The translations under genes were made by a program, and so were the position numbers. The notes below the pieces were generated by a model. The model saw only the letters and a program-made list of their open reading frames with translations, was not told the origin of the DNA and did not search any database. A DNA stretch of 64,000 nt from a virus. Numbering within the stretch: the stretch's first letter is position 1; every line of letters starts with the position of its first letter. The stretch is from UHGV virus genome UHGV-0371537; one strand, 5' to 3'. Positions 1-64,000 of the stretch are shown here, piece by piece.

Positions 1-21
1 GCCCCCGTCGACACCGACAAA

Positions 22-1626
22 ATGGTCACGAACCAGGAAGAAAAGTTGCTTTCAAAAGCGACTGTTGTTGCGCTGGACGATGCTCAGGATGGTTCCATCA
101 TCCTCCAGGGCGGCGCAAATACATTCAATTTCGTAGGCGTTGAAAGCGAACTCCTCAACGTCAAACAGCTGGTCGAAGAGTACCAGAGCATGGCACAACA
201 GCCTGAGATCCGTAAGGCTGTGGATATCATTGTTAACGACGTCGTCACCTGTGAAGAGGACGAAACTCCCGTATCTATCAACCTGGAAAAGGTAGAGGGC
301 ATCACAGACGACGTCAAAGAGAAGATCACCGAAGCGTTCAAAGAGATCATGCATCTCTTGGACTTCGACAACACTGCCTACCAAAAGATTCGCAAGTGGT
401 ATGTCGAAGGTCGTCAGGCTTATCATGTCGTAGTGGACCCGAAGAACAAGAAAGCGGGTATCGCCAAACTCATCATGATGGATTCTCGTTGTATCCGACC
501 TGTGTATATCGTCCAAAAAGCGATGCGCGACGGTATCGAAGTCATCAATGATGTCAAACTTCAATACTACTACAACCCCAATTACAACCGCAACCAGTTC
601 ACTGGCCAGTCCGGTACATCTCAGAACTTCCAGCCTTCACAGCAAGAACTGGTGTTTGATGACGAGAGCATCGTGTACCTGGACAGTGGTGAAGAGCCAT
701 TGGCGAATGGGGTTGTTCCAAGCCTGTTAAACCCGGCTATTCGTCCCCTGAACAACCTCGTCACAACCGAGGATGCAACGGTCATCTACGCCATCACGCG
801 TGCTCCCGAGAAGCGTGCATTCTATCTCGACGTGGGTACTTTGGGTAAGAAGTCTGCCGAAGAATACATGCAAGCTATGATGGGCAAGTTCAAGAACCGC
901 CTGGCATATGATCGCATCACAGGTAAAGTCGCAGGCAACACGCATCTGATGGGCATCGCAGAGGATTACTGGCTGCCACGTCGTGAAGGACAGAACGCAA
1001 CCGAGATCTCTAACGTCGGTGGTGGTGATCAGCTTGGCCAGATGGATCACGTGAACTATTTCCGTGAGAAGCTGTATGAAGCCCTGATGATCCCGAAAGG
1101 GCGTCTACAAGAGGAAGGGTCCATCAACATCGGTGGTTCCAACCTGGCTGAGATTACTCAGGAAGAACTGCGCTTCAACAAATTCTGCGCCAGTCTGCGT
1201 CGTCGTTATTCAGGTGGTATATTCCTGGAACTTCTGCGTCGTCAGTTGATTCTGAAGAACATCACAGATCAGGCCGATTGGAACGAGAAGATCAAGCCGT
1301 TCGTCAAGTTCGAATTCACGTCCGACAGTTTCATCCGCGAGCAGCAAGAGAACGAAATCTTGGCACAGCGTATGTCAGCTTTGGGACAGATCGAACCGTA
1401 TATTGGCACCATCTTCTCTATCGATTATGCTCAACGCAATCTGCTGCGTATGTCTGATGAAGACATCAAAGATCAGCAAGAGAAGATCGCAAAAGAGAAG
1501 AAAGAAGGCAAATATCCTGAAGTGCAGGCAGATGAATCCGGCGGCTTTGGCGGCGGGGAAGTCAGCCCACTGAAATTCAGACCTAATGTCATCCCAGCGC
1601 CGACCCCGCCTGGTGGTGAAGAATAA
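22..1626 (+). CDS. portal vertex protein (T4 gp20-like); frame is open back to position 1, so the true start may lie upstream of the window
   Basis: 534-aa ORF directly upstream of a T4-order head module (core proteins, gp21, gp22, gp23); size fits portal; assigned by synteny, not motif. Confidence 0.6.
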   Translation: MVTNQEEKLLSKATVVALDDAQDGSIILQGGANTFNFVGVESELLNVKQLVEEYQSMAQQPEIRKAVDIIVNDVVTCEEDETPVSINLEKVEGITDDVKEKITEAFKEIMHLLDFDNTAYQKIRKWYVEGRQAYHVVVDPKNKKAGIAKLIMMDSRCIRPVYIVQKAMRDGIEVINDVKLQYYYNPNYNRNQFTGQSGTSQNFQPSQQELVFDDESIVYLDSGEEPLANGVVPSLLNPAIRPLNNLVTTEDATVIYAITRAPEKRAFYLDVGTLGKKSAEEYMQAMMGKFKNRLAYDRITGKVAGNTHLMGIAEDYWLPRREGQNATEISNVGGGDQLGQMDHVNYFREKLYEALMIPKGRLQEEGSINIGGSNLAEITQEELRFNKFCASLRRRYSGGIFLELLRRQLILKNITDQADWNEKIKPFVKFEFTSDSFIREQQENEILAQRMSALGQIEPYIGTIFSIDYAQRNLLRMSDEDIKDQQEKIAKEKKEGKYPEVQADESGGFGGGEVSPLKFRPNVIPAPTPPGGEE

Positions 1627-1664
1627 TTCGACTAAGTATAGAAAACATTTTAGAGGATACGAAC

Positions 1665-1835
1665 ATGGCCGCTATCGATCTGGTAAAAGCAATCATCGCT
1701 GGTGACACCGATGCAGCTGTAGCTGAGTGTGAAACTGAACTGTCTGCTCGCGCCCAAGAACTGGTACAGCAGGGCACTGCATATGTCATGAACTCTCTGA
1801 GTCAAGACATGAATCCTGTTGACGACGATCAATAA
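1665..1835 (+). CDS. small acidic prohead core protein (gp67-like position)
   Basis: 56-aa ORF MAAIDLVKAI..., RBS GAGGAT 7 nt upstream, between portal and protease as in T4; not in ORF track (<60 aa). Confidence 0.4.
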   Translation: MAAIDLVKAIIAGDTDAAVAECETELSARAQELVQQGTAYVMNSLSQDMNPVDDDQ

Positions 1836-1847
1836 GAGGGTGGTATC

Positions 1848-2153
1848 ATGGAAATCGAAGAAATTGCAACGTTCGCTGATTTCCTGGCTTCCCGCATGGA
1901 CGAGCAGAAAGTCATTGACAAGGTGAACGCGAAAGGTAAACGCCGCCGTCGCCTGCAGTGTGCTCCTGGTTTCAAACTGTCTGCAGACGGTTCCCGTTGT
2001 GAGGTTATGGTCGCCAGTGAGCGCCGGACTCGCAAGCTGGGCAACCGCAAGGCAATTCGAGCCAAGAAACGCATGGGTATGGGCTACCAGCGCAAAATTG
2101 AACGTCGTAAGAAGAAAGCGATGAAGTTCCGTCGTATGATGGGGCTGAGTTAA
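1848..2153 (+). CDS. basic prohead core protein (gp68-like position)
   Basis: 101 aa, Arg/Lys-rich (KGKRRRRLQ, RRKKKAMKFRR), RBS GAGGGTGG; position between gp67-like and gp21-like. Confidence 0.45.
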   Translation: MEIEEIATFADFLASRMDEQKVIDKVNAKGKRRRRLQCAPGFKLSADGSRCEVMVASERRTRKLGNRKAIRAKKRMGMGYQRKIERRKKKAMKFRRMMGLS

Positions 2154-2160
2154 GGAGCGA

Positions 2161-2829
2161 ATGATGAAACTGTTGCGTGAGATCACTGCGATAGGGAAAG
2201 ACCTTCAGATTGGTGAAGCGGCCACGGCGACTGGCGGTAAAGCCATGTACATCGAAGGTCCATTCGTGATGTGTAACCAGGTGAACCGTAATCGTCGCAA
2301 CTACGATCTCCAGAAAGTGGGTATCCCTGCCGTGGAAGCATATGACAGGGAGTACATCCAGGATCGTCGCGCAATCGGTGAACTCAAACATCCGGATTAT
2401 CCTTTCCCTGATATTGAACATGCTGCACTCAAAACCGAATCTTTGCGCTGGGAAGGCACCAACGCTATCGGTCGAGCGCGGATCTTAAATACACCGAAAG
2501 GCCAGATCATTCGTGCTCTGGCTGAAGCAGACTTCAACCTGGCCGTGTCTACACGCGGTCTTGGTGAGACCAAGTCGGTAGACGGTTACGATGACGTCCA
2601 ACCTGGCTTTATGCTCACTGCTGTTGATGCAGTCGACCGTCCTTCTGGACAAGTTTGTTATGTAAAGGCTGTGAGCGAATCTGTTGAATGGCAGCTTGAT
2701 GAATCTTCAGGAATCTGGGTTCCTAAAGACATCAAAGGGCAAGTGGTCGATTCATTGGTGAAAACCAATATTCAGTTCGAAGACGACTTCCTGCGCCGCC
2801 TCGATATCGCATTGAGACATCTGGGCTGA
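2161..2829 (+). CDS. gp21: prohead core protease (T4 gp21-like)
   Basis: 222 aa, RBS AGGAGCGA; position and size match T4 gp21; conserved-looking core GELKHPDYPF; precedes scaffold and capsid. Confidence 0.75.
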   Translation: MMKLLREITAIGKDLQIGEAATATGGKAMYIEGPFVMCNQVNRNRRNYDLQKVGIPAVEAYDREYIQDRRAIGELKHPDYPFPDIEHAALKTESLRWEGTNAIGRARILNTPKGQIIRALAEADFNLAVSTRGLGETKSVDGYDDVQPGFMLTAVDAVDRPSGQVCYVKAVSESVEWQLDESSGIWVPKDIKGQVVDSLVKTNIQFEDDFLRRLDIALRHLG

Positions 2830-2840
2830 ATTCAGCCTCA

Positions 2841-2848
2841 CTAAATAC
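2841..2848 (+). promoter_or_regulatory. candidate late promoter element (CTAAATAC) ahead of the scaffold gene
   Basis: CTAAATAC about 27 nt upstream of ATG 2875; resembles T4-family late -10 (TATAAATA / CTAAATA variant). Confidence 0.35.
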
Positions 2849-2874
2849 TGAAAATCGTTCAGAAGGAAACAATC

Positions 2875-3747
2875 ATGAAACCTGAATTGCAAAAACTGTT
2901 TGAGGGCGTTAACGGCCTCAGCACCGACTTCCTGGATAAAGTGTCTGGCCTGCTGGAATCTAAAGTAGAAGCTGCTCGCCTGACTGCTATCCAAGAAACC
3001 GAAAACGCTGCCAACATTGAGCGTCTGCGTCTTGTTGAAGCTCACCAGTCTGAAATTGCTCAGCTGAAAGAGTCTCACATCCAAGAGCTGGCCATCAAAG
3101 TCGACGGCTTCCTGAACGCCGTTGTAGAAGAGTGGGCTAACAAGAACGCTCCTGCTATCGACGCTCAGATCAAACGTGAAGCGGCTGAAAATCTGCTGAC
3201 TGGTCTGACTGGCGTTCTGAAAGAAGCTGGTATCAACTTCGCTACCGACGAAAACGGCCAGATCGCTGCGCTGACTGCTCGCCTGACCGAAGCTGAACGC
3301 CGTGCGGCTGAAGCTGAAGCAGAAAACCGTCAGATCAAAGAAGCGGCCAATGCGACTCTGCGCGACTCTGTTGTTGCCCGTATCTGTGAAGGTATGGTAG
3401 ACACCAAGAAAGCCACCGTCGTCGGCCTGCTGGAAGCGGTTCAGTTCACCACCGAAAGCGAATTCGCTTCTCGTGTTCAGACCTTCCGTAATCTGGTAGA
3501 AGGTAAGTCTGCCAAGAAAGAAGGTGACGACAACGACGATGACGACTTCAAAGACAAAGTCGGCGGCAAAGACGGCGACGATGACAACAAAGAGTCGAAA
3601 GACAAAGTCGACGAGAGCAAGAAATCCAAGAAAGAAGGCGACGACGACAACGACGACGATGAAGATGATGAAGCTGGTAAAGAGCTGAAAGAATCTATCC
3701 GTCGTCAGCGCGAATTGTATCGTGCGAAGTACAACGTCAACGGCTAA
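2875..3747 (+). CDS. gp22: prohead scaffolding protein (gp22-like)
   Basis: 290 aa, helical/coiled-coil-like with strongly acidic C-terminal tract (DDNDDDDFKDK...DDDNDDDEDDE); immediately upstream of major capsid gene. Confidence 0.7.
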   Translation: MKPELQKLFEGVNGLSTDFLDKVSGLLESKVEAARLTAIQETENAANIERLRLVEAHQSEIAQLKESHIQELAIKVDGFLNAVVEEWANKNAPAIDAQIKREAAENLLTGLTGVLKEAGINFATDENGQIAALTARLTEAERRAAEAEAENRQIKEAANATLRDSVVARICEGMVDTKKATVVGLLEAVQFTTESEFASRVQTFRNLVEGKSAKKEGDDNDDDDFKDKVGGKDGDDDNKESKDKVDESKKSKKEGDDDNDDDEDDEAGKELKESIRRQRELYRAKYNVNG

Positions 3748-3759
3748 TTTTAGCAGCCA

Positions 3760-3785
3760 CAGCCCTCGAAAGGGGGCTTGATTTT
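3760..3785 (+). terminator. rho-independent terminator-like hairpin after scaffold gene
   Basis: AGCCCTC-GAAA-GGGGGCT stem-loop then TGATTTT. Confidence 0.45.
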
Positions 3786-3838
3786 GAACTACTAAGTAAT
3801 TTCAACTTAACTGAATATCAATGTAAGGAATGAGCATC

Positions 3839-5161
3839 ATGGCTAAGAAACTTGTAACCGAAGAAATGCGCAAAGAGTGGCTGCCTGTTCTTCAAAAAGA
3901 ATCTGAACAGATCCAGCCTCTGTCTGCCGAAAACGTCGCTGTCCGTCTCCTGGAAAACCAGGCTGAGTGGAACGCCAAAAACCTGGGTGAATCCGAAGCC
4001 CCTGGCTCTCTGAACAACACTGTCGGTAAATGGCAGCCAGTTCTGATTGACATGGCTAAACGTCTGGCTCCGATCAACATCGCGATGGACTTCTTCGGCG
4101 TTCAGCCGCTGTCTGGTCCTGACGGTCAGATCTTCGCACTGCGTGCTCGCCAGGGCGTTGCAGATAGTTCCAACACCGCGCAGTCTCGTAAAGAACTGTT
4201 CATGCAGGAAGCTGATTCCGGCTACTCTGGTGACGGTACTGTACAGGCTGGCGACCCATCTGGCTTTACCCAGGCTGAAATCGAAGGTTCCGGCGCTGGT
4301 ACAACCACCATCGGTAAAGGTATGCCAAGCACCGACGCTGAACTGCTGGGTACTACCACCAACCCATGGGCGCGTGTTGGTATCACCGTGCAGAAAGCTA
4401 CCGTGACTGCGAAGTCTCGCGGCCTGTACGCTGACTACAGCCATGAGCTGCGCCAGGACATGATGGCGATTCACGGCGAAGACGTGGACAGCATCCTGTC
4501 TGACGTGATGGTCACTGAAATTCAGGCGGAAATGAACCGTGAGTTTATCCGCACCATGAACTTCAGCGCAGTACGCTTCAAAAAATTCGGCGCAAACGGC
4601 ATCGTGGACATCTCCACCGATATCTCCGGTCGTTGGGCTCTGGAAAAATGGAAGTACATGACTTTCATGCTGGAAGTTGAAGCGAACGGTATCGCCGTTG
4701 ACACCCGTCGTGGTAAAGGGAACCGTGTTCTGTGTTCTCCGAACGTAGCATCTGCCCTGGCGATGTCCGGCATGCTGGATTACGCTCCGGCGCTGCAGGA
4801 AAACACCAAGCTGGCGATCGACCCAACTGGCCAGACCTTCGCTGGTGTTCTGTCTAACGGCATGCGCGTTTACATCGACCCGTATGCAGTAGCAGAGTAC
4901 ATCACCCTGGCATACAAAGGCGCGACCGCGCTGGATGCTGGTATCTTCTTCGCGCCGTATGTGCCGCTGGAAATGTACCGCACCCAGGGTGAAACCACCT
5001 TCAGCCCACGTATGGCGTTCAAGACCCGCTACGGGATTTGTGCTAACCCATTCGTTCAGATCCCAGCGAACCAGGATCCACAGGTCTATGTGACTGCGGA
5101 TGGTATCGCCCAGGACAGCAACCCTTACTTCCGTAAAGGGTTAATAAAAGGCCTGTTTTAA
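3839..5161 (+). CDS. gp23: major capsid protein (T4 gp23-like)
   Basis: Aligns to recalled T4 gp23 (FFGVQPLSGPDGQIFALRA, FAGVLSNGMRVYIDPYA, GIFFAPYVPL, FKTRYGI); start moved to ATG 3839 (AAGGA 9 nt upstream). Confidence 0.9.
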   Translation: MAKKLVTEEMRKEWLPVLQKESEQIQPLSAENVAVRLLENQAEWNAKNLGESEAPGSLNNTVGKWQPVLIDMAKRLAPINIAMDFFGVQPLSGPDGQIFALRARQGVADSSNTAQSRKELFMQEADSGYSGDGTVQAGDPSGFTQAEIEGSGAGTTTIGKGMPSTDAELLGTTTNPWARVGITVQKATVTAKSRGLYADYSHELRQDMMAIHGEDVDSILSDVMVTEIQAEMNREFIRTMNFSAVRFKKFGANGIVDISTDISGRWALEKWKYMTFMLEVEANGIAVDTRRGKGNRVLCSPNVASALAMSGMLDYAPALQENTKLAIDPTGQTFAGVLSNGMRVYIDPYAVAEYITLAYKGATALDAGIFFAPYVPLEMYRTQGETTFSPRMAFKTRYGICANPFVQIPANQDPQVYVTADGIAQDSNPYFRKGLIKGLF

Positions 5162-5190
5162 TAATTAAAACAATGGCTTACGTCCTAACA

Positions 5191-5217
5191 AACCCCGCTT
5201 CGGCGGGGTTTTTGTTT
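5191..5217 (+). terminator. rho-independent terminator after major capsid gene
   Basis: AACCCCGC-TTCG-GCGGGGTT then TTTTTGTTTG. Confidence 0.75.
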
Positions 5218-5268
5218 GTTCATAATACCAAACAGGTTATACTAGATACCATACGAAGGAGAACAATT

Positions 5269-6741
5269 ATGTATCAGGTAATCTGTAGTGTCTGTCATGA
5301 ACAGTTCAAAGCATCCAGGAAAGATAAGAAATTTTGTTCAGATGGTTGTAAAACGTTTTCTAGCAACACATTGAAAAATCTATCACCGGAATTTGTTGCT
5401 GATGCGACGTGCCTTTCGGATGAAGAATCTTATCGTCAATTTTTCCATAAACACATGTTCACTAAGAACAATAAATTGGATATTCAGAAATGCAAATCTA
5501 ATTTGTTAATGAAGCACATCAGATTGGACCTGTTGATATTTGCCAACGCCCATAACACCCTACAAGATCTGGCCTGTAAAGTCACAGCATGGTTACACAA
5601 TAGAACCGTGAAAATGTGCCCTGTGTGTTCCAAAGAAACCAACTTTTACATCAATGACAAAGATTACAGAACATATTGTTCCGAAGAATGTTATCAGATT
5701 TCTATGTGTAAAGGCGGGGTTGGTCGGAAAGCTATAGAGGCTTCAAATATATCCAAATATGGGAGCTGCTCTACACTACAACTACCTGGTGTGAGGAAGA
5801 AGGCGTTGATAACATTACAAGAACGTTATGGTGTTGACAATCCCATGAAAAACTCGATCATATTGAAACGTGCATTGTTTAACAATGGTTCTGTCAGGAA
5901 TAAGAAATCTTCTTATGAAAAAGAAATATCCGAGTTCCTCACCTCAATAGGAGTTGTGAACAAGGTTTCTAATTACAGTATATTGTCAGGCAAACAATTG
6001 GATATCTACTGCCCGGAACACAAACTTGCAATAGAATTCAATGGGTTGTACTGGCATTCAGAAGTTTTTAAAGAAAAACGGTATCATCTAGAAAAGACTG
6101 AAATGTGTGAATCTCAGGGTATCCAGTTGATCCATATTTGGGAAGACGAATGGGCTGAGAAACAGGATGTGGTCAAATCTCTTCTGAAGGCAAAACTCGG
6201 CATTAAAACGCCTGTCTCATACGCTCGCCAACATAAAGTTGTTTGGGGTAATATAAACGGTGTGAGGGAGTTTCTAGACGCCCATCATATACAAGGTTCC
6301 GTGTCGTCCACCCACCACTTATCGCTAATTGATAAGGCTGGTGTGATACAGGCCGTGATGTTGTTTACCAAAAGGAAAGATGGCCTGGAATTAGTCAGAT
6401 TTGCCTCTAATGATTGCCACGGGGCGTTCAGTAAACTTCTATCGCACTTCAGAAGGAAATTTGTTGGTGTCCCAATCTATTCTTTTGGCGACAGGTGTGT
6501 CGTAAGCAGGCTGTCGAACATTTACCTATCCCACAGGTTCATAGAAGAGGAAGTACAGAAGCCGGATTACAAATATCACAAGCCTGGTACATTTATGCGT
6601 GAGCACAAGTTCGGTTTCAGAAAAGATTCATTTGCTCGGATGGGTTATGACATAGAAGGCAAAACAGAAAGCCAGTTAGCAACCGAAGCCGGGCTGGTCA
6701 GGATTTGGAATTGTGGTCTGATCAAATATACCTTGAACTAA
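5269..6741 (+). CDS. free-standing homing-endonuclease-like protein: N-terminal CxxC zinc fingers plus PD-(D/E)XK (DUF559/Vsr-like) nuclease core
   Basis: CSVCHEQF, CPVCSKE...CSEECY zinc-finger pairs; LDIYCPEHKLAIEFNGLYWHSE nuclease motif; AAGGAG RBS; sits right after capsid gene where T4 carries segD. Confidence 0.6.
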   Translation: MYQVICSVCHEQFKASRKDKKFCSDGCKTFSSNTLKNLSPEFVADATCLSDEESYRQFFHKHMFTKNNKLDIQKCKSNLLMKHIRLDLLIFANAHNTLQDLACKVTAWLHNRTVKMCPVCSKETNFYINDKDYRTYCSEECYQISMCKGGVGRKAIEASNISKYGSCSTLQLPGVRKKALITLQERYGVDNPMKNSIILKRALFNNGSVRNKKSSYEKEISEFLTSIGVVNKVSNYSILSGKQLDIYCPEHKLAIEFNGLYWHSEVFKEKRYHLEKTEMCESQGIQLIHIWEDEWAEKQDVVKSLLKAKLGIKTPVSYARQHKVVWGNINGVREFLDAHHIQGSVSSTHHLSLIDKAGVIQAVMLFTKRKDGLELVRFASNDCHGAFSKLLSHFRRKFVGVPIYSFGDRCVVSRLSNIYLSHRFIEEEVQKPDYKYHKPGTFMREHKFGFRKDSFARMGYDIEGKTESQLATEAGLVRIWNCGLIKYTLN

Positions 6742-6804
6742 AAGATCATTTCAATAACGGGGTGAGAGGTATTATTGCCCCGTCTACTATCCGAGGGCTG
6801 TGAC

Positions 6805-7032
6805 ATGTACCTGAAAAAGATTGTGAAGAAGCCGAAAGGCGAAGTGATCGAAGTATGCCTTATTGAGGCTTATGTTGACTCCTGGAACAACGAGCAGCGT
6901 TACTTCATGGTCAACACATTGGTGTATGTCCCAGCCTCTCACCTTAACCGTGATTTCATCACACCCGAGAACATCGTCCGTTGGGAGATTGCAACGCAGT
7001 CCGACACCGACGAACACCCTATTTTGAACTGA
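6805..7032 (+). CDS. hypothetical protein
   Basis: 75-aa ORF, GAGGG RBS before ATG 6805; no recognisable motif. Confidence 0.4.
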   Translation: MYLKKIVKKPKGEVIEVCLIEAYVDSWNNEQRYFMVNTLVYVPASHLNRDFITPENIVRWEIATQSDTDEHPILN

Positions 7033-7044
7033 AGGATCTATATC

Positions 7045-7488
7045 ATGTCAAAAGAGAAATACATCTTCATCAGCCCAGCCACGAAGGAGTTCTTTATCTC
7101 CGAAGTGAAAGATCGCGTTGAGAAGTTCCGCTACATGCGCAGCTATGGCCTGGCATCTGGTGAAATCGATTACCAGTCACTGGACAATGATCGCCAAGAT
7201 CTGATTGATGATGGCTGGCGTTTAGTCCCTTCCCCTCAGTATATCCACATCAAGCTGTACTACATGAAGGACAGCGGGAAGTATTACTCTGAAGGCGAAC
7301 TCATCCTCAATCGTGGCGAGGCTGAAGCTGAACCTGCTAAGTCCTGGATGGTCACTATGGATAAAATCCGCTATCTGCTCGACTCAGGCAATTTGCCCGG
7401 TTTGGTTAAAGGTGCCAGGTACGAGGTCTTCGTGACCGGAGAAGGGCATCCAGGTGGTTATCCACATCTGTTCCGCATTAACAACTGA
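7045..7488 (+). CDS. hypothetical protein
   Basis: 147-aa ORF, tightly packed after previous gene; no recognisable motif. Confidence 0.5.
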   Translation: MSKEKYIFISPATKEFFISEVKDRVEKFRYMRSYGLASGEIDYQSLDNDRQDLIDDGWRLVPSPQYIHIKLYYMKDSGKYYSEGELILNRGEAEAEPAKSWMVTMDKIRYLLDSGNLPGLVKGARYEVFVTGEGHPGGYPHLFRINN

Positions 7489-7495
7489 GGTCATC

Positions 7496-7732
7496 ATGAG
7501 AATCAAAAAGATCGGCGCAAGTCCGCTCACTGGGACAATCTTCCAGGGCACCTTGAACACCAAAACCAGCATGTGGGTTGGTGAGAAGACCGACGTGACA
7601 GAGGACTGCGTGGCTGCCACGGCTGAACACATGCGACACATCAATAAAGACTACTGCTTCCCAACGACGGATGGTAAGTTCTTGGTGCTGAGCGCCGAGG
7701 TTCACGAGACCCTTCCTGATCGCTTCAAATAA
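7496..7732 (+). CDS. hypothetical protein
   Basis: 78-aa ORF from ATG 7496 (GAGG RBS); followed by hairpin and promoter. Confidence 0.45.
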   Translation: MRIKKIGASPLTGTIFQGTLNTKTSMWVGEKTDVTEDCVAATAEHMRHINKDYCFPTTDGKFLVLSAEVHETLPDRFK

Positions 7733-7758
7733 ATTTTAAATTTATTCAATAAACGGGG

Positions 7759-7786
7759 TTTACTTCTTCAATAAACCCCGTATACT
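7759..7786 (+). promoter_or_regulatory. early-type sigma70-like promoter (TTTACT-N16-TATACT)
   Basis: -35 TTTACT 7759-7764, -10 TATACT 7781-7786; embedded in a 10-bp inverted repeat (7753-7781); ahead of gene 7836. Confidence 0.5.
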
Positions 7787-7835
7787 TCATTCCATAAGCA
7801 GCACAACACTGACTCTGAAATGAAGGAACTACACC

Positions 7836-8132
7836 ATGAACAATATGCCAACCACCAAAACTGCTCTGGAAATCGATTCTCGCTTTATCGTTGAAGCATG
7901 GGCAAATAGCCAAAATGCGTATGTGTACTCCCTTTATATCGGCGACACCTATATTTCTTGTCTCGGTATCGACGGTTCTGTGAACGAGCACGGCGTGAAC
8001 GAGCGCTATACCAAGAAGCAGGCTATCGCGGATGCTACCAAATTCGCAACCGACATTCTGGATCGCATCAAAGCAGGCAAGCCGTACAAACGCGGTGAAA
8101 AGGGCTATGCCACCCAATTGCTCGGCGCTTGA
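7836..8132 (+). CDS. hypothetical protein (first gene behind an early-type promoter)
   Basis: 98 aa; preceded by TTTACT-N16-TATACT promoter and GAAGGAACTACACC-ATG initiation context. Confidence 0.5.
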   Translation: MNNMPTTKTALEIDSRFIVEAWANSQNAYVYSLYIGDTYISCLGIDGSVNEHGVNERYTKKQAIADATKFATDILDRIKAGKPYKRGEKGYATQLLGA

Positions 8133-8201
8133 TTTGTTCTAAATCTTTGAACGGGGTATGTTAACTGCATACCCTTATCCCTACAAATAGAGGACTTTAC
8201 C

Positions 8202-8546
8202 GTGGCAAACGAAACCAAGGCAACGAAATCTGTGGAGATTCCCCACATCGTCAAGTTCGAAAAGCCGAGCGAGCGTAAACCGCGCAAAACTCGCCGCTTG
8301 GTCACCAAGTTGGACCTCCTGAAACAGAAGTTTGGCAACCACAGTGTGTTCACCCGCATTCGTAATGCATTAAAGGAAGGGCGAACCGAGCTGGAGCTAT
8401 ACCGTCCGAACGGTTCGACACGTGCGTATCAGACCACCGACGGCTTGCTGGAACTGATCCGCCTGAGCGGGATGACGATCGAACCTCGTTCGTCAGGCAC
8501 TCCCCTGTGCTCCCTCTATGTCATCGGCAATCTTGGGGCGCTGTAA
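8202..8546 (+). CDS. hypothetical basic protein
   Basis: 114 aa, GTG start with AGAGGA RBS 8 nt upstream; Lys/Arg-rich N-terminus. Confidence 0.45.
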   Translation: MANETKATKSVEIPHIVKFEKPSERKPRKTRRLVTKLDLLKQKFGNHSVFTRIRNALKEGRTELELYRPNGSTRAYQTTDGLLELIRLSGMTIEPRSSGTPLCSLYVIGNLGAL

Positions 8547-8551
8547 GTTCT

Positions 8552-8974
8552 ATGAAGAAGTATATCGTTGTCATCACTGGTTCCCGCTCAATTACCGAGC
8601 GGGATAAGGTCTTCGCCAAGCTGGATGAACTCCTCGATCCTCATGAAGTCTACACATTGATCGAGGGTGAGGCCAATGGTGTGGACAAGATTTGTCGCGA
8701 TTGGGCTGAAATCAATTATGTTGATGTCACTCCTATGCCGATCCCATCGGGCTATTATGAAAAATATGGCAAAGGGATGGGCAACAAACGCAATCAGGAC
8801 ATGTTAGACAAGGCATTGGATCTCGCTAGGCAGACTAAGCTGGAGGTGTATCCGATTGCGATGTGGGATGGTTCGTCCACTGGCACCCTGGACATGATAA
8901 ACAGGCTGAAGAAGGCAGGTCTCCCTGTGGATATCACTCTGATGGGTAAACCCAAAACCAAGCGCCTTTTGTAA
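8552..8974 (+). CDS. small Rossmann-like protein, possibly SLOG/DprA/LOG superfamily (DUF2493-like)
   Basis: 141 aa; VVITGSRSI, EGEANGVDK, WDGSSTGTLDMI motifs resemble the nucleotide-binding loops of DprA/LOG/SLOG proteins; assignment from memory. Confidence 0.45.
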   Translation: MKKYIVVITGSRSITERDKVFAKLDELLDPHEVYTLIEGEANGVDKICRDWAEINYVDVTPMPIPSGYYEKYGKGMGNKRNQDMLDKALDLARQTKLEVYPIAMWDGSSTGTLDMINRLKKAGLPVDITLMGKPKTKRLL

Positions 8975-9015
8975 CCTGTCATAAATAATCTGAGTTCACA
9001 CAGCGGAGATACATC

Positions 9016-9183
9016 ATGTTTGTCGTCAATCTGTTCTGCTATATCTTCACGGCTTACTTCCTTGCAGCAGTAGCGCATGAGACGTATACTGATCTGAAGG
9101 AGGGCGAATACGCCGACTGGAAGGTCTATGCCAAGAAGTTCGCTCGCAAGTTCTGGTCCAACTTCGTTTACAAACTACCCTGA
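9016..9183 (+). CDS. small hydrophobic (membrane) protein
   Basis: 55 aa MFVVNLFCYIFTAYFLAAVAH..., one predicted TM helix then basic tail; GGAG RBS; not in ORF track (<60 aa). Confidence 0.4.
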   Translation: MFVVNLFCYIFTAYFLAAVAHETYTDLKEGEYADWKVYAKKFARKFWSNFVYKLP

Positions 9184-9186
9184 TCC

Positions 9187-9195
9187 CTAAATACC
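9187..9195 (+). promoter_or_regulatory. candidate late promoter element (CTAAATACC)
   Basis: CTAAATACC about 27 nt upstream of ATG 9222; followed by GGTATTTTCTT-ATG context shared with the endolysin gene. Confidence 0.35.
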
Positions 9196-9221
9196 CCCAT
9201 CATCCATGGGGGTATTTTCTT
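9192..9221 (+). terminator. hairpin with T-run immediately ahead of gene 9222
   Basis: TACCCCCA / TGGGGGTA 8-bp stem then TTTTCTT; overlaps candidate late element and RBS region. Confidence 0.45.
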
Positions 9222-9950
9222 ATGAACGCACAGATCTATGACGCCCTTGAGCAGGGTAACGCATTTAACAATCCTCTCCCGTCCCTCAGCAGCACGTCAC
9301 AGGGTTTAATCACCAGTGGTAAGGCGACTACAGCTTCACTGGCTAACACAGGCGATACGCAAATCCAGGGCGCTCTGACGGCAGGTGGGCTTACCACAGC
9401 CAAACTGAACGAAGCAACCACTATGTTCAACTCTGCAGGTACGAGCCTCACCACCCTGAACAACTATGGTGACCAGACTGTCAGTGAAGCATATTCTCGG
9501 ATCGGGACTTCTGTTTCTTACAAATCTGGCCTGAAATCCATAGAGCGCGAGCCAACGAATTGTGATCTGATCAACAATGCATTCGGTGTCATTCAGACCC
9601 TTGGACGCCAGTGGATCGGTGCCATGGAGACCGCTCTCAGCACTGTCACGGCAAAAATGACCGAACTAGCCGAATTAGTAGCGCAGGGTGTGAGCGCAGG
9701 CCTGGCAAAGATCCAGGCGCTGGCTGCTGAGGTCACCGGGTACGTCAACACTGCCATAACTCAGGTCTCCCAGATAGCCCAGGATATTACGAGCGGTATC
9801 GCGGCAGAGCTAGCCCACATACAAGACATGGTTAGCAAGTGTCTGAACTTCTCATTTGCTAACGTCCTGTCTGAGTGGGCTAAAGATCTATGTGCTGGTG
9901 GTGTTATCAACAACATCGGTTCAGATAATCTCAAGAGTGCGCTGAAGTAA
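9222..9950 (+). CDS. hypothetical protein, Thr/Ala/Ser-rich (possibly structural)
   Basis: 242 aa; behind CTAAATACC element and GGTATTTTCTT-ATG context shared with the endolysin gene. Confidence 0.5.
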   Translation: MNAQIYDALEQGNAFNNPLPSLSSTSQGLITSGKATTASLANTGDTQIQGALTAGGLTTAKLNEATTMFNSAGTSLTTLNNYGDQTVSEAYSRIGTSVSYKSGLKSIEREPTNCDLINNAFGVIQTLGRQWIGAMETALSTVTAKMTELAELVAQGVSAGLAKIQALAAEVTGYVNTAITQVSQIAQDITSGIAAELAHIQDMVSKCLNFSFANVLSEWAKDLCAGGVINNIGSDNLKSALK

Positions 9951-10592
9951 TCAACGCTCCCTCGCCGGAAGAACTCCCACTGGCTCGATACCATCCAACA
10001 GTAGGGAGTTCACACCCACATTACTCAGTCTAATCCAGATCGTTCCCCCTGGGTTAACTTCAAAGATATTCATCTCATTCCCAACTGCGTCGTTGTTGAC
10101 AAACACACCCTGGGTTGCGATTCGTACTGGTTTATCTGAGTCATTCATGATTTTGAACGTCACGATTATATCCGATGTTGTACCCAGTCGCCCAACCATG
10201 TGTTGCTTCAGCTTGGCGTAGAATGATGGATTAAAAGTGATGATAATGCTGTTGTTCTGAGAGTAATAAATACTTGCTGATAGGTATGGAATCTTCCCTT
10301 CGTCGCCACGCCGCAGGAGGGGAATCGTGGTCTTCCAGTAAGGCTTGAGGGTGCTCGTGTTCTCCTCGAAGCAACCTAAAGGTACGAGCTTCTGGAAGGT
10401 CTGGAACTCTTGCACGATGATGTCCAGAATACCCTTGTTACAAGTGGGAACACTGGCCGACAACGTCACAGGTACGGTGCGTACTTCTGGGTTCCAGAGT
10501 TCGGAAACAGAAATTATTGGCGTGACAAAGATGCGACAGCTCGTGAGTAAGAGCATCGCGCATGCCAACAACAATCTACTGATCCCGCGCAT
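9951..10592 (-). CDS. predicted lipoprotein (possible envelope or superinfection-exclusion factor)
   Basis: Minus-strand ORF; ATG at 10592 gives MRGISRLLLACAMLLLTSC with lipobox L-T-S-C; convergent with the upstream + gene. Confidence 0.55.
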   Translation of the reverse strand: MRGISRLLLACAMLLLTSCRIFVTPIISVSELWNPEVRTVPVTLSASVPTCNKGILDIIVQEFQTFQKLVPLGCFEENTSTLKPYWKTTIPLLRRGDEGKIPYLSASIYYSQNNSIIITFNPSFYAKLKQHMVGRLGTTSDIIVTFKIMNDSDKPVRIATQGVFVNNDAVGNEMNIFEVNPGGTIWIRLSNVGVNSLLLDGIEPVGVLPARER

Positions 10593-10630
10593 CAGGGTCA
10601 CAAAATATCTCCACAGCAAAAGGTGCTATT

Positions 10631-11131
10631 ATGTCCGACGTACAATTCAAGAACGAAAACCCTAATTTTGCGGCGTCCGATAAGTGGCGTTTATCTATCG
10701 GAGACCTTGTACTCGTGTCCCGCAACATCCATGACTTCAGCATCCCTGGCTTGTATTCCGAGGGTATCGATGGTCCATCACCCGGTGACGTTCTCGTTTC
10801 CATATCTTCAGAACGTATCACATATGACCCCGTCGTATTTACTTTCGTAATCGATGAGGACTGGAAAACTTGGTTGGCGTTACACAACTGGATCCGCTCA
10901 AACGTCAAGCTGGACCAGCCTGTGAGCAAAGACATCACAATTGACTTGCTGGACAACCTCAATCGCCCCATCGGGCTGACTTTGGTGTTACAAGAATCAC
11001 GCCCAACTGCTCTTGACAACGTGTTGGTAGACGTGGATGCTGCTGTGCCTCAGCTGGTGTCGACTGTGACGTTCAAATTCCAGGAGATGGTGCCGACTCT
11101 TGTGAGCCGTGAGATAGATTCTAATCCGTGA
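10631..11131 (+). CDS. hypothetical protein
   Basis: 166 aa, AAGGTG RBS; no recognisable motif. Confidence 0.5.
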   Translation: MSDVQFKNENPNFAASDKWRLSIGDLVLVSRNIHDFSIPGLYSEGIDGPSPGDVLVSISSERITYDPVVFTFVIDEDWKTWLALHNWIRSNVKLDQPVSKDITIDLLDNLNRPIGLTLVLQESRPTALDNVLVDVDAAVPQLVSTVTFKFQEMVPTLVSREIDSNP

Positions 11132-11173
11132 TGCGCGGTATAATTTTATGACATTGACAAGCTGGGATATTTT

Positions 11174-11626
11174 ATGAAAGAACAACTACAGACAATGGCA
11201 ACCGAGGATATCATGGACGAACTGGAGCCGCTGATAACAGTGGACCCAGAAGACATGAACCTTGACCAGATATCATTGAAGATTGGGCGCTCATGGATGG
11301 CCGTGCAGCGCCATTATCTGCGTGAAGGGCGTTATCTGGAATTCCTCAATGGACGCTTCCGGCAGATTGATCTTTACCTGCGCCGCTACTATGCAGGGGA
11401 GTTGCCACCGAATATCTATGCAGAACGCCCCCTGAAGGTTCGCCCCCTGAAGTCCGACCTGGACACATGGGTGAAAGCCGACGAAGACTATGTAGAATTG
11501 TCCGTTCTGCTACAAGAGCAGAAGGCAAAGGTCAAGTTTATTGAGACTTGTTTGGATCGTTTGAACAAGCTCGGCTACGAAGTGAAGAACGCCATAGATT
11601 GGCGTAAATACATGGATGGTTCATGA
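11174..11626 (+). CDS. uvsY: UvsY-like recombination mediator
   Basis: 150 aa; pattern similarity to recalled T4 UvsY (LYLRRYYAG vs LKARLDYYSG; C-terminal amphipathic helix); adjacent to uvsW as in T4. Confidence 0.5.
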   Translation: MKEQLQTMATEDIMDELEPLITVDPEDMNLDQISLKIGRSWMAVQRHYLREGRYLEFLNGRFRQIDLYLRRYYAGELPPNIYAERPLKVRPLKSDLDTWVKADEDYVELSVLLQEQKAKVKFIETCLDRLNKLGYEVKNAIDWRKYMDGS

Positions 11627-12372
11627 TGGCATCTCTCCAGGCTCTCAGAAAGCTGAACGACTTCGAAAATCGTCACTACACATTCCAGCAGTATGAACTC
11701 CCATACAAAGAACTGGAGTGTGTGACGACGGAGAATGGTCGACATTATGTGTCTCCGACTGGCGTCAAACTCACGTCTGTCACAACGATGCTGGGTCGAA
11801 CCGGAGACCATGAATGGCTCGAAGCCTGGAGGGAGAAGTTGGGCGCAGAGGCCGCCGATCTTGAGACCATGCGTTGTGCGGAACGTGGGGAGAAGCTGCA
11901 TCTTGCGTGTGAATTGTATTTGAAGAACCGCCCAATGAAAGAAGTGCTCGAGGCGGCTGGTGAATACATGTTCATGTTCAAGCAACTCTTCCCATACCTG
12001 AACAAGATGACCAAGATCTATGCTCAGGAGATTCCATTATATAGCGAAGTCCTTGGCCTCGCTGGGCGCGTAGACCTCATCGGGGTGTATGAGGGCAAAC
12101 CAGCCATAATCGACTTCAAGACCTCCAATGTAATGAAGACTCGGGGTATGATTGAGGACTACAGCATCCAGCTGTGTCTATACTCAGTCATGTTCCAACA
12201 GATGTTCGGCGTGAAGATCACCCGGTTGATAAACGTCATCGCCAACGAATCCTCTTTGAACCCAACTATCATCGAGTTCCATCGTGATGACATCCTGAGC
12301 AAGATGTTTGAGCGTGTCCGCCTGTACCATCGCATGGATAAAGAACAGAACGGAGTCTGGGCGAACCACTAA
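11623..12372 (+). CDS. PD-(D/E)XK family nuclease (RecB/Cas4-like fold)
   Basis: 249 aa; GRVDLIGVYEGKPAIIDFKTS matches D...(E/D)xK nuclease core; ATGA start/stop overlap with uvsY-like gene. Confidence 0.5.
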   Translation: MMASLQALRKLNDFENRHYTFQQYELPYKELECVTTENGRHYVSPTGVKLTSVTTMLGRTGDHEWLEAWREKLGAEAADLETMRCAERGEKLHLACELYLKNRPMKEVLEAAGEYMFMFKQLFPYLNKMTKIYAQEIPLYSEVLGLAGRVDLIGVYEGKPAIIDFKTSNVMKTRGMIEDYSIQLCLYSVMFQQMFGVKITRLINVIANESSLNPTIIEFHRDDILSKMFERVRLYHRMDKEQNGVWANH

Positions 12373-12377
12373 ATACC
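12369..12377 (+). promoter_or_regulatory. candidate late promoter element (CTAAATACC) ahead of uvsW
   Basis: CTAAATACC about 24 nt upstream of ATG 12401. Confidence 0.35.
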
Positions 12378-12400
12378 CCATATATCTTGGGAGATTTTGT

Positions 12401-13909
12401 ATGGCAGACGTTCAGATTGTTAAGGTTAACGAAGTCCGCATGCGTTGCATCGCAGATCTTTCTATCAGGGAAGAGCTGAACGATTACTTCAAATTCGAAG
12501 ACCCCAATTACACACCAAATCCATTCTCGAAATGGGATGGAATCGTTCGCCTTTTCACCAAGTCGTCCGGCCTCATCGATATCGGTCTCCTGTTCGAGGT
12601 TTTTAAATTCTGTAAGCATCACGGATACACAGTTGAATTGGACCCGGCGCTGAAGTACATACAGGACATCCCTGATGAAGAGATCTATGAATTCATCAAC
12701 AGCCTACACGCCAAAGTACGTACAGAAAATCATGAGTACATCGATGCGATCACCCGTGATTACCAGTTCGACACGATAGCCAAGGCGATGCGTCAAACCA
12801 GATGCGTCTGCGAACTGGCTACGAGTGCCGGGAAGTCCTTTGTTCTGTATGTCATGGCGCGGTACTACAGGCAACGCAGAGAAGCCCTAGAAAGCAATCT
12901 GAGGACGCTTATCGTGGTGCCGTCAATCCACCTGGTTACACAGCTGTACGACAACTTCGAAGAATACTCCCACGGCACTGACTGGAAGCCAGTTGTCCAC
13001 ACTCAGCTGATCTTTGAGGGGGCAACCAAGAACATCACCAAGCCGATTGTCATCAGTACCTGGCAGGGCATACAAGACCAACCGAAGGAGTGGTTCCACC
13101 AGTTTGGCGACATCGTTGTGGATGAAGTACATACATCCAAGTCCGAGAAGCTGTCCTACATCCTCAACAATTGTATCTACGCCGACCAGCGTCTGGGCGT
13201 GACGGGTACGCTGGCAAACACCAAAGTCGCTGGGCTTCAGGTGGTGGCTCACTTCGGCACTTATCACAAGATCATCACGGCTCGCGACCTTATCAATCTT
13301 GGGTACGCCACTGACATCAAGGTCAAGATGATCGAGCTGAAGCACACCATCGCTGACGCAATGACTCTTGACGGGGAGTACAGCAAGGAAATTGAATATC
13401 TTATCACCCATCAGTCGCGAAACGAAGTGATTGCGAAGATGGCGCTGAACCTCAAGGGGAATGTTGCTGTTATGTTCGAGCGTATTGACGCCCACATGAT
13501 GGTAGTGTATGAGATGCTGAGCGCAGTAAAGCCAAACGTGTTTGTCATCAACGGTGAAGTGAAGATCGAAGATCGTCGACGCATTCAGAAAGCGATGGAA
13601 GATGGCGAGGATATCACGTTGCTGGCTTCTTACGGGACAATGCAGCAGGGTGTTTCAATCAAGAAGTTGCATCACCTGGTACTGGCCCACCCGAGCAAGT
13701 CATATATCCGTGTCATACAGACATTGGGTCGTCTGATGCGTCAGCACTCCTCTAAGGATGTGGCATGGATCTGGGACTTAGTCGACAATGCGTCGTATAA
13801 AGGATCCCAGAACCACGCTGTGAGGCATTCGCAAGAGCGATACAAGTTCTATCTGTCTGAGCGCCACCCAGTAGAATTCATGAAAGTGGCGCTCGGTAAT
13901 CACGATTGA
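12401..13909 (+). CDS. uvsW: UvsW-like SF2 DNA helicase
   Basis: Aligns to recalled T4 UvsW: ELATSAGKSFVLYVMARYY, WQGIQDQPKEWFHQFGDIVVDEVH, HHLVLAHPSKSYIRVIQTLGRLMR; start at ATG 12401 (GGGAGA RBS). Confidence 0.85.
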   Translation: MADVQIVKVNEVRMRCIADLSIREELNDYFKFEDPNYTPNPFSKWDGIVRLFTKSSGLIDIGLLFEVFKFCKHHGYTVELDPALKYIQDIPDEEIYEFINSLHAKVRTENHEYIDAITRDYQFDTIAKAMRQTRCVCELATSAGKSFVLYVMARYYRQRREALESNLRTLIVVPSIHLVTQLYDNFEEYSHGTDWKPVVHTQLIFEGATKNITKPIVISTWQGIQDQPKEWFHQFGDIVVDEVHTSKSEKLSYILNNCIYADQRLGVTGTLANTKVAGLQVVAHFGTYHKIITARDLINLGYATDIKVKMIELKHTIADAMTLDGEYSKEIEYLITHQSRNEVIAKMALNLKGNVAVMFERIDAHMMVVYEMLSAVKPNVFVINGEVKIEDRRRIQKAMEDGEDITLLASYGTMQQGVSIKKLHHLVLAHPSKSYIRVIQTLGRLMRQHSSKDVAWIWDLVDNASYKGSQNHAVRHSQERYKFYLSERHPVEFMKVALGNHD

Positions 13910-14277
13910 TCTTGGTTCACATAGGCGGGGGTTGCCTCGCCTTCTTCACCCGCTGCGCCGAACAATTTGTCCAAAGAAGCCAGGCACTGAGAATTCAGAT
14001 GTTCACTAATCGTGTCTTTCAACGTTCGTTCGCTGTCTAATTTGAACGGCAACACCTTCGCTTCAATGCCGTTTTCAAAGGTGACAACGCCGATGTACAG
14101 ACCAACTTTCATGCCTGTCATCAAGCCAAGAGGCACAAAGCGCGGCTCCGATGGTAAGTTCTTGTCTGACGCCAGCTGTGCCAGATAAACTGGAGTTCCG
14201 GTAACAAACTCTCCTGCGGTGAGGATGGCATCTGGCTTGCTGCATCCCACTGCGTACAATCCTACAAACTGTTTCAT
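13900..14277 (-). CDS. hypothetical protein (minus strand)
   Basis: 125-aa ORF with ATG at 14277, non-repetitive composition; only long ORF in a region with no + strand coding; weak RBS. Confidence 0.4.
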   Translation of the reverse strand: MKQFVGLYAVGCSKPDAILTAGEFVTGTPVYLAQLASDKNLPSEPRFVPLGLMTGMKVGLYIGVVTFENGIEAKVLPFKLDSERTLKDTISEHLNSQCLASLDKLFGAAGEEGEATPAYVNQDQS

Positions 14278-14490
14278 ATATTACTCTCGTGTGTTGGTTA
14301 ACCTGACATACATATTATTTCGCGCCCATGTTTAGACCAAATTAAATTATTTTGCTGTTGAATAAAAACTGCTTTCTTGTTGAACAACTGGCGTGGTATT
14401 ATACGAGTTGTGAGTGTTAACGAGCAACGAGTATTTGTTTTATGAGCGAAGCGAATAGGATTAATAAAGGTTGTTATCTTTAATAAATTC

Positions 14491-14514
14491 CATAAATGCC
14501 GAAGGCATTTATTA
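14491..14514. terminator. palindromic hairpin flanked by A/T runs (bidirectional terminator-like)
   Basis: ATAAATGCC-GAA-GGCATTTATT in the 343-bp noncoding region before gp45. Confidence 0.4.
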
Positions 14515-14620
14515 ATAACGCGTAGCGGCAAATCACCACTTGTTCTATAAGCACAACACAGCGATACTAGATTGCGTCAAACATGACTTGAACCCCACTA
14601 TATTTTGAGGATACATACAA

Positions 14621-15289
14621 ATGCAAGAGATCACTCTCTCCGAACGTACACTTCAGTTGCTGGCCAACTTTGAGACCATCAACCCTTCTATCGTTCTGAC
14701 ACCGGGTAAAATGCTGCGCAGCATCAACGATTCTTCTACTGTGATTGCCGTGGCGCAGATCGAAGAAGACTTCCCGTTTGAGTTCCCTATCCTGGACCTG
14801 ACAAAGCTCCTGGCCATCCAGCGCCTGCCTTCCTTCAAAGGCGGTAAAGCCGAATTCCATCAGGACTACATCCTGCTGAAAGGTGAAAGCTCTCAGTTGC
14901 AGTTCTGGCGCTCTGCGAAGGAACTCACTGTTGTCCCGGCTGACACCATCGAACTGCCGTCTGTCGACTTCGAAGCGATCATCACTCCAGAAAAGATGAA
15001 AGAACTGACCCGCGCCTGTTCTACCCTCGGCCACAAGACCGTGCGCCTGGTTGCTCAGGGTGGCAAAACTCGCTTGGTTGCAACTACCACTACCCTGGAC
15101 AACTCTAACAACTACACCGTTGAGCTGGGTGAAACTGCTCTGCCGGACTTCGTCATGCCGCTGGACGTTGCCAACCTGAAGATGATCGAAGGCAACTATA
15201 CTCTGCGCGCCTGTGCAGAACTGCAGATGGTCAACTTCCAGTCCTCCGACGCGACGATCAATTACTTCGTCGGCGCACAGATTGAGTAA
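14621..15289 (+). CDS. gp45: sliding clamp (T4 gp45-like)
   Basis: 222 aa; N-terminus TLQLLANFETINPSIVLTPGK parallels T4 gp45 (TALLKNFATINSGIMLKSGQ); followed by gp44/gp62/regA in T4 order. Confidence 0.8.
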   Translation: MQEITLSERTLQLLANFETINPSIVLTPGKMLRSINDSSTVIAVAQIEEDFPFEFPILDLTKLLAIQRLPSFKGGKAEFHQDYILLKGESSQLQFWRSAKELTVVPADTIELPSVDFEAIITPEKMKELTRACSTLGHKTVRLVAQGGKTRLVATTTTLDNSNNYTVELGETALPDFVMPLDVANLKMIEGNYTLRACAELQMVNFQSSDATINYFVGAQIE

Positions 15290-15305
15290 TCAATCTCCAG
15301 CCTGA

Positions 15306-15314
15306 TGCTATAAT
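15306..15314 (+). promoter_or_regulatory. extended -10 promoter-like element (TGCTATAAT) ahead of the GIY-YIG endonuclease
   Basis: TGnTATAAT at 15306-15314, followed by a GC hairpin (15319-15340) and the endonuclease RBS. Confidence 0.35.
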
Positions 15315-15318
15315 GTGT

Positions 15319-15340
15319 GGGCGGGGGTTTCCCGCCCATT
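15319..15340 (+). terminator. GC-rich hairpin after gp45
   Basis: GGCGGG-GGTTT-CCCGCC then CATTTG (weak T-run). Confidence 0.4.
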
Positions 15341-15368
15341 TGAAATGATTCTTCTACAAGAGGCTGAA

Positions 15369-16025
15369 ATGAGGAATCAACCGTTTGTATATCATTTGTT
15401 AGGAAAGGATGGTTCTTTCTATTTTGGTTCTAGAACGAAATTGGGTGCGCATCCTTTACAATTGTTCACTTCGTATTTCACTTCTTCACAAACGGTCAAG
15501 GAAATCATATCTAAGAAAGGTTCTGATTTCTTTGATGTGATATTTGTAGAATTGTTCGACTCTCCAGAAGATGCATATTGGAGAGAGCAGCAGTTGATTA
15601 GTGAGAACATTGATCACCCAAAATGTTTAAACAAATCATTTCAACCACTGGGTTGTGGTATCGCCAACGGTAGGTCAGCGGGACCCAAACATCACCGAGT
15701 TGGTGTCTCGAGTTGGTTGAAGGGTAAGTCTGGGAATCTTCATCCCATGCACGGAAGAACTGGTAAAAGCCACCCCGCCGCAGGAATAAAACCCTGGGAC
15801 ACCGGGGCTGCGCTGCTACACAACACCAGACCGATGTGGTTAAAGGCTGGGGTAGTGTATGATCACTGGGTTTCTACTGGTGATGGGTGCCATAGAATTG
15901 CCCGTTTGTTCTCTATCAAAGAGAACACCGCAACGAGTATGTTAAACAAATTCAAAGAGGGCTGGAACCCGTATGATGACGACGCTTGGGTTCTGTTCTG
16001 TAAACTATATCATGGAAATACATAA
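15369..16025 (+). CDS. GIY-YIG family homing endonuclease with NUMOD3-like repeats (seg-like)
   Basis: FVYHLLGKDGSFYFGSR (GIY-YIG-like), GKSGNLHPMHGRTGKSHPAAG (NUMOD3-like); inserted between gp45 and gp44; AAGAGG RBS. Confidence 0.65.
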   Translation: MRNQPFVYHLLGKDGSFYFGSRTKLGAHPLQLFTSYFTSSQTVKEIISKKGSDFFDVIFVELFDSPEDAYWREQQLISENIDHPKCLNKSFQPLGCGIANGRSAGPKHHRVGVSSWLKGKSGNLHPMHGRTGKSHPAAGIKPWDTGAALLHNTRPMWLKAGVVYDHWVSTGDGCHRIARLFSIKENTATSMLNKFKEGWNPYDDDAWVLFCKLYHGNT

Positions 16026-17014
16026 TGTCTAATATCACGATTGTAAAAGACCAGTACGCTTGGGAGAACCGTTTCCGCCCTGACAACCTTGATGAGATTA
16101 TCATCCCTCAAGACGTCCGTGCTAAAATCCATGGCTACATTACCAGTGGCAACGGTAACATTCCTTCCATGCTGTTTTACTCCCCTCAGCCTGGTACTGG
16201 TAAAACCACCTCTGCCCTGGCTGTGTGCAACGAGATCGGTTGTAAACAACCCCTGATGATCAACGCATCCCTGGACAACAGCATTGATGTTATCCGTGAT
16301 CGCGTGATTCAATACTCTACTGGCGTGAGTGTATTCGGCGGTCGCAAAGTCGTTATCCTCGACGAAGTGGAGCGCCTGTCTATGGCGGCGCAAGAATCCC
16401 TGAAGGGTATTGTAGAGAAGGTCTCCAAGAACTGCTCGTTCATCCTGACCACCAACGCCAAGCAACGCGTGAACGAACCTTTGCGATCTCGTTGCCGTGA
16501 AATCGACTTCATCTGGAACGAGCAGGAAGCACTGGAAGTTCAGAACAAGTTCTGTTTGCGTTGCGTTGAAATCCTCCGCGCCGAAGGTGTTGAGTTCGTT
16601 CCCCAGGTTCTGGCTGCTATCGTTAAGCGCCATTTCCCCGATAATCGCCGCATTATGGGCACCCTGCAGGATAACGTCACCACCTATGGCAAGATTGACG
16701 AACGCGCCCTGGCTGTCTTGAAAGCGGCTGACCTTGGTACTCTGGTCGGCATGCTGAAAGCCAATGACTGGGCTGGTATGAAGCAGTGGGTGACTGACAA
16801 CCAGAACTACATCACAGAAGACTTCTATTCTCGCTTCTTCCAGTTCTGTGTACCGCAAGACAAAGAGAAGCCGATGATGGTTCAGAACGAGTCCATCCCA
16901 GACCTGGTCTGCGTCTGCGGCCAGTCACAAATCGAACATCGTCAGGTGGGTGATGTGTGGCTTCACGCCGTTTATTTCCTGACCAACGTCATGCTCAACA
17001 TTAAGTGGAAGTGA
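16025..17014 (+). CDS. gp44: clamp loader large subunit (T4 gp44-like AAA+ ATPase)
   Basis: Walker A SPQPGTGKTT, VVILDEVERL (DExx), SRCREI sensor; aligns to recalled T4 gp44. Confidence 0.85.
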   Translation: MSNITIVKDQYAWENRFRPDNLDEIIIPQDVRAKIHGYITSGNGNIPSMLFYSPQPGTGKTTSALAVCNEIGCKQPLMINASLDNSIDVIRDRVIQYSTGVSVFGGRKVVILDEVERLSMAAQESLKGIVEKVSKNCSFILTTNAKQRVNEPLRSRCREIDFIWNEQEALEVQNKFCLRCVEILRAEGVEFVPQVLAAIVKRHFPDNRRIMGTLQDNVTTYGKIDERALAVLKAADLGTLVGMLKANDWAGMKQWVTDNQNYITEDFYSRFFQFCVPQDKEKPMMVQNESIPDLVCVCGQSQIEHRQVGDVWLHAVYFLTNVMLNIKWK

Positions 17015-17018
17015 TACT

Positions 17019-17441
17019 ATGGCCGCCCCTGGATTGTTCGATTATCTGTCTGCTCTGAACAGCAGCAAAGAGAACCTTCTGCAAACCGATGATCCGGAAG
17101 TGCAGAAGGGCTTCGACCCGTTCATGACGCGGCGTGGTCTCGCCCAGAGCAAAGACACTCTGGTGTTTGCGCAGCAGATGAATAAGCTGCATGCCACCAC
17201 TCCATGGATGCAATGGTCATACGCCTTTCATTCCATTCCAGCGCGTAAGCGTTATGACAAATGGTCTAAGAAAGGCGCTGTCGACCCTGATGTGAAGATG
17301 CTATCCGAGTATTTCTACATCAGCATGGAGAAGGCATCCGAGTACGTCCGTTTCTTGCCGCAGGAAGTCCTGGCTGAGATACGCGAAAAGATGGGACGTA
17401 CTGAGCTAAACGCCAAAGCGAAACCGCGCAAGGCTAAGTAG
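17019..17441 (+). CDS. gp62: clamp loader small subunit (T4 gp62-like)
   Basis: 140 aa; IPARKRYDKWSKK resembles T4 gp62 VPRGKRYGKWAKL; between gp44 and regA as in T4. Confidence 0.6.
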   Translation: MAAPGLFDYLSALNSSKENLLQTDDPEVQKGFDPFMTRRGLAQSKDTLVFAQQMNKLHATTPWMQWSYAFHSIPARKRYDKWSKKGAVDPDVKMLSEYFYISMEKASEYVRFLPQEVLAEIREKMGRTELNAKAKPRKAK

Positions 17442-17471
17442 TTCAAACTATTGCAAAAGGGGAAATAAGTC

Positions 17472-17936
17472 ATGGCGCGTAATACGCTGGACATATTGAA
17501 CATCTCAGCCGTCAACGATGAGGCCAGCATCGTTGATTGTATGGTTGAGGTTCAATTGAACCAAGATCGGCCAGGGATCTTCCTGGGGATCAAGGAAACA
17601 CTGAGCCGAATTGGGGTAAACACGCGCCAAGAGCCGAATACTCTGTACCAGACTTGTCATATCCTTCACAAGTATGGCAAGTATTATATCGTTCACTTCA
17701 AGCATCTGTTTATGCTGGATGGCCATTACAACGGCTTCAACCGTGAGGACATCCTGCGAATGAACCGCATCATCAAACTGCTTGAGCAGTGGAACATGGT
17801 GAAGGTCATTCACCCGGAACAGATCACCGAGGCCGCCGATATGTCACGCATCAAAGTGGTCAAACACGATCAGGTTCCCGAATGGAAACTGGTCCCAAAA
17901 TACATTATCCGGCCTACAAAGGCCAAAAGCGAATAA
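17472..17936 (+). CDS. regA: RegA translational repressor
   Basis: LYQTCHILHKYGKYYIVHFKHLFMLDG and EWKLVPKYIIRP match recalled T4 RegA (LYQSCHILQKKGLYYIVHFKEML...EWKLVPKYTIG). Confidence 0.8.
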   Translation: MARNTLDILNISAVNDEASIVDCMVEVQLNQDRPGIFLGIKETLSRIGVNTRQEPNTLYQTCHILHKYGKYYIVHFKHLFMLDGHYNGFNREDILRMNRIIKLLEQWNMVKVIHPEQITEAADMSRIKVVKHDQVPEWKLVPKYIIRPTKAKSE

Positions 17937-17952
17937 CTGGAGTCGCTAAATC

Positions 17953-18825
17953 ATGACAACTACATTTTCTAAGAACGTGAATCTGAATCTGGCTTTCGGT
18001 AATGCAAAGGGTGATGTGACGTCGCCCAATTTTGACAAGATCCGCAATCAGGCGAAACTGGTGCTGGAAGAAACCCGTGAACTGCTGGAAGCGGCGTATT
18101 TCGACCACGAGGTGAAAATTGAGTTCACTGCATCTCCGCGAGTCCTGAAAGAACCTGCTGTTGCCGACATCAAAGGCATTATGCGCCAGATTCTGGACGC
18201 TCAGGGCGACATCACAACAGTCAATGACGGCGTGGCTCACATTGCTGGTTTCGACGGCGATGAGTGCCTACAGCGCGTTTATGCTTCCAACATGAGCAAG
18301 TTCGTCCGCAATGCAGCTGAAGTTGTTCCGGCGCTGGAGTATTACTACAACAAAGGCTTCCCGCGTGAAAGCCTGCGCATCGAAGGTGAATTTCCACAGG
18401 CGTGCATCAAAGTGGTGGATACCATCACAATCGACGGCAAAGAGTATCCAGCAGGTAAGTTCCTGAAGAACATGGCGACATTCAAAGAGCCTGACTTCTC
18501 TGATATGCTGACTGCTGAGCCTAAGCGCCAGATCACAGAAATCATCTTGACGGGCACAGCCACTCCAGGCCAGCTTGGCTCAAATGAACATGCTGGTGTC
18601 GCTTTCGCTCCATTCGACTTCGTGGACGAGATCGTAGAATATTCCAAGATGGGCTTCCAGGCGTATTCAGGCGAAGCGATTGAGAGCTACATTCCTGTGT
18701 TTGTTTTTAATGAAGACAACTTCCCAACCCTGCCGATGATCTGGGGTGAATGGAAAGCCAACGTGCGCATTTACGTGGCTAGCCCAGTGCAGTCTTCAAT
18801 CACCCAGCTGACCCGTATCGATTAA
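17953..18825 (+). CDS. hypothetical protein; N-terminus weakly MazG/all-alpha NTP-pyrophosphatase-like (EExxELLEA)
   Basis: 290 aa; LVLEETRELLEA motif only; occupies the slot where T4 carries gene 43. Confidence 0.45.
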   Translation: MTTTFSKNVNLNLAFGNAKGDVTSPNFDKIRNQAKLVLEETRELLEAAYFDHEVKIEFTASPRVLKEPAVADIKGIMRQILDAQGDITTVNDGVAHIAGFDGDECLQRVYASNMSKFVRNAAEVVPALEYYYNKGFPRESLRIEGEFPQACIKVVDTITIDGKEYPAGKFLKNMATFKEPDFSDMLTAEPKRQITEIILTGTATPGQLGSNEHAGVAFAPFDFVDEIVEYSKMGFQAYSGEAIESYIPVFVFNEDNFPTLPMIWGEWKANVRIYVASPVQSSITQLTRID

Positions 18826-18849
18826 GATATCCGGTTATTCACTAAACAA

Positions 18850-18876
18850 CAGAGGCTATAATGGCCTCTGTTTTCG
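18850..18876 (+). terminator. rho-independent terminator after gene 17953
   Basis: CAGAGGC-TATAATG-GCCTCTG then TTTTCG. Confidence 0.65.
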
Positions 18877-18893
18877 TATTCTAAGAGGATACC

Positions 18894-20093
18894 ATGAAAG
18901 ATAAAGCCCTGGACGTCCCGTACTGCGGTGTCCGCGAAGAAAAGATAAAGTCGGCCAAACCGGTTCTCAGTCCGACCCATACCCGCCTGTCTTATGACTG
19001 GATGAGCGAGCGCTATAAGATCCACGTTCGAAAGGACGTCCAGCGTCTTCCTGCTCCTTGGACGAATAATCCTATACTACGGCAGGTCAAGTTCTGTAAC
19101 GTCCGGAGAGAGCACGACAGGCAGTCTCTTAACCTGATCAACAACATCGTCAACAACGATGCTCTGGGTATGGCAGACAAGATGTTTAACTGCGTGCTGT
19201 TCCGCATGTTCAACCTCTGGGATCCGATCCAGGCTATCGGCGGCGCGATGACGATCAAAGAATTCGCCAAGATTAATCTTGACGCAACCCGTGAACGACT
19301 TCAGAAGTTCGAGGCTGACGGTGGTAAGGTATTCACCAATGCCTTCAACACAGGCGGCCTGAAGCAATGCCTGGCTTTCCCTGAGATGGTTGTCAACCAC
19401 AAGGAGCAGCTCTTCGGTGGGATGATGGTGAAAGTGTATCGCGTTGGCCAGGGTATTGTGGACGAGATGGACTACAAGGTCGCCAAGAAGCTGGTCGAAG
19501 AGAATCCTGGTGAATATACCATCGAGGGATGGGAACCGTACATGCCAATGCGTGTCATCCGTTCCCTGAAGGCATTCGTCAACAAGTATCCAAATTACTT
19601 CCATGACCTGCTGCGCCTTGGTACTCCTCTGGAAGTATACCAGCGCATGTACGACGACATCGAAGGGCTTGGTCCATTCCTGGCTTATCAGATCTGGGTG
19701 GACTTCACGTACATTCCTGAGTATCCGTTTAGTGAGAACCACTTCACGGTTGCTGGACCAGGCTGTCGTGCAGGCATCGACCTGATGTTCCTGAACAAAG
19801 ACGGTATGACCCACGAAGAATGCATCTTCTGGTTACGGGACAACCAGGACGCAGTGTATTCCCAATATGGATATGTTCGTGAGCAATTCTGGTCTGCGGA
19901 AGAGCCTTGGGATCAGTGTATGAATGTTCAACAATTAGAAAACCACTTTTGTGAATTGTCGAAATATACCCGTTGTGTAGAGGCTTTACAGCAAGGTAAA
20001 AAACCGCGCGGGAAGGTTGGATACGATGGGGAAGGACAACCTAAAGCGGCGACATCTGGTTCTAAAAACCTACTAAATTTATTTAAAAAGTAA
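18894..20093 (+). CDS. hypothetical protein (conserved-looking, function unknown)
   Basis: 399 aa, AAGAGGA RBS, preceded by terminator hairpin; no motif I can assign. Confidence 0.5.
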   Translation: MKDKALDVPYCGVREEKIKSAKPVLSPTHTRLSYDWMSERYKIHVRKDVQRLPAPWTNNPILRQVKFCNVRREHDRQSLNLINNIVNNDALGMADKMFNCVLFRMFNLWDPIQAIGGAMTIKEFAKINLDATRERLQKFEADGGKVFTNAFNTGGLKQCLAFPEMVVNHKEQLFGGMMVKVYRVGQGIVDEMDYKVAKKLVEENPGEYTIEGWEPYMPMRVIRSLKAFVNKYPNYFHDLLRLGTPLEVYQRMYDDIEGLGPFLAYQIWVDFTYIPEYPFSENHFTVAGPGCRAGIDLMFLNKDGMTHEECIFWLRDNQDAVYSQYGYVREQFWSAEEPWDQCMNVQQLENHFCELSKYTRCVEALQQGKKPRGKVGYDGEGQPKAATSGSKNLLNLFKK

Positions 20094-20123
20094 CTTACTT
20101 TGTGAGTTAAGAAAGTATATTAT

Positions 20124-20152
20124 AACAGGAACTTTCATTTGGAGTTCCTGTT
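20124..20152 (+). promoter_or_regulatory. RBS-sequestering hairpin ahead of the HNH homing endonuclease
   Basis: Perfect 10-bp inverted repeat AACAGGAACT / AGTTCCTGTT (loop 9 nt) encloses the GGAG Shine-Dalgarno and ends at ATG 20153. Confidence 0.5.
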
Positions 20153-21082
20153 ATGTTTTACGAATTATTGATTTCTAAAGGCGGTAAACCGCATTTTATC
20201 AAGAAGTATTTGAGGATGGTTCAATCTTTCAAATATTCTGATAGTGACTACACTGAATTACACCACATCCTTCCCAAGAGCATGTTCCCTGAATATTCTA
20301 AAGATAAGATAAATTTGGTTCGATTAACAGGCAGACAACATTATCTTGTCCATGTATGCTTGGCCTTGGCTTTCCCAAACACGAGAATGGTGTATGCTGT
20401 TGTAGCTATGAGAAAGGGAGGAAGAAGAAATAAATCAGGTATTCGGTTTAATTCTCATTTGTATGAAAGTTTCAGAATTAAATTCAGCGAACAACTATCT
20501 TTACAATGGAAAGGGGTTTCTCGGTTTGTGGGTAAAGACAACCCAATGTATGGGAGAAGAGGAAAGAATAATCCCCAATATGGGTATAAGAGAACTCCAG
20601 AGCAAGTCAAGAAAATTACCAAAGGATTGATGAAAATCCATGAAAGGATGGCTTCTGATCCGGAATATAAAAGAGAAGTTTTAGAGCAGCGTCGTACCAA
20701 TACGGATTTAAAGCAATTTTCTGAGCGTTCCCGCCAAGCAAAACTCGGTGAACTCAATCCTAATTATGGGAAGGACTTAACCAACTCTTTCACACCGGAA
20801 CAACGCGCCAAACAGAAAGAAAACGCTCAGAAAGGCATGTTGGCTAAGATGCCTTGGGAGAAGGGTAAATGGAACCCCGACAATGACGTATATTGGGAGA
20901 AAGCTGATCAATTCCTTGAAGCCCTGAATACGATGAAACGTTCAGAAGCCCTCTTGTTCGTGTATGGAACAAAAGATCTGAAGGCGTTTAATGCCACCAG
21001 TGGGATAATCGAACGTTTCAATAAAGGCTGGGAACCATTAAAATGCGTAAAATGGTTAAAAAGATATAAGGGTGAAAAATGA
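20153..21082 (+). CDS. HNH family homing endonuclease with NUMOD repeats (mob-like)
   Basis: ELHHILPKS...NLVRLTGRQHY (HNH), GKDNPMYGRRGKNNPQYG and NPNYGK NUMOD-like repeats; RBS inside a 10-bp hairpin. Confidence 0.75.
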   Translation: MFYELLISKGGKPHFIKKYLRMVQSFKYSDSDYTELHHILPKSMFPEYSKDKINLVRLTGRQHYLVHVCLALAFPNTRMVYAVVAMRKGGRRNKSGIRFNSHLYESFRIKFSEQLSLQWKGVSRFVGKDNPMYGRRGKNNPQYGYKRTPEQVKKITKGLMKIHERMASDPEYKREVLEQRRTNTDLKQFSERSRQAKLGELNPNYGKDLTNSFTPEQRAKQKENAQKGMLAKMPWEKGKWNPDNDVYWEKADQFLEALNTMKRSEALLFVYGTKDLKAFNATSGIIERFNKGWEPLKCVKWLKRYKGEK

Positions 21083-21303
21083 GCTGGAAATTGTTCAAAC
21101 TGTGTAAAGCGACTGATGAGTTTCTTCTGAAAGCCCGTATGGAAGGACGTCTCGTGTACACTCCTTACCCAGGCACTATTCGGTTTTGTAGTACGTTGAG
21201 GAAACAGAAATCAGTTTCTGGGCCAAGACGTTTGTTGATGCAGGGGATGCTGGCATACAACTCCGGTGATACTCGGCCTTGTGACGGTGGTAAGATCGTC
21301 TGA
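21079..21303 (+). CDS. hypothetical small protein, 4-nt overlap with the HNH gene
   Basis: 74-aa ORF starting in ATGA overlap with the homing endonuclease stop; may travel with the endonuclease. Confidence 0.35.
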   Translation: MSWKLFKLCKATDEFLLKARMEGRLVYTPYPGTIRFCSTLRKQKSVSGPRRLLMQGMLAYNSGDTRPCDGGKIV

Positions 21304-21422
21304 ATAAAGATTCCCTTTACTTCATTCTTCAATAACTTTTTTCAACGTATTATTGACCTCACTTAAACGAAGCGCCCTGGCAAACGGGGCGCACATTTGA
21401 ACTGAAACAGGAAGACTACATC

Positions 21423-23441
21423 ATGTCAGAATTTAAGCCCTTCGCAGTAGCTGTTAACAACAACGTGCTGGCCATGTCAGCAACTGGTCTGTTCATGACC
21501 AACATCGATAAAGATGCTCTGTGGGATCTGTATCTGTCTTCTTTCCCTGCTGGCACCAACCCGCTCTACCGTGAGCGTACCGAGCACGACTGCACCTGCT
21601 GCAAACAATTCATCCGTAATATCGGTGGTGTGGTTACCATCGACACTGACCTGAACGTGATCTCTATCTGGGATAACATTCAGCTGGGCAACGAATACGA
21701 CGTTGTCGCTGCGGCGCTGTCTGCGTATGTCAAGCAACACGCAATCGTCGACGTGTACTTCAACGATACCAAGAAAGTCGGTGTTGAGTCGAATCACGAA
21801 ATGAAAGACGGTAATGTCCGCACCTACAACCACTTCCACACCGACCTGCTGCCCAGCTATGTTCTGCGGGCTGATGCCATCGCTTCTAAGAAGGGTGAAA
21901 TCCGTCAGGCGATTGAAGTGTTTGAGCGCGGCCTGCGTGAACTGTCTCTGGAATCGGCTGAAATCGTTCTGGAATTGATCGACCAGAATTCTCTGTATCG
22001 CGGTGAAGAGCACAAGGCGGCAGTGCAGGCGTTCGTGGTGAACAAGACCCTGTACGAACAGACTGCAGAAGAGAAACGCGCTCTGTGGGCTTGGCGCACT
22101 GGCTATCATGCGAACGGTCATACCCCTCACGGCATTCGTAATACCGTGATTGGCTCTCTGTTGGTAGACCTCAACGAAGGCCGCGACCTGGAAACCGCCG
22201 TCAAGTCTTTCGAAGCCAAAGTAGCTCCGACGAACTACAAGCGCCCAACCGCGCTGGTAACTAAGTCGATGATCGAAAATGCGCAGAAAGAAGTTGAAGC
22301 GCTGGGTCTGACCGATTCACTGGGTCGCCGTTATGCCGTGTATGACGATCTGACCATCAACAACGTTCTGTTTGCCGACCTGGCAGCACAGAAGAAGATG
22401 GACCCGTTTGCTCAGCTGGCGTCTGAAGTGAAGACTCCGACCAAGTCCCTGGACAAGGTTGAAGAGATCACCATCGACGACTTCCTGGCGAACGTGCTGC
22501 CGAAAGCGCACTCAATGGAAGTGCTGGTTGAGAACTCTCACACTGGCAACCTGATGTCCCTGATCGCTCCGGCTACGGCAGGTGCTCCTAACCTGTTCAA
22601 GTGGAACAACGGCTTCAGCTGGTCATACAACGGTGAAGTGGCCGACTCCATCAAAGAGCGCGTGAAGACAGCAGGTGGCAACGTTGACGGTTTCCTCCGT
22701 GTGTCGCTGGCGTGGCATAACAACGACGACCTGGATCTGAGCCTGAACGATCCTTTACACAATCATGTGTATTACCACAACCGTCGCTCAGCAACTGGCG
22801 CAACCCTGGATATCGACATGAACGGTATGGACGGCATTGACCCGAATCGCCGCCCGGTGGAGAACATCTTCTTCAGCGATGAGCGCAAGCTGCGTAATGG
22901 TCTGTACGAGTTCTATGTCACTAACTTCAGCCAGCGTGAAACCTGTGATATGGGCTTCGAAATCGAAGTCGAATACAAAGGCCAGACCAAGCGTTTTTCG
23001 CATCCTGGCCTGAAGCACAAAGATCGCACTCTGGCTGTTGTGATTGATGTCCGCGCCGGACAGGTGGTAGACATCCGCTCTACTCTGAAAGACGATGCTC
23101 GTTCTCAGGAAATCTGGGGCATCAAGACCTCGGTCTTCCAGAAGGTACAGCTGGTTCTGAACTCACCAAACCATTGGGACGGCGAGCAGACGGGCAACAA
23201 GCACGTGTTCTTCATCCTGGAAGGTTGTGCTAACCCTGTCGGCACTCGTGGCTTCTATAACGAATATCTGAAGCCGGAACTGGATAAACACCGTAAGGTT
23301 TTTGAAATGTTAGGTAGTAAGATGAAAGTACAGCCAAGCACTGAGCAGCTGTCCGGTCTGGGCTTCTCTACCACCCAACGCAACCACGTGTTCGTGAAGG
23401 TGAGCGGCTCGTTCAACCGCACTGTAAAAGTTGTGTTCTAA
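21423..23441 (+). CDS. large hypothetical protein (672 aa), unassigned
   Basis: AGGA RBS; no Walker, vWA or nucleotidyltransferase motif seen; first gene of a + strand block running to the NAD cassette. Confidence 0.6.
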   Translation: MSEFKPFAVAVNNNVLAMSATGLFMTNIDKDALWDLYLSSFPAGTNPLYRERTEHDCTCCKQFIRNIGGVVTIDTDLNVISIWDNIQLGNEYDVVAAALSAYVKQHAIVDVYFNDTKKVGVESNHEMKDGNVRTYNHFHTDLLPSYVLRADAIASKKGEIRQAIEVFERGLRELSLESAEIVLELIDQNSLYRGEEHKAAVQAFVVNKTLYEQTAEEKRALWAWRTGYHANGHTPHGIRNTVIGSLLVDLNEGRDLETAVKSFEAKVAPTNYKRPTALVTKSMIENAQKEVEALGLTDSLGRRYAVYDDLTINNVLFADLAAQKKMDPFAQLASEVKTPTKSLDKVEEITIDDFLANVLPKAHSMEVLVENSHTGNLMSLIAPATAGAPNLFKWNNGFSWSYNGEVADSIKERVKTAGGNVDGFLRVSLAWHNNDDLDLSLNDPLHNHVYYHNRRSATGATLDIDMNGMDGIDPNRRPVENIFFSDERKLRNGLYEFYVTNFSQRETCDMGFEIEVEYKGQTKRFSHPGLKHKDRTLAVVIDVRAGQVVDIRSTLKDDARSQEIWGIKTSVFQKVQLVLNSPNHWDGEQTGNKHVFFILEGCANPVGTRGFYNEYLKPELDKHRKVFEMLGSKMKVQPSTEQLSGLGFSTTQRNHVFVKVSGSFNRTVKVVF

Positions 23442-23484
23442 ACCCTTTTGAAACTGTAACCCATTTATCATTGAGGAAAGTAAA

Positions 23485-23856
23485 ATGTTCGATAAAGCAA
23501 CCCGTCTGAAACTGCGCTTCGAGTCCAACAAAGGTCTGCTGTCTGTTGAGCAGGTTTGGGACCTGAGCCTGACCGCCCTGAACGAAATGGCCAAAGGTCT
23601 GAGCCGTCAGGTGAAGGCAGCGGAAACCGATGAAGAAGATTTCATCGGCACCAAAAGCGCCGTTGACTCCGAACTGCAGCTGCGCTTCGACGTTGTCAAG
23701 CACATTATCGGCGTTAAGCTGAAAGAGCGTGACGACAGCAAAGACGCGGCACAGCGTAAGGCGGACAACCAGGTTATTATGGAGCTGATCCAGCGTAAGA
23801 AACAGCAGGAGCTGGAAGGCAAATCTGTTGAAGAACTGGAAGCGCTGCTGAAATAA
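23485..23856 (+). CDS. hypothetical protein, charged/helical
   Basis: 123 aa, GAGGAAAG RBS, followed by a strong rho-independent terminator. Confidence 0.5.
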   Translation: MFDKATRLKLRFESNKGLLSVEQVWDLSLTALNEMAKGLSRQVKAAETDEEDFIGTKSAVDSELQLRFDVVKHIIGVKLKERDDSKDAAQRKADNQVIMELIQRKKQQELEGKSVEELEALLK

Positions 23857-23878
23857 CCCTGTTGGCTCCGGCCTGAGC

Positions 23879-23907
23879 AACCCCGCCTTGTGCGGGGTTT
23901 CTTTTAT
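23879..23907 (+). terminator. rho-independent terminator after gene 23485
   Basis: AACCCCGC-CTTGT-GCGGGGTT then TCTTTTAT. Confidence 0.7.
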
Positions 23908-23921
23908 CTGAGGAAACCGTT

Positions 23922-24716
23922 ATGACAACCATCAATCGTAATGAACCCAAAGGTGTTGAGCTGAAGGGTAAATCTGTTCGCGAAGGTCTGAAGCTGTCTC
24001 CAGACCTCCTGAAGTCCCACATTGCTGAAGTCATCTATGAAGACCGTGAAGTCGGCGGTCATCGTGTCATCACCTGCCACTTCAAGATGGATAATGGATT
24101 TATCGTCTGGGGCAAGAATAGCTCTACTTCCATCGACCCTGCCAACTTTGATGAAGAGTTGGGTAAGAAGCTGGCCTATGACAAGACCTTCTCTCAGTTG
24201 TGGGAACTGGAAGCCTACCGCGCCGTTGTGGAGAAGCAGATGTTGGAGGTGGCTACCGCCGATGCGAAGATAGACATCTTCCAGTACATCTCCGAAAGGG
24301 GGAAGATAAATCAGATGGCTGGTATGGAATTCTTGCAAGGCCACGGTCAGTCTTTCGTGTTCCGACATCCACGAGACCCAAGCCGGGGTTTCTGTGCTGA
24401 ATTTATTCAGACTGACAACGAACGCCACAACGAACAATTCAATGGTAAATCCCGAGAGAAGGTTGAAACCTATCTGCGTTCGTTCATGCACCCGGATGAA
24501 TTGTATTCTGAACTCGTTGTCCGTCTGGCAAAGACATGCATGGCGGCTTACAAGGGTGGGATCTACTTCAATGCCACCACTTGGGATAAGATGAGCGCCG
24601 AAGAACAGAAAGACTGCTGTGAAGGCATCAGGCGGCTCTTGCTGGCTCCGGCGGATTATATCCCAACTGATCAGAAGGACGCGCTGTTCAAGGCCATCGT
24701 CGATTCCTACAAATAA
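23922..24716 (+). CDS. hypothetical protein
   Basis: 264 aa, GAGGAAA RBS; antisense 274-aa ORF rejected; no motif assigned. Confidence 0.55.
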   Translation: MTTINRNEPKGVELKGKSVREGLKLSPDLLKSHIAEVIYEDREVGGHRVITCHFKMDNGFIVWGKNSSTSIDPANFDEELGKKLAYDKTFSQLWELEAYRAVVEKQMLEVATADAKIDIFQYISERGKINQMAGMEFLQGHGQSFVFRHPRDPSRGFCAEFIQTDNERHNEQFNGKSREKVETYLRSFMHPDELYSELVVRLAKTCMAAYKGGIYFNATTWDKMSAEEQKDCCEGIRRLLLAPADYIPTDQKDALFKAIVDSYK

Positions 24717-24746
24717 CTGAATCAGCAAACTCCTTCAATAACAATG

Positions 24747-24778
24747 ACGCCCAGTATATTTGCTGGGCGTTTCAATTT
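24747..24778 (+). terminator. terminator-like hairpin after gene 23922
   Basis: ACGCCCAG-TATATTTG-CTGGGCGT then TTCAATTTG. Confidence 0.5.
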
Positions 24779-24789
24779 GTGCATCACAG

Positions 24790-24795
24790 TATAAT
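24790..24795 (+). promoter_or_regulatory. -10-like TATAAT box ahead of the Prs-like/NAMPT-like gene pair
   Basis: TATAAT at 24790-24795 after hairpin 24747-24770; no convincing -35. Confidence 0.3.
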
Positions 24796-24826
24796 ACGAC
24801 TGTACAATACACCATGAGGCTACATT

Positions 24827-25681
24827 ATGTTTCGTTTGAAATTGAACGACCAAGATGTGTTCTATAAGCACTTCACCTTCCCAGGTGGTGAGGAACATAT
24901 CAAGATCCAAAAGGCTGGAATCCCTATCGGCCACGTCCAGAACGTGGTGATTGATGCTCACATCAAATCCTCTGCTGACTTCGTTGAGCTGGCACTGCTG
25001 GTTAACGCTGTTCGTGGCCTGGGTAACGTGGACCGTCTGACGGCATTCCATGCATATATCCCGTACTTCCCATATGCGCGTCAGGATCGTCATTGTGACT
25101 TTGGTGAGCCTCTGTCCGTGAAGTGGGCGGCTGAGTTCATCAACAGCATGAACTTTGACCGCGTGGCGATCAAAGACCCTCATAGCCATGTCGTGTCTTC
25201 TCTGATCAACAACGTCCATGTGGTCCCGCAAGATTACATCGTGCGTCAATATCTGGGCTGGTTCATTCGCGGCAACAATGCTGTGCTGGTAGCCCCTGAC
25301 GGCGGCGCGGCGAAGAAGACCGAAGCCCTCAGCCTGTCATTGGACGGCGTTCCTGTTGTCTACGGACACAAGAACCGTGACACCAAGACTGGTGAGATCA
25401 TTGGGGTGAGTATTACAAACCCTGAACTGATCAAAGACCGCTATCTGGTTGTGGTTGATGATATCTGCGACGGTGGGCGCACGTTTGTTGAGCTGGGCAA
25501 AGAGCTTCAGAAGCACGAGCCTAAGCACATGACGCTCTTCGTCACCCATGGCATCTTCAGCAAAGGTCTCTCTGTTTTCGACGGGATCTATGATGCTGTG
25601 TATGCCGACACTGTCTGGTGGGAGAACATCACCGCCGACGGTCTTCCTTTCAAAACTGAAAATACAGGACGTGTAAAATGA
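24827..25681 (+). CDS. ribose-phosphate pyrophosphokinase (Prs) homolog; candidate ADP-ribose pyrophosphate synthetase (Adps) of an NAD+ reconstitution pathway
   Basis: IPYFPYARQDR and VVVDDICDGGRTF match Prs motifs (E. coli IPYFGYARQDRR, VLVDDMIDTGGTL); 4-nt overlap with downstream NAMPT-like gene. Confidence 0.8.
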   Translation: MFRLKLNDQDVFYKHFTFPGGEEHIKIQKAGIPIGHVQNVVIDAHIKSSADFVELALLVNAVRGLGNVDRLTAFHAYIPYFPYARQDRHCDFGEPLSVKWAAEFINSMNFDRVAIKDPHSHVVSSLINNVHVVPQDYIVRQYLGWFIRGNNAVLVAPDGGAAKKTEALSLSLDGVPVVYGHKNRDTKTGEIIGVSITNPELIKDRYLVVVDDICDGGRTFVELGKELQKHEPKHMTLFVTHGIFSKGLSVFDGIYDAVYADTVWWENITADGLPFKTENTGRVK

Positions 25682-27342
25682 GCATGCGCCACTTAGATCC
25701 GATCCATGCAATCGACTTCTACAAATCAGGGCACATCTATCAGTTCCCTGAAGGCAGCGAGCTGGTGTTCTCCAACGGAACTCCGCGCTCCAACAAACTG
25801 TTCAACTCTCACCTGCCGAAGAACGGCGTGGTGGTCTGGGGCATCCAGGGCTTCATGACTTGGTTCCATGAACTGTTTGACGAAGCATTCTTCCAGCGCC
25901 CGAAGGCCAAGGTGTTGAAGAAGTATGCCCGTCGCATGAACAAAGTCCTGGGTCCAGGTCGTGTTGGTACAGAGCATATTGAAGCCCTGCATGACCTCGG
26001 CTACCTGCCTATCGAAGTCCGTGCGCTGCCCGAAGGCACCATGTGTCCGTATGGCGTTCCGGTGTATGTGATGTTCAACACCTTGCCGGAGTTCTACTGG
26101 CTGACCAACTATCTGGAGACTGTGTTCAGCTCTGAGATCTGGAAGCCGATGACGAACGCCACCATCGCCCTGCATTACAAGGCACTGATGGTGAAAGCCG
26201 CTATCGCTACAGGTGTGTCGCCGGACCATTGGTTCATCGACTACCAAGGCCACGACTTCTCCTTCCGTGGCATGAGCGGGTGGCATGACGCGGCGTCTTC
26301 CGGTTCCGGCCATTTGGTATTCTTCAAAGGCACCGATACCAACCCTGCCCTGGACTTCGTAGAAGAGTATTATGGCGCAGACATCGACGAAGACTATGTC
26401 GTTGCTGGTTCTGTTGCGGCTACCGAACACGCCGTGATGTGTATGGGCACGAAGGATGGTGAATTCGAAACCTTCCGCCGCCTGGTGCAGGACGTGTATC
26501 CTGATGGCATCGTCAGTATCGTATCTGATGCATGGGATTACTGGCAGGTCATCGACGACTATCTCCCTCGCCTGAAAGACATTATCATGGCGCGTAACGG
26601 TAAAGTCGTGATCCGCCCCGACTCGGGCGACCCAGTACACATCGTTGGCGGCTACCGCATCGAGGGGTTCAAAGACCGCGCCACGCTGAACATCAGCGGC
26701 GTGTCTAGCAGCACCGAAGTCATTCACATCGAAGAGACGAACACCTATCACCTGATCACAGGCGAAGGCACGATCAATTCTCTGATGGCAGACGACCGTA
26801 ATATCATCAGCCGTTCTGAAGCAGTCGGCTCTATCCAGCGCCTGTGGGAGATCTTTGGCGGTACTCAAACTGAGACTGGTCACTTCCTTTTGGATGATCA
26901 CATCGGTCTGATCTACGGCGACTCCATCACCCTGGCACGTGAAGACCAGATCTTTAGCCGTCTGGCTGGCCGGAACTTCGCTTCCATCAACGTGGTGTTC
27001 GGTATCGGTTCCTACACCTACCAGATGAACACCCGTGACAGTACTGGCACGGCAGTGAAAGCCACGGCTGGTAAAGTGAACGGCGAATTCCGTGAGATCT
27101 TCAAAGAGCCGAAGACCGACAAAGGCGGGACTAAAAAGTCTGCACGTGGTTTCCTTAAAGTCATTAAAGACTCTCAGGGTAAACTAGTGTTGGTTGACGG
27201 TATCACCTTTGATCAGGTACAAGACGCCGACAACCAGCACCAACTGGTGTATCGTGATGGTAAGTTCTTCAACACTCAGACTCTGGAAGATGCGCGTGTT
27301 CGTGCTGCTCCTCTGGTGGCGGAACTGGCCTCACAAATCTGA
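25678..27342 (+). CDS. nicotinamide phosphoribosyltransferase (NAMPT) homolog; candidate nicotinamide ADP-ribose transferase (Namat)
   Basis: 554 aa; N-terminal AIDFYKSGHIYQF resembles the NAMPT DSYK region; family call from memory; no NMNAT (HxGH) gene seen nearby. Confidence 0.75.
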   Translation: MSMRHLDPIHAIDFYKSGHIYQFPEGSELVFSNGTPRSNKLFNSHLPKNGVVVWGIQGFMTWFHELFDEAFFQRPKAKVLKKYARRMNKVLGPGRVGTEHIEALHDLGYLPIEVRALPEGTMCPYGVPVYVMFNTLPEFYWLTNYLETVFSSEIWKPMTNATIALHYKALMVKAAIATGVSPDHWFIDYQGHDFSFRGMSGWHDAASSGSGHLVFFKGTDTNPALDFVEEYYGADIDEDYVVAGSVAATEHAVMCMGTKDGEFETFRRLVQDVYPDGIVSIVSDAWDYWQVIDDYLPRLKDIIMARNGKVVIRPDSGDPVHIVGGYRIEGFKDRATLNISGVSSSTEVIHIEETNTYHLITGEGTINSLMADDRNIISRSEAVGSIQRLWEIFGGTQTETGHFLLDDHIGLIYGDSITLAREDQIFSRLAGRNFASINVVFGIGSYTYQMNTRDSTGTAVKATAGKVNGEFREIFKEPKTDKGGTKKSARGFLKVIKDSQGKLVLVDGITFDQVQDADNQHQLVYRDGKFFNTQTLEDARVRAAPLVAELASQI

Positions 27343-27350
27343 TAACCGAA

Positions 27351-27373
27351 GGGGAGGCAACTCCCCTGTTTCG
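27351..27373 (+). terminator. hairpin after NAMPT-like gene (weak T-run)
   Basis: GGGGAG-GCAA-CTCCCC then TGTTTCG. Confidence 0.4.
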
Positions 27374-27383
27374 AGGTCGAGGA

Positions 27384-27554
27384 ATGTCCAAACCATTCAA
27401 AAATGCGGGTGTCGACAACCTCGACCGCCGCTTTAGCCCATCGGAAACGCTGATGAGTCAGATTGAACTCAATCGCGATTTCCTGGAACATATGCTGGTC
27501 AAGCCGGAAGGTGAGGCCGAAGACAACCCTGAAGAAGGCAATAACGATGATTGA
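27384..27554 (+). CDS. small acidic protein overlapping the vWA gene start
   Basis: 56-aa ORF MSKPFKNAGV...EEGNNDD; GAGG RBS; stop overlaps vWA start (ATGATTGA); not in ORF track. Confidence 0.35.
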   Translation: MSKPFKNAGVDNLDRRFSPSETLMSQIELNRDFLEHMLVKPEGEAEDNPEEGNNDD

Positions 27555-29808
27555 ATCCCTGGAGTTTAAGAATGCGGTTTCGACTGTTGCTCCGTCCAAC
27601 CATGTAATCGTTGTGGACATCTCTTATTCGATGTACCGTGCGCTCCCTGAAGTCCGTAAGCACCTGAAGGAGAACCTGCCTTCCCTGGTGAAACCGGAAG
27701 ACACTGTGAGCCTCCTATACTTCTCATCCCGTGGCGACTTTGGTACTGTGTTCTCTGGTCGCCAGATCAGTGTTGCGTCTGATCTGAGCGAGCTGAACAA
27801 ACTGATTGATCGCTTCCTGCAACCATCCGGCTGTACTGGTTTTGTTGAACCTCTGGGTCTGGCGGTAGATACTGCGCGCAGTCTGAAGAAACCCGGCTAT
27901 GTCAACAACCTGGCATTCATGACCGATGGTTATGACAACTGCTGGCGCTCCAATGAGATCCTGGCCGTTGCCGAAACCTTGCCATTCGTCTTTGATAACA
28001 TCACTTTCATCGAATACGGCTGGTACTGTAACCGCGAACTGCTGGCTCAGATGTCTGAGCGTTCCGGCGCGACTCACGTGTTCGCCGAAGGCCAGACTGA
28101 ATATCAGACTGAGCTGGAAAACGTGTTGAAGTCCTCGGTGCCGAAGGTTCGTGTTGACGTTCCTCTGGTGTACACTCACGCCATTTATGTCGAAAACGGC
28201 GTAGCAACCGTGCTGGCGGTGCAAGCCGAAGCAAGAATGGATTTCCAGATTGGCGATGAGTCCGTAAAACGGAAAGTGATTGAAGTAGGCCACGTGAGCA
28301 TCCCTGAGAGCGTCACGAAGCTGTGGGTTGTCAATCCTAACATGATCGACCAGCTTGATGCGCTGGCGGACATCCAGGCGGCATACGTGCTGGCGTTCTA
28401 CGGCGTACACATCATGGACGCAGACCTGGTGTGGGCTGCACTGAAGAAAACGGGCGACGTTCGCTTCATCAAACAGTACAGCAACTGCTTCACCAAGCAG
28501 GACTACTCCAACATCAAAGTTGATCTGACCCAGGCCATCGTTGATGACCAGCTGCGCGGCGTTGATGGTATCGATTACAATATGGTCCCGGCTGAAGATG
28601 CCACGACCGTGGTTGATGTGCTGACGTACCTGGCCGAAGCTGGCGTGTCTGTTGCCACCAAGCACCCGATGTTCTCCTACAAGAGTATCGGTCGCGGTAC
28701 TGTACAGAAAGCCGACGACACCGAAGACAAACTGGCCGAAGAAATCGCGAACGCCCAGTCCAAAGAAGAGCGCAAAGCCCTGGCTCTCAAGCTGGCCGAG
28801 CACGAAGAGTGGACGCCGTCGTTTGAACCTGCCAATGATCTGGGTGTGGTTCCAATCAGCGACCTGGTCTATAACTCCGAGCGCCCGAACATCAGTGTGC
28901 GGACAGTGCAGCATGGTACTGTTGCAGTTCCTGAGTTCGCGCAGAAGAAGTACGGCCTGCCTGAAGAACTTGACACCTTCCAGTGGCGCAATTACACCAT
29001 CGTCAAAGATGGTATCATCAACGTGAAGACTCTACCGTTTAGACATACCGAATCACCAGTCCGGGGTGCTGAGGTTGTGCAAAAGCTGATCGAGATGGGC
29101 GTTCACGTGTTTGGTGGTCCAGAAGTGTTCATCTTGAACCTGGAAAGCGTACCGCTGGTCAACCGTGCGATGGTCAAGAACATCAGTGCTGCTCAGTTCT
29201 TTGCGGACAATGTCCGCCTGGAAGCCCTGAAAGGCAAGCAGAAGGTGCTGAAGTTCTATCGCGACGCTCTGGTTGGTAAAGGCAATGCCAAAGGTCTGGC
29301 TATTCAGTACGGCGCTGAGGCCGCAGAATACCTGTCTGGTGTTGGCATTCGCGATTACGGCTTCTCGCCGAAGACTGAGACCAAGGAGTCTACCGACTTC
29401 TACATGAGCCGTGAGCTGAACGTTAAGATCGCTGGCGCTTCTTCCCTGCCGAGCATCGCAGCGGTACAGAAGAAGATTGCCGACAAAAAGACTCTCAATG
29501 CGGGTGATATGTTCATCGCCAATGCCCTGAAAGAGTACGATGCATTCGTGAAGTCCCCGGCGATCACTGCCGTGCCTGAAGCCGTACAGAAACAGCTGAT
29601 CGAAAACTGGATCGACGCTGCTGCCAAGGCGGCCATCACTGAAGTCCGCGCTCTGAACAAGACGCTGTCTAAAGTGGTTTATGGTATCGTTGCTGGCCAC
29701 GGCTGGTTCACCGACCTCGACCTGGAAGAGTCCACCATGGAAGTTGAAGTGGATGGCGTGAAGTACAAGGTCACTGCCGAACTGGCAGAGAAAGAGATCA
29801 AAATCTAA
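27547..29808 (+). CDS. von Willebrand factor A (vWA) domain protein, 753 aa
   Basis: MIDAS-like HVIVVDISYSMY (DxSxS) with downstream T and MTDGYDN; start moved to ATG 27547 (GAAGAAGG RBS); rest unassigned. Confidence 0.65.
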   Translation: MIESLEFKNAVSTVAPSNHVIVVDISYSMYRALPEVRKHLKENLPSLVKPEDTVSLLYFSSRGDFGTVFSGRQISVASDLSELNKLIDRFLQPSGCTGFVEPLGLAVDTARSLKKPGYVNNLAFMTDGYDNCWRSNEILAVAETLPFVFDNITFIEYGWYCNRELLAQMSERSGATHVFAEGQTEYQTELENVLKSSVPKVRVDVPLVYTHAIYVENGVATVLAVQAEARMDFQIGDESVKRKVIEVGHVSIPESVTKLWVVNPNMIDQLDALADIQAAYVLAFYGVHIMDADLVWAALKKTGDVRFIKQYSNCFTKQDYSNIKVDLTQAIVDDQLRGVDGIDYNMVPAEDATTVVDVLTYLAEAGVSVATKHPMFSYKSIGRGTVQKADDTEDKLAEEIANAQSKEERKALALKLAEHEEWTPSFEPANDLGVVPISDLVYNSERPNISVRTVQHGTVAVPEFAQKKYGLPEELDTFQWRNYTIVKDGIINVKTLPFRHTESPVRGAEVVQKLIEMGVHVFGGPEVFILNLESVPLVNRAMVKNISAAQFFADNVRLEALKGKQKVLKFYRDALVGKGNAKGLAIQYGAEAAEYLSGVGIRDYGFSPKTETKESTDFYMSRELNVKIAGASSLPSIAAVQKKIADKKTLNAGDMFIANALKEYDAFVKSPAITAVPEAVQKQLIENWIDAAAKAAITEVRALNKTLSKVVYGIVAGHGWFTDLDLEESTMEVEVDGVKYKVTAELAEKEIKI

Positions 29809-29815
29809 TCCAACA

Positions 29816-29839
29816 GGCGGGGCAACCCCGCCTTTCTTT
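29816..29839 (+). terminator. rho-independent terminator after vWA gene
   Basis: GGCGGGG-CAA-CCCCGCC then TTTCTTT. Confidence 0.7.
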
Positions 29840-29851
29840 GGGAGAAGTAAC

Positions 29852-30175
29852 ATGAGCGGTAAACCAACATATGTTGAGGTAATGCGCCACCTGGCCCGGT
29901 ACGCCACCGATAATCTGAATATGGATCTGTGGCGTGACGATGACAAGCGCAAACTGCTGGATGATGTGGCGGCTCAAAACGAGGATGCCCTGGACAAGCT
30001 GGCTGGCCTCCGCACCAAGAAAGACCTCGGCGGCGACGAACTCGATGCCATAGAAATCGTAATGGATCTCGAAGAAGAGTTTCAGGTCGAAATCGACGAC
30101 GGTTGGCTGGGTAGTAAAGGCGATGACCCGACCATGGGTGAACTCGCTGAACTCGTGGTCGCCCTGCGCAAATAA
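29852..30175 (+). CDS. acyl carrier protein-like protein with acceptor Ser replaced by Glu
   Basis: DLGGDELDAIEIVMDLEEEFQVEI vs E. coli AcpP [24 protein letters not shown]; the phosphopantetheine-accepting S of DSL is E here. Confidence 0.7.
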   Translation: MSGKPTYVEVMRHLARYATDNLNMDLWRDDDKRKLLDDVAAQNEDALDKLAGLRTKKDLGGDELDAIEIVMDLEEEFQVEIDDGWLGSKGDDPTMGELAELVVALRK

Positions 30176-30181
30176 CAGAAG

Positions 30182-30207
30182 TCCCCAACAAACGTTGGGG
30201 ATTTTTA
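30182..30207 (+). terminator. rho-independent terminator after ACP-like gene
   Basis: TCCCCAAC-AAAC-GTTGGGGA then TTTTT. Confidence 0.7.
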
Positions 30208-30217
30208 CTTTTAGGGG

Positions 30218-30246
30218 TTTACTTCCTCTAAGGAATGTCCTATTAT
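30218..30246 (+). promoter_or_regulatory. early-type sigma70-like promoter (TTTACT-N17-TATTAT)
   Basis: -35 TTTACT 30218-30223, -10 TATTAT 30241-30246; directly after terminator 30182-30207. Confidence 0.5.
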
Positions 30247-30297
30247 TCAATAACTGGCGAACGATGGGTTCATCAGGTTGAAAGGTAAGATTATATC

Positions 30298-30537
30298 ATG
30301 AAGAACAAAATGGTCGAAACTTCAGTAGAGATTGATCGCAATTGGGGCTTGCTGCGCGCAAAGGGGTTCCGTCGTGTGTATGCGACCAAAGAAGTCTACG
30401 CACAGCGCCGTGACGTTATTATCAGTAAGAAGGGTAAAGAGTGGGTTGCTGAAGAAGTCGATGTTGAGACTGGCGTCGTCGGCAAGATAAAGGCCAAATC
30501 TGCAATTCTCTTCGCTCTTCTGAAGCATATCAGTTAA
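30298..30537 (+). CDS. hypothetical small basic protein
   Basis: 79 aa behind TTTACT-N17-TATTAT promoter and GATTATATC-ATG context. Confidence 0.45.
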   Translation: MKNKMVETSVEIDRNWGLLRAKGFRRVYATKEVYAQRRDVIISKKGKEWVAEEVDVETGVVGKIKAKSAILFALLKHIS

Positions 30538-30597
30538 TTCTATAAACCCACGGCGGGGTATGTTTACTCCGCCTATTTGACATCAAGAGACTATATC

Positions 30598-30975
30598 ATG
30601 AAAAAGTTAATCCTCGCTGTTGCTATGCTGGGCGCTTCCTTTGCTGCTGTTTCCGCTCCTACTGTCATCACCGGAGTGTCTACCAACGGCGTTTATGCTT
30701 TCAAGGCGTATGGACAAGACCTCGTCCTGTATAAGAACGGGAAGATGATTGAGCGCTGTGTAGCGGACGGTGTAAACCGTGGGATCGACAATCAGGGCAG
30801 TCCGTTCATTCTGGACTTCTATGCCTGCTCCAACGGGACGAAGACCTTTGGTGTCAAGACCTTCGGCAACGTCGCCGACGGCGGTTGGGGGTTTATGGTT
30901 GAAACCCGCAATCGCCGCCCGGTCACGACTATTGAAGAAGAGTTCTTGATCTCTGTCGGGGGTGGTTCGTTATGA
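30598..30975 (+). CDS. secreted (periplasmic) protein with Sec signal peptide
   Basis: MKKLILAVAMLGASFAAVSA signal peptide; GAGACTATATC-ATG initiation context. Confidence 0.55.
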   Translation: MKKLILAVAMLGASFAAVSAPTVITGVSTNGVYAFKAYGQDLVLYKNGKMIERCVADGVNRGIDNQGSPFILDFYACSNGTKTFGVKTFGNVADGGWGFMVETRNRRPVTTIEEEFLISVGGGSL

Positions 30976-31259
30976 AAAAGGACGAAGAACTCGCTCTATT
31001 CTCTATGGTGCGCAGTGAAGTCGAAACAGGTTTCAGGGAGACAGACGCGATTATTGACTTAATGAAAGTCAAAAACGATATCGACAATGAACGGTACAAA
31101 ACAGCGCTCTACGGCCTTCTCGAGTTCATTCTGCGCAAGGCCGATCTTGGTCCTGTCGACACCCTTGATGATCTGACCAAGCTGTTGAACACGGGCGGGG
31201 AAACTTTCGACACCGCTCGTATCCTGATTGACGGTGGACCTGAAGAAGACGAGGTGTGA
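30972..31259 (+). CDS. hypothetical acidic protein
   Basis: 95 aa, ATGA overlap with upstream gene. Confidence 0.45.
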   Translation: MKKDEELALFSMVRSEVETGFRETDAIIDLMKVKNDIDNERYKTALYGLLEFILRKADLGPVDTLDDLTKLLNTGGETFDTARILIDGGPEEDEV

Positions 31260-31260
31260 T

Positions 31261-31347
31261 ATGGACTGGGGAATTATTCTTCAATGTGTTGCTACTTTCG
31301 TCTTGGTGTTCCTGATTGTGTTCTGTTTTGGTTTCAGGATGCGCTAA
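31261..31347 (+). CDS. very small hydrophobic peptide
   Basis: 28 aa MDWGIILQCVATFVLVFLIVFCFGFRMR, single TM-like segment; start 1 nt after upstream stop; speculative. Confidence 0.3.
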   Translation: MDWGIILQCVATFVLVFLIVFCFGFRMR

Positions 31348-31380
31348 CTAAGGGATAATCCATATCCCGAGGTGAATCTC

Positions 31381-31830
31381 ATGTTCATGTCTTCCTTCAT
31401 AGACTGGTTGAACATTATCAACGGCCTGAGGATTCCTGTTGGAAATCTCGGGCTTTCTCGTTCTTCTATGCCACAGATTGACGATGACAAGCAGCAGGCG
31501 TTCCATGACTACCTGGAGGAACTCGGCATCACTATCGATGCTGGCCAGGTTCCTATCAAATCGCTCCGTCTCACCCAGAACGAAATCAACAAGATGAAGG
31601 TCTGGAAGATCATGAAGAACATTCGAAACAAGAAGCCGATGGGTCGGGTTTGGGTGTCTTCTGACAATTATGTGGTCGACGGCTCCCACCGCTATGTTGC
31701 TGCCCTGAACATGGATGATCGCCAGCGCATCAAGGTCTACAAAGTGGACATGCCAGCGATGGAGTTCGTCAAGGTTGCCAAGCAGTTCAAGGGTGTGAAG
31801 TTCAGAACTGTATCTGATGCCCGATACTAA
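31381..31830 (+). CDS. ParB/sulfiredoxin-like N-terminal domain protein (ParB-like nuclease domain)
   Basis: YVVDGSHRYVAA resembles the ParB-family DGxHR motif; GAGGTG RBS before ATG 31381. Confidence 0.5.
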   Translation: MFMSSFIDWLNIINGLRIPVGNLGLSRSSMPQIDDDKQQAFHDYLEELGITIDAGQVPIKSLRLTQNEINKMKVWKIMKNIRNKKPMGRVWVSSDNYVVDGSHRYVAALNMDDRQRIKVYKVDMPAMEFVKVAKQFKGVKFRTVSDARY

Positions 31831-31914
31831 TCTGAATACGATAGTTTATTGAAACCCTTTACTCAACATGGTGAGCCGCCTATCATTTCATCCAATGAAA
31901 TAAGGAGAATCACC

Positions 31915-32601
31915 ATGAAACGTTTAATCCTCGGGGTCGTGCTGGCTGGTCTGGCATTACCCGCCGCCGCCAAGCTGAACTCCACAGGTGACAAACTGTG
32001 GTCTGATCTTTCCTACTGTGCTGGGTTCTCCCAGGCAGTCGCCATCGACAAGTCTGGTTCCATAGAGAACTTTGCTGAACTCTGGAACACGGGCAACGTC
32101 TCCACTGCTGTGGTCAATGCTGGGATTGAGTTCAACCGTTACAAACAGGGAGCCTATAACCTCAAGGGCTACCTCAATGACGATGAATTTAATCGAGGCG
32201 GAATGGAGGCTGGCGATTTGATCATGACTGGCCGAATGGGCACCCAAGGCCGAATGACAGTCAGACAGTGCCGTTCGCTTCCTTCTCCGGCATTACAGAA
32301 GGGTGTGCAGATAGGCCGCCGTCACCTGAACCTCATCAACGATGGCAACCAGTGCATCAAAGTATTCGAATACAGCGCTACACAGACCTCTGATCGCGTC
32401 CTGAAGAAGGAATGGCGTACTCGCGCTCTTGGTCTCAGAGCCTGGCTGGTTGAGAACGATCATTATTTTGAGGATCGTGTTCAGAACGGTCTGAAAGACC
32501 TGGCCACGAATCTGAGCGTGAACCTTGATGATCCTCGCATGTCGCGCGAACTTCAGCAGACTCGTGTTGACTGCGACAATATGATGAAGGAGAACGAGTG
32601 A
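31915..32601 (+). CDS. secreted protein with Sec signal peptide
   Basis: MKRLILGVVLAGLALPAAA signal peptide; AAGGAG RBS. Confidence 0.55.
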   Translation: MKRLILGVVLAGLALPAAAKLNSTGDKLWSDLSYCAGFSQAVAIDKSGSIENFAELWNTGNVSTAVVNAGIEFNRYKQGAYNLKGYLNDDEFNRGGMEAGDLIMTGRMGTQGRMTVRQCRSLPSPALQKGVQIGRRHLNLINDGNQCIKVFEYSATQTSDRVLKKEWRTRALGLRAWLVENDHYFEDRVQNGLKDLATNLSVNLDDPRMSRELQQTRVDCDNMMKENE

Positions 32602-32915
32602 TGAAAGGTAAAATCCTACTCCTGCTGTTACTGATGACCGGGTGTGTAAACGCTACACCACCGTCTAAACTGAATACCTGCGCCGCCTGGATGGAGACGT
32701 ATCAGCAGTTCCACCCAGATGACAAAGATACATCTATCCTCCTGTCTGACTTCGAGGGGGAGCTGAAGCGCCTTGATCTGTTCAGTGTTGATCAGATAGA
32801 GAATGCGCTGGATCTTCCCATGATGCTGACTGCGGCTGATAACAGCCCACAGACGAAGAAAGATCTGATGTATTGCCGGGGGATTGCCCAAGACTTTGTT
32901 GGCGTTTCAAAATAG
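32598..32915 (+). CDS. predicted lipoprotein
   Basis: MMKGKILLLLLLMTGC with lipobox L-M-T-G-C; ATGA overlap with upstream secreted-protein gene. Confidence 0.55.
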   Translation: MMKGKILLLLLLMTGCVNATPPSKLNTCAAWMETYQQFHPDDKDTSILLSDFEGELKRLDLFSVDQIENALDLPMMLTAADNSPQTKKDLMYCRGIAQDFVGVSK

Positions 32916-32965
32916 ATTTCAGGGTAAAATTTAACCCTCCATTGAAATTGAAGGAATACATTGTG

Positions 32966-33913
32966 ATGCTCCTGACGAAAACAATCGCTGCGGCGATCAT
33001 CGAAAAGAATAAATCATTCGCTCCAAACTCAGCGCGGGTGATGCTCGTACATGATGACGCCCGTGTCATCTTCGCCGAGAAGTTCGAGCAAGGCTCTACA
33101 TTCTGGTTCGCTGACACCATGCGTGAAAGCAAACTGCAGGGCATCATCCACAAACTGACTTTGGTTGCCAAGCGCAATGATCAGGGCGACTGGGTGGGTG
33201 TTTCCGACTTCAGTACGAAGATCACACCAAAGGCTCCGCTTTCTCGTCAAGAGCGCATTCTGGAAGCCCAGGAAAAGCTGCGTGCGGCTCGGAGCACACC
33301 GAAGGCGAAACCAGATGCAAGTCCGGTCATAACTCCTGCCACCAAACTGCCTCCCGTGAGCGAAAAGTCTGTTGAGCAATATGCGGAGAAGCGCAAGGGT
33401 GTGGTTGTGGAATCACAACGTCTGGTGAAAACAGAGAATGGTCACGCAGTTGTCAAGACCGAAAAGACTGTAGAACCCTTTAAGGATTCTTCAAAATCAG
33501 CTGTTGAAGTCGTGTCCGCAGTAACTGAAGTTGTCAGTAAAGTTCGCGAAGACATGATCGCCTTGGGTGCCTTGAGCGAACCCTCTGAATTCATTTCCCT
33601 GCGCGAACTTGAACCGCCTGCCCGCCGCCGGGTTGCCAATGAGATGTTTGTATCATTCAGGCCGGATGGAAAGATCATTCTGTGTAAAGCCCTGCGCGAT
33701 GCACTCCCTTGGACAACTCTGAACATGATGGTGACCCGCGACTTCAAACGTTTCGGTGTCTGTGCTGGAAAGGACTACAACGTCAACCAGAGCGGGACTT
33801 ATGTCAACCGCGCCATGTGCTCCAAGCTGACCTTCCCAGAAGATTCCGGAACTATCCGTGTCGTCGTAGAGTGGGATGACAAGCTGAACATGTATGTTGG
33901 CGATTTCCAATAA
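32966..33913 (+). CDS. hypothetical protein
   Basis: 315 aa from ATG 32966 (AAGGAA RBS); Lys/Pro-rich central linker; no motif assigned. Confidence 0.5.
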   Translation: MLLTKTIAAAIIEKNKSFAPNSARVMLVHDDARVIFAEKFEQGSTFWFADTMRESKLQGIIHKLTLVAKRNDQGDWVGVSDFSTKITPKAPLSRQERILEAQEKLRAARSTPKAKPDASPVITPATKLPPVSEKSVEQYAEKRKGVVVESQRLVKTENGHAVVKTEKTVEPFKDSSKSAVEVVSAVTEVVSKVREDMIALGALSEPSEFISLRELEPPARRRVANEMFVSFRPDGKIILCKALRDALPWTTLNMMVTRDFKRFGVCAGKDYNVNQSGTYVNRAMCSKLTFPEDSGTIRVVVEWDDKLNMYVGDFQ

Positions 33914-33969
33914 TCAATAACCTCGGGCGGCTTATCATAAAGTCGCCCTTTCATTTGAGAGACTATATC

Positions 33970-34632
33970 ATGGAAAAACTTTATTCTATTATCGTCGGTC
34001 CTGATCCCGACGGATTATTCTTCGCCCCGTTGTCCTATGTCGCCCACGCCCGTATCGGCAGTCATTACGCGTATTGCACACATGGTCACGACGGTTCCAA
34101 TGTGCTCCATTATAGTCGCCTGAACGATTTCCTGGCACTTCAACCAGAAGACGTTGTGCTGGCGCGTCGCGTGTTCATTGATTTCAACGCGATGCACAAC
34201 AACGAAATCGACGCTCGCTACCATGCCATGCGTTCTATGGAAGGGCGAGACTGCATTTATCGTATCGACCATTTTGGTGAGTTTACCCAATCGATCGATT
34301 GGTTCGTTTCGGACAAGACATTGGGCGAAAGAATTGTCACGACTCCGTGGGTGCATGCGGAACAACTTCGTGTGTCTACCGATGCGTACAAAGAAGTCGA
34401 CAATCTGTGCAACAAGTTCCGCATCTCGGTGACCTGTAATCAAGACCTGGGAGAAGAGATCCAATGGACAGCTGAGTCTCCTCATTTCAGTGACCTGGTG
34501 ATGACAGCAGAAACCCGTTCCCGCGCTGTCGTTCAGTTGGTTCTATGGGCGTTCTACCAGCGCACCCCGTTCTCCTACATGGGGCAGAAAGCGATTGACG
34601 AACTCCTGAAGTCTCACGCGGTGGAGGTATAA
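33970..34632 (+). CDS. hypothetical protein
   Basis: 220 aa; GAGACTATATC-ATG initiation context identical to gene at 30598. Confidence 0.5.
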   Translation: MEKLYSIIVGPDPDGLFFAPLSYVAHARIGSHYAYCTHGHDGSNVLHYSRLNDFLALQPEDVVLARRVFIDFNAMHNNEIDARYHAMRSMEGRDCIYRIDHFGEFTQSIDWFVSDKTLGERIVTTPWVHAEQLRVSTDAYKEVDNLCNKFRISVTCNQDLGEEIQWTAESPHFSDLVMTAETRSRAVVQLVLWAFYQRTPFSYMGQKAIDELLKSHAVEV

Positions 34633-34633
34633 C

Positions 34634-34921
34634 ATGGCTGGCGTATGGTGTGATGTCTTGCTGGTTCGATACAGCGTAAATGGGTGCGCCCAAGTGCGTT
34701 CCACCTTCTATCCGGTTCCATTCTCTTCCGGCGGCCTGACAATTCAAAGAGTTCTCGACATAGAGTCAGAACTGAACAAACGATCTTGGGGTGTGCGTGG
34801 TGTACAAGTCCTGGGGTACGATCTTCTGAATGAAATGATGGTTGAAGAAGACAAAGTTGAGACTGTCATTGGTCGCCCGGAGATGGAATTGTTAATCTCC
34901 AAATCGGAGGTCAAATCATGA
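34634..34921 (+). CDS. hypothetical protein
   Basis: 95 aa, GGAGGT RBS. Confidence 0.4.
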   Translation: MAGVWCDVLLVRYSVNGCAQVRSTFYPVPFSSGGLTIQRVLDIESELNKRSWGVRGVQVLGYDLLNEMMVEEDKVETVIGRPEMELLISKSEVKS

Positions 34922-35166
34922 GTCCCAACATGGCAATAATCTGGGTTGGTGAATCGTCAATACGTTGTCTTCACAAGACGATCACCTTCTTGGATGATGA
35001 GCGCCTGGCCGAACAACGGGTTGAAGTCCGCGAAATGCAGGTTTCTTCAAAGGCGGTGAACGTTCCTGTGTCTAATGTTCAGACTTTTAAGCCTTGCGTC
35101 AGAGTGATTTGTGAACGCTGTGGATGTTATGGCACGATGACGACTGAAGACGTGGCGAAAGGCTAA
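34918..35166 (+). CDS. hypothetical protein with C-terminal CxxC pair
   Basis: 82 aa, GGAGG RBS, ATGA overlap; CERCGC motif. Confidence 0.4.
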   Translation: MSPNMAIIWVGESSIRCLHKTITFLDDERLAEQRVEVREMQVSSKAVNVPVSNVQTFKPCVRVICERCGCYGTMTTEDVAKG

Positions 35167-35259
35167 TAATTTCGCTTTATTCAATATGTTTTGTTAGGTA
35201 AGCTGTAGTCCTCTTGTAGTGAACATGAAAGTAAACATTAACCCAACGGAGAAATCCAG

Positions 35260-35538
35260 ATGAATCGTACTGAATTTGTTGCCCACATTGCTTCGACCCA
35301 GAACATCACCAAAGGCGAAGCGGAGAAAGTAGTGGCATCCTTTATCGACGGCGTTAAAACTGCAGTTGCTGCAGGTGCGTCTGTACAGCTGGTCGGCTTC
35401 GGCGCGTTCGAAGTTAAAGCGCAAGAAGCGCGTGAAGGTCGCAACCCTCTGAACGGCCAGACCATTCAGATCGCGGCGAAAAACGTTGTGAAATTCAAAG
35501 TGGGCGAAGGTCTGAAGAACGCTGCCAACGGCAAGTAA
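35260..35538 (+). CDS. HU/IHF-like histone-like DNA-binding protein
   Basis: GFGAFEVKAQEAREGRNPLNGQTIQIAAKNVVKFKVGEGLK matches the HU family arm; GGAG RBS; terminator follows. Confidence 0.8.
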   Translation: MNRTEFVAHIASTQNITKGEAEKVVASFIDGVKTAVAAGASVQLVGFGAFEVKAQEAREGRNPLNGQTIQIAAKNVVKFKVGEGLKNAANGK

Positions 35539-35590
35539 TTCTATCTGACGCGCGGCCTGGCTCTGCGACGCAGGGTATGGCAAAAGAGAA

Positions 35591-35619
35591 AGCCGGGGCA
35601 AACGCTCCGGCTTTTTCGT
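35591..35619 (+). terminator. rho-independent terminator after HU-like gene
   Basis: AGCCGG-(10-nt loop)-CCGGCT then TTTTCGTT. Confidence 0.6.
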
Positions 35620-35666
35620 TCCTGGGAATCGGTTAAACTAAAGGCGAATCCCATAGGAGGAAGCAA

Positions 35667-37385
35667 GTGACAGCATTCAATCAATATACCAAGGCGCTTG
35701 ATGGCGTCGGACCAGTTAGCATAGACCGCATCAAGTCTCTTGCCACTGAGTTCTTCCCATACGACACCGCCAACCCCGGCCAGATGGAGTGCATCGTTGA
35801 AGCCGTTGATGCCCTTGTGAATAAGAAATTCAAACACGTGATCATCGAGGCTCCAACTGGTGTGGGCAAATCCCTCATTGGCACGACCATCCATAACGTG
35901 CTTCGCCATCTGGTTCTTGAGCGCAACCCATATGGTCAGTTCCGCACGTCTATCACGACGCCGACCAAAGGGCTACAGGATCAGTATGCGGCGGAGAAAG
36001 CCGTGGCGATAGACATCCTGAAGGGTAAGAAAAACTATCGTTGCCATATCAGTCCCGACCTGTACTACAACGCCATTCAGTGTCGTATGGCATGCCGTGA
36101 CGGCCACTGTAGTAAGAATCGTTGCCCATATGTTCAGGCTCGTCGTCTTTGGACGGATATCTCCTCCCTGCGCTGCACCAACGCCGCCATGATGGTGGAG
36201 ATGTGCACGACGATCTGTATGAAGCCCGAAAACCGCGCCGATATGCTGATCCTTGACGAGTGCCATAAGATGCCCTCTACGCTCCTAGAGCACACGATCA
36301 TGGAATACAGTATAAATGCTGTAAGAGGGTTGCTTACAATCCCCGAGGGAGTGCCTATCGTGGAGACCATCACGGATATCATCAGGCGCACAGAAAACTA
36401 TGAGCTGGGCAAGCTGTACTCACTAACAGGTGAGATGCATGCGATCTTTGACGACCTGCATGACAAGGTTGAAGCCCTCTTAGAAACCCTTGAGGAACTG
36501 GTAGAAGACGAGCGCCTGACGGAAGCTCAGGTGATGAAGCTGTCTGACATCATTGACACCCTTCACAACCTCAGCGACTACTGTGGCATCATGGGTCAGA
36601 CCAACGCCAGCACCTTCATCGTTCAGGAAAAAGACAAGGGTATGATCCAGTTCAAGCCTGTCATCGCATCTGATGTGTCTCAGTTCGGCCTGTTCCGCAA
36701 GGGCGATTACCATGTTCACATGTCAGCGACCATCTGCGGGATTGAGTCCTATGCTCGTTCTCTGGGTATCCGTGAGGGCGAATATCACAAGATTCAAATC
36801 GGCAACCCCATCCCGATTGAGAATCGTAAGGTCAACTACATGCCCGTCATGAAGATGTCGGCCAACATGGGCGACTACGAGATGAAGAAGCTGGCCGAGT
36901 ACGTGGATGAGATCATTGCATTCCATCCAGGACAGTCTGGCATCATTCACACAGTCAGTTATGACCGCGCTCTGGCTCTACAGAAGTTCAGCAAGTACCG
37001 GAATATGATTCACGTTCCTCGTACTCGTAAGGCTCTGATGGATATCATGGAGCAGGCGTTCAGGACGAAGACGCCTTGTGTCATCGCCAGTCCGGCTATG
37101 GAAGAGGGGTATGACTTCAAAGGCGATTACAGCCGCTTCCAGATCCTGATCAAGGTTCCATACGATTACCTTGGTGACCCGCTTGTGGCTCATGTAAACA
37201 GTGTAGACCCTTCGGCATACTTCAGGATGGCGGTACTGCGTATCGTGCAGATGTGCGGGCGCTCGGTCAGGGGTGTGAATGACTGGGCTGCGACATACAT
37301 CCTTGATTCTTCATTTGAATCATTAATGATGCGCAACCCAGAGTTCTTCCCCGCATGGTTCACCGATGCTGTGTTCGAGGTTTAG
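35667..37385 (+). CDS. DinG/XPD-like SF2 DNA helicase with Fe-S cluster domain
   Basis: Walker A EAPTGVGKS, DEAH-type LILDECHK, four-Cys cluster CHISPD...CRMACRDGHCSKNRCPY; GTG start with AGGAGG RBS. Confidence 0.7.
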   Translation: MTAFNQYTKALDGVGPVSIDRIKSLATEFFPYDTANPGQMECIVEAVDALVNKKFKHVIIEAPTGVGKSLIGTTIHNVLRHLVLERNPYGQFRTSITTPTKGLQDQYAAEKAVAIDILKGKKNYRCHISPDLYYNAIQCRMACRDGHCSKNRCPYVQARRLWTDISSLRCTNAAMMVEMCTTICMKPENRADMLILDECHKMPSTLLEHTIMEYSINAVRGLLTIPEGVPIVETITDIIRRTENYELGKLYSLTGEMHAIFDDLHDKVEALLETLEELVEDERLTEAQVMKLSDIIDTLHNLSDYCGIMGQTNASTFIVQEKDKGMIQFKPVIASDVSQFGLFRKGDYHVHMSATICGIESYARSLGIREGEYHKIQIGNPIPIENRKVNYMPVMKMSANMGDYEMKKLAEYVDEIIAFHPGQSGIIHTVSYDRALALQKFSKYRNMIHVPRTRKALMDIMEQAFRTKTPCVIASPAMEEGYDFKGDYSRFQILIKVPYDYLGDPLVAHVNSVDPSAYFRMAVLRIVQMCGRSVRGVNDWAATYILDSSFESLMMRNPEFFPAWFTDAVFEV

Positions 37386-38149
37386 TAACCCGCCACGAAG
37401 GACAGATGGCATTTGACATTAGGTTCCAATGATGTCACTGAAATTGTCATGCTGTCCGAATCTTGGCTGAAACTAATGTTGGCGAGAGGTTTGGTCTGTA
37501 TGTGATTGTAGATGCTGTAGAACAGATCCTCGCCACGATACCCGACCTTGCCATCGGTGTCCTGCCAATGCCCCAGGGTTTCATCGTATACATGCACACG
37601 AAACTCGATCATGTGGAAGAGTGCCTTGGGGATGTCTTTGAGTATACTGGTGCCAACCACCGGAATCTCAATAGCTGAATCATTAGAATTCCCTTCATAG
37701 ACCGAAGCCCATGCGAAGGTAGGATCACCGCCTGCAACAGGTGTACGCTTCCAGTATTGGAACTCAGGGTTGCCTGAAGTGTTCTTCTGAAGTAGAATGA
37801 CTTCGCCACCTGTGAAGTTCGTGGTGTCAATGTCATCTCTCTCAAGTACATCGGCCGGAGACCCAATAAATTTCCAGCCTTCGCGATCCAGAAGAGACTT
37901 ATAATAGTCGGTGAACACGTTGCTATCGCCAGCGGAGTTGATGGCGTCTTTGAGGCCTTGGCCTGTCACCATCTCATTCAGGCGAAGCCACATGTCCTTG
38001 ACGGCAGACGCAGCTGCGACCTGCCCGACAGTCCCACCTGCAGTGTAATCATAGATGATATCTTCGAACTTGATAGCATCATTGATGGACAAGAGCAGTT
38101 GCTCAATCTGCGGTGCGGTGAGACTGAAACGATATGCGCGGGGTGCCAT
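37382..38149 (-). CDS. hypothetical protein (minus-strand gene between + strand helicase and RNase H)
   Basis: 256 aa from ATG 38149 with AAGAGGA RBS; longer than any + strand ORF here; function unknown. Confidence 0.5.
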   Translation of the reverse strand: MAPRAYRFSLTAPQIEQLLLSINDAIKFEDIIYDYTAGGTVGQVAAASAVKDMWLRLNEMVTGQGLKDAINSAGDSNVFTDYYKSLLDREGWKFIGSPADVLERDDIDTTNFTGGEVILLQKNTSGNPEFQYWKRTPVAGGDPTFAWASVYEGNSNDSAIEIPVVGTSILKDIPKALFHMIEFRVHVYDETLGHWQDTDGKVGYRGEDLFYSIYNHIQTKPLANISFSQDSDSMTISVTSLEPNVKCHLSFVAGY

Positions 38150-38194
38150 AGTTTCATTCCTCTTTCTATAAAACCAGTTTGGGATATTTATATC

Positions 38195-38722
38195 ATGATA
38201 GAAATTTATTCTGACGGGGGTTCTAACCCGAAGACCAACCAGGCCGCAGGCTGGGCATTTGCCATTAAGCCGATGTCGGGTATGCAATGGAAAGTGTTCT
38301 TTGGGCACCTTCCGCCGCCATCGACGAATAATATCGCCGAGTTGTTGGGAGTCACGAACGCATTGAAATTACTGTGGGCATTCTCTAGAAAGGGTGAGCG
38401 CAGCATACCGGACGTCCGCATCTGGTCCGACAGCCAATACACCATCAATAGCGTACTGGAGTGGCGAGCGAAGTGGGAGTATCAGGGGTTCCCGGAAAAG
38501 AACGTTGAACTCATAAAAGATCTGTTCAGGATCTATGATCTCGTTAGTTCAATTTGTGAAGTTGAACTAAAATGGGTCAAAGGTCATGCGGGTGTTGAAG
38601 GTAACGAACTCGCAGACACGTGGGCTACTGCAGCCAAGAATGACAGCAACTTCCTGATTGAGAACGACAAGATCTCTGTGAAGAAAGTTGTTGGATCTTT
38701 TGATGAATTTATCGGTATCTGA
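38195..38722 (+). CDS. rnhA: ribonuclease HI
   Basis: MIEIYSDGGSNP...NNIAEL...IWSDSQY...WVKGHAGVEGNELAD covers the RNase HI catalytic signature; ORF-track start 37958 rejected. Confidence 0.8.
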   Translation: MIEIYSDGGSNPKTNQAAGWAFAIKPMSGMQWKVFFGHLPPPSTNNIAELLGVTNALKLLWAFSRKGERSIPDVRIWSDSQYTINSVLEWRAKWEYQGFPEKNVELIKDLFRIYDLVSSICEVELKWVKGHAGVEGNELADTWATAAKNDSNFLIENDKISVKKVVGSFDEFIGI

Positions 38723-38733
38723 GGGTTCCCACA

Positions 38734-39462
38734 ATGGGTATGAATTATGTTGATCGTGGCGAGAATGTCGTCAAATATTTTACGGACGAAGATAACGAGC
38801 GTGTCATCAGTATCCTTCGTGACTGGATCCCCGCCCGTAAGAAAGCACTGGCCGAAGGAACAAGACTTCCAAAGATCCCCAACTATGTTGCTGTCCAAGT
38901 CCAGCGCATCATCACCAAGATGAGCACCCGCTACAATTATCGTGACTATCCCTTCCGTGAGGACATGGTCTCTGAAGCCGTCGTGAACATCCTTCGTTAC
39001 CTCCACACGTTTGACGTCGGCCATGTGGGCAAGAAAGGCAAAATCAATTTCTTTTCCTGGGTGACCATGTGTGCTGATCGTTCCTTCGCTCGCAAACTGA
39101 ACATTGAAGAAGAACACACTTACATCAAGTTGCGCTCCTTTGAAGAGGCAGGCGGTTTCGCAGGGCTGGCTGATGACCCAGATTTCCAACAAGAGGTCTT
39201 CGTTGATGCTACTGGGATTGGTATGGACTTCCGCGAGCGCATCGGTAACTTCGAAAACAAGAAGGACGCCCAAAGACAGCGGGAACGCGAAAAGGTAGAG
39301 ACCGCCCGAGCCGCTGAATCGAACAAAAAGATAGCGAAAGGCATACTTCAATACATGTCTCAGGGTAAGAATACCCCAACAGCGCAGGCCGAAGACGATT
39401 CAGATCAGGACTTCGGTAATACCCAATTCGATCTGGAAGAAAACGAAGGAGAAACAGAATAA
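38734..39462 (+). CDS. gp55: late-transcription sigma factor (T4 gp55-like)
   Basis: Pattern similarity to recalled T4 gp55 (RYNYRDYPFREDMVSEAVVNILRYLHTFD vs [31 protein letters not shown]); upstream of gp47/gp46 as in T4. Confidence 0.6.
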   Translation: MGMNYVDRGENVVKYFTDEDNERVISILRDWIPARKKALAEGTRLPKIPNYVAVQVQRIITKMSTRYNYRDYPFREDMVSEAVVNILRYLHTFDVGHVGKKGKINFFSWVTMCADRSFARKLNIEEEHTYIKLRSFEEAGGFAGLADDPDFQQEVFVDATGIGMDFRERIGNFENKKDAQRQREREKVETARAAESNKKIAKGILQYMSQGKNTPTAQAEDDSDQDFGNTQFDLEENEGETE

Positions 39463-40577
39463 TGGCGATTGCTAAAATCGGCGATCTGCATATCGGGAGC
39501 CGTAATGGTTCCCGTTACGTTCGCGACTTCATTAAGAACTATCTCATCAATTATTTCATCCCCGAGCTGGTCGCCTCCGACATCTATGAGGTGTGGCAGT
39601 TCGGTGATACGTTTGATGTCCGTAAATTCATGTACGGGCGTGACAAAGACTGGATGAAGGATGAACTCACCCCTGCGTTGAAAGCGGCTGGTATCAAGTG
39701 GAATGGTATCGTGGGCAACCATGACATCACCCTGGAAGAGTCCAACCGCATCAACTGGCCATCCTACCTGAACGAACTCGACCCTGACGTCTACCACTAC
39801 TACAGTGAACCGACCGAAGTGATGATTGAGGGTGTTAAGACCCTGCTACTGCCGTGGATCAACAAGGAGAACTATGATGCGTCTATTAAGGCGATACAAA
39901 ATACAGACGCCAAGTACTGTTTTGCGCATTTGGAGTTGGCAGGGTTCAAAATGTACCAGTCCTCTACTTGTGATCACGGTCAGATCGACGTTACTCTCCT
40001 TTCCAAGTTTGACCGGGTCGATACGGGGCATTTCCATACCCGTTCGATGGAAGGTAACATTCAGTATATTGGGACTCCGTATCACCTGAACTGGGAAGAC
40101 TACAAAGACGGCACCAACCGTGGCTTCTATGTAGACGACATGCGTGGCGGTGAAGTCTTCATCCCTAATGCCGAGCACCAGACGCTGTTCCGCTACGTGG
40201 AATATGACTACACCAAATTGTCCTCCGATGACGAAGGCAATTGGATCGACCCGGAATGGCTGAACACAGGCTTGGGTATTGAAGGACAGATCGTTAAGGT
40301 AATCGTACAGAACCGCGACAACGCCAAGCATTATGAGAAGTTCTGTGATGCGATGAAGCGTTGCAAGTGTATTGACTACAACTTCATCGACCGGACGATT
40401 ACCGTGGCGGCCGAGAAGGTTGAGGTCACCGAAGAGATGGTGGCAACCGATGCGGTGGAAGTCCTGAAGAAGGATATCCGCGCCGGGAACAACATCCAGC
40501 GCCCAGAAAATGTCTGCAAGCTGGCTGAGTACTTCTACAACGCTGCCCAACAACGCCTGAACAAACTGGACGCATAA
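39462..40577 (+). CDS. gp47: recombination nuclease subunit (T4 gp47 / SbcD-Mre11-like)
   Basis: Calcineurin-like phosphoesterase motifs IGDLHIG, QFGDTFDVR, GIVGNHD, GHFH; paired with Rad50-like gene. Confidence 0.8.
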   Translation: MAIAKIGDLHIGSRNGSRYVRDFIKNYLINYFIPELVASDIYEVWQFGDTFDVRKFMYGRDKDWMKDELTPALKAAGIKWNGIVGNHDITLEESNRINWPSYLNELDPDVYHYYSEPTEVMIEGVKTLLLPWINKENYDASIKAIQNTDAKYCFAHLELAGFKMYQSSTCDHGQIDVTLLSKFDRVDTGHFHTRSMEGNIQYIGTPYHLNWEDYKDGTNRGFYVDDMRGGEVFIPNAEHQTLFRYVEYDYTKLSSDDEGNWIDPEWLNTGLGIEGQIVKVIVQNRDNAKHYEKFCDAMKRCKCIDYNFIDRTITVAAEKVEVTEEMVATDAVEVLKKDIRAGNNIQRPENVCKLAEYFYNAAQQRLNKLDA

Positions 40578-40578
40578 C

Positions 40579-42915
40579 ATGACCCAAAGTACAGATATCC
40601 TGGCCAAATTTGGCAATCTTCTGAAGGAAGCTGACACCCCGGTAGAGGTGGAAGTCCCATTCGAAGTGCGTGATAACATTACGCACAAACTGACCTTCCG
40701 CAAAGGCCGCGCCAAGAACTTCCGCTCCATCGGCAATCAGTTCATGGAGATTGATTACCAGCGCAACCCGGCTACCCTCGTCACGTCCGATGACAACGGC
40801 GCGGGTAAATCCACGATGCTGGTGTGGCTGTTGTTCTTCGTATTGTACAACGACACGTACAGCAAGAAGGAGAAGAAGGCAGGTCTGGTGAACTCACAGA
40901 GCCGCAAGGAATGTGTGGGCGAGGTGGAGTTTGCCTGTCGCGGCAGCGAATGGAAGGTTCGCCGTGGCATTAAACCTGACTTTGTTGAAGTCTACCAGAT
41001 GGCGGACGGCAAATGGATGCAGATCGATAATGAAGCAGCCAAGGCCGACATGAACAAGTACATCGTGAACCTCATCGGCGTGGACCAGAAGATGTTTGAG
41101 AACTCTCTGGTTCTGGGTAAAGAGAAGTTCATTCCGTTTACGGAGATGTACACTGCCGACCGCCGCGCCATGGTGGAGACGATTTGGGACTTGGGCTTCT
41201 TCAGCCTGATGAACGAAGATGTCAAGGCCGCCATCAAGAAAGCAAACGAAAAGCTGGACACAATCGCAAATGAATGTGCTTTGAAGGTTGTTGACCACAC
41301 CAACAAGAAGACGCAGCTGCAGCAGATAGAGCAGTCCAATGCCCTTATCCAACAGCAGTCGGCTGATATTCTTGTGCAGCAACAGGAAGCACTGACTTCC
41401 CTGGACGCTGACATCGCCACCCAGAATGAAGAGCGCACCCGCCTCACAGCTGTGGAGTTTGAAGCCACCCAGGAAATGAAGACGGTGGAAAGCCGCCTGC
41501 ATGATGAATCCATGGTTGAGATCGAGGCTGTGAAGAAAGACTTTGAAGCCAAGATCCAAACCGTGAAGAATGCTGCTCAGGACAAGGCTGACGATTATGA
41601 ACGCATCGAAGTGTCTACCGCCGAGCATGATCTTCAGGTCTTGCGTGACCGCGCCTTTACAGTGGCCGAAAGCAAGAACACTCTACTCACCGAGCGCAAT
41701 GCAAACCTGGATGCCCTGAACGCTGCTATCCAACGCCGCCAGCAGGGTGAGAACTTCCGCATCAAGTTCCAGACCGAAATGGACGGACATCAGTCGGCCA
41801 TCAAGCGCTTCCACGACATGGGGACTTGCCCTACCTGTACCCAACTGGTCTCCGATGACACCAAGGCGCGGATTGAGAGTGAGTACAATCCTCAGATCCA
41901 GGAACTGCAGTCGAAGTTAGATCAACTGGACAAAGTTACCGCCGATATCAATGTCCTGATCGATGACCACAAGGCTCAGGACGATAAGTTGGTTGCCGAT
42001 ATTGCTGTGTTGGACGCTGAACTGGATGCAATGCGCAAGCAGGCCGACGAAATCGTTGACAACATCAAACAGCTGCGCCGTGACATTCAGGGGTTCCATG
42101 ACGCCGCCACGATCGAGTGTAACTCTCTGAACCGTGAATGTCAGCAGAAGATCCTTGACATCCGTAAGGCGTTGAACGTTCGTTTTGAAGACATCACTGC
42201 ATCGCTGCAACAGACGCGGGAGAACGCCGTTAGCGGGATTAAAGCCGTCGATGATAAGATCGCCGAGCTGAAAGCCCGTCGTGCTCCTCTCGTGGCGTCG
42301 ATTGCCGATCTGGAGCGTAAACTGTCTATACAGCCGACACCCACAGCCGACCTGGAGAATGCCATCTCCTCGATTGAGGGTGAACTGGAAGATCTATACC
42401 AGCGCCGCGAGGATGCTGACCAGGAACTTCAAGACTTACAGCACCTGTTGTTCTTCCTGAAGGATGACCAGACCAAGGCGCGCATCATCGCCCTGTACCT
42501 GCCATTCCTCAATAGCAAGATCAACGAGTATCTTGAAGCCCTTAACATGTTCCTGGACATCGTTGTTGACGATACCTTTGAGATCACCATGAGTGCAGCA
42601 GGTCGCAAGGGGCAGAGCATCTTTTCCTTGTCTACTGGCCAACGCAGTCGTCTGAACCTGGCTGTGACATTAGCCCTGCGTGATGTGGCTAACCTCAAGG
42701 CATCAGTGCAGTGCAACCTGTTCGTGCTGGATGAAATCCTTGAGAACATGAGCGAGCGCGGGGTGCAGGAATCGGTTGAGATGCTGAAGCATAAGTTCGG
42801 CGGGAACAACCTGTTTGTCATCAGTCAGCGTGAGCAGGAGTTCCAGGAATACTTCCAACACAACATCCGTTATGGCCTGCGAAACGGCCTGACCGAAGTT
42901 ATCAAGAAGGATTGA
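40579..42915 (+). CDS. gp46: recombination ATPase subunit (T4 gp46 / SbcC-Rad50-like)
   Basis: Walker A SDDNGAGKST, long central coiled coil, C-terminal LSTGQRSRL (signature) and FVLDEIL (Walker B). Confidence 0.8.
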   Translation: MTQSTDILAKFGNLLKEADTPVEVEVPFEVRDNITHKLTFRKGRAKNFRSIGNQFMEIDYQRNPATLVTSDDNGAGKSTMLVWLLFFVLYNDTYSKKEKKAGLVNSQSRKECVGEVEFACRGSEWKVRRGIKPDFVEVYQMADGKWMQIDNEAAKADMNKYIVNLIGVDQKMFENSLVLGKEKFIPFTEMYTADRRAMVETIWDLGFFSLMNEDVKAAIKKANEKLDTIANECALKVVDHTNKKTQLQQIEQSNALIQQQSADILVQQQEALTSLDADIATQNEERTRLTAVEFEATQEMKTVESRLHDESMVEIEAVKKDFEAKIQTVKNAAQDKADDYERIEVSTAEHDLQVLRDRAFTVAESKNTLLTERNANLDALNAAIQRRQQGENFRIKFQTEMDGHQSAIKRFHDMGTCPTCTQLVSDDTKARIESEYNPQIQELQSKLDQLDKVTADINVLIDDHKAQDDKLVADIAVLDAELDAMRKQADEIVDNIKQLRRDIQGFHDAATIECNSLNRECQQKILDIRKALNVRFEDITASLQQTRENAVSGIKAVDDKIAELKARRAPLVASIADLERKLSIQPTPTADLENAISSIEGELEDLYQRREDADQELQDLQHLLFFLKDDQTKARIIALYLPFLNSKINEYLEALNMFLDIVVDDTFEITMSAAGRKGQSIFSLSTGQRSRLNLAVTLALRDVANLKASVQCNLFVLDEILENMSERGVQESVEMLKHKFGGNNLFVISQREQEFQEYFQHNIRYGLRNGLTEVIKKD

Positions 42916-42917
42916 TT

Positions 42918-43082
42918 ATGAACTACGAACAAATTAAACTGGCTATTCTGATCTTTGCATGCATCATTGACATCATTGCATTTTCTCGTGAAACCGAAAG
43001 GAAAAACTACCTGAAAGCACTGGGGTATCTCGGGTTCTCTGCCTGGTTCTGTTATCTACTTGCAGGTCAAATCCTGAAATGA
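42918..43082 (+). CDS. small hydrophobic membrane protein
   Basis: 54 aa MNYEQIKLAILIFACIIDIIAF..., AAGAAGG RBS; overlaps next gene by ATGA; not in ORF track. Confidence 0.35.
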   Translation: MNYEQIKLAILIFACIIDIIAFSRETERKNYLKALGYLGFSAWFCYLLAGQILK

Positions 43083-43408
43083 AAGTCGTCCACTTCAAGA
43101 AGGAGCCATATGACGTCTACATCGGGCGTCCCGGGAAATGGGGAAACCCGTTCGAGGTCAAAGACCACGGGCGGGGGAACTGCATCGAGTTGTTTGAAGA
43201 CTACTTGTATGTGCGCCTGATTGAAGGGGATATCACCGAGGATGAACTCCTTGAGCTTGATGGGAAGATCTTGGGGTGTTGGTGTAAGCCGCGCCCCTGT
43301 CACGGAGATGTTTACGTCAAAGTCATTGGTCGTATTAAACTATTCCGCAAGCTGGGTAAATCCTTTACTGAACACCTGAGACAAACATATGTCAGAATCA
43401 AAAGATGA
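43079..43408 (+). CDS. conserved small protein with YIGRPxKWGNPF motif (DUF4326-like)
   Basis: 109 aa; EPYDVYIGRPGKWGNPFEV; domain name recalled from memory, not verified. Confidence 0.45.
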   Translation: MKVVHFKKEPYDVYIGRPGKWGNPFEVKDHGRGNCIELFEDYLYVRLIEGDITEDELLELDGKILGCWCKPRPCHGDVYVKVIGRIKLFRKLGKSFTEHLRQTYVRIKR

Positions 43409-43673
43409 AATCCAAGACTCCTGTGACATTGCGGTTGAAATCTGGAACCGTCGGAACCCGCATTACCAGGTGACCGTCACGCCAAATCGCTACCTTGAGC
43501 AGGGTGGTTTGATTGTTGTTGATGCTGTGGTTGCGTTCAACAAGTACGCCGACATGCAAATCCTGGACGGCAACTTCACTGTCGCGACCAAGACGGCTTG
43601 GGATGACCCGATGGAGTTTGTCTACGGCTGGCTGGAGTGTATCGAAGAATCCTACCACCTCATCTACGAATGA
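43389..43673 (+). CDS. hypothetical protein
   Basis: 94 aa, overlaps upstream gene end. Confidence 0.4.
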   Translation: MSESKDEIQDSCDIAVEIWNRRNPHYQVTVTPNRYLEQGGLIVVDAVVAFNKYADMQILDGNFTVATKTAWDDPMEFVYGWLECIEESYHLIYE

Positions 43674-43772
43674 GGCTGAAGGGCACTAAATATCACGTGC
43701 CCTTTATCTTTTAACCCCTGTCAGGAGGCTCAATCGAGCTGCAAGTCGACAAACCACATAAGGAACGCCATC

Positions 43773-44387
43773 ATGACGATGACAACGTTGAAGGCCATGG
43801 CCTTGTCCGTGACCTTTACCATTGCCAGCGGGAATGTGCACGCTTCCCAAAATACAAGTCAATGTGTTTATGATTTCTCTGAGCAACAACTTAATACGCT
43901 GGCAACTGCCTATCACATAGGCAAGACACAAGATCTTGGTTACACTCTGGCCGCCATATCTTGGCGAGAGAGCCGCGCTGGTGAAGATGTAGTGTCAATG
44001 CGCTATGGACTCAAGGCGGCCAACATGGGAGCCTTTCAGAACAAGGTGAAGACAGTTGGTGATCGCGAAGGTTGTAAGAATCGCAAGTGCTATGCCAATG
44101 TCGCCATAAAGTTGCTGACCGACCAAGAATATGCCGCGCAAGCCGCCCTCGAAGAGATGCAGTTCTGGCTGACCTATCACAAGCAGAATGTACGCAAATC
44201 CCTCTCCTCTTACAATGCTGGCTTCGCCCGTAATCCCGCATCGAACGCTTATGCCGCTGACGTCGTGAAGAAAGCTAAATATCTTCAGAAATGTGTGTCC
44301 TTCAAAGGCCGGACCATCTCCGAGGTAGATCCTCAGGTGATCGCCATGAACAAGCGCACGATAGAGAAACTGAAGAGGACAAGATAA
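43773..44387 (+). CDS. secreted protein, possible lytic transglycosylase (SLT-like)
   Basis: Signal peptide MTMTTLKAMALSVTFTIASGNVHA; AISWRESRAG...MGAFQ resembles the SLT catalytic E-S...G.MQ region; AAGGA RBS. Confidence 0.45.
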   Translation: MTMTTLKAMALSVTFTIASGNVHASQNTSQCVYDFSEQQLNTLATAYHIGKTQDLGYTLAAISWRESRAGEDVVSMRYGLKAANMGAFQNKVKTVGDREGCKNRKCYANVAIKLLTDQEYAAQAALEEMQFWLTYHKQNVRKSLSSYNAGFARNPASNAYAADVVKKAKYLQKCVSFKGRTISEVDPQVIAMNKRTIEKLKRTR

Positions 44388-45025
44388 TGAACATCACTCC
44401 ATCTCAGACCGGATATGAACATATCTTGGTCTTCATCGCTCTACAGGGCGCGAAGGAAGGCATCATCGTATCCGAGTACTCGGGGACTGTGCGCCTTGCC
44501 GATTACGTCGCACCCGAGGCGTTCATTAAGAAGTGTATTGATGCGTGGTGCCTCTATGCCCTCGGCACGTATCCTGCCCCTCCTGAGGGCGAGCTGTTGT
44601 TTACTGTACCGACTCCGGCTGCTGGCGATACGGACGCGATCTTTGCCGATATGCTGGCCAAGGGGTATCTGGTGTATGATATCACTCACGATGTCTACTC
44701 CTTCACCTCGCTGAACACCGTGTTTGGGTTCACCATCACGTCTGAAGCCAACATCCCTGACTGGGGCATCTTGGCGTGGGGCGTTGACGGCCTGGGCGCA
44801 ACCTATGCATCGTCCGATGTCGGTCCTGTGTTGATTGATGAGGGTGTAACCATGGAGCAGTACCTTGCTCAGTTCCCTCAGCACAATATCACAGGCAGCG
44901 ACATCATTTTAGTTCAGCCTGGTGCTATCGCTCTCCCCCGTTTGGTGGATGGATGGAAGCCTCAGCTGAAGGATATCATCGCCGGGATCAGATTCCATAT
45001 TCCTGTGGTGAACCCAACGCCGTAA
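44387..45025 (+). CDS. hypothetical protein
   Basis: 212 aa from ATG 44387 (TAATG overlap with upstream stop). Confidence 0.45.
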   Translation: MNITPSQTGYEHILVFIALQGAKEGIIVSEYSGTVRLADYVAPEAFIKKCIDAWCLYALGTYPAPPEGELLFTVPTPAAGDTDAIFADMLAKGYLVYDITHDVYSFTSLNTVFGFTITSEANIPDWGILAWGVDGLGATYASSDVGPVLIDEGVTMEQYLAQFPQHNITGSDIILVQPGAIALPRLVDGWKPQLKDIIAGIRFHIPVVNPTP

Positions 45026-45040
45026 AAATAATTCAATAAA

Positions 45041-45065
45041 AGGGGCTTTCGCCCCTTTACTTCTT
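45041..45065 (+). terminator. rho-independent terminator after gene 44387, abutting an early promoter
   Basis: AGGGGC-TTTC-GCCCCT then TTACTTCTT. Confidence 0.6.
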
Positions 45066-45084
45066 CAATATCCTTCCCTATACT
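45056..45084 (+). promoter_or_regulatory. early-type sigma70-like promoter (TTTACT-N17-TATACT)
   Basis: -35 TTTACT 45056-45061, -10 TATACT 45079-45084; downstream TTCATTCCATAAGCAG block also found at 7787-7802. Confidence 0.55.
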
Positions 45085-45132
45085 TCATTCCATAAGCAGT
45101 ACGACACCAACTTGAAACGAAGGAACTATATT

Positions 45133-45492
45133 ATGGCTATCACCACAAAAACTGAATTGAACGCGATCCTGAAAGAAGCTGGCTTCGGTAGTATCAAACG
45201 CCAGGGCAAGGTTTTACGCGATGGCGGTAAAATCGTAAAGGGCATCATGTTGGGAAGTACTGGCCCGTTGAGCATCAGCTCCCCTCAGTATGACAATCTT
45301 CGTAAACTGGCGCGTGAACTTCTCCAAGAAGACCTCCATATCACGACGCAAGAAACCAATTATGTGGTTTTGGAATGCAACAAATTCATCGTCAGCCTTT
45401 ACATCTGCAGCACCCGCTCATATCCGGTGTCTGAAGGTTATGACCCAATGTATCTGACCCATTATGCTCAGGTTACTGTCAAAGCAAAATAA
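45133..45492 (+). CDS. hypothetical protein behind an early-type promoter
   Basis: 119 aa; N-terminus MAITTKTELNAILKEAGFG resembles gene at 51446; promoter TTTACT-N17-TATACT upstream. Confidence 0.5.
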   Translation: MAITTKTELNAILKEAGFGSIKRQGKVLRDGGKIVKGIMLGSTGPLSISSPQYDNLRKLARELLQEDLHITTQETNYVVLECNKFIVSLYICSTRSYPVSEGYDPMYLTHYAQVTVKAK

Positions 45493-45504
45493 TCAAATTC
45501 AACG

Positions 45505-45530
45505 GGGAGCTTCGGCTCCTCTTTTGTTTT
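45505..45530 (+). terminator. rho-independent terminator after gene 45133
   Basis: GGAGC-TTCG-GCTCC then TCTTTTGTTTTCG. Confidence 0.65.
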
Positions 45531-45576
45531 CGCTAATTAAGGAAAACCGCACCGATTTATTATCAGGAGAATTACA

Positions 45577-47565
45577 ATGGCCACCCCATCTTTCTTAAAT
45601 TTCCTTGAAGAGTCTAAACAATTAGACGAAGCGTTCAACTCCGCTCCGTATGAGCTGACCATGGGTAAGAAGAACGCAGGCGATGTGTTCTTCACCTTCA
45701 TCGACGAAGATGAAAAGGAATACCGTATTCAGTTCTATACCCCACAGGGGCTGGGCAAGAACGTTCGTCAGGTCTTCATCGGCCAGAAGCGCGGCTCCGT
45801 CTACCCTGATGCCATCGCTCGCTTCAAAAACCCAATGCGCGTCATCGCCTCCATGATCGAAGCGACCAAGCAGTTCCTGGCGACCCCTCTGGGCAAGACC
45901 ATCGATGGTTATGCTGTCAACTTCTCTAAGAAAGCGCTGGAACGCGGGATGACCCTGATTCCTAAGATCATCCGCCAGTCCGGCCTGAAGCAGAAACTGA
46001 ACGTCATGGACCTGACTTACGCGCCTGTCCCTGACCGTGGTTATGTGTGGTTGGTCCGCAAGGGCAAAGATCCGGCTCAGGTATTCGACGGTCCGAAGAT
46101 GCAGGGCATCACCTGGGATGATCCAGACAAGGTCGGTGACGTTCCGGTTCAGAACAATACCCCAGATGTGGGGACTTCATCTTCTGTTGATGATTCCAAC
46201 GGATGGAAATTAACTTCAAACGGGGATCAGCCTATGTTGATCTGGGTTGGCAAAGAGAGAGGCCGCATGAACACGGCAAATATCGCTCCCCACTACAATG
46301 AGCCAGGCGTGTATGTTGGCGCATACATGAATGAGAAATCTGTGCGTGGGCAAAGTGCTGATTTCATTGCTCGTCAGTTGAAATTACCGCAAGTCCCTAT
46401 CAGTATCCTGAATGATTTCACCACGGCGTCCACAAAATTTTGGAAAGGTTCTCAGCAGAAGTCTGCGCCAGCTGACTCCAACACCACTATTGGTGCTCGG
46501 GGTGTGGGAACTGGGTCTGGTTCTTCTGAAATCGAAATCAACCGCGACTGGTACAACAGCTCAGACACTGGTCTGGTGTTGAAGAGCGGGCGCGACCCGA
46601 TTCGCGGAAACTACACCCGCTTGATGAGCGGTTCGAGAGAAGTAGCCACATTCTATGGCTATGATTTTGACAAATACCCAGACGGAACTGAAGTATCTTG
46701 GAATATGAAGCGCGGCTTCACCAACCAAGACTTGGTCGGTGCGTCCATGACCAAACAGAAGAAAGGCATGTACGATCAGTACACTTTCAAGAAAGGTGCT
46801 CAGTTAATTCTGGTGGTGGACGTTGATACCAGCAACAATACCAACACCCTCAGTTCTAACGACCTAAAAATCCCGCGCAACGCCGAAGTATTCGGTGAAA
46901 CTGGTAGTGGTTTCTCCGTTCGGTGGGCTGTCAATTTCCCCGAAACGGGAAAATATGCCGGTACTTCTATGATAACCAACGTAACCTATTATCATGACAA
47001 AGGCAAAGTTGCATTCACCCCAATTGTCTCTCAGAAAGGGCGTACCCTGAACAATCCGAAGACATATGAACTTCCTTTGAACAAAGATTTGGTCCAGAGT
47101 GTGATTGATGAGATTTCATCAAAAATGGTATATCTTTCCAGAAACCTCCAACAGTTGAAAAGTCAGACATACAACCCAAACCAGGTTTTCTTGAATGATA
47201 TAACCATCACGGATAAAGGTGAAGTGATTTGGAACGATTACAACTTGTCTGACGGCAAAGTTACACAAATTATGCTGTCCATGATAAGCGCAGAAAATAA
47301 ACGCTTGGAGAAAGTGACAAACAGGCCGGATATCACATTACCAAAGAAACAAGCCGAAGTAGTAGAATTTATAAACCGGATGATTGATATTGATCTCGGA
47401 CCTTATTTGAGAGAACCCAAAAAACGTGATGTGGTATTATTCGACTCTTCTGAATTGTCGATAAACCAACTCAACAACATAGAACGCCTGGGAAGAGAAA
47501 CAGGAAAATGGTCTCTTCAGTCAAACGGCGGTATGGGTCATGCACTATTTCTGAATGTTTGGTGA
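45577..47565 (+). CDS. large hypothetical protein with possible capsid-targeting N-terminus (Alt-like position)
   Basis: 662 aa; N-terminus MATPSFLNFLEES resembles T4 internal-protein targeting leaders; no ADP-ribosyltransferase motif confirmed. Confidence 0.5.
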   Translation: MATPSFLNFLEESKQLDEAFNSAPYELTMGKKNAGDVFFTFIDEDEKEYRIQFYTPQGLGKNVRQVFIGQKRGSVYPDAIARFKNPMRVIASMIEATKQFLATPLGKTIDGYAVNFSKKALERGMTLIPKIIRQSGLKQKLNVMDLTYAPVPDRGYVWLVRKGKDPAQVFDGPKMQGITWDDPDKVGDVPVQNNTPDVGTSSSVDDSNGWKLTSNGDQPMLIWVGKERGRMNTANIAPHYNEPGVYVGAYMNEKSVRGQSADFIARQLKLPQVPISILNDFTTASTKFWKGSQQKSAPADSNTTIGARGVGTGSGSSEIEINRDWYNSSDTGLVLKSGRDPIRGNYTRLMSGSREVATFYGYDFDKYPDGTEVSWNMKRGFTNQDLVGASMTKQKKGMYDQYTFKKGAQLILVVDVDTSNNTNTLSSNDLKIPRNAEVFGETGSGFSVRWAVNFPETGKYAGTSMITNVTYYHDKGKVAFTPIVSQKGRTLNNPKTYELPLNKDLVQSVIDEISSKMVYLSRNLQQLKSQTYNPNQVFLNDITITDKGEVIWNDYNLSDGKVTQIMLSMISAENKRLEKVTNRPDITLPKKQAEVVEFINRMIDIDLGPYLREPKKRDVVLFDSSELSINQLNNIERLGRETGKWSLQSNGGMGHALFLNVW

Positions 47566-47637
47566 AACAAGCTGAACTTGAACAGAATAAAGCCCCTCCG
47601 GGGGCTAATTACATCTAAATCCCCGAGGAGAGATCCA

Positions 47638-48210
47638 ATGAAACCTTTTATCGAATATTTTAAAGAGCAAGCTGCACAGCCTCAGACCCATGCTGGTGTC
47701 CAGGGTAAGACCGTATCCATCACCAAGCAAGCTGACGGCACCCAGTGGTGTTCCGGCGCTACCGTGACCCAGATCACTCCTGACAATCAGGCGGATGTCT
47801 ACAACCTGGAGTTAACCAACGGCAACACCATCAAGGTGAAGCTGACCCCAGACCAGACTCACGGTATCTCCCAAGGTCAGGAAGTTGTTGCTGTCCACGA
47901 TGGCTTCGAATTCTTCTTCTTCGGCAAGTCCGCCGACAAAGGCCAGGTGACTGAAGCCTATGCCCAGGAACTGGCGAACATGGACAAGATGATCGGTAAA
48001 GCACTGGGTGTTGGCAAGTCCCGCAAGAGTGGTCGCACTGAGTTCGAATACTCTGGCATCCCTGGCATCGGCAAGGCGATCACCGTGAACTTCGGCGGCG
48101 AAGATGACCCATATGTGATCGTCACCTGCAACGGCAAAGAGCAGGACATCAGCAAGGGTAAAAACCTGGCTGCTGACATTGCCAAGTTCCTCGGTGTTAA
48201 GCCTGTGTAG
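47638..48210 (+). CDS. internal-protein-like head protein candidate
   Basis: 190 aa; N-terminus MKPFIEYFKEQAA resembles T4 IP leader MKTYQEFIAEA; GAGGAGAG RBS. Confidence 0.5.
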   Translation: MKPFIEYFKEQAAQPQTHAGVQGKTVSITKQADGTQWCSGATVTQITPDNQADVYNLELTNGNTIKVKLTPDQTHGISQGQEVVAVHDGFEFFFFGKSADKGQVTEAYAQELANMDKMIGKALGVGKSRKSGRTEFEYSGIPGIGKAITVNFGGEDDPYVIVTCNGKEQDISKGKNLAADIAKFLGVKPV

Positions 48211-48240
48211 AAGGGTGAACTTTGCAACCGGGTGAGTCGT

Positions 48241-48276
48241 AAAATAAACCCCGCTTTTCGCGGGGTTTTGTTATTT
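48241..48276. terminator. bidirectional rho-independent terminator between convergent genes
   Basis: AAAATAAACCCCGC-TTTTC-GCGGGGTTTTGTTATTT; A-run on one side, T-run on the other. Confidence 0.75.
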
Positions 48277-48876
48277 CACATACATACTGACTTGTACTTT
48301 CTTACCTTTTTCGTTTTTGACGTCCATCAGCTTGGATGCACCATTCAGTTTCATGACGGTTCCGCGTTCTTTGCCGCCATTCGGTAACTCGTATTCAATA
48401 TCTTCCCCAGGAGATGGCATACCCGCATGAGGTCCCATAACCATGGCGATCTTATAACGAGCCAAGCCGGGGCGACCGCCTTTATACGCATACCAACCAC
48501 CTTCAGTCATTTCTTTCCATTGCTTGTTACCGTCAATGGAGATAAAGGAATTGCCCATACCTGATTTGACATCCAACAAGTCAATATATTTGCCTGATTT
48601 GTTGTACTTGACAGCGGTGTCAGTATCAACCTTGTCAATCATCTGGGCGCTGGCAAACTGTCCATCTTTCAATCCAGATGCTGAGATGATGTCTTTGGCA
48701 TTGGCCAGGATTATCTTGCGACCGTCAGGGGTTTCAAAGGTGGCTTTGTCGCCACTAACACTAACTCGCAAGAAAGTGCCGATATTGTCTTCGGTGGACT
48801 TGCCGATCTTGTCTGACTTGATATGAACAGACATCGGTGGCGCGGCTTCGGTCAAAAAGTCTTGAAAAGTTTTCAT
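48271..48876 (-). CDS. internal-protein-like head protein candidate (minus strand)
   Basis: 201 aa; N-terminus MKTFQDFLTEAA closely matches T4 IP leader MKTYQEFIAEA; GGAG RBS; convergent with 47638 gene. Confidence 0.55.
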   Translation of the reverse strand: MKTFQDFLTEAAPPMSVHIKSDKIGKSTEDNIGTFLRVSVSGDKATFETPDGRKIILANAKDIISASGLKDGQFASAQMIDKVDTDTAVKYNKSGKYIDLLDVKSGMGNSFISIDGNKQWKEMTEGGWYAYKGGRPGLARYKIAMVMGPHAGMPSPGEDIEYELPNGGKERGTVMKLNGASKLMDVKNEKGKKVQVSMYVK

Positions 48877-48965
48877 TTTCGTTCTCCAGTTATATTATTC
48901 TATATAGTACCTCATGGACCCATTAACACTAAATACTAGATGGTTCACAATACAGGAAACAAATC

Positions 48966-49319
48966 ATGGTTAACGCGAGTATTTTCATCAACCGTGGACT
49001 GCTTGCTATAGCCCACTCTCATGCCCTGCACTTCGTTACAACGTCCTATGCCAAGCACAAAGCTCTCGGGGAGTTCTACGGGGAACTGGAGGACTTGCTG
49101 GACACGTTTACCGAAGCATACATCGGTGCGGGTGGCCAGTACGTTCCGTCGTTTGAGAACATCAAGCTCTATAACCCAGACCCTATCTCCTATGTCAACA
49201 GCGTGGTGATAGACGTCGATGGCATCTACAGGCAGTGCGACTCCCACCTTCAGAACACGCTTGATGAAATCAAGACGCTGTGCTATCAGACGATCTACAA
49301 ACTGAAGCAGCTGTCGTAA
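48966..49319 (+). CDS. hypothetical protein
   Basis: 117 aa, AGGAAACA RBS. Confidence 0.45.
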   Translation: MVNASIFINRGLLAIAHSHALHFVTTSYAKHKALGEFYGELEDLLDTFTEAYIGAGGQYVPSFENIKLYNPDPISYVNSVVIDVDGIYRQCDSHLQNTLDEIKTLCYQTIYKLKQLS

Positions 49320-49376
49320 GTCAATACGAAATAAAGGCATATAATTTTGCTCATTATTCACCGAAAGGAAAGGACA

Positions 49377-49988
49377 ATGAGCAAAATCTTTACCCCGACA
49401 CATCGTGAAGGATGTGAGATCGCGGCCAACTACCTGCGCGGTCGCATGAACTGCGGCGCAGTCTTCATCGAACCAAACTCCTTCGACAACAAAGAATCGC
49501 CAGATGCCATCGGGTTTCGTTCAGGCGGGTGCTCTGTCCTGATGGAAGTGAAGGTGTCCCGCGCCGACTTCCTCACCGACAAGAAGAAGCCCCATCGGAT
49601 GGACCCCACAACAGGGATGGGCGCATACCGCTTTTATGTCTGCCCTCAGGATGTGATCAGGGTTGAAGACCTGCCACCAAAGTGGGGGTTGTTCTACTTC
49701 ACACCTCGCAAGTCCCTGATGCCCGTTCATGTGCCGGACATGCAATACTCCTCGTTGTCATCACCAGAGCATTATCAGAAGTATCTTGATGAACAGATCA
49801 AGAGAGGAAGAACCGTCACCCGGCATATGCGCAGCTACATGGAACTTCTCGACGGCTTCGCCCACTTTGAGCGCAACACGGCTGGAGAACAGAATATCCT
49901 GTATGGGGCTTGGCGGCAACTGTGTATAGCTCAAAGTCGTGGTGTAGACTATACTGTGACCGAAGTGTTCCAGAGGCCGAAGATCTAA
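49377..49988 (+). CDS. hypothetical protein, possible PD-(D/E)XK nuclease fold
   Basis: 203 aa; PDAIGF...CSVLMEVKVSRADF fits a D...E-V-K nuclease core; weak call. Confidence 0.4.
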   Translation: MSKIFTPTHREGCEIAANYLRGRMNCGAVFIEPNSFDNKESPDAIGFRSGGCSVLMEVKVSRADFLTDKKKPHRMDPTTGMGAYRFYVCPQDVIRVEDLPPKWGLFYFTPRKSLMPVHVPDMQYSSLSSPEHYQKYLDEQIKRGRTVTRHMRSYMELLDGFAHFERNTAGEQNILYGAWRQLCIAQSRGVDYTVTEVFQRPKI

Positions 49989-51046
49989 TGAAATTTCTTG
50001 ACGAGCAATTTATCAACAACGTGTCGCCCCGCCTTGACAAGTTCAAGTGGGAGCGCGTTGGTACTGTCGCAAACTTCCGTTGTCCCCTGTGTGGTGACTC
50101 CACGAAGTCTGCCAACAAGCGCCGTGGATACTTCTTCTATGATCGGGATCATGACTGCTTCCGGTTCAAGTGCCACAACTGCAACCAGATGAATGGCTGG
50201 TCATTTGAGTTCTGGCTGAAGAAGTTCGATGAGCGCCTCTCAACCGAATACAACATGGAGAAGTTCCGTCTGCTGGGCGATACATCAGGCAGACCGCTTC
50301 CTTCCCTGAAGCCGTTACCAAAGCTGACACAGACCGCCCGTATTGGATCAGTGGCGGCGAAACGCGACGAGAGCCTCCTCGGCAATATGCTGCGCCTTGA
50401 TCTGCTACCGCCTGACCATAAGGCTCGACAGTACGTACAGTGGCGAGGACTACCGGAGAGCACGTGGTCTTTGCTGTATTACACGCAGCACTTCCGACAG
50501 GATCTAAAACAGTTCGAAACAGATCCTGAAAAGCAGCTGAAGATCCCTGATGATGAACGGCTGGTGATTCCATTCTGGACGCAAGACGGGCGCATGAAGA
50601 TCGTCCAGGGGCGCGCATTCGACGAAACAGCCACATTGCGTTATGCAACAGTCAAACCCAAGGACGAAGACACGAAGGTGTACGGTGAAGACCGGGTTAA
50701 CTTTCACAAGACCAAGCTGGTCGTGGAAGGTCCGATTGACAGCCTCTTCCTACCCAATTGCATGGCATCAGCTGATGCGGATTTGCTGAGTGTGAAGGGT
50801 GACATCTATATCCCTGATAACCAGTACCGGAACCCGCAGGTGTGTGACGGCATTCAGAAGATGATAGATAAAGGTGTCAAGGTCGTGTTGTTCCCGCCGA
50901 GTATGCCATGGAAAGATATCAACGACATGGTCATGCCATCGAAGGGTAACATGGCCATACGAGACCTCCTGAAGCTGATTGCCCAGAACGTCTACCAGGG
51001 GATGGCCGCATCACTGCAATTTGCCGAACTGAGGAAAGTGAAATGA
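49988..51046 (+). CDS. gp61: DNA primase (T4 gp61-like)
   Basis: FRCPLCGDS zinc ribbon, VVEGPIDSLFL TOPRIM, WKDINDM; aligns to recalled T4 gp61 (FRCPVCGDS, LEGPIDSLF, WKSKDVNDM). Confidence 0.85.
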   Translation: MKFLDEQFINNVSPRLDKFKWERVGTVANFRCPLCGDSTKSANKRRGYFFYDRDHDCFRFKCHNCNQMNGWSFEFWLKKFDERLSTEYNMEKFRLLGDTSGRPLPSLKPLPKLTQTARIGSVAAKRDESLLGNMLRLDLLPPDHKARQYVQWRGLPESTWSLLYYTQHFRQDLKQFETDPEKQLKIPDDERLVIPFWTQDGRMKIVQGRAFDETATLRYATVKPKDEDTKVYGEDRVNFHKTKLVVEGPIDSLFLPNCMASADADLLSVKGDIYIPDNQYRNPQVCDGIQKMIDKGVKVVLFPPSMPWKDINDMVMPSKGNMAIRDLLKLIAQNVYQGMAASLQFAELRKVK

Positions 51047-51249
51047 CGTTAGAAGAACTGAACAAGCTGGACGACGGGGAGATCGTGCGGGGGTACTTGA
51101 AATCCCGTGAGGGTTATGTCCTATCTGGGGAAGAGTCTCCGAGTTTCATCCACGGCTGGAAGAATGGTCAGGTGGACTTCCATGGTGTTCCCATCAGTCC
51201 TGAGCAGGCCGAATTGGCTCGCGAGTTTGTAAGATTTCGCCCGAGCTAA
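51043..51249 (+). CDS. hypothetical protein
   Basis: 68 aa, ATGA overlap with primase stop. Confidence 0.4.
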   Translation: MTLEELNKLDDGEIVRGYLKSREGYVLSGEESPSFIHGWKNGQVDFHGVPISPEQAELAREFVRFRPS

Positions 51250-51343
51250 AACTTTTTACTTCACATCACCCTCCCTCCAGGCCTCGTCGAATGAGGCCTT
51301 TTAAAATACTTCAAAAATATTTTAAAAATTTATTGAAAAAGAC

Positions 51344-51372
51344 TTTACTCTTCAATAATGATGCACTATTAT
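51344..51372 (+). promoter_or_regulatory. early-type sigma70-like promoter (TTTACT-N17-TATTAT)
   Basis: -35 TTTACT 51344-51349, -10 TATTAT 51367-51372; in an AT-rich spacer ahead of gene 51446. Confidence 0.5.
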
Positions 51373-51445
51373 AGTTCACATAGGGCGGTAACACACCGCC
51401 GAATGAAAAGTGAAACGAACCAACTACATTATGAGGAATTACATC

Positions 51446-51934
51446 ATGGCTACTACCAAAACTCTGATCACCAACGGCACCATCTCTTTCGAACTGAACA
51501 CCGAAGTTGCTAAAGTTGAAATGTTCCGCATCGCTCAGGCAGCTGGCTTCACTGGTGGCAAAACTTCCTTCATGAACCTGCTGAACGGCAAAGTGGAAGC
51601 GACTAACGGCTTCACCCTGGTAGAGCAGACTGTGGTTGACAAAGCCGTGGTTGCTAAGGCTGCTGACAAAGTTGGCATGCTGAAAGACCTGGGTCACGAC
51701 ATCCACGTTGTCGAAGCGAATACCGAAACTTACGGCACCATCGTAGTCGGTAAAGGTCGCATCCAGCTGAACCCACTGAACAACGGTTCCTTCTCTGTGA
51801 TGGTCTTCCCTAAGAAGGGCTATGACAACACAGACATCGTGAAAGCTGCTGGCGGCGAAGCGAAAGCTCAGTATGTCAAAATGGGTAAACTGAGCGCCAA
51901 AGACGTTCAGACCCTGGTGAGCAAACTGGCTTAA
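51446..51934 (+). CDS. hypothetical protein behind an early-type promoter
   Basis: 162 aa from ATG 51446 (GAGGA RBS); N-terminus MATTKT...AAGFTG resembles gene at 45133. Confidence 0.5.
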   Translation: MATTKTLITNGTISFELNTEVAKVEMFRIAQAAGFTGGKTSFMNLLNGKVEATNGFTLVEQTVVDKAVVAKAADKVGMLKDLGHDIHVVEANTETYGTIVVGKGRIQLNPLNNGSFSVMVFPKKGYDNTDIVKAAGGEAKAQYVKMGKLSAKDVQTLVSKLA

Positions 51935-51939
51935 TCGAA

Positions 51940-51965
51940 AGGGGGAGGAAACTCCCCTCCTTATT
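51940..51965 (+). terminator. terminator-like hairpin after gene 51446
   Basis: GGGGAG-GAAA-CTCCCC with T-run (GATTTTT) about 12 nt downstream. Confidence 0.45.
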
Positions 51966-51988
51966 CAGATTTTTGGTAGGAGACCATC

Positions 51989-52177
51989 ATGTCCCGCGCT
52001 GTCATTCAAGCCTCTCCAGGCGCTCTCTGGGTTGTCAACCGCATTCCGAACAAAGTCTTTCCTCAGTTTCAAGAGGAACTCGAGCAGGCGATGTTAGCAG
52101 TCCTGGAAAAATACGGGTACGACACTGAAGTTCGTACGTCCTTCAACGAAGTCATGCCAGTGGTGGTAGCAAGATGA
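51989..52177 (+). CDS. hypothetical protein
   Basis: 62 aa, TAGGAGA RBS. Confidence 0.4.
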   Translation: MSRAVIQASPGALWVVNRIPNKVFPQFQEELEQAMLAVLEKYGYDTEVRTSFNEVMPVVVAR

Positions 52178-52473
52178 AACTGAGCAGCTCAGAAGCGACC
52201 AAGATTGCGGAAGAATCAGCACAACTGCTGGCTTCACATACTTCAAAACCCTGGGTAATAGACACATGTTCTTTCTCCCAAGTTATCCTTTCTTGCGGGG
52301 ATGTTTACGTTCAGCATCTACTAACCACGGGATCTTGGTTTGCTGGTTTTAAAGAATATGATGATAGTATTACCAGTCGTTATGTTGGTTCTGCAATAAT
52401 GGCATATGAAGGTTTAAAGTCCGCTGTCGAAGATTACATTACCCAGTTGAAAGAAATCCACGATAATATGTGA
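52174..52473 (+). CDS. hypothetical protein
   Basis: 99 aa, ATGA overlap with upstream gene. Confidence 0.4.
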   Translation: MKLSSSEATKIAEESAQLLASHTSKPWVIDTCSFSQVILSCGDVYVQHLLTTGSWFAGFKEYDDSITSRYVGSAIMAYEGLKSAVEDYITQLKEIHDNM

Positions 52474-52504
52474 CACGGCAGTTCCTCAAGTAGTTCACTT
52501 TCAC

Positions 52505-52514
52505 TTTAAATACC
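52505..52514 (+). promoter_or_regulatory. candidate late promoter element (TTTAAATACC) ahead of the endolysin gene
   Basis: TTAAATACC about 29 nt upstream of ATG 52543; GGAGGTATTTTCTT-ATG context. Confidence 0.35.
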
Positions 52515-52542
52515 TTCGCATTCATTGCGGAGGTATTTTCTT

Positions 52543-53337
52543 ATGGCCATTCTAAAACTTGGCAACCGTGGCACTGAAGTGAAGGCACTTCAGGATAGCC
52601 TCAACAAAATCGGCTTCACCCTCGTCGCCGACGGCATCTTTGGTAAGGCAACAGAGAACGCTGTCAAGACTGTTCAGGCGGGTGCGGGGCTTGTCATCGA
52701 CGGTATCGTGGGTCCAAAGACCTCCTATGCTATTCGCAACGCTGGAGACGCCCATCAAGATCACCTGACCGAGGCTGACCTTATCGATGCGGCTAATCAG
52801 CTTGGAGTTGATCTCGCCTCTGTAAAGGCGGTCAACCAGGTGGAATCCCGTGGCACTGGCTTCACCAAGTCAGGTAAGATCAAGACATTGTTCGAACGCC
52901 ACATCATGTACAAGAAGCTCATGGCGAAGTTCGGCCAGGCTCGGGCGAATGCTATAGGGCAGATGTACCCGACGTTGGTCAGTCCTTCTGCAGGTGGGTA
53001 CACGGGCGGCGATGCAGAACTGGATCGACTTCATGCGGCCATCAACATCGACGAGGATTGTGCGTACGAGAGTGCCTCATACGGTCTCTTCCAGATCATG
53101 GGCTTCAACTGCCAGGTCTGTGGGTATGCCAATGCCAAGGAGATGTTCAATGACTTCCTGACAGGCGAACGTGCTCATCTGATGGCATTCGTGAAGTTCA
53201 TCAAGGCCGATGCCAAGCTCTGGCAGGCTCTGAAGGACAAGAACTGGGCTGAGTTTGCGCGGCGCTATAATGGTCCGGCGTATGCCAAGAACCAGTACGA
53301 CACGAAGCTCGCTGCTGCATACAAGAGTTTCAGTTAA
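52543..53337 (+). CDS. modular endolysin: N-terminal peptidoglycan-binding domain plus C-terminal muramidase-like domain
   Basis: N-terminus LKLGNRGTEVKALQ...DGIFG...DGIVGP (PG-binding repeat); C-terminus ESASYGLFQIMGFN; GGAGG RBS. Confidence 0.75.
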   Translation: MAILKLGNRGTEVKALQDSLNKIGFTLVADGIFGKATENAVKTVQAGAGLVIDGIVGPKTSYAIRNAGDAHQDHLTEADLIDAANQLGVDLASVKAVNQVESRGTGFTKSGKIKTLFERHIMYKKLMAKFGQARANAIGQMYPTLVSPSAGGYTGGDAELDRLHAAINIDEDCAYESASYGLFQIMGFNCQVCGYANAKEMFNDFLTGERAHLMAFVKFIKADAKLWQALKDKNWAEFARRYNGPAYAKNQYDTKLAAAYKSFS

Positions 53338-53340
53338 CTC

Positions 53341-53367
53341 AAAGGCCGGAAACGGCCTTTTTCTTTA
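53341..53367 (+). terminator. rho-independent terminator after endolysin gene
   Basis: AGGCCG-GAAA-CGGCCT then TTTTCTTTAT. Confidence 0.75.
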
Positions 53368-53441
53368 TCCGCCCCTCGGGTATGCTGGGTGTGTCGCCTT
53401 AATTAAGGTTGATGACACCCCTGAGATATAGGAAGGTTCCC

Positions 53442-54284
53442 ATGCAATCTGCCACCAAAGTTGTAAGTATGAAGCCAGCGGGCAAGACCAAGTCAGCACG
53501 TAAGAAGGAGACTGTTCAGAAAGAAGATGACTGGATGAAGTTCTCCAAAGGCGACTTTAGAATCGCTCCGTTCAATGGCCTCTCAGAGAATCAGAACCTC
53601 GCATATCAATCTGCTCTTGAAGAAAACCTCACCATCGCGATTGGTCCGGCAGGCACGGGTAAATCGTACTGCGGTGCCTCAGCCGCCGCCAAGCTCCTGA
53701 TCGATAAAGTTGTCAGTAAGATCGTCATCACACGCTCTCCGCTGCCAACAGGCCAGACAGCAGGCTTCCGTCCTGGCGACACTTACGAAAAGCTCATGCC
53801 ATACCTGATGCCCCTGATTCAGACGCTGAAAAAGGTGCTGAAGACCGATACTGGCAGCGACGGGTTCTTCAACTATCTGTGGGAGAAACGGATCATCGAG
53901 ATCCAGGATCTGGAGACCATCAAGGGGATGACCTTTGACGACACCTTCCTGATTATCGAAGAAGCGCAGGAATGCGATATGGAGCAGCTGAAGAACCTGC
54001 TGACCCGCGCATCCGACTCGACTTACATCTTTGTCAACGGTGACATCAAGCAATCCAACAAGCGCCTGCGCGACAGCGCTCTGGAAAAGTACGTCGGTTC
54101 CTTCCGCGACTTCAACGCCAAGCTGGAGGCCGGAACTCTGAAGATCGATGGTGTTGGAGTCGGTGATGAATACCCTGAATGGGTACAACCGTTCAGTATC
54201 ATCGAATTCAACAAGACCGACCGCAACGGGCGCGGCGACTTCACTCGCCTGATGCTGGAAGTCAACGATCTGTACGACATTTAA
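53442..54284 (+). CDS. phoH: PhoH-like ATPase
   Basis: Walker A AIGPAGTGKSY, Walker B-like FLIIEEAQ; start at ATG 53442 (AGGAAGG RBS). Confidence 0.8.
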   Translation: MQSATKVVSMKPAGKTKSARKKETVQKEDDWMKFSKGDFRIAPFNGLSENQNLAYQSALEENLTIAIGPAGTGKSYCGASAAAKLLIDKVVSKIVITRSPLPTGQTAGFRPGDTYEKLMPYLMPLIQTLKKVLKTDTGSDGFFNYLWEKRIIEIQDLETIKGMTFDDTFLIIEEAQECDMEQLKNLLTRASDSTYIFVNGDIKQSNKRLRDSALEKYVGSFRDFNAKLEAGTLKIDGVGVGDEYPEWVQPFSIIEFNKTDRNGRGDFTRLMLEVNDLYDI

Positions 54285-54330
54285 GTAACTCACCAACACT
54301 CCCCGCCGCCTTCAATCTACGAGGGCGGCG

Positions 54331-54336
54331 TATAAT
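54331..54336 (+). promoter_or_regulatory. -10-like TATAAT box ahead of the HNH endonuclease
   Basis: TATAAT directly after a 7-bp GC hairpin (54304-54330) and 18 nt before ATG 54354. Confidence 0.3.
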
Positions 54337-54353
54337 ATGTTCCGAGACTAATC

Positions 54354-55013
54354 ATGAATTATCAAAATATCTATGACTCTCTGATACAAAGAGCCAAGAC
54401 CCGTTCATTGGTTGGTTATTCTGAAACCCACCATATTATCCCTAGATGTATGGGAGGGAAAGATGACAAACATAATCTGGTGGAGTTGACACCAGAAGAA
54501 CATTATTTAGCACATCAATTGTTAGTCAAAATATATCCCAAAAATTTCAAATTAGCATTTGCAGCTAATGCTATGTGCGTAAACAATGAATTCTCCGGTA
54601 GATCTTGTAACAAATTATTCGGTTGGTTGCGGAGAAAACTTTCTCATTCCAATAAACAGATGTACAAAGACAACCCTAATTTGAGGAAAATTCGTTCCGA
54701 TCAAATGAAACAGACACATGTAAAGTATTCTCATTTGCGGGAAATACAGTCTAAACGTTTGAAGGAAAACAATATATGCGTGATAAAACAACCTTGGGAA
54801 AGTAACCATGCCACCAAAGAGTCTTTGGATATATGGAAACGCGCCGACGAATATTATGATTGGTGGTTGTGCAACCAAAAAGGTTGCACGTTCATGGCGA
54901 AAGCGTTTGGGTTCAAAAACAAGACGACTCCGCATTTCACAATGATTAATAAATTTAAATCTGGGTGGAATCCCAAAGCCGACCCAGAGTGGTTAGAGTT
55001 TGTAAGTCAATAA
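54354..55013 (+). CDS. HNH family homing endonuclease (mob-like)
   Basis: YSETHHIIPRCMGGKDDKHNLVELTPEEHYLAH (HNH); inserted between phoH and nrdA; C-terminal NKFKSGWNP motif shared with two other endonucleases. Confidence 0.75.
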   Translation: MNYQNIYDSLIQRAKTRSLVGYSETHHIIPRCMGGKDDKHNLVELTPEEHYLAHQLLVKIYPKNFKLAFAANAMCVNNEFSGRSCNKLFGWLRRKLSHSNKQMYKDNPNLRKIRSDQMKQTHVKYSHLREIQSKRLKENNICVIKQPWESNHATKESLDIWKRADEYYDWWLCNQKGCTFMAKAFGFKNKTTPHFTMINKFKSGWNPKADPEWLEFVSQ

Positions 55014-55072
55014 GCCCCGAAGAGTTTATTATTGGGGTGGAGTTCATTCACCAATAAATCCAGGAAATATAA

Positions 55073-57361
55073 ATGAGCGAAATTAACGTCATTAAGCGGG
55101 ACGGATCTTCTGTCCCCTTTGATATTGAGAAACTACACGCAGTCGTAGACCGCGCATGTGACGGCCTGCCTGGTGTATCAATGTCAGAGGTGATCGCTGC
55201 ATCGAAGATTCAGTTCACCGACAACATGAGAACAGATCGCATTCAGGATATCCTCATCCAGGCTGCGGCTTCGCTGATCTCTGTAGACAAACCCAATTAC
55301 CAGTATGTGGCTGCTCGCCTGAAGTCATATGATCTGCGCAAGGCTGTCTATGGCCAGTACAAGCCGCCTCACCTGCTGGATATCTTCGTCAAGAACATCA
55401 AACAGCGTGTGTATGATCGTGAGTTCCTTGATCTCTACACGACCGAAGAGTTCAACGAGCTGAACGATGTTATCAACCACAAACGTGACAAGAACTTCAC
55501 CTGGGCGGCCATGGGTCAGCTGACAGAGAAGTATCTGCTGCGTGACCGTTCCAAGAAGGACAGCAAGATCTTCTATGAAACCCCACAGGTCATGTACATG
55601 GGCATCGCCATGGCGTTGTTCTCCAACTGGGACAAAGACAGCCGCCTGGATATGGTGAAGAAGTTCTATGAATATGCCAGCACAGGCAAGTTCAGTCTTC
55701 CAACCCCGATTATGGCAGGCGTTCGTACTCCTACCCGTCAGTTCAGTTCCTGCGTGTTGATCAAAACTGGTGACACCCTGGACTCTATCAACGCAACAGC
55801 CAAGACCATCGTTGACTATGTGTCCAAACGTGCGGGTATCGGCTTCGACATCGGGGCGATACGTGGGATTGGTAGTCCTATTCGCGGCGGAGAGATGGTT
55901 CACACAGGCCTGATCCCATTCATCAAGTATCTCACTGGGGCGCTCAAGTCTTGCTCCCAGGGCGGCATTCGTGGTGGTGCAGCAACAGCTTATATCCCTC
56001 TGTGGCATTACCAGTTCGATGACGTCGTTGTACTGAAGAATAACCGTGGCACTGAAGAAAACCGCGAACGCCGTATCGACTACGGTATTCAGATCAACCG
56101 CGTGATGTTTGAGCGCCTGGTTGCCAAGCAGCCTCTGTATCTGTTCGACCCGAAAGACAACCGCGAAATGTACGAAGCATACTTCTCCGACGTCGACAAG
56201 TTCCGTACTCTGTATGAGAACATGATCAAGGCCGCCGATGCTGGTCTGGTACGTTCTAAGAAGCTGCAGGCTGAAGAAGTGTTCCAGATGCTGTTAGACC
56301 AGCGTTCAGACACAGGCCGCATCTACATCGCATTTGTCGATCACATGAATGAATACAGCCCATTCAACCTCGACACGATCTACAGCTCCAACCTGTGTCT
56401 TGAAATCGCCCTGCCGACCCGTGAGTTTGAGCAGTACAACGATGAAAACGGGCGCGTGGCTCTGTGCACCCTGGCTTCCTTTAACCTGACGGCGTTCGAA
56501 GACCCGACTGAGATGGAAGACGTGGCGTTTGTGTTGGTGTCTGCGCTGGACATGCTGTTGGAATATCAGGACTATCCGGCAATCCAGGCTCGTAAGGCTG
56601 TTGAGGATTATCGCCCTCTGGGTGTTGGTATCGTGAACGTGGCTCACTTCTTGGCCAAGAACTTCACAGGCTATGGTTCTCCGGCTGGTCTTGAGATGTT
56701 GGATGCGTGGATGGCACACCTGCACTACTATCTGGTCAAGGCATCCAACCGTCTGGCGATGAAGTTCGGTGCATGCAAACGTGGAACCATCCACAATAAT
56801 GGGCAGGTCACTGCCGATCTTCAGCCGCTTCCACTTGATATCCTGCCGAATGGTAAGAAACCGGAAGGCATGGCATACGGCCTGGATTGGGAAGAACTGA
56901 AGGATGATCTGAAGACCTATGGTATCCGCAATGCCACCCTGCTGGCAGTAGCCCCTACCGAAAGCTCCTCACAAGTCCTCAACGCAACGAACGGCATTGA
57001 GCCACCGAAGGGCTTGGTAAGCATTAAGGGCAGCAAGGACGGCACGTACAAGCAGGTCGTTCCGGATGTAGAGACCCTTGGACCGCTGTATGACCTGAAG
57101 TGGGACCTGGAATGCATCGAGTACCTGAAGACCGCTGCTGTCATCCAGCGCTGGGTTGACCAGTCCATCAGTACCAACACATGGTATGACCCAGAGAAGT
57201 ACCCTGACGGCAAGATCCCTCGTGCTAAGATGATGCAGGATATCCTGTCGTTCTATATGTGGGGTGGTAAGACTCTGTATTACAACACGAACAAGGACGC
57301 CAAGGAAGACGAAGAGCTGAAACAGGCTGATGCCGTGGAATGTGAAAGTTGTATCGTGTAG
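55073..57361 (+). CDS. nrdA: ribonucleotide reductase large subunit (class Ia NrdA)
   Basis: 762 aa; N-terminal ATP-cone (VIKRDGSSVPFDIEKL), catalytic region SSNLCLEI..., C-terminal CESCIV tail. Confidence 0.9.
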   Translation: MSEINVIKRDGSSVPFDIEKLHAVVDRACDGLPGVSMSEVIAASKIQFTDNMRTDRIQDILIQAAASLISVDKPNYQYVAARLKSYDLRKAVYGQYKPPHLLDIFVKNIKQRVYDREFLDLYTTEEFNELNDVINHKRDKNFTWAAMGQLTEKYLLRDRSKKDSKIFYETPQVMYMGIAMALFSNWDKDSRLDMVKKFYEYASTGKFSLPTPIMAGVRTPTRQFSSCVLIKTGDTLDSINATAKTIVDYVSKRAGIGFDIGAIRGIGSPIRGGEMVHTGLIPFIKYLTGALKSCSQGGIRGGAATAYIPLWHYQFDDVVVLKNNRGTEENRERRIDYGIQINRVMFERLVAKQPLYLFDPKDNREMYEAYFSDVDKFRTLYENMIKAADAGLVRSKKLQAEEVFQMLLDQRSDTGRIYIAFVDHMNEYSPFNLDTIYSSNLCLEIALPTREFEQYNDENGRVALCTLASFNLTAFEDPTEMEDVAFVLVSALDMLLEYQDYPAIQARKAVEDYRPLGVGIVNVAHFLAKNFTGYGSPAGLEMLDAWMAHLHYYLVKASNRLAMKFGACKRGTIHNNGQVTADLQPLPLDILPNGKKPEGMAYGLDWEELKDDLKTYGIRNATLLAVAPTESSSQVLNATNGIEPPKGLVSIKGSKDGTYKQVVPDVETLGPLYDLKWDLECIEYLKTAAVIQRWVDQSISTNTWYDPEKYPDGKIPRAKMMQDILSFYMWGGKTLYYNTNKDAKEDEELKQADAVECESCIV

Positions 57362-57393
57362 GTTAGGTCTAAACCTGCTACCGTTATATCATC

Positions 57394-57416
57394 AGGGGTG
57401 AGAGATCACCCCTTAT
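57394..57416 (+). terminator. hairpin between nrdA and nrdB (possible attenuator)
   Basis: AGGGGTGA-GAGA-TCACCCCT then TATTCAT (weak T-run). Confidence 0.4.
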
Positions 57417-57432
57417 TCATCAGGAAAGAAAC

Positions 57433-58536
57433 ATGAGCGAACAGAAACAATTTTCCGTATTCGACCCAAGCTCGGACAACACTGGCCTGCCGTTCTTCGG
57501 CGACCCAGTGAGCATCCAGCGCTATGACATCGTGGCTTGGCCATTCGTACAGAAGTGGTATGAGAAAGGCCTCAGCCAGTTCTGGCGTCCGGAAGAAGTA
57601 GACATCACCAAGGACAAGGCCGACTATGCCACCCTCACACCTGCTGAAAAGCGCATCTATGAGAGCAACCTGAAGCGCCAGACCATGCTGGATTCTATCC
57701 AGGGCGCGGCTCCGTTCGAGGCGTTTGGTCCATGGGCGTCTACCCCTGAAATGCAGTTCGCCGTCCTTGAGTGGACGCGCCAGGAAGCCATTCACTCCCT
57801 GTCGTACACCCACATCCTGCGAAACACTGTGAACGATCCTGGTATCGTGTTTGACCACGTGTTGGACGTTGCAGAGATCGTGGATTGTGCTCATCAGATT
57901 AGTACTCACTATGACGATATGGTTCGTTACAGTGGCATGCGTATGGCTGGTCGCGCCTTTACCCGTGAAGACATGATGAATGCCAAACGTGCATTCTGGC
58001 GTGCTCTGTTTGCTGCCAACACACTGGAAGGCATCCGCTTCTACGTGTCCTTTGCATGCTCTTGGGCGTTCACGCAGTTCCAGAAGAAGATGGAAGGTAA
58101 TGCTAAAATCATTCGCCAGATCGCCCGTGATGAGCAAGATCACCTGATCCTGACTCAGACGCTGCTGAACCGTCTGCCTGGCATGGACCCTGACTTCGAA
58201 ATCATCCGTGAGGAACTGCGTGGTGAGATGACCCAGATGTTCTTGGACGTGGGTAATCAGGAGAAGCAATGGGCTGACTATCTGTTCCAGGACGGCTCCA
58301 TGCTTGGCCTGAACGCGAAGATCCTACACCATATGGTAGACTGGTTGCTCACCCACCGCATGGGCGCTATCGGACACCCATATCCTGGGGAACCACGTAA
58401 GGAATGCCCAGTGCCATGGATCAACGAGTGGCTAAATAATAAGACAATGCAGTACGCGTTGCAGGAAGCTGAAGCTCCTGATTATCTTATGGGTGTACTG
58501 ACTGGTTCAGTATCCGACGGCCTCAAATTCGCTTAA
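57433..58536 (+). CDS. nrdB: ribonucleotide reductase small subunit (NrdB)
   Basis: 367 aa; di-iron ligand pattern (EAIHSLSYTHIL, EGIRFYVSFA); directly downstream of nrdA. Confidence 0.9.
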   Translation: MSEQKQFSVFDPSSDNTGLPFFGDPVSIQRYDIVAWPFVQKWYEKGLSQFWRPEEVDITKDKADYATLTPAEKRIYESNLKRQTMLDSIQGAAPFEAFGPWASTPEMQFAVLEWTRQEAIHSLSYTHILRNTVNDPGIVFDHVLDVAEIVDCAHQISTHYDDMVRYSGMRMAGRAFTREDMMNAKRAFWRALFAANTLEGIRFYVSFACSWAFTQFQKKMEGNAKIIRQIARDEQDHLILTQTLLNRLPGMDPDFEIIREELRGEMTQMFLDVGNQEKQWADYLFQDGSMLGLNAKILHHMVDWLLTHRMGAIGHPYPGEPRKECPVPWINEWLNNKTMQYALQEAEAPDYLMGVLTGSVSDGLKFA

Positions 58537-58545
58537 AGGTGAGAA

Positions 58546-58770
58546 ATGATTACGATCTATTCCAAACAAGGTTGCGCTCAGTGTGTTACAGCTGAAAATC
58601 TGTGTAAGATGAAAGGGCTGGAACACAAGATCCTCAAGCTGGACAAAGACTACCAGCTGGAAGAACTTCAGAAGTTGACGGGTAAGCAGCGCATGTCTAT
58701 GCCTGTAATCGTCCTCGCTGACCAGACCGTGACCGACGTTACTGGACTCGCCGCCAGCCTCAAGCGCTGA
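58546..58770 (+). CDS. glutaredoxin-like protein (NrdH/NrdC-type)
   Basis: 74 aa, N-terminal YSKQGCAQC (CxxC) typical of glutaredoxin/NrdH; downstream of nrdAB. Confidence 0.7.
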   Translation: MITIYSKQGCAQCVTAENLCKMKGLEHKILKLDKDYQLEELQKLTGKQRMSMPVIVLADQTVTDVTGLAASLKR

Positions 58771-58777
58771 TCTGTCA

Positions 58778-58805
58778 AAGCCCCTCAATGAGGGGCTTTA
58801 CTTTT
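58778..58805 (+). terminator. rho-independent terminator after glutaredoxin gene, abutting an early promoter
   Basis: AAGCCCCTC-AAT-GAGGGGCTT then TACTTTT. Confidence 0.6.
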
Positions 58806-58825
58806 GAAACACCCTCCCCTATACT
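58797..58825 (+). promoter_or_regulatory. early-type sigma70-like promoter (TTTACT-N17-TATACT)
   Basis: -35 TTTACT 58797-58802, -10 TATACT 58820-58825; directly after terminator hairpin 58778-58798. Confidence 0.55.
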
Positions 58826-58875
58826 TCCCAATAATTCATTGGCATTCGCCACAAATTGAAAGCGGGAACTATATC

Positions 58876-59337
58876 ATGACAAACAAAGTGCTCACCAACC
58901 CACTGCACAACTTCGGTTACATTCAGCTTCCTCTGGTGATTGATACCCTATACGCTGATGACAAAGAGGAGATCTGTTGGTCTCCAACCGCTCTGATTGA
59001 ACGCGAAATCTTCAAGTCTGTTGTTGATGTTATGTTCCGTATCGGTCGCAATGCACCTCTGGTCTACCTCGGCAAAGCAACTGAACTGAAGACAAGCCAC
59101 AACGAACGCTTCCTGCGCATTGATACTACCGGGTGCTCCCAGCAAGACTTCAACACACTGCGCAATTATGTTCTGGTCAACCGCCCGGTATCCCAGCATC
59201 GTCCTTACCTGACGTCAATGCACATAGACAGTTTCATCACTGACGTACACCTGCAGGCTGAAACCCTCCATGAAGAGGAAACAGGCCGAGCTATCGACAC
59301 TGTCTTAAATATGGTTGTGATCACCCTCGCGGAGTAG
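58876..59337 (+). CDS. hypothetical protein behind an early-type promoter
   Basis: 153 aa from ATG 58876 (GGAACTATATC-ATG); promoter TTTACT-N17-TATACT upstream. Confidence 0.45.
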   Translation: MTNKVLTNPLHNFGYIQLPLVIDTLYADDKEEICWSPTALIEREIFKSVVDVMFRIGRNAPLVYLGKATELKTSHNERFLRIDTTGCSQQDFNTLRNYVLVNRPVSQHRPYLTSMHIDSFITDVHLQAETLHEEETGRAIDTVLNMVVITLAE

Positions 59338-59342
59338 CCATC

Positions 59343-59732
59343 ATGAACTATCCTCTTGACGCGAAATTTATTCTTCCAAGGAAGGAACTAGACACCTTCC
59401 GGGTTCTGCATCAACTTTTGGCCGCCGGGGAAACAATCCCGCTATACGAAGGTGGAAAGAAGGTAGGAAAAGGAATTTCGTGTGCGATCGATGACAGTGA
59501 ATACTGGGCATTTGATTTCAATCGCACCGAGAATTTCAAGCCAAGGGATTCATCAATGATGATGAGGTTCATGATTGACAAACCAATTGACCTACAGAAG
59601 TATGATCTGTTCTTGGACGCGATCCCATACGAATTCAGGGAGGAGGGTCTGAAGTACAGATTTGCGTTGTTGGTGTGCTTCAAAATGACTATCGTCCTGA
59701 AGCCTATGTTCACACCGCCCAACGCAAGTTAA
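59343..59732 (+). CDS. hypothetical protein
   Basis: 129 aa, GGAG RBS. Confidence 0.45.
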   Translation: MNYPLDAKFILPRKELDTFRVLHQLLAAGETIPLYEGGKKVGKGISCAIDDSEYWAFDFNRTENFKPRDSSMMMRFMIDKPIDLQKYDLFLDAIPYEFREEGLKYRFALLVCFKMTIVLKPMFTPPNAS

Positions 59733-60113
59733 TCAGTTCGTCCTTTTCAACCACACGGTGTCTGTTATTGGATCTGGGTTGTTGACCACATAGAAAGTGA
59801 TGGTCACGCCCAGAGAGTGGTAATCTTCCGACAGACTGACCGTGACTTCCTCCACCTCGGCTCGTGGTTCATACAGAGCAATAGCATCTTCAACTTTGTT
59901 CTTCACATCTACCTGAATCGTCGGGTTCGTGTTCTCCCCGAGTAGATTGTAAAGCCCCGCTCCGATCCCAGGGTATGTCGGCCAATCTCCAACCGACGAC
60001 ATGACGATATTCCTCACAGATTGTAGGACAGCGTAAATCCCAGATTTCATGGTGACATCTTTGGTCACAGGGTGCATGCCGAACTTCAGATCGACATCTT
60101 TGTATTCTTTCAT
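59733..60113 (-). CDS. gp25: baseplate wedge protein (T4 gp25 / GPW-like)
   Basis: Aligns to recalled T4 gp25 (SVRNIVMSSVGDWPTYPGIGAGL vs SIKNSLLGIITTRKGSRPFDPEFGCDL; YEPRAEVEEV vs YEPRIDKLAV; VNNPDP vs IDNPDD); GAGGAG RBS. Confidence 0.7.
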   Translation of the reverse strand: MKEYKDVDLKFGMHPVTKDVTMKSGIYAVLQSVRNIVMSSVGDWPTYPGIGAGLYNLLGENTNPTIQVDVKNKVEDAIALYEPRAEVEEVTVSLSEDYHSLGVTITFYVVNNPDPITDTVWLKRTN

Positions 60114-60187
60114 TACAACACTCCTCTCAGGGTGCCTAGAAGGAGCAGAGAGGAGCGTTGCCCCTCTGCCACTAAACTTATACCAAC

Positions 60188-61798
60188 TTACTCTTCGGTG
60201 CCGAAATTACCACCATTGTCTTTTAATTCTGCCTTGATATCAATCTCACCTGGACCCGTAGGGGATGCAGGGGTTGCACCTGACAGAGAAGAGGCGCGAC
60301 CAGCACCTTCCGCATATTTGATGTTGCCATTAATCGTCTGGGCCACAGTCAGTTTGTCGGCGATGATCTCTGTTGCCAGAATCTTAGGAACCTTCAACGT
60401 CCCGCCGACCTCCAGAGTCTCACAGATAATACGCAAAATATTCTGCGCCTGCAACTCAGCCAGGTTGCTGAATTTCATCAACGCTGTGCCAGCAACAACA
60501 TTAGAATAGTTGTTGGAATGCAAATGATAGACTTCACCAGTCTTGCGCTGCACTTCCGTTCCTTTGATCGTCAGGTTGTGATCGCCGCCAACATAATAAC
60601 GTTTGTTGAACATCGTCAGATCATAATGATCTTTCACAGACTTGTTCACAACGTCACCGTCTGGCAGCATTTGTTTGTACGACCCGGACATGTGCATCCA
60701 GTGAAGACGTTCGCCCCCCGGTGTGTCATCCACTTCCATGATGTGGCCAGCCCGAGAAGCCATGACGTTGTTGTACGGATACTTGGACCCACCCGCAGCC
60801 GGAACCATAGTTTCGCCAGTGTTGTCAATGTCCTGAACACGGCCTGTTGGTGCTGGCGTTGCCTGCTCTTTCGGAGTCCGATCTGGAATTGGTTCTGACC
60901 ATTTACCGTTCTGTTGGGCGGGGGCAGCCGCAGCTGTGTTTGCAGGTCCAGGCCAGCGATAGCCCAAGACCGAAGAACGGCTGAAACGACTGACCTTCAC
61001 TGAATCGGATTGGTTGCCCCCGATACACCAGACATAGTTGGCATCGAACTTCTGCACGAACGCCACATGGCCGAATGTCGGGTTGTTACCGCGCCGGAAG
61101 ACCACGATAGCGCCATACTGAGGTGCCGACAATGGACTACCCCACGTCAGGTAAGATCGGGCAAGAGCGGAGCGTGTGGAAGTGTATCCGGCCTTTAACA
61201 TAACCCAACCAACAAACGCAGCGCACCAGGATACTTCATCTTCAGATGCACCAAGCGAGGTTGTCTTGTGATACTCAACGATGCGGGGGTTGTTGTTGAA
61301 CTTGCCAGCATATTCTTTGACGCCAAGTTCACCACGGGCGATAGTCATCCATTTTTCAGGATCATACCCACCCACAGGAGGCTGAGGGTCTGGCTGAGGT
61401 TCGTCTTCTTGCTTTACAGGTACATCAGTGACAGCATTGTACGCCTGACGTTCAACAGACATGACGACCTGCCCCAGAGCCAGGGGGTTTGTGTCCGCCC
61501 CATCAGTCGGGGTCGCACCCGGCCAGGTCCATGCGATTCTGAGATTCTGGTATGCGTCATCCAGCGCGAACCCCATGACTTCCGTGCCGACAATGATACC
61601 CGTAGGGGACCAACCTAAACCTGCCGAGGAGGCATTCGACGCAGGCATCATCACTTTTGCCCATGGGAGTTTATCCGTAGGCAAGAGGACGGGATCATCT
61701 GTATGTATGCCGTGTATGCGAACGGCCACGCGCCCGTTTTCATCAGGATCATTGACGTCTTCAACGGTGCCATAAAACCATCTCATTTTGTCTAACAT
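60188..61798 (-). CDS. baseplate hub/central spike protein (gp5-like) with CHAP peptidoglycan-hydrolase domain
   Basis: N-terminus FYGTVEDVNDPDENGRVAVRIHGIHTD...LPWAKVMMP (gp5 OB-fold signature); central SWCAAFVGWV...GHVAFV (Cys/His CHAP-like). Confidence 0.7.
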   Translation of the reverse strand: MLDKMRWFYGTVEDVNDPDENGRVAVRIHGIHTDDPVLLPTDKLPWAKVMMPASNASSAGLGWSPTGIIVGTEVMGFALDDAYQNLRIAWTWPGATPTDGADTNPLALGQVVMSVERQAYNAVTDVPVKQEDEPQPDPQPPVGGYDPEKWMTIARGELGVKEYAGKFNNNPRIVEYHKTTSLGASEDEVSWCAAFVGWVMLKAGYTSTRSALARSYLTWGSPLSAPQYGAIVVFRRGNNPTFGHVAFVQKFDANYVWCIGGNQSDSVKVSRFSRSSVLGYRWPGPANTAAAAPAQQNGKWSEPIPDRTPKEQATPAPTGRVQDIDNTGETMVPAAGGSKYPYNNVMASRAGHIMEVDDTPGGERLHWMHMSGSYKQMLPDGDVVNKSVKDHYDLTMFNKRYYVGGDHNLTIKGTEVQRKTGEVYHLHSNNYSNVVAGTALMKFSNLAELQAQNILRIICETLEVGGTLKVPKILATEIIADKLTVAQTINGNIKYAEGAGRASSLSGATPASPTGPGEIDIKAELKDNGGNFGTEE

Positions 61799-61830
61799 AT
61801 TGAGTTCCGGTTGTCAAACAAGGATTTGAA

Positions 61831-61840
61831 GGTATTTATG
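61831..61840 (-). promoter_or_regulatory. candidate late promoter element (CATAAATACC on minus strand) ahead of the gp5-like gene
   Basis: Reverse complement of 61831-61840 is CATAAATACC, about 33 nt upstream of minus-strand ATG 61798. Confidence 0.4.
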
Positions 61841-62130
61841 CGCAGCGGATTTTGCCTTATATACTATAGGAAGCTCTGCTTCCGTTCAGTTATTGTCTTA
61901 TTCGATCTTATTCGCTTCGCTCATCACACCGCCTTATGCAGGCAGCACCATTCCAATGCCATGGAGGCATAAGGGCGAGGCAATAACTGTACACCTCAGA
62001 ACATCCCTTGAAAAATGGTTTTTAATTGACAATCTGATTCAAAATAGACGATCCCCAACAATGACTCAGGAACAAGCCCATTATAACAATTTCAGGTAAA
62101 GAGAGCGCGTGTTAACCTGTTTTGCAGTTA

Positions 62131-62160
62131 AGCCAATAAAAATCCCGCCGAAGCGGGATT
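62131..62160 (-). terminator. rho-independent terminator for minus-strand gene 62308-63114
   Basis: AATCCCGC-CGAA-GCGGGATT hairpin; on the minus strand it is followed by TTTTATTGG. Confidence 0.65.
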
Positions 62161-62307
62161 ATGGTTTCTTAGACAACCTGACCTTGAGGGCTTCAGTTAA
62201 CAAGTCAAGGTGCCATGGCATCGATTCATTGATTTCAAATATGTTATAGCCGTGTAACTTCAATTCATCACACATCACGAAATAGGATAATAAATCAGTT
62301 TCAAACA

Positions 62308-63114
62308 TTAAATGAAAATTTCATTAATGCTATTGAACTCAATAGGATGCTCTTTACCACATTTAGGGCATTTGATTTTGTTCTTGTAGTGGATGCGAGG
62401 AATTTTATGGAAGAAGTTCTTCGTAATATCCTCGATAACATCCGATTCAAGATTGTCTTTTACCCATTCAATGAAAGCGTCTTTGACACGACGACGCTCA
62501 ATAGATTCTTCGGGCGTGATGCCCGGTTCATCCGGGTTCTCTACACGCCATACTTGTCCATCGTCATCATACAGACAATCAATGAAAGTCGCCAGCATTT
62601 CTTCAATGCTAGATGATTCAGACAGAGCCGTGGCATCGGCAAAGGAGGGCTGGCGCATCTTCAGATGATAACCACCCGGCAGGTCAAAGATTTCTTTAAA
62701 CCCTTCCTTCGCTACACACTTGACATTCAGTAGAGGGATAGGCAGCACCAGTTCCTGCTTACAAGGAACCATGGTTTTCTTCTCGATTCCTTCCCCGACG
62801 TCTGTCGTTTCTTCGATTTGGTTGTTGCATTCATAGCGGATTTTCATCAATTCGCCAATAGCGATGCTACGCATGCGGATGAACACTTCTTCAACAACAC
62901 CGATCGGCAGTTTGTTAAACGGTGCCCCGGCTTCAACACAATCTGCAAACAGGCTTTCCATAATCGCAGCACGCTCTTCAACCGGAGTCTGAGGATCCGC
63001 GACCTGTAGCATGAGAGTTTGTTGCCCGGCAGTGAAAGCGCGATATCTGATGACACTCGGCCAAAAATCGCTTTTGAATGTCTTTTCTGTTCTGGGCAAT
63101 GAAGGTAATTTCAT
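62308..63114 (-). CDS. hypothetical protein, possibly baseplate/tail-associated, with C-terminal zinc ribbon
   Basis: 268 aa from ATG 63114 (GGAG RBS 8 nt upstream); C-terminal CPKCGKEH; upstream of gp5-like gene on same strand. Confidence 0.5.
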   Translation of the reverse strand: MKLPSLPRTEKTFKSDFWPSVIRYRAFTAGQQTLMLQVADPQTPVEERAAIMESLFADCVEAGAPFNKLPIGVVEEVFIRMRSIAIGELMKIRYECNNQIEETTDVGEGIEKKTMVPCKQELVLPIPLLNVKCVAKEGFKEIFDLPGGYHLKMRQPSFADATALSESSSIEEMLATFIDCLYDDDGQVWRVENPDEPGITPEESIERRRVKDAFIEWVKDNLESDVIEDITKNFFHKIPRIHYKNKIKCPKCGKEHPIEFNSINEIFI

Positions 63115-63163
63115 AATGTATCTCCATGGTATATTGTAAGGATATTTATAACGAGGAATGAAA

Positions 63164-63688
63164 ATGCGCGGATTCTGTTTTAGCGAAATTGGCAAAGAAC
63201 TGTCGATACAATATCCAGACCCCAATACAGACTTCTTTATTTTCTTGTCTGACTATGCCCAGAAAGAGAATATTAGTCACATTGCGATGAAGTACGAAGA
63301 TTATAAATTTTGTCGATTGGGTGTTAAGGATCTCTTGCGCTTCGGACTGTGTGTCATTATCGTAGATCAAACCTATAGCCCCATTGATGATGAAGAAGTC
63401 CTTCCTGTTTTCGTACATCGCAATATCAACACTCTGGATACACATTTTCCTGGGTGTGTGGTCGTTGGTGAGCTGGTTCCTTATTTCCACCGTTTGCGGA
63501 AGTTGGAACAAATTAAAAGTTATTTTCAAGATGGCGTGGGTCAATATAAGATGAACGTCCTCGGTAGTGGATGGAAAGTGTTGTCAACAGCTGGTGGCAC
63601 CGACTATATCAAAATGCGGGTCTATGGTTATGACGTGGACCGCGATTATGAACTGGAGAAAAGTAATGCAAAAAGAAAACGCCGTTGA
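63164..63688 (+). CDS. hypothetical protein
   Basis: 174 aa, divergent from the minus-strand gene at 63114; GAGGA RBS. Confidence 0.45.
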   Translation: MRGFCFSEIGKELSIQYPDPNTDFFIFLSDYAQKENISHIAMKYEDYKFCRLGVKDLLRFGLCVIIVDQTYSPIDDEEVLPVFVHRNINTLDTHFPGCVVVGELVPYFHRLRKLEQIKSYFQDGVGQYKMNVLGSGWKVLSTAGGTDYIKMRVYGYDVDRDYELEKSNAKRKRR

Positions 63689-64000
63689 ACGTACTCCTAT
63701 TGAGGAAGTACAACAATATGTGTTGGATCTGTTGAAACACACCGTATCCGACGCCGACGGTAAAGTACCGGATGAGTTTGTCGGTGCATTCGAAGAAGTC
63801 GCTCACGATACCGAAGGTGTTCCTCTGATCCAGACGATTGGTGGCCTGTTAATGTTTGATGAAAAAGCACTGGCTGATGGCGCTGTGCTGTACTCTGCAA
63901 ACATTGGGGTTGATGGTGAGTCATTGTCTATCGAAGTGTGTAACCTCGCCAAGTACCTGCTGCAATGCGGCTATGATCTGCGTGTCGTTACAGCTCATTA
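63666..64000 (+). CDS. hypothetical protein, 3'-truncated by window end
   Basis: Open frame from ATG 63666 (GGAG RBS) to the last base, about 111 codons, no stop. Confidence 0.4.
   Translation, partial: MQKENAVERTPIEEVQQYVLDLLKHTVSDADGKVPDEFVGAFEEVAHDTEGVPLIQTIGGLLMFDEKALADGAVLYSANIGVDGESLSIEVCNLAKYLLQCGYDLRVVTAH

Follow-up and report, generated by a model that had tools for sequence, protein, structure and literature searches.

The central membrane-puncturing spike of phage T4, gp5 (tail-associated lysozyme; PDB 1K28 and 1PDL), has a wall enzyme embedded in it, and the gene 5 homolog of the viral genome UHGV-0371537 raises the question of which enzyme takes that place and which bond it would cut. 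We analyzed a window of 64,000 nts (the whole stretch of DNA under study), in which gene 5 is a single long minus-strand ORF with an ATG start, encoding 536 aa followed by a stop codon (Table 1). The initial annotation had proposed that this protein is a gp5-like spike with a CHAP domain instead of the T4 lysozyme domain, implying that a different peptidoglycan bond is cut during penetration. This interpretation is supported here and refined, in that the domain belongs to TIGR02594 of the NlpC/P60-CHAP clan. The protein is the tail-tip spike of a ViI-like (Ackermannviridae) phage, with a cysteine peptidase where T4 has a lysozyme.

Domain architecture of the spike protein

The spike protein is matched by PHROG 430 (E=5.7e-154) in the PHROGs profile search, and its domain-profile matches lie far above chance level. 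The strings quoted in the initial annotation are present in the translation, namely FYGTVEDVNDPDENGRVAVRIHGIHTD at aa 8-34 and LPWAKV at aa 44-49 in the N-terminal part, and the Cys/His strings SWCAAFVGWV at aa 190-199 and GHVAFV at aa 243-248 in the center. The gp5 OB-fold proposed for the N-terminus is borne out by a Gp5_OB match in Pfam (aa 39-97, E=5.3e-13, 49.9 bits against a cut-off of 25) and by alignment with T4 gp5 residues 7-102 in the PDB sequence search (domain E ~1e-13). Pfam also reported a weak match to Phage_base_V at aa 10-65, and five strands were placed at aa 6-92 (pLDDT 70-78) in a full-length AF2 model. This monomer model, computed on a 26-sequence alignment, has a mean pLDDT of 50, and only the OB and peptidase domains reach moderate confidence. 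It was dropped as a query for the fold search because the linkers, beta-helix and tip are too poorly predicted.

In the PDB search, the T4 gp5 structures (1k28, 1pdl and others) and the related spike 9F4A align only to approximately aa 2-94 and 337-440, which leaves the whole central region of the spike unmatched, by the T4 lysozyme domain as well. Neither of the two connectors that flank this region has a family match in Pfam. The connector at aa 100-149 has a pLDDT below 50, yet 80% of its columns are invariant among eight orthologs. In the connector at aa 283-337 the pLDDT is below 40; the equivalent segment of T4 contains the gp5 maturation cleavage site. Farther downstream, aa 338-440 align to T4 gp5 residues 385-487 (domain E=7e-14) and to 9f4a residues 385-464 in the PDB search. 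The Pfam Gp5_C repeat models have no match to the spike at E<=0.1, and the pLDDT of the region is below 40 in the monomer AF2 model; the putative beta-helix needle is assigned by sequence homology to T4 gp5, over aa 338-440 only. The C-terminal 96 aa (441-536) have no similarity to T4 gp5C and no relative among PDB structures at E<=10. They match only PHROG 430 (positions 435-497) and contain a low-confidence helix at aa 451-465 in the full-length AF2 model. The spike tip of Ackermannviridae may differ from the T4 gp5C end.

Table 1. Features of the gene 5 locus and of the separate endolysin gene (window coordinates)
Feature	Position	Strand	Basis
Gene 5 homolog, baseplate central spike protein	60188..61798	-	ORF; 97.4% aa identity to phiD3
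gp5-type N-terminal OB-fold domain, aa 1-99 (putative hub docking)	61502..61798	-	Pfam, T4 alignment
Pro/Asp/Glu-rich connector, OB to peptidase, aa 100-149	61352..61501	-	Composition
TIGR02594 / CHAP-like papain-fold cysteine peptidase in place of the T4 lysozyme, aa 150-282	60953..61351	-	NCBIfam, Pfam, fold
Codon of Cys192, predicted catalytic nucleophile	61223..61225	-	Invariance, model
Codon of His244, predicted catalytic base	61067..61069	-	Invariance, model
Codons of Asn262-Gln263 (GGNQ motif), predicted third polar triad residue	61010..61015	-	Invariance
Ala/Pro-rich connector, peptidase to beta-helix, aa 283-337	60788..60952	-	Composition
Putative start of gp5C-type beta-helix needle, aa 338-440	60479..60787	-	Homology to T4 gp5
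C-terminal end/tip of spike, aa 441-536	60191..60478	-	PHROG 430 only
gp25-like baseplate wedge protein, 126 aa, directly downstream	59733..60113	-	GPW_gp25 E=5.4e-9; PHROG 261 E=4e-33
gp26-like baseplate hub protein, upstream	62308..63225	-	T4_baseplate E=1.8e-43; PHROG 150
CATAAATA, T4-late-promoter-like element, 35-42 nts upstream of ATG	61833..61840	-	Sequence, LIMEstone1 offset
Endolysin, PG_binding_1 + N-acetylmuramidase	52525..53337	+	Muramidase PF11860 E=2e-59; PG_binding_1 E=1.4e-14

Family and fold of the central domain

The center of the spike matched the NCBIfam family TIGR02594 over model positions 2-132 of 132 (E=1.5e-38, 132.1 bits against a cut-off of 70.55) and the Pfam CHAP family (PF05257, peptidase C51-like) at aa 187-262 over model positions 4-81 of 81 (E=1.6e-10, 41.8 bits against a cut-off of 26), which, together with the invariance of the Cys and His residues, agrees with the CHAP-like reading. 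At E<=0.1, Pfam reported neither lysozyme families nor NLPC_P60 (PF00877) for the spike, and a few free-standing TIGR02594 homologs have a precomputed PF00877 match. The predicted kinship of the domain to NlpC/P60 (peptidase C40) holds at the level of fold and clan only.

When the central 143 aa were compared with PDB sequences, no lysozyme was retrieved at E<=10, and the sole match was a marginal one to the phi812 hub lytic domain (E=0.19); a fold comparison was therefore needed. The domain was modeled by AF2 from aa 138-288 aligned with 41 homologs of 45-57% identity, resulting in a mean pLDDT of 94.3 and a pTM of 0.90. The top-scoring structural neighbors of this model are gamma-D-Glu-mDAP endopeptidases. 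CHAP lysins (LysIME-EF1, 13.0; PlyGRCS, 12.0; Ly7917, 11.3; LysGH15, 10.7; PlyC, 8.9), T6SS amidase effectors (Tae3, 10.4; Tse1, 8.7) and Gsp amidase were also found, and the Foldseek result agrees with this list. Lysozymes are absent from both fold-search lists. On this model, the central domain is a papain-like alpha+beta fold. A T4-lysozyme-like domain, which the initial annotation had judged to be missing from the center, was found in none of the Pfam, PDB sequence and fold searches, and neither a lysozyme nor a non-enzymatic fold was assigned to this region.

Catalytic residues and selective constraint

Cys192, His244, Asn262 and Gln263 are invariant in a 42-sequence TIGR02594 alignment (45-57% identity), in 26 full-length or OB+CHAP (spike-type) homologs and in eight Ackermannviridae orthologs. 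In the domain model (domain-model numbering), helix 55-65 starts at Cys192 and His244 lies within strand 106-114, an arrangement that is papain-like. By analogy with the papain-like arrangement of NlpC/P60-CHAP proteins, Asn262/Gln263 would complete the triad. Among the eight orthologs, conservation is highest in the peptidase domain, where 86% of columns are invariant, compared with 76% in the beta-helix region and 64% in the OB domain. The dN/dS values of the peptidase domain are 0.007-0.03 at a dS of 0.7-2, the dS against Aglimvirinae relatives being 0.7-1.0. Such low dN/dS and high invariance indicate that the peptidase domain is under strong purifying selection, as would be the case for a working enzyme.

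A different pattern was observed at the 3' end of gene 5. In the last 42 codons (60188-60316), dS against Aglimvirinae relatives is 0.06-0.25, whereas it is 0.8-2 elsewhere in the gene, that is, synonymous divergence is five- to fifteen-fold lower than in the rest of gene 5. The 3' end and the junction to gene 25 (60114-60187) are 93-98% identical to LIMEstone1 at the nucleotide level, compared with 75-88% for the gene body. Possible explanations are a recombination boundary, an RNA signal, or a regulatory element for gene 25 embedded in this segment.

Comparison with other spikes and free-standing homologs

The spike and T4 gp5 are homologous in sequence over the OB domain (aa 4-94) and over the putative first part of the needle (aa 338-440), both genes are located among baseplate genes, and both products would act as a central membrane-puncturing spike with an embedded wall enzyme. 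The enzyme module differs, being a GH24 lysozyme in T4 and a papain-fold cysteine peptidase here. Moreover, the spike lysozyme of T4 is a paralog of its endolysin, whereas the endolysin of this phage is a PF11860 muramidase, judged from its sequence to be unrelated to the spike enzyme. The endolysin ORF is matched by PHROG 1224 (endolysin, E=4e-135); PHROGs files its two best families under 'head and packaging', yet describes both as endolysin. In CBA120, no lysis enzyme had been identified as of 2011 (PMC3184105).

Besides spikes, the same catalytic domain occurs in free-standing TIGR02594 proteins of 130-220 aa, which share 45-60% identity and the invariant Cys/His/Asn-Gln residues and whose annotations are those of phage endolysins or T6SS effectors. 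Outside any spike, they stand alone or are fused to PG_binding_1, LysM, SH3_3 or GH108 (GH108+PG_binding_3), and these peptidoglycan-module fusions support a cell-wall role of the TIGR02594 domain. The protein GP207 of Vibrio phage ICP1 (MW794190.1, locus 2252-2968) has PG_binding_1 and CHAP domains, with no OB domain and no needle. This architecture resembles that of an endolysin, so the label of GP207 was probably taken over from ViI-like gp5 by way of the TIGR02594 domain. Cysteine peptidases are also present in the hubs or tail tips of Gram-positive systems, such as the diffocin CD1368 hub-hydrolase (8V3W), the phi812 hub (9EUF/9EUM) and gp10 of phage Andhra (8EJ5). However, these are built on other scaffolds against Gram-positive targets, lack the gp5 OB + gp5C framework, and have no detectable sequence relationship to the spike beyond the peptidase fold.

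A closer likeness was found in needle-less OB + TIGR02594 proteins of 288-333 aa, with 33-38% identity over aa 8-283. They comprise a 288-aa OB+CHAP protein of Rhizobium phage P9VFCI_231 (Pootjesviridae), similar fusions in the metagenomic proteins P0145 and P0146, and an unannotated 328-aa Gp5_OB + CHAP ORF of Delftia phage PhiW-14 (GQ357915.1, locus 1480-2466), which is homologous to aa 8-283 of the spike (33% identity, E=1e-45). The PhiW-14 ORF is located directly upstream of the annotated 'gp5', and its stop codon overlaps the 'gp5' start. The tblastn match from our spike runs on into this 'gp5', which has a GH19-like domain of 24.4 bits, just under the Pfam cut-off of 25.5. The PhiW-14 spike may be split into two genes with two different wall enzymes. 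To judge from these sequences, the OB-TIGR02594 fusion predates Ackermannviridae.

Other modules were also observed on gp5-OB proteins. The metagenomic protein P0147 (805 aa) combines a gp5 OB domain with a T6SS VgrG3-like C-terminal domain (PF21277, E=1.4e-37), and P0150 is without an enzyme domain. A central GH24 lysozyme marks the T4 subgroup only, and many gp5-like spikes are without the module or have it swapped. Given this variety (TIGR02594, VgrG3-like or none), the enzymatic head of these spikes is an interchangeable unit, being a GH24 lysozyme in T4 and a TIGR02594 peptidase in ViI-like, PhiW-14-like and some Rhizobium phages.

Phage relatives and previous descriptions

At the nucleotide level, gene 5 is 85-87% identical to gp5 genes of Ackermannviridae, the value being 86-87% for Enterobacter phage EspM4VN, Dickeya Limestonevirus phages and Shigella phage Ag3, and its protein has 97.4% aa identity to that of Dickeya phage phiD3. 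Positions 40000-64000 of the window show ~92% identity over ~87% of the query to Agtrevirus genomes (Ag3, SKML-39, MK-13 and ChubbyThor), which makes the phage a probable new species of Ackermannviridae, subfamily Aglimvirinae. Import of gene 5 by recombination, considered in view of the mosaic identity to LIMEstone1, was dropped since the window is closer to Agtrevirus overall; such a mosaic is consistent with ordinary divergence that varies along the sequence, regulatory regions being conserved.

The gp5 proteins of other Ackermannviridae (CBA120 orf 46,626-48,239; Vi01; PhiSH19; LIMEstone1 ORF061; Ag3 orf00084) are orthologs of the spike. They have 536-541 aa, 85-97% aa identity, the same OB + TIGR02594/CHAP (aa 150-282) + gp5C-like layout and the same neighborhood (gp26-like, gp5 and gp25, with glutaredoxin and NrdB/NrdA on the opposite strand), and they differ from it by sequence divergence only, nearly all nucleotide differences being synonymous. 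The full architecture is present in 23 clusters of a large protein database (57-94% identity, 532-617 aa), including Vi01, Serratia 3M and Erwinia phiEa2809, and 282 records of a phage collection cover at least 80% of the spike. Literature and database annotation identify the orthologs as virion components: the ViI ortholog was detected in proteomics (PMC3184105), LIMEstone1 ORF061 is annotated as 'confirmed structural protein', and 20 peptides of the 'Tail associated lysozyme' were retrieved from Sajous1, a Vi01-like phage.

The same architecture was described for CBA120 gp5 by Kutter et al. 2011 in the section 'Baseplate Lysozyme', with the domain flanked by aa 3-109 and 334-437 common to T4 gp5 (PMC3184105), and the PhiSH19 protein was listed by Hooton et al. 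2011 as 'Gp5 OB family & CHAP domain' (PMC3220722). The reading of a spike with a cysteine peptidase is therefore right, but it has been in the literature for Ackermannviridae since 2011, is ordinary there, and is implicit in domain databases. A literature search for biochemical or structural studies of the Ackermannviridae spike or of TIGR02594 enzymes yielded annotations and proteomics only, and no baseplate structure of this phage family was found in it.

Genomic neighborhood and non-coding DNA

Gene 5 sits among baseplate genes in a neighborhood typical for Ackermannviridae, in the order gp26-like gene, 49-aa ORF with a hairpin terminator, gene 5 and gp25-like gene, followed on the opposite strand by glutaredoxin, NrdB and NrdA. 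The LIMEstone1 ortholog of the gp26-like gene is annotated as 'putative baseplate hub subunit gp26; confirmed structural protein'. The 49-aa ORF (62159-62308, minus strand) overlaps the stop codon of the gp26-like gene and has no Pfam match. It is followed by a strong hairpin terminator at 62141-62160 (AATCCCGC-TTCG-GCGGGATT plus a T-run), and the two correspond to LIMEstone1 ORF060 and its annotated terminator. A generic scan for sigma-70 promoters and terminators at 59600-62400 gave counts at chance level, save for this hairpin.

The 342-nt stretch upstream of gene 5 (61799-62140) is without a long ORF, contains CATAAATA, and is 85-100% identical to LIMEstone1, a phage of another genus, which exceeds the identity of the flanking coding DNA. 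As a structured RNA it was rejected (folding z=0.01, no Rfam match, no tRNA). At the same offset as CATAAATA, LIMEstone1 has the annotated -10 signal of a 'putative late promoter' (locus 5959-5964; gene start 6001), and late expression of gene 5 from a promoter of the T4-late type seems likely.

Two further observations were made on the neighboring genes. A 219-aa ORF at 54354-55013 (plus strand), located between a PhoH-like gene and nrdA, may be a homing endonuclease insertion; its only match, to an HNH endonuclease, is weak (E=0.003) and falls short of the Pfam cut-off. The NrdA ORF of the window (55073-57361) has 2289 nts (762 aa), compared with 3303 nts for nrdA of LIMEstone1 (NC_019925.1, 49117-52419), which also has an extra small ORF067 between nrdB and nrdA that is absent from the window. 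This suggests that additional DNA has inserted into LIMEstone1 nrdA, possibly in the form of an intein or another mobile element.

Proposed mechanism and bond specificity

Very probably, the gene 5 product is the trimeric gp5-type spike of a myovirus, with its OB domains on the hub, a needle, and, in place of the GH24 lysozyme, a TIGR02594 peptidase that would cut peptide stems. The structure of T4 gp5 (PDB 1K28), reportedly that of Kanamaru and coworkers in 2002, serves as the model for such a trimer. By analogy with T4 gp5, the N-terminal OB domains of the trimer would dock under the baseplate hub, the C-terminal strands would wind around one another to form a needle, driven through the outer membrane on sheath contraction, and the enzymatic domains would then reach the periplasm. 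There, the predicted Cys192-His244-Asn262 peptidase would make a local gap in the peptidoglycan, where peptide stems or cross-links are cut and the glycan strands spared, and this gap would let the tail tube reach the inner membrane. By the same analogy, the spike may also undergo a T4-like proteolytic maturation.

We infer the activity of the domain on peptidoglycan and its bond specificity from the structural model; for any TIGR02594 member, the searched literature holds annotations only, with no enzymatic assay or bond specificity. The bond cut is most likely gamma-D-Glu-meso-DAP, with a chance that we place slightly short of even, since the top-scoring structural neighbors are gamma-D-Glu-mDAP endopeptidases. 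The neighbors also include MepS (DD-endopeptidase/LD-carboxypeptidase), CHAP amidases and Gsp amidase, so the fold by itself leaves the bond unfixed. Thus, the cysteine hydrolase could be an N-acetylmuramoyl-L-alanine amidase, the classical CHAP activity, that strips stems from the glycan, a reading we regard as unlikely though credible. A little less probable again is an mDAP-D-Ala DD-endopeptidase like MepS or T6SS Tae2/Tae3, which would loosen the mesh by removing cross-links; MepS/Tae-type neighbors score below the DL-endopeptidases in the fold comparison. It would be surprising if the bond were one new for Gram-negative phage entry enzymes, such as the Braun-lipoprotein-mDAP link or the 3-3 mDAP-mDAP cross-link. 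As a separate point, the low-dS last 42 codons may overlap a nucleotide-level functional element.

That the central domain is no wall hydrolase at all is quite improbable; it would then be a structural spacer, or else a protease whose substrates are proteins of the phage itself, as in spike maturation. Such a role would accord with the maturation cleavage that T4 gp5 undergoes and with the lack of TIGR02594 activity data in the searched literature. However, the triad is also invariant in free-standing homologs that have no spike to process, these homologs are fused to peptidoglycan-binding modules, and a dN/dS of ~0.01 across the whole peptidase domain argues against a mere spacer. We give practically no credence to a literal reading of the GenBank label, by which the spike would carry a lysozyme (glycosidase), as this is already refuted by the domain and fold searches. 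The near-universal label 'tail lysozyme' is chemically wrong for Ackermannviridae.

The interest that remains lies in the spike tip and in the bond specificity of TIGR02594, a large family with more than 1,300 matches here. For enzybiotic work, the isolated peptidase domain is a candidate enzyme against the peptidoglycan of Gram-negative bacteria, and if the bond cut should prove to be new, wall penetration by Ackermannviridae and related phages would follow a novel chemistry.
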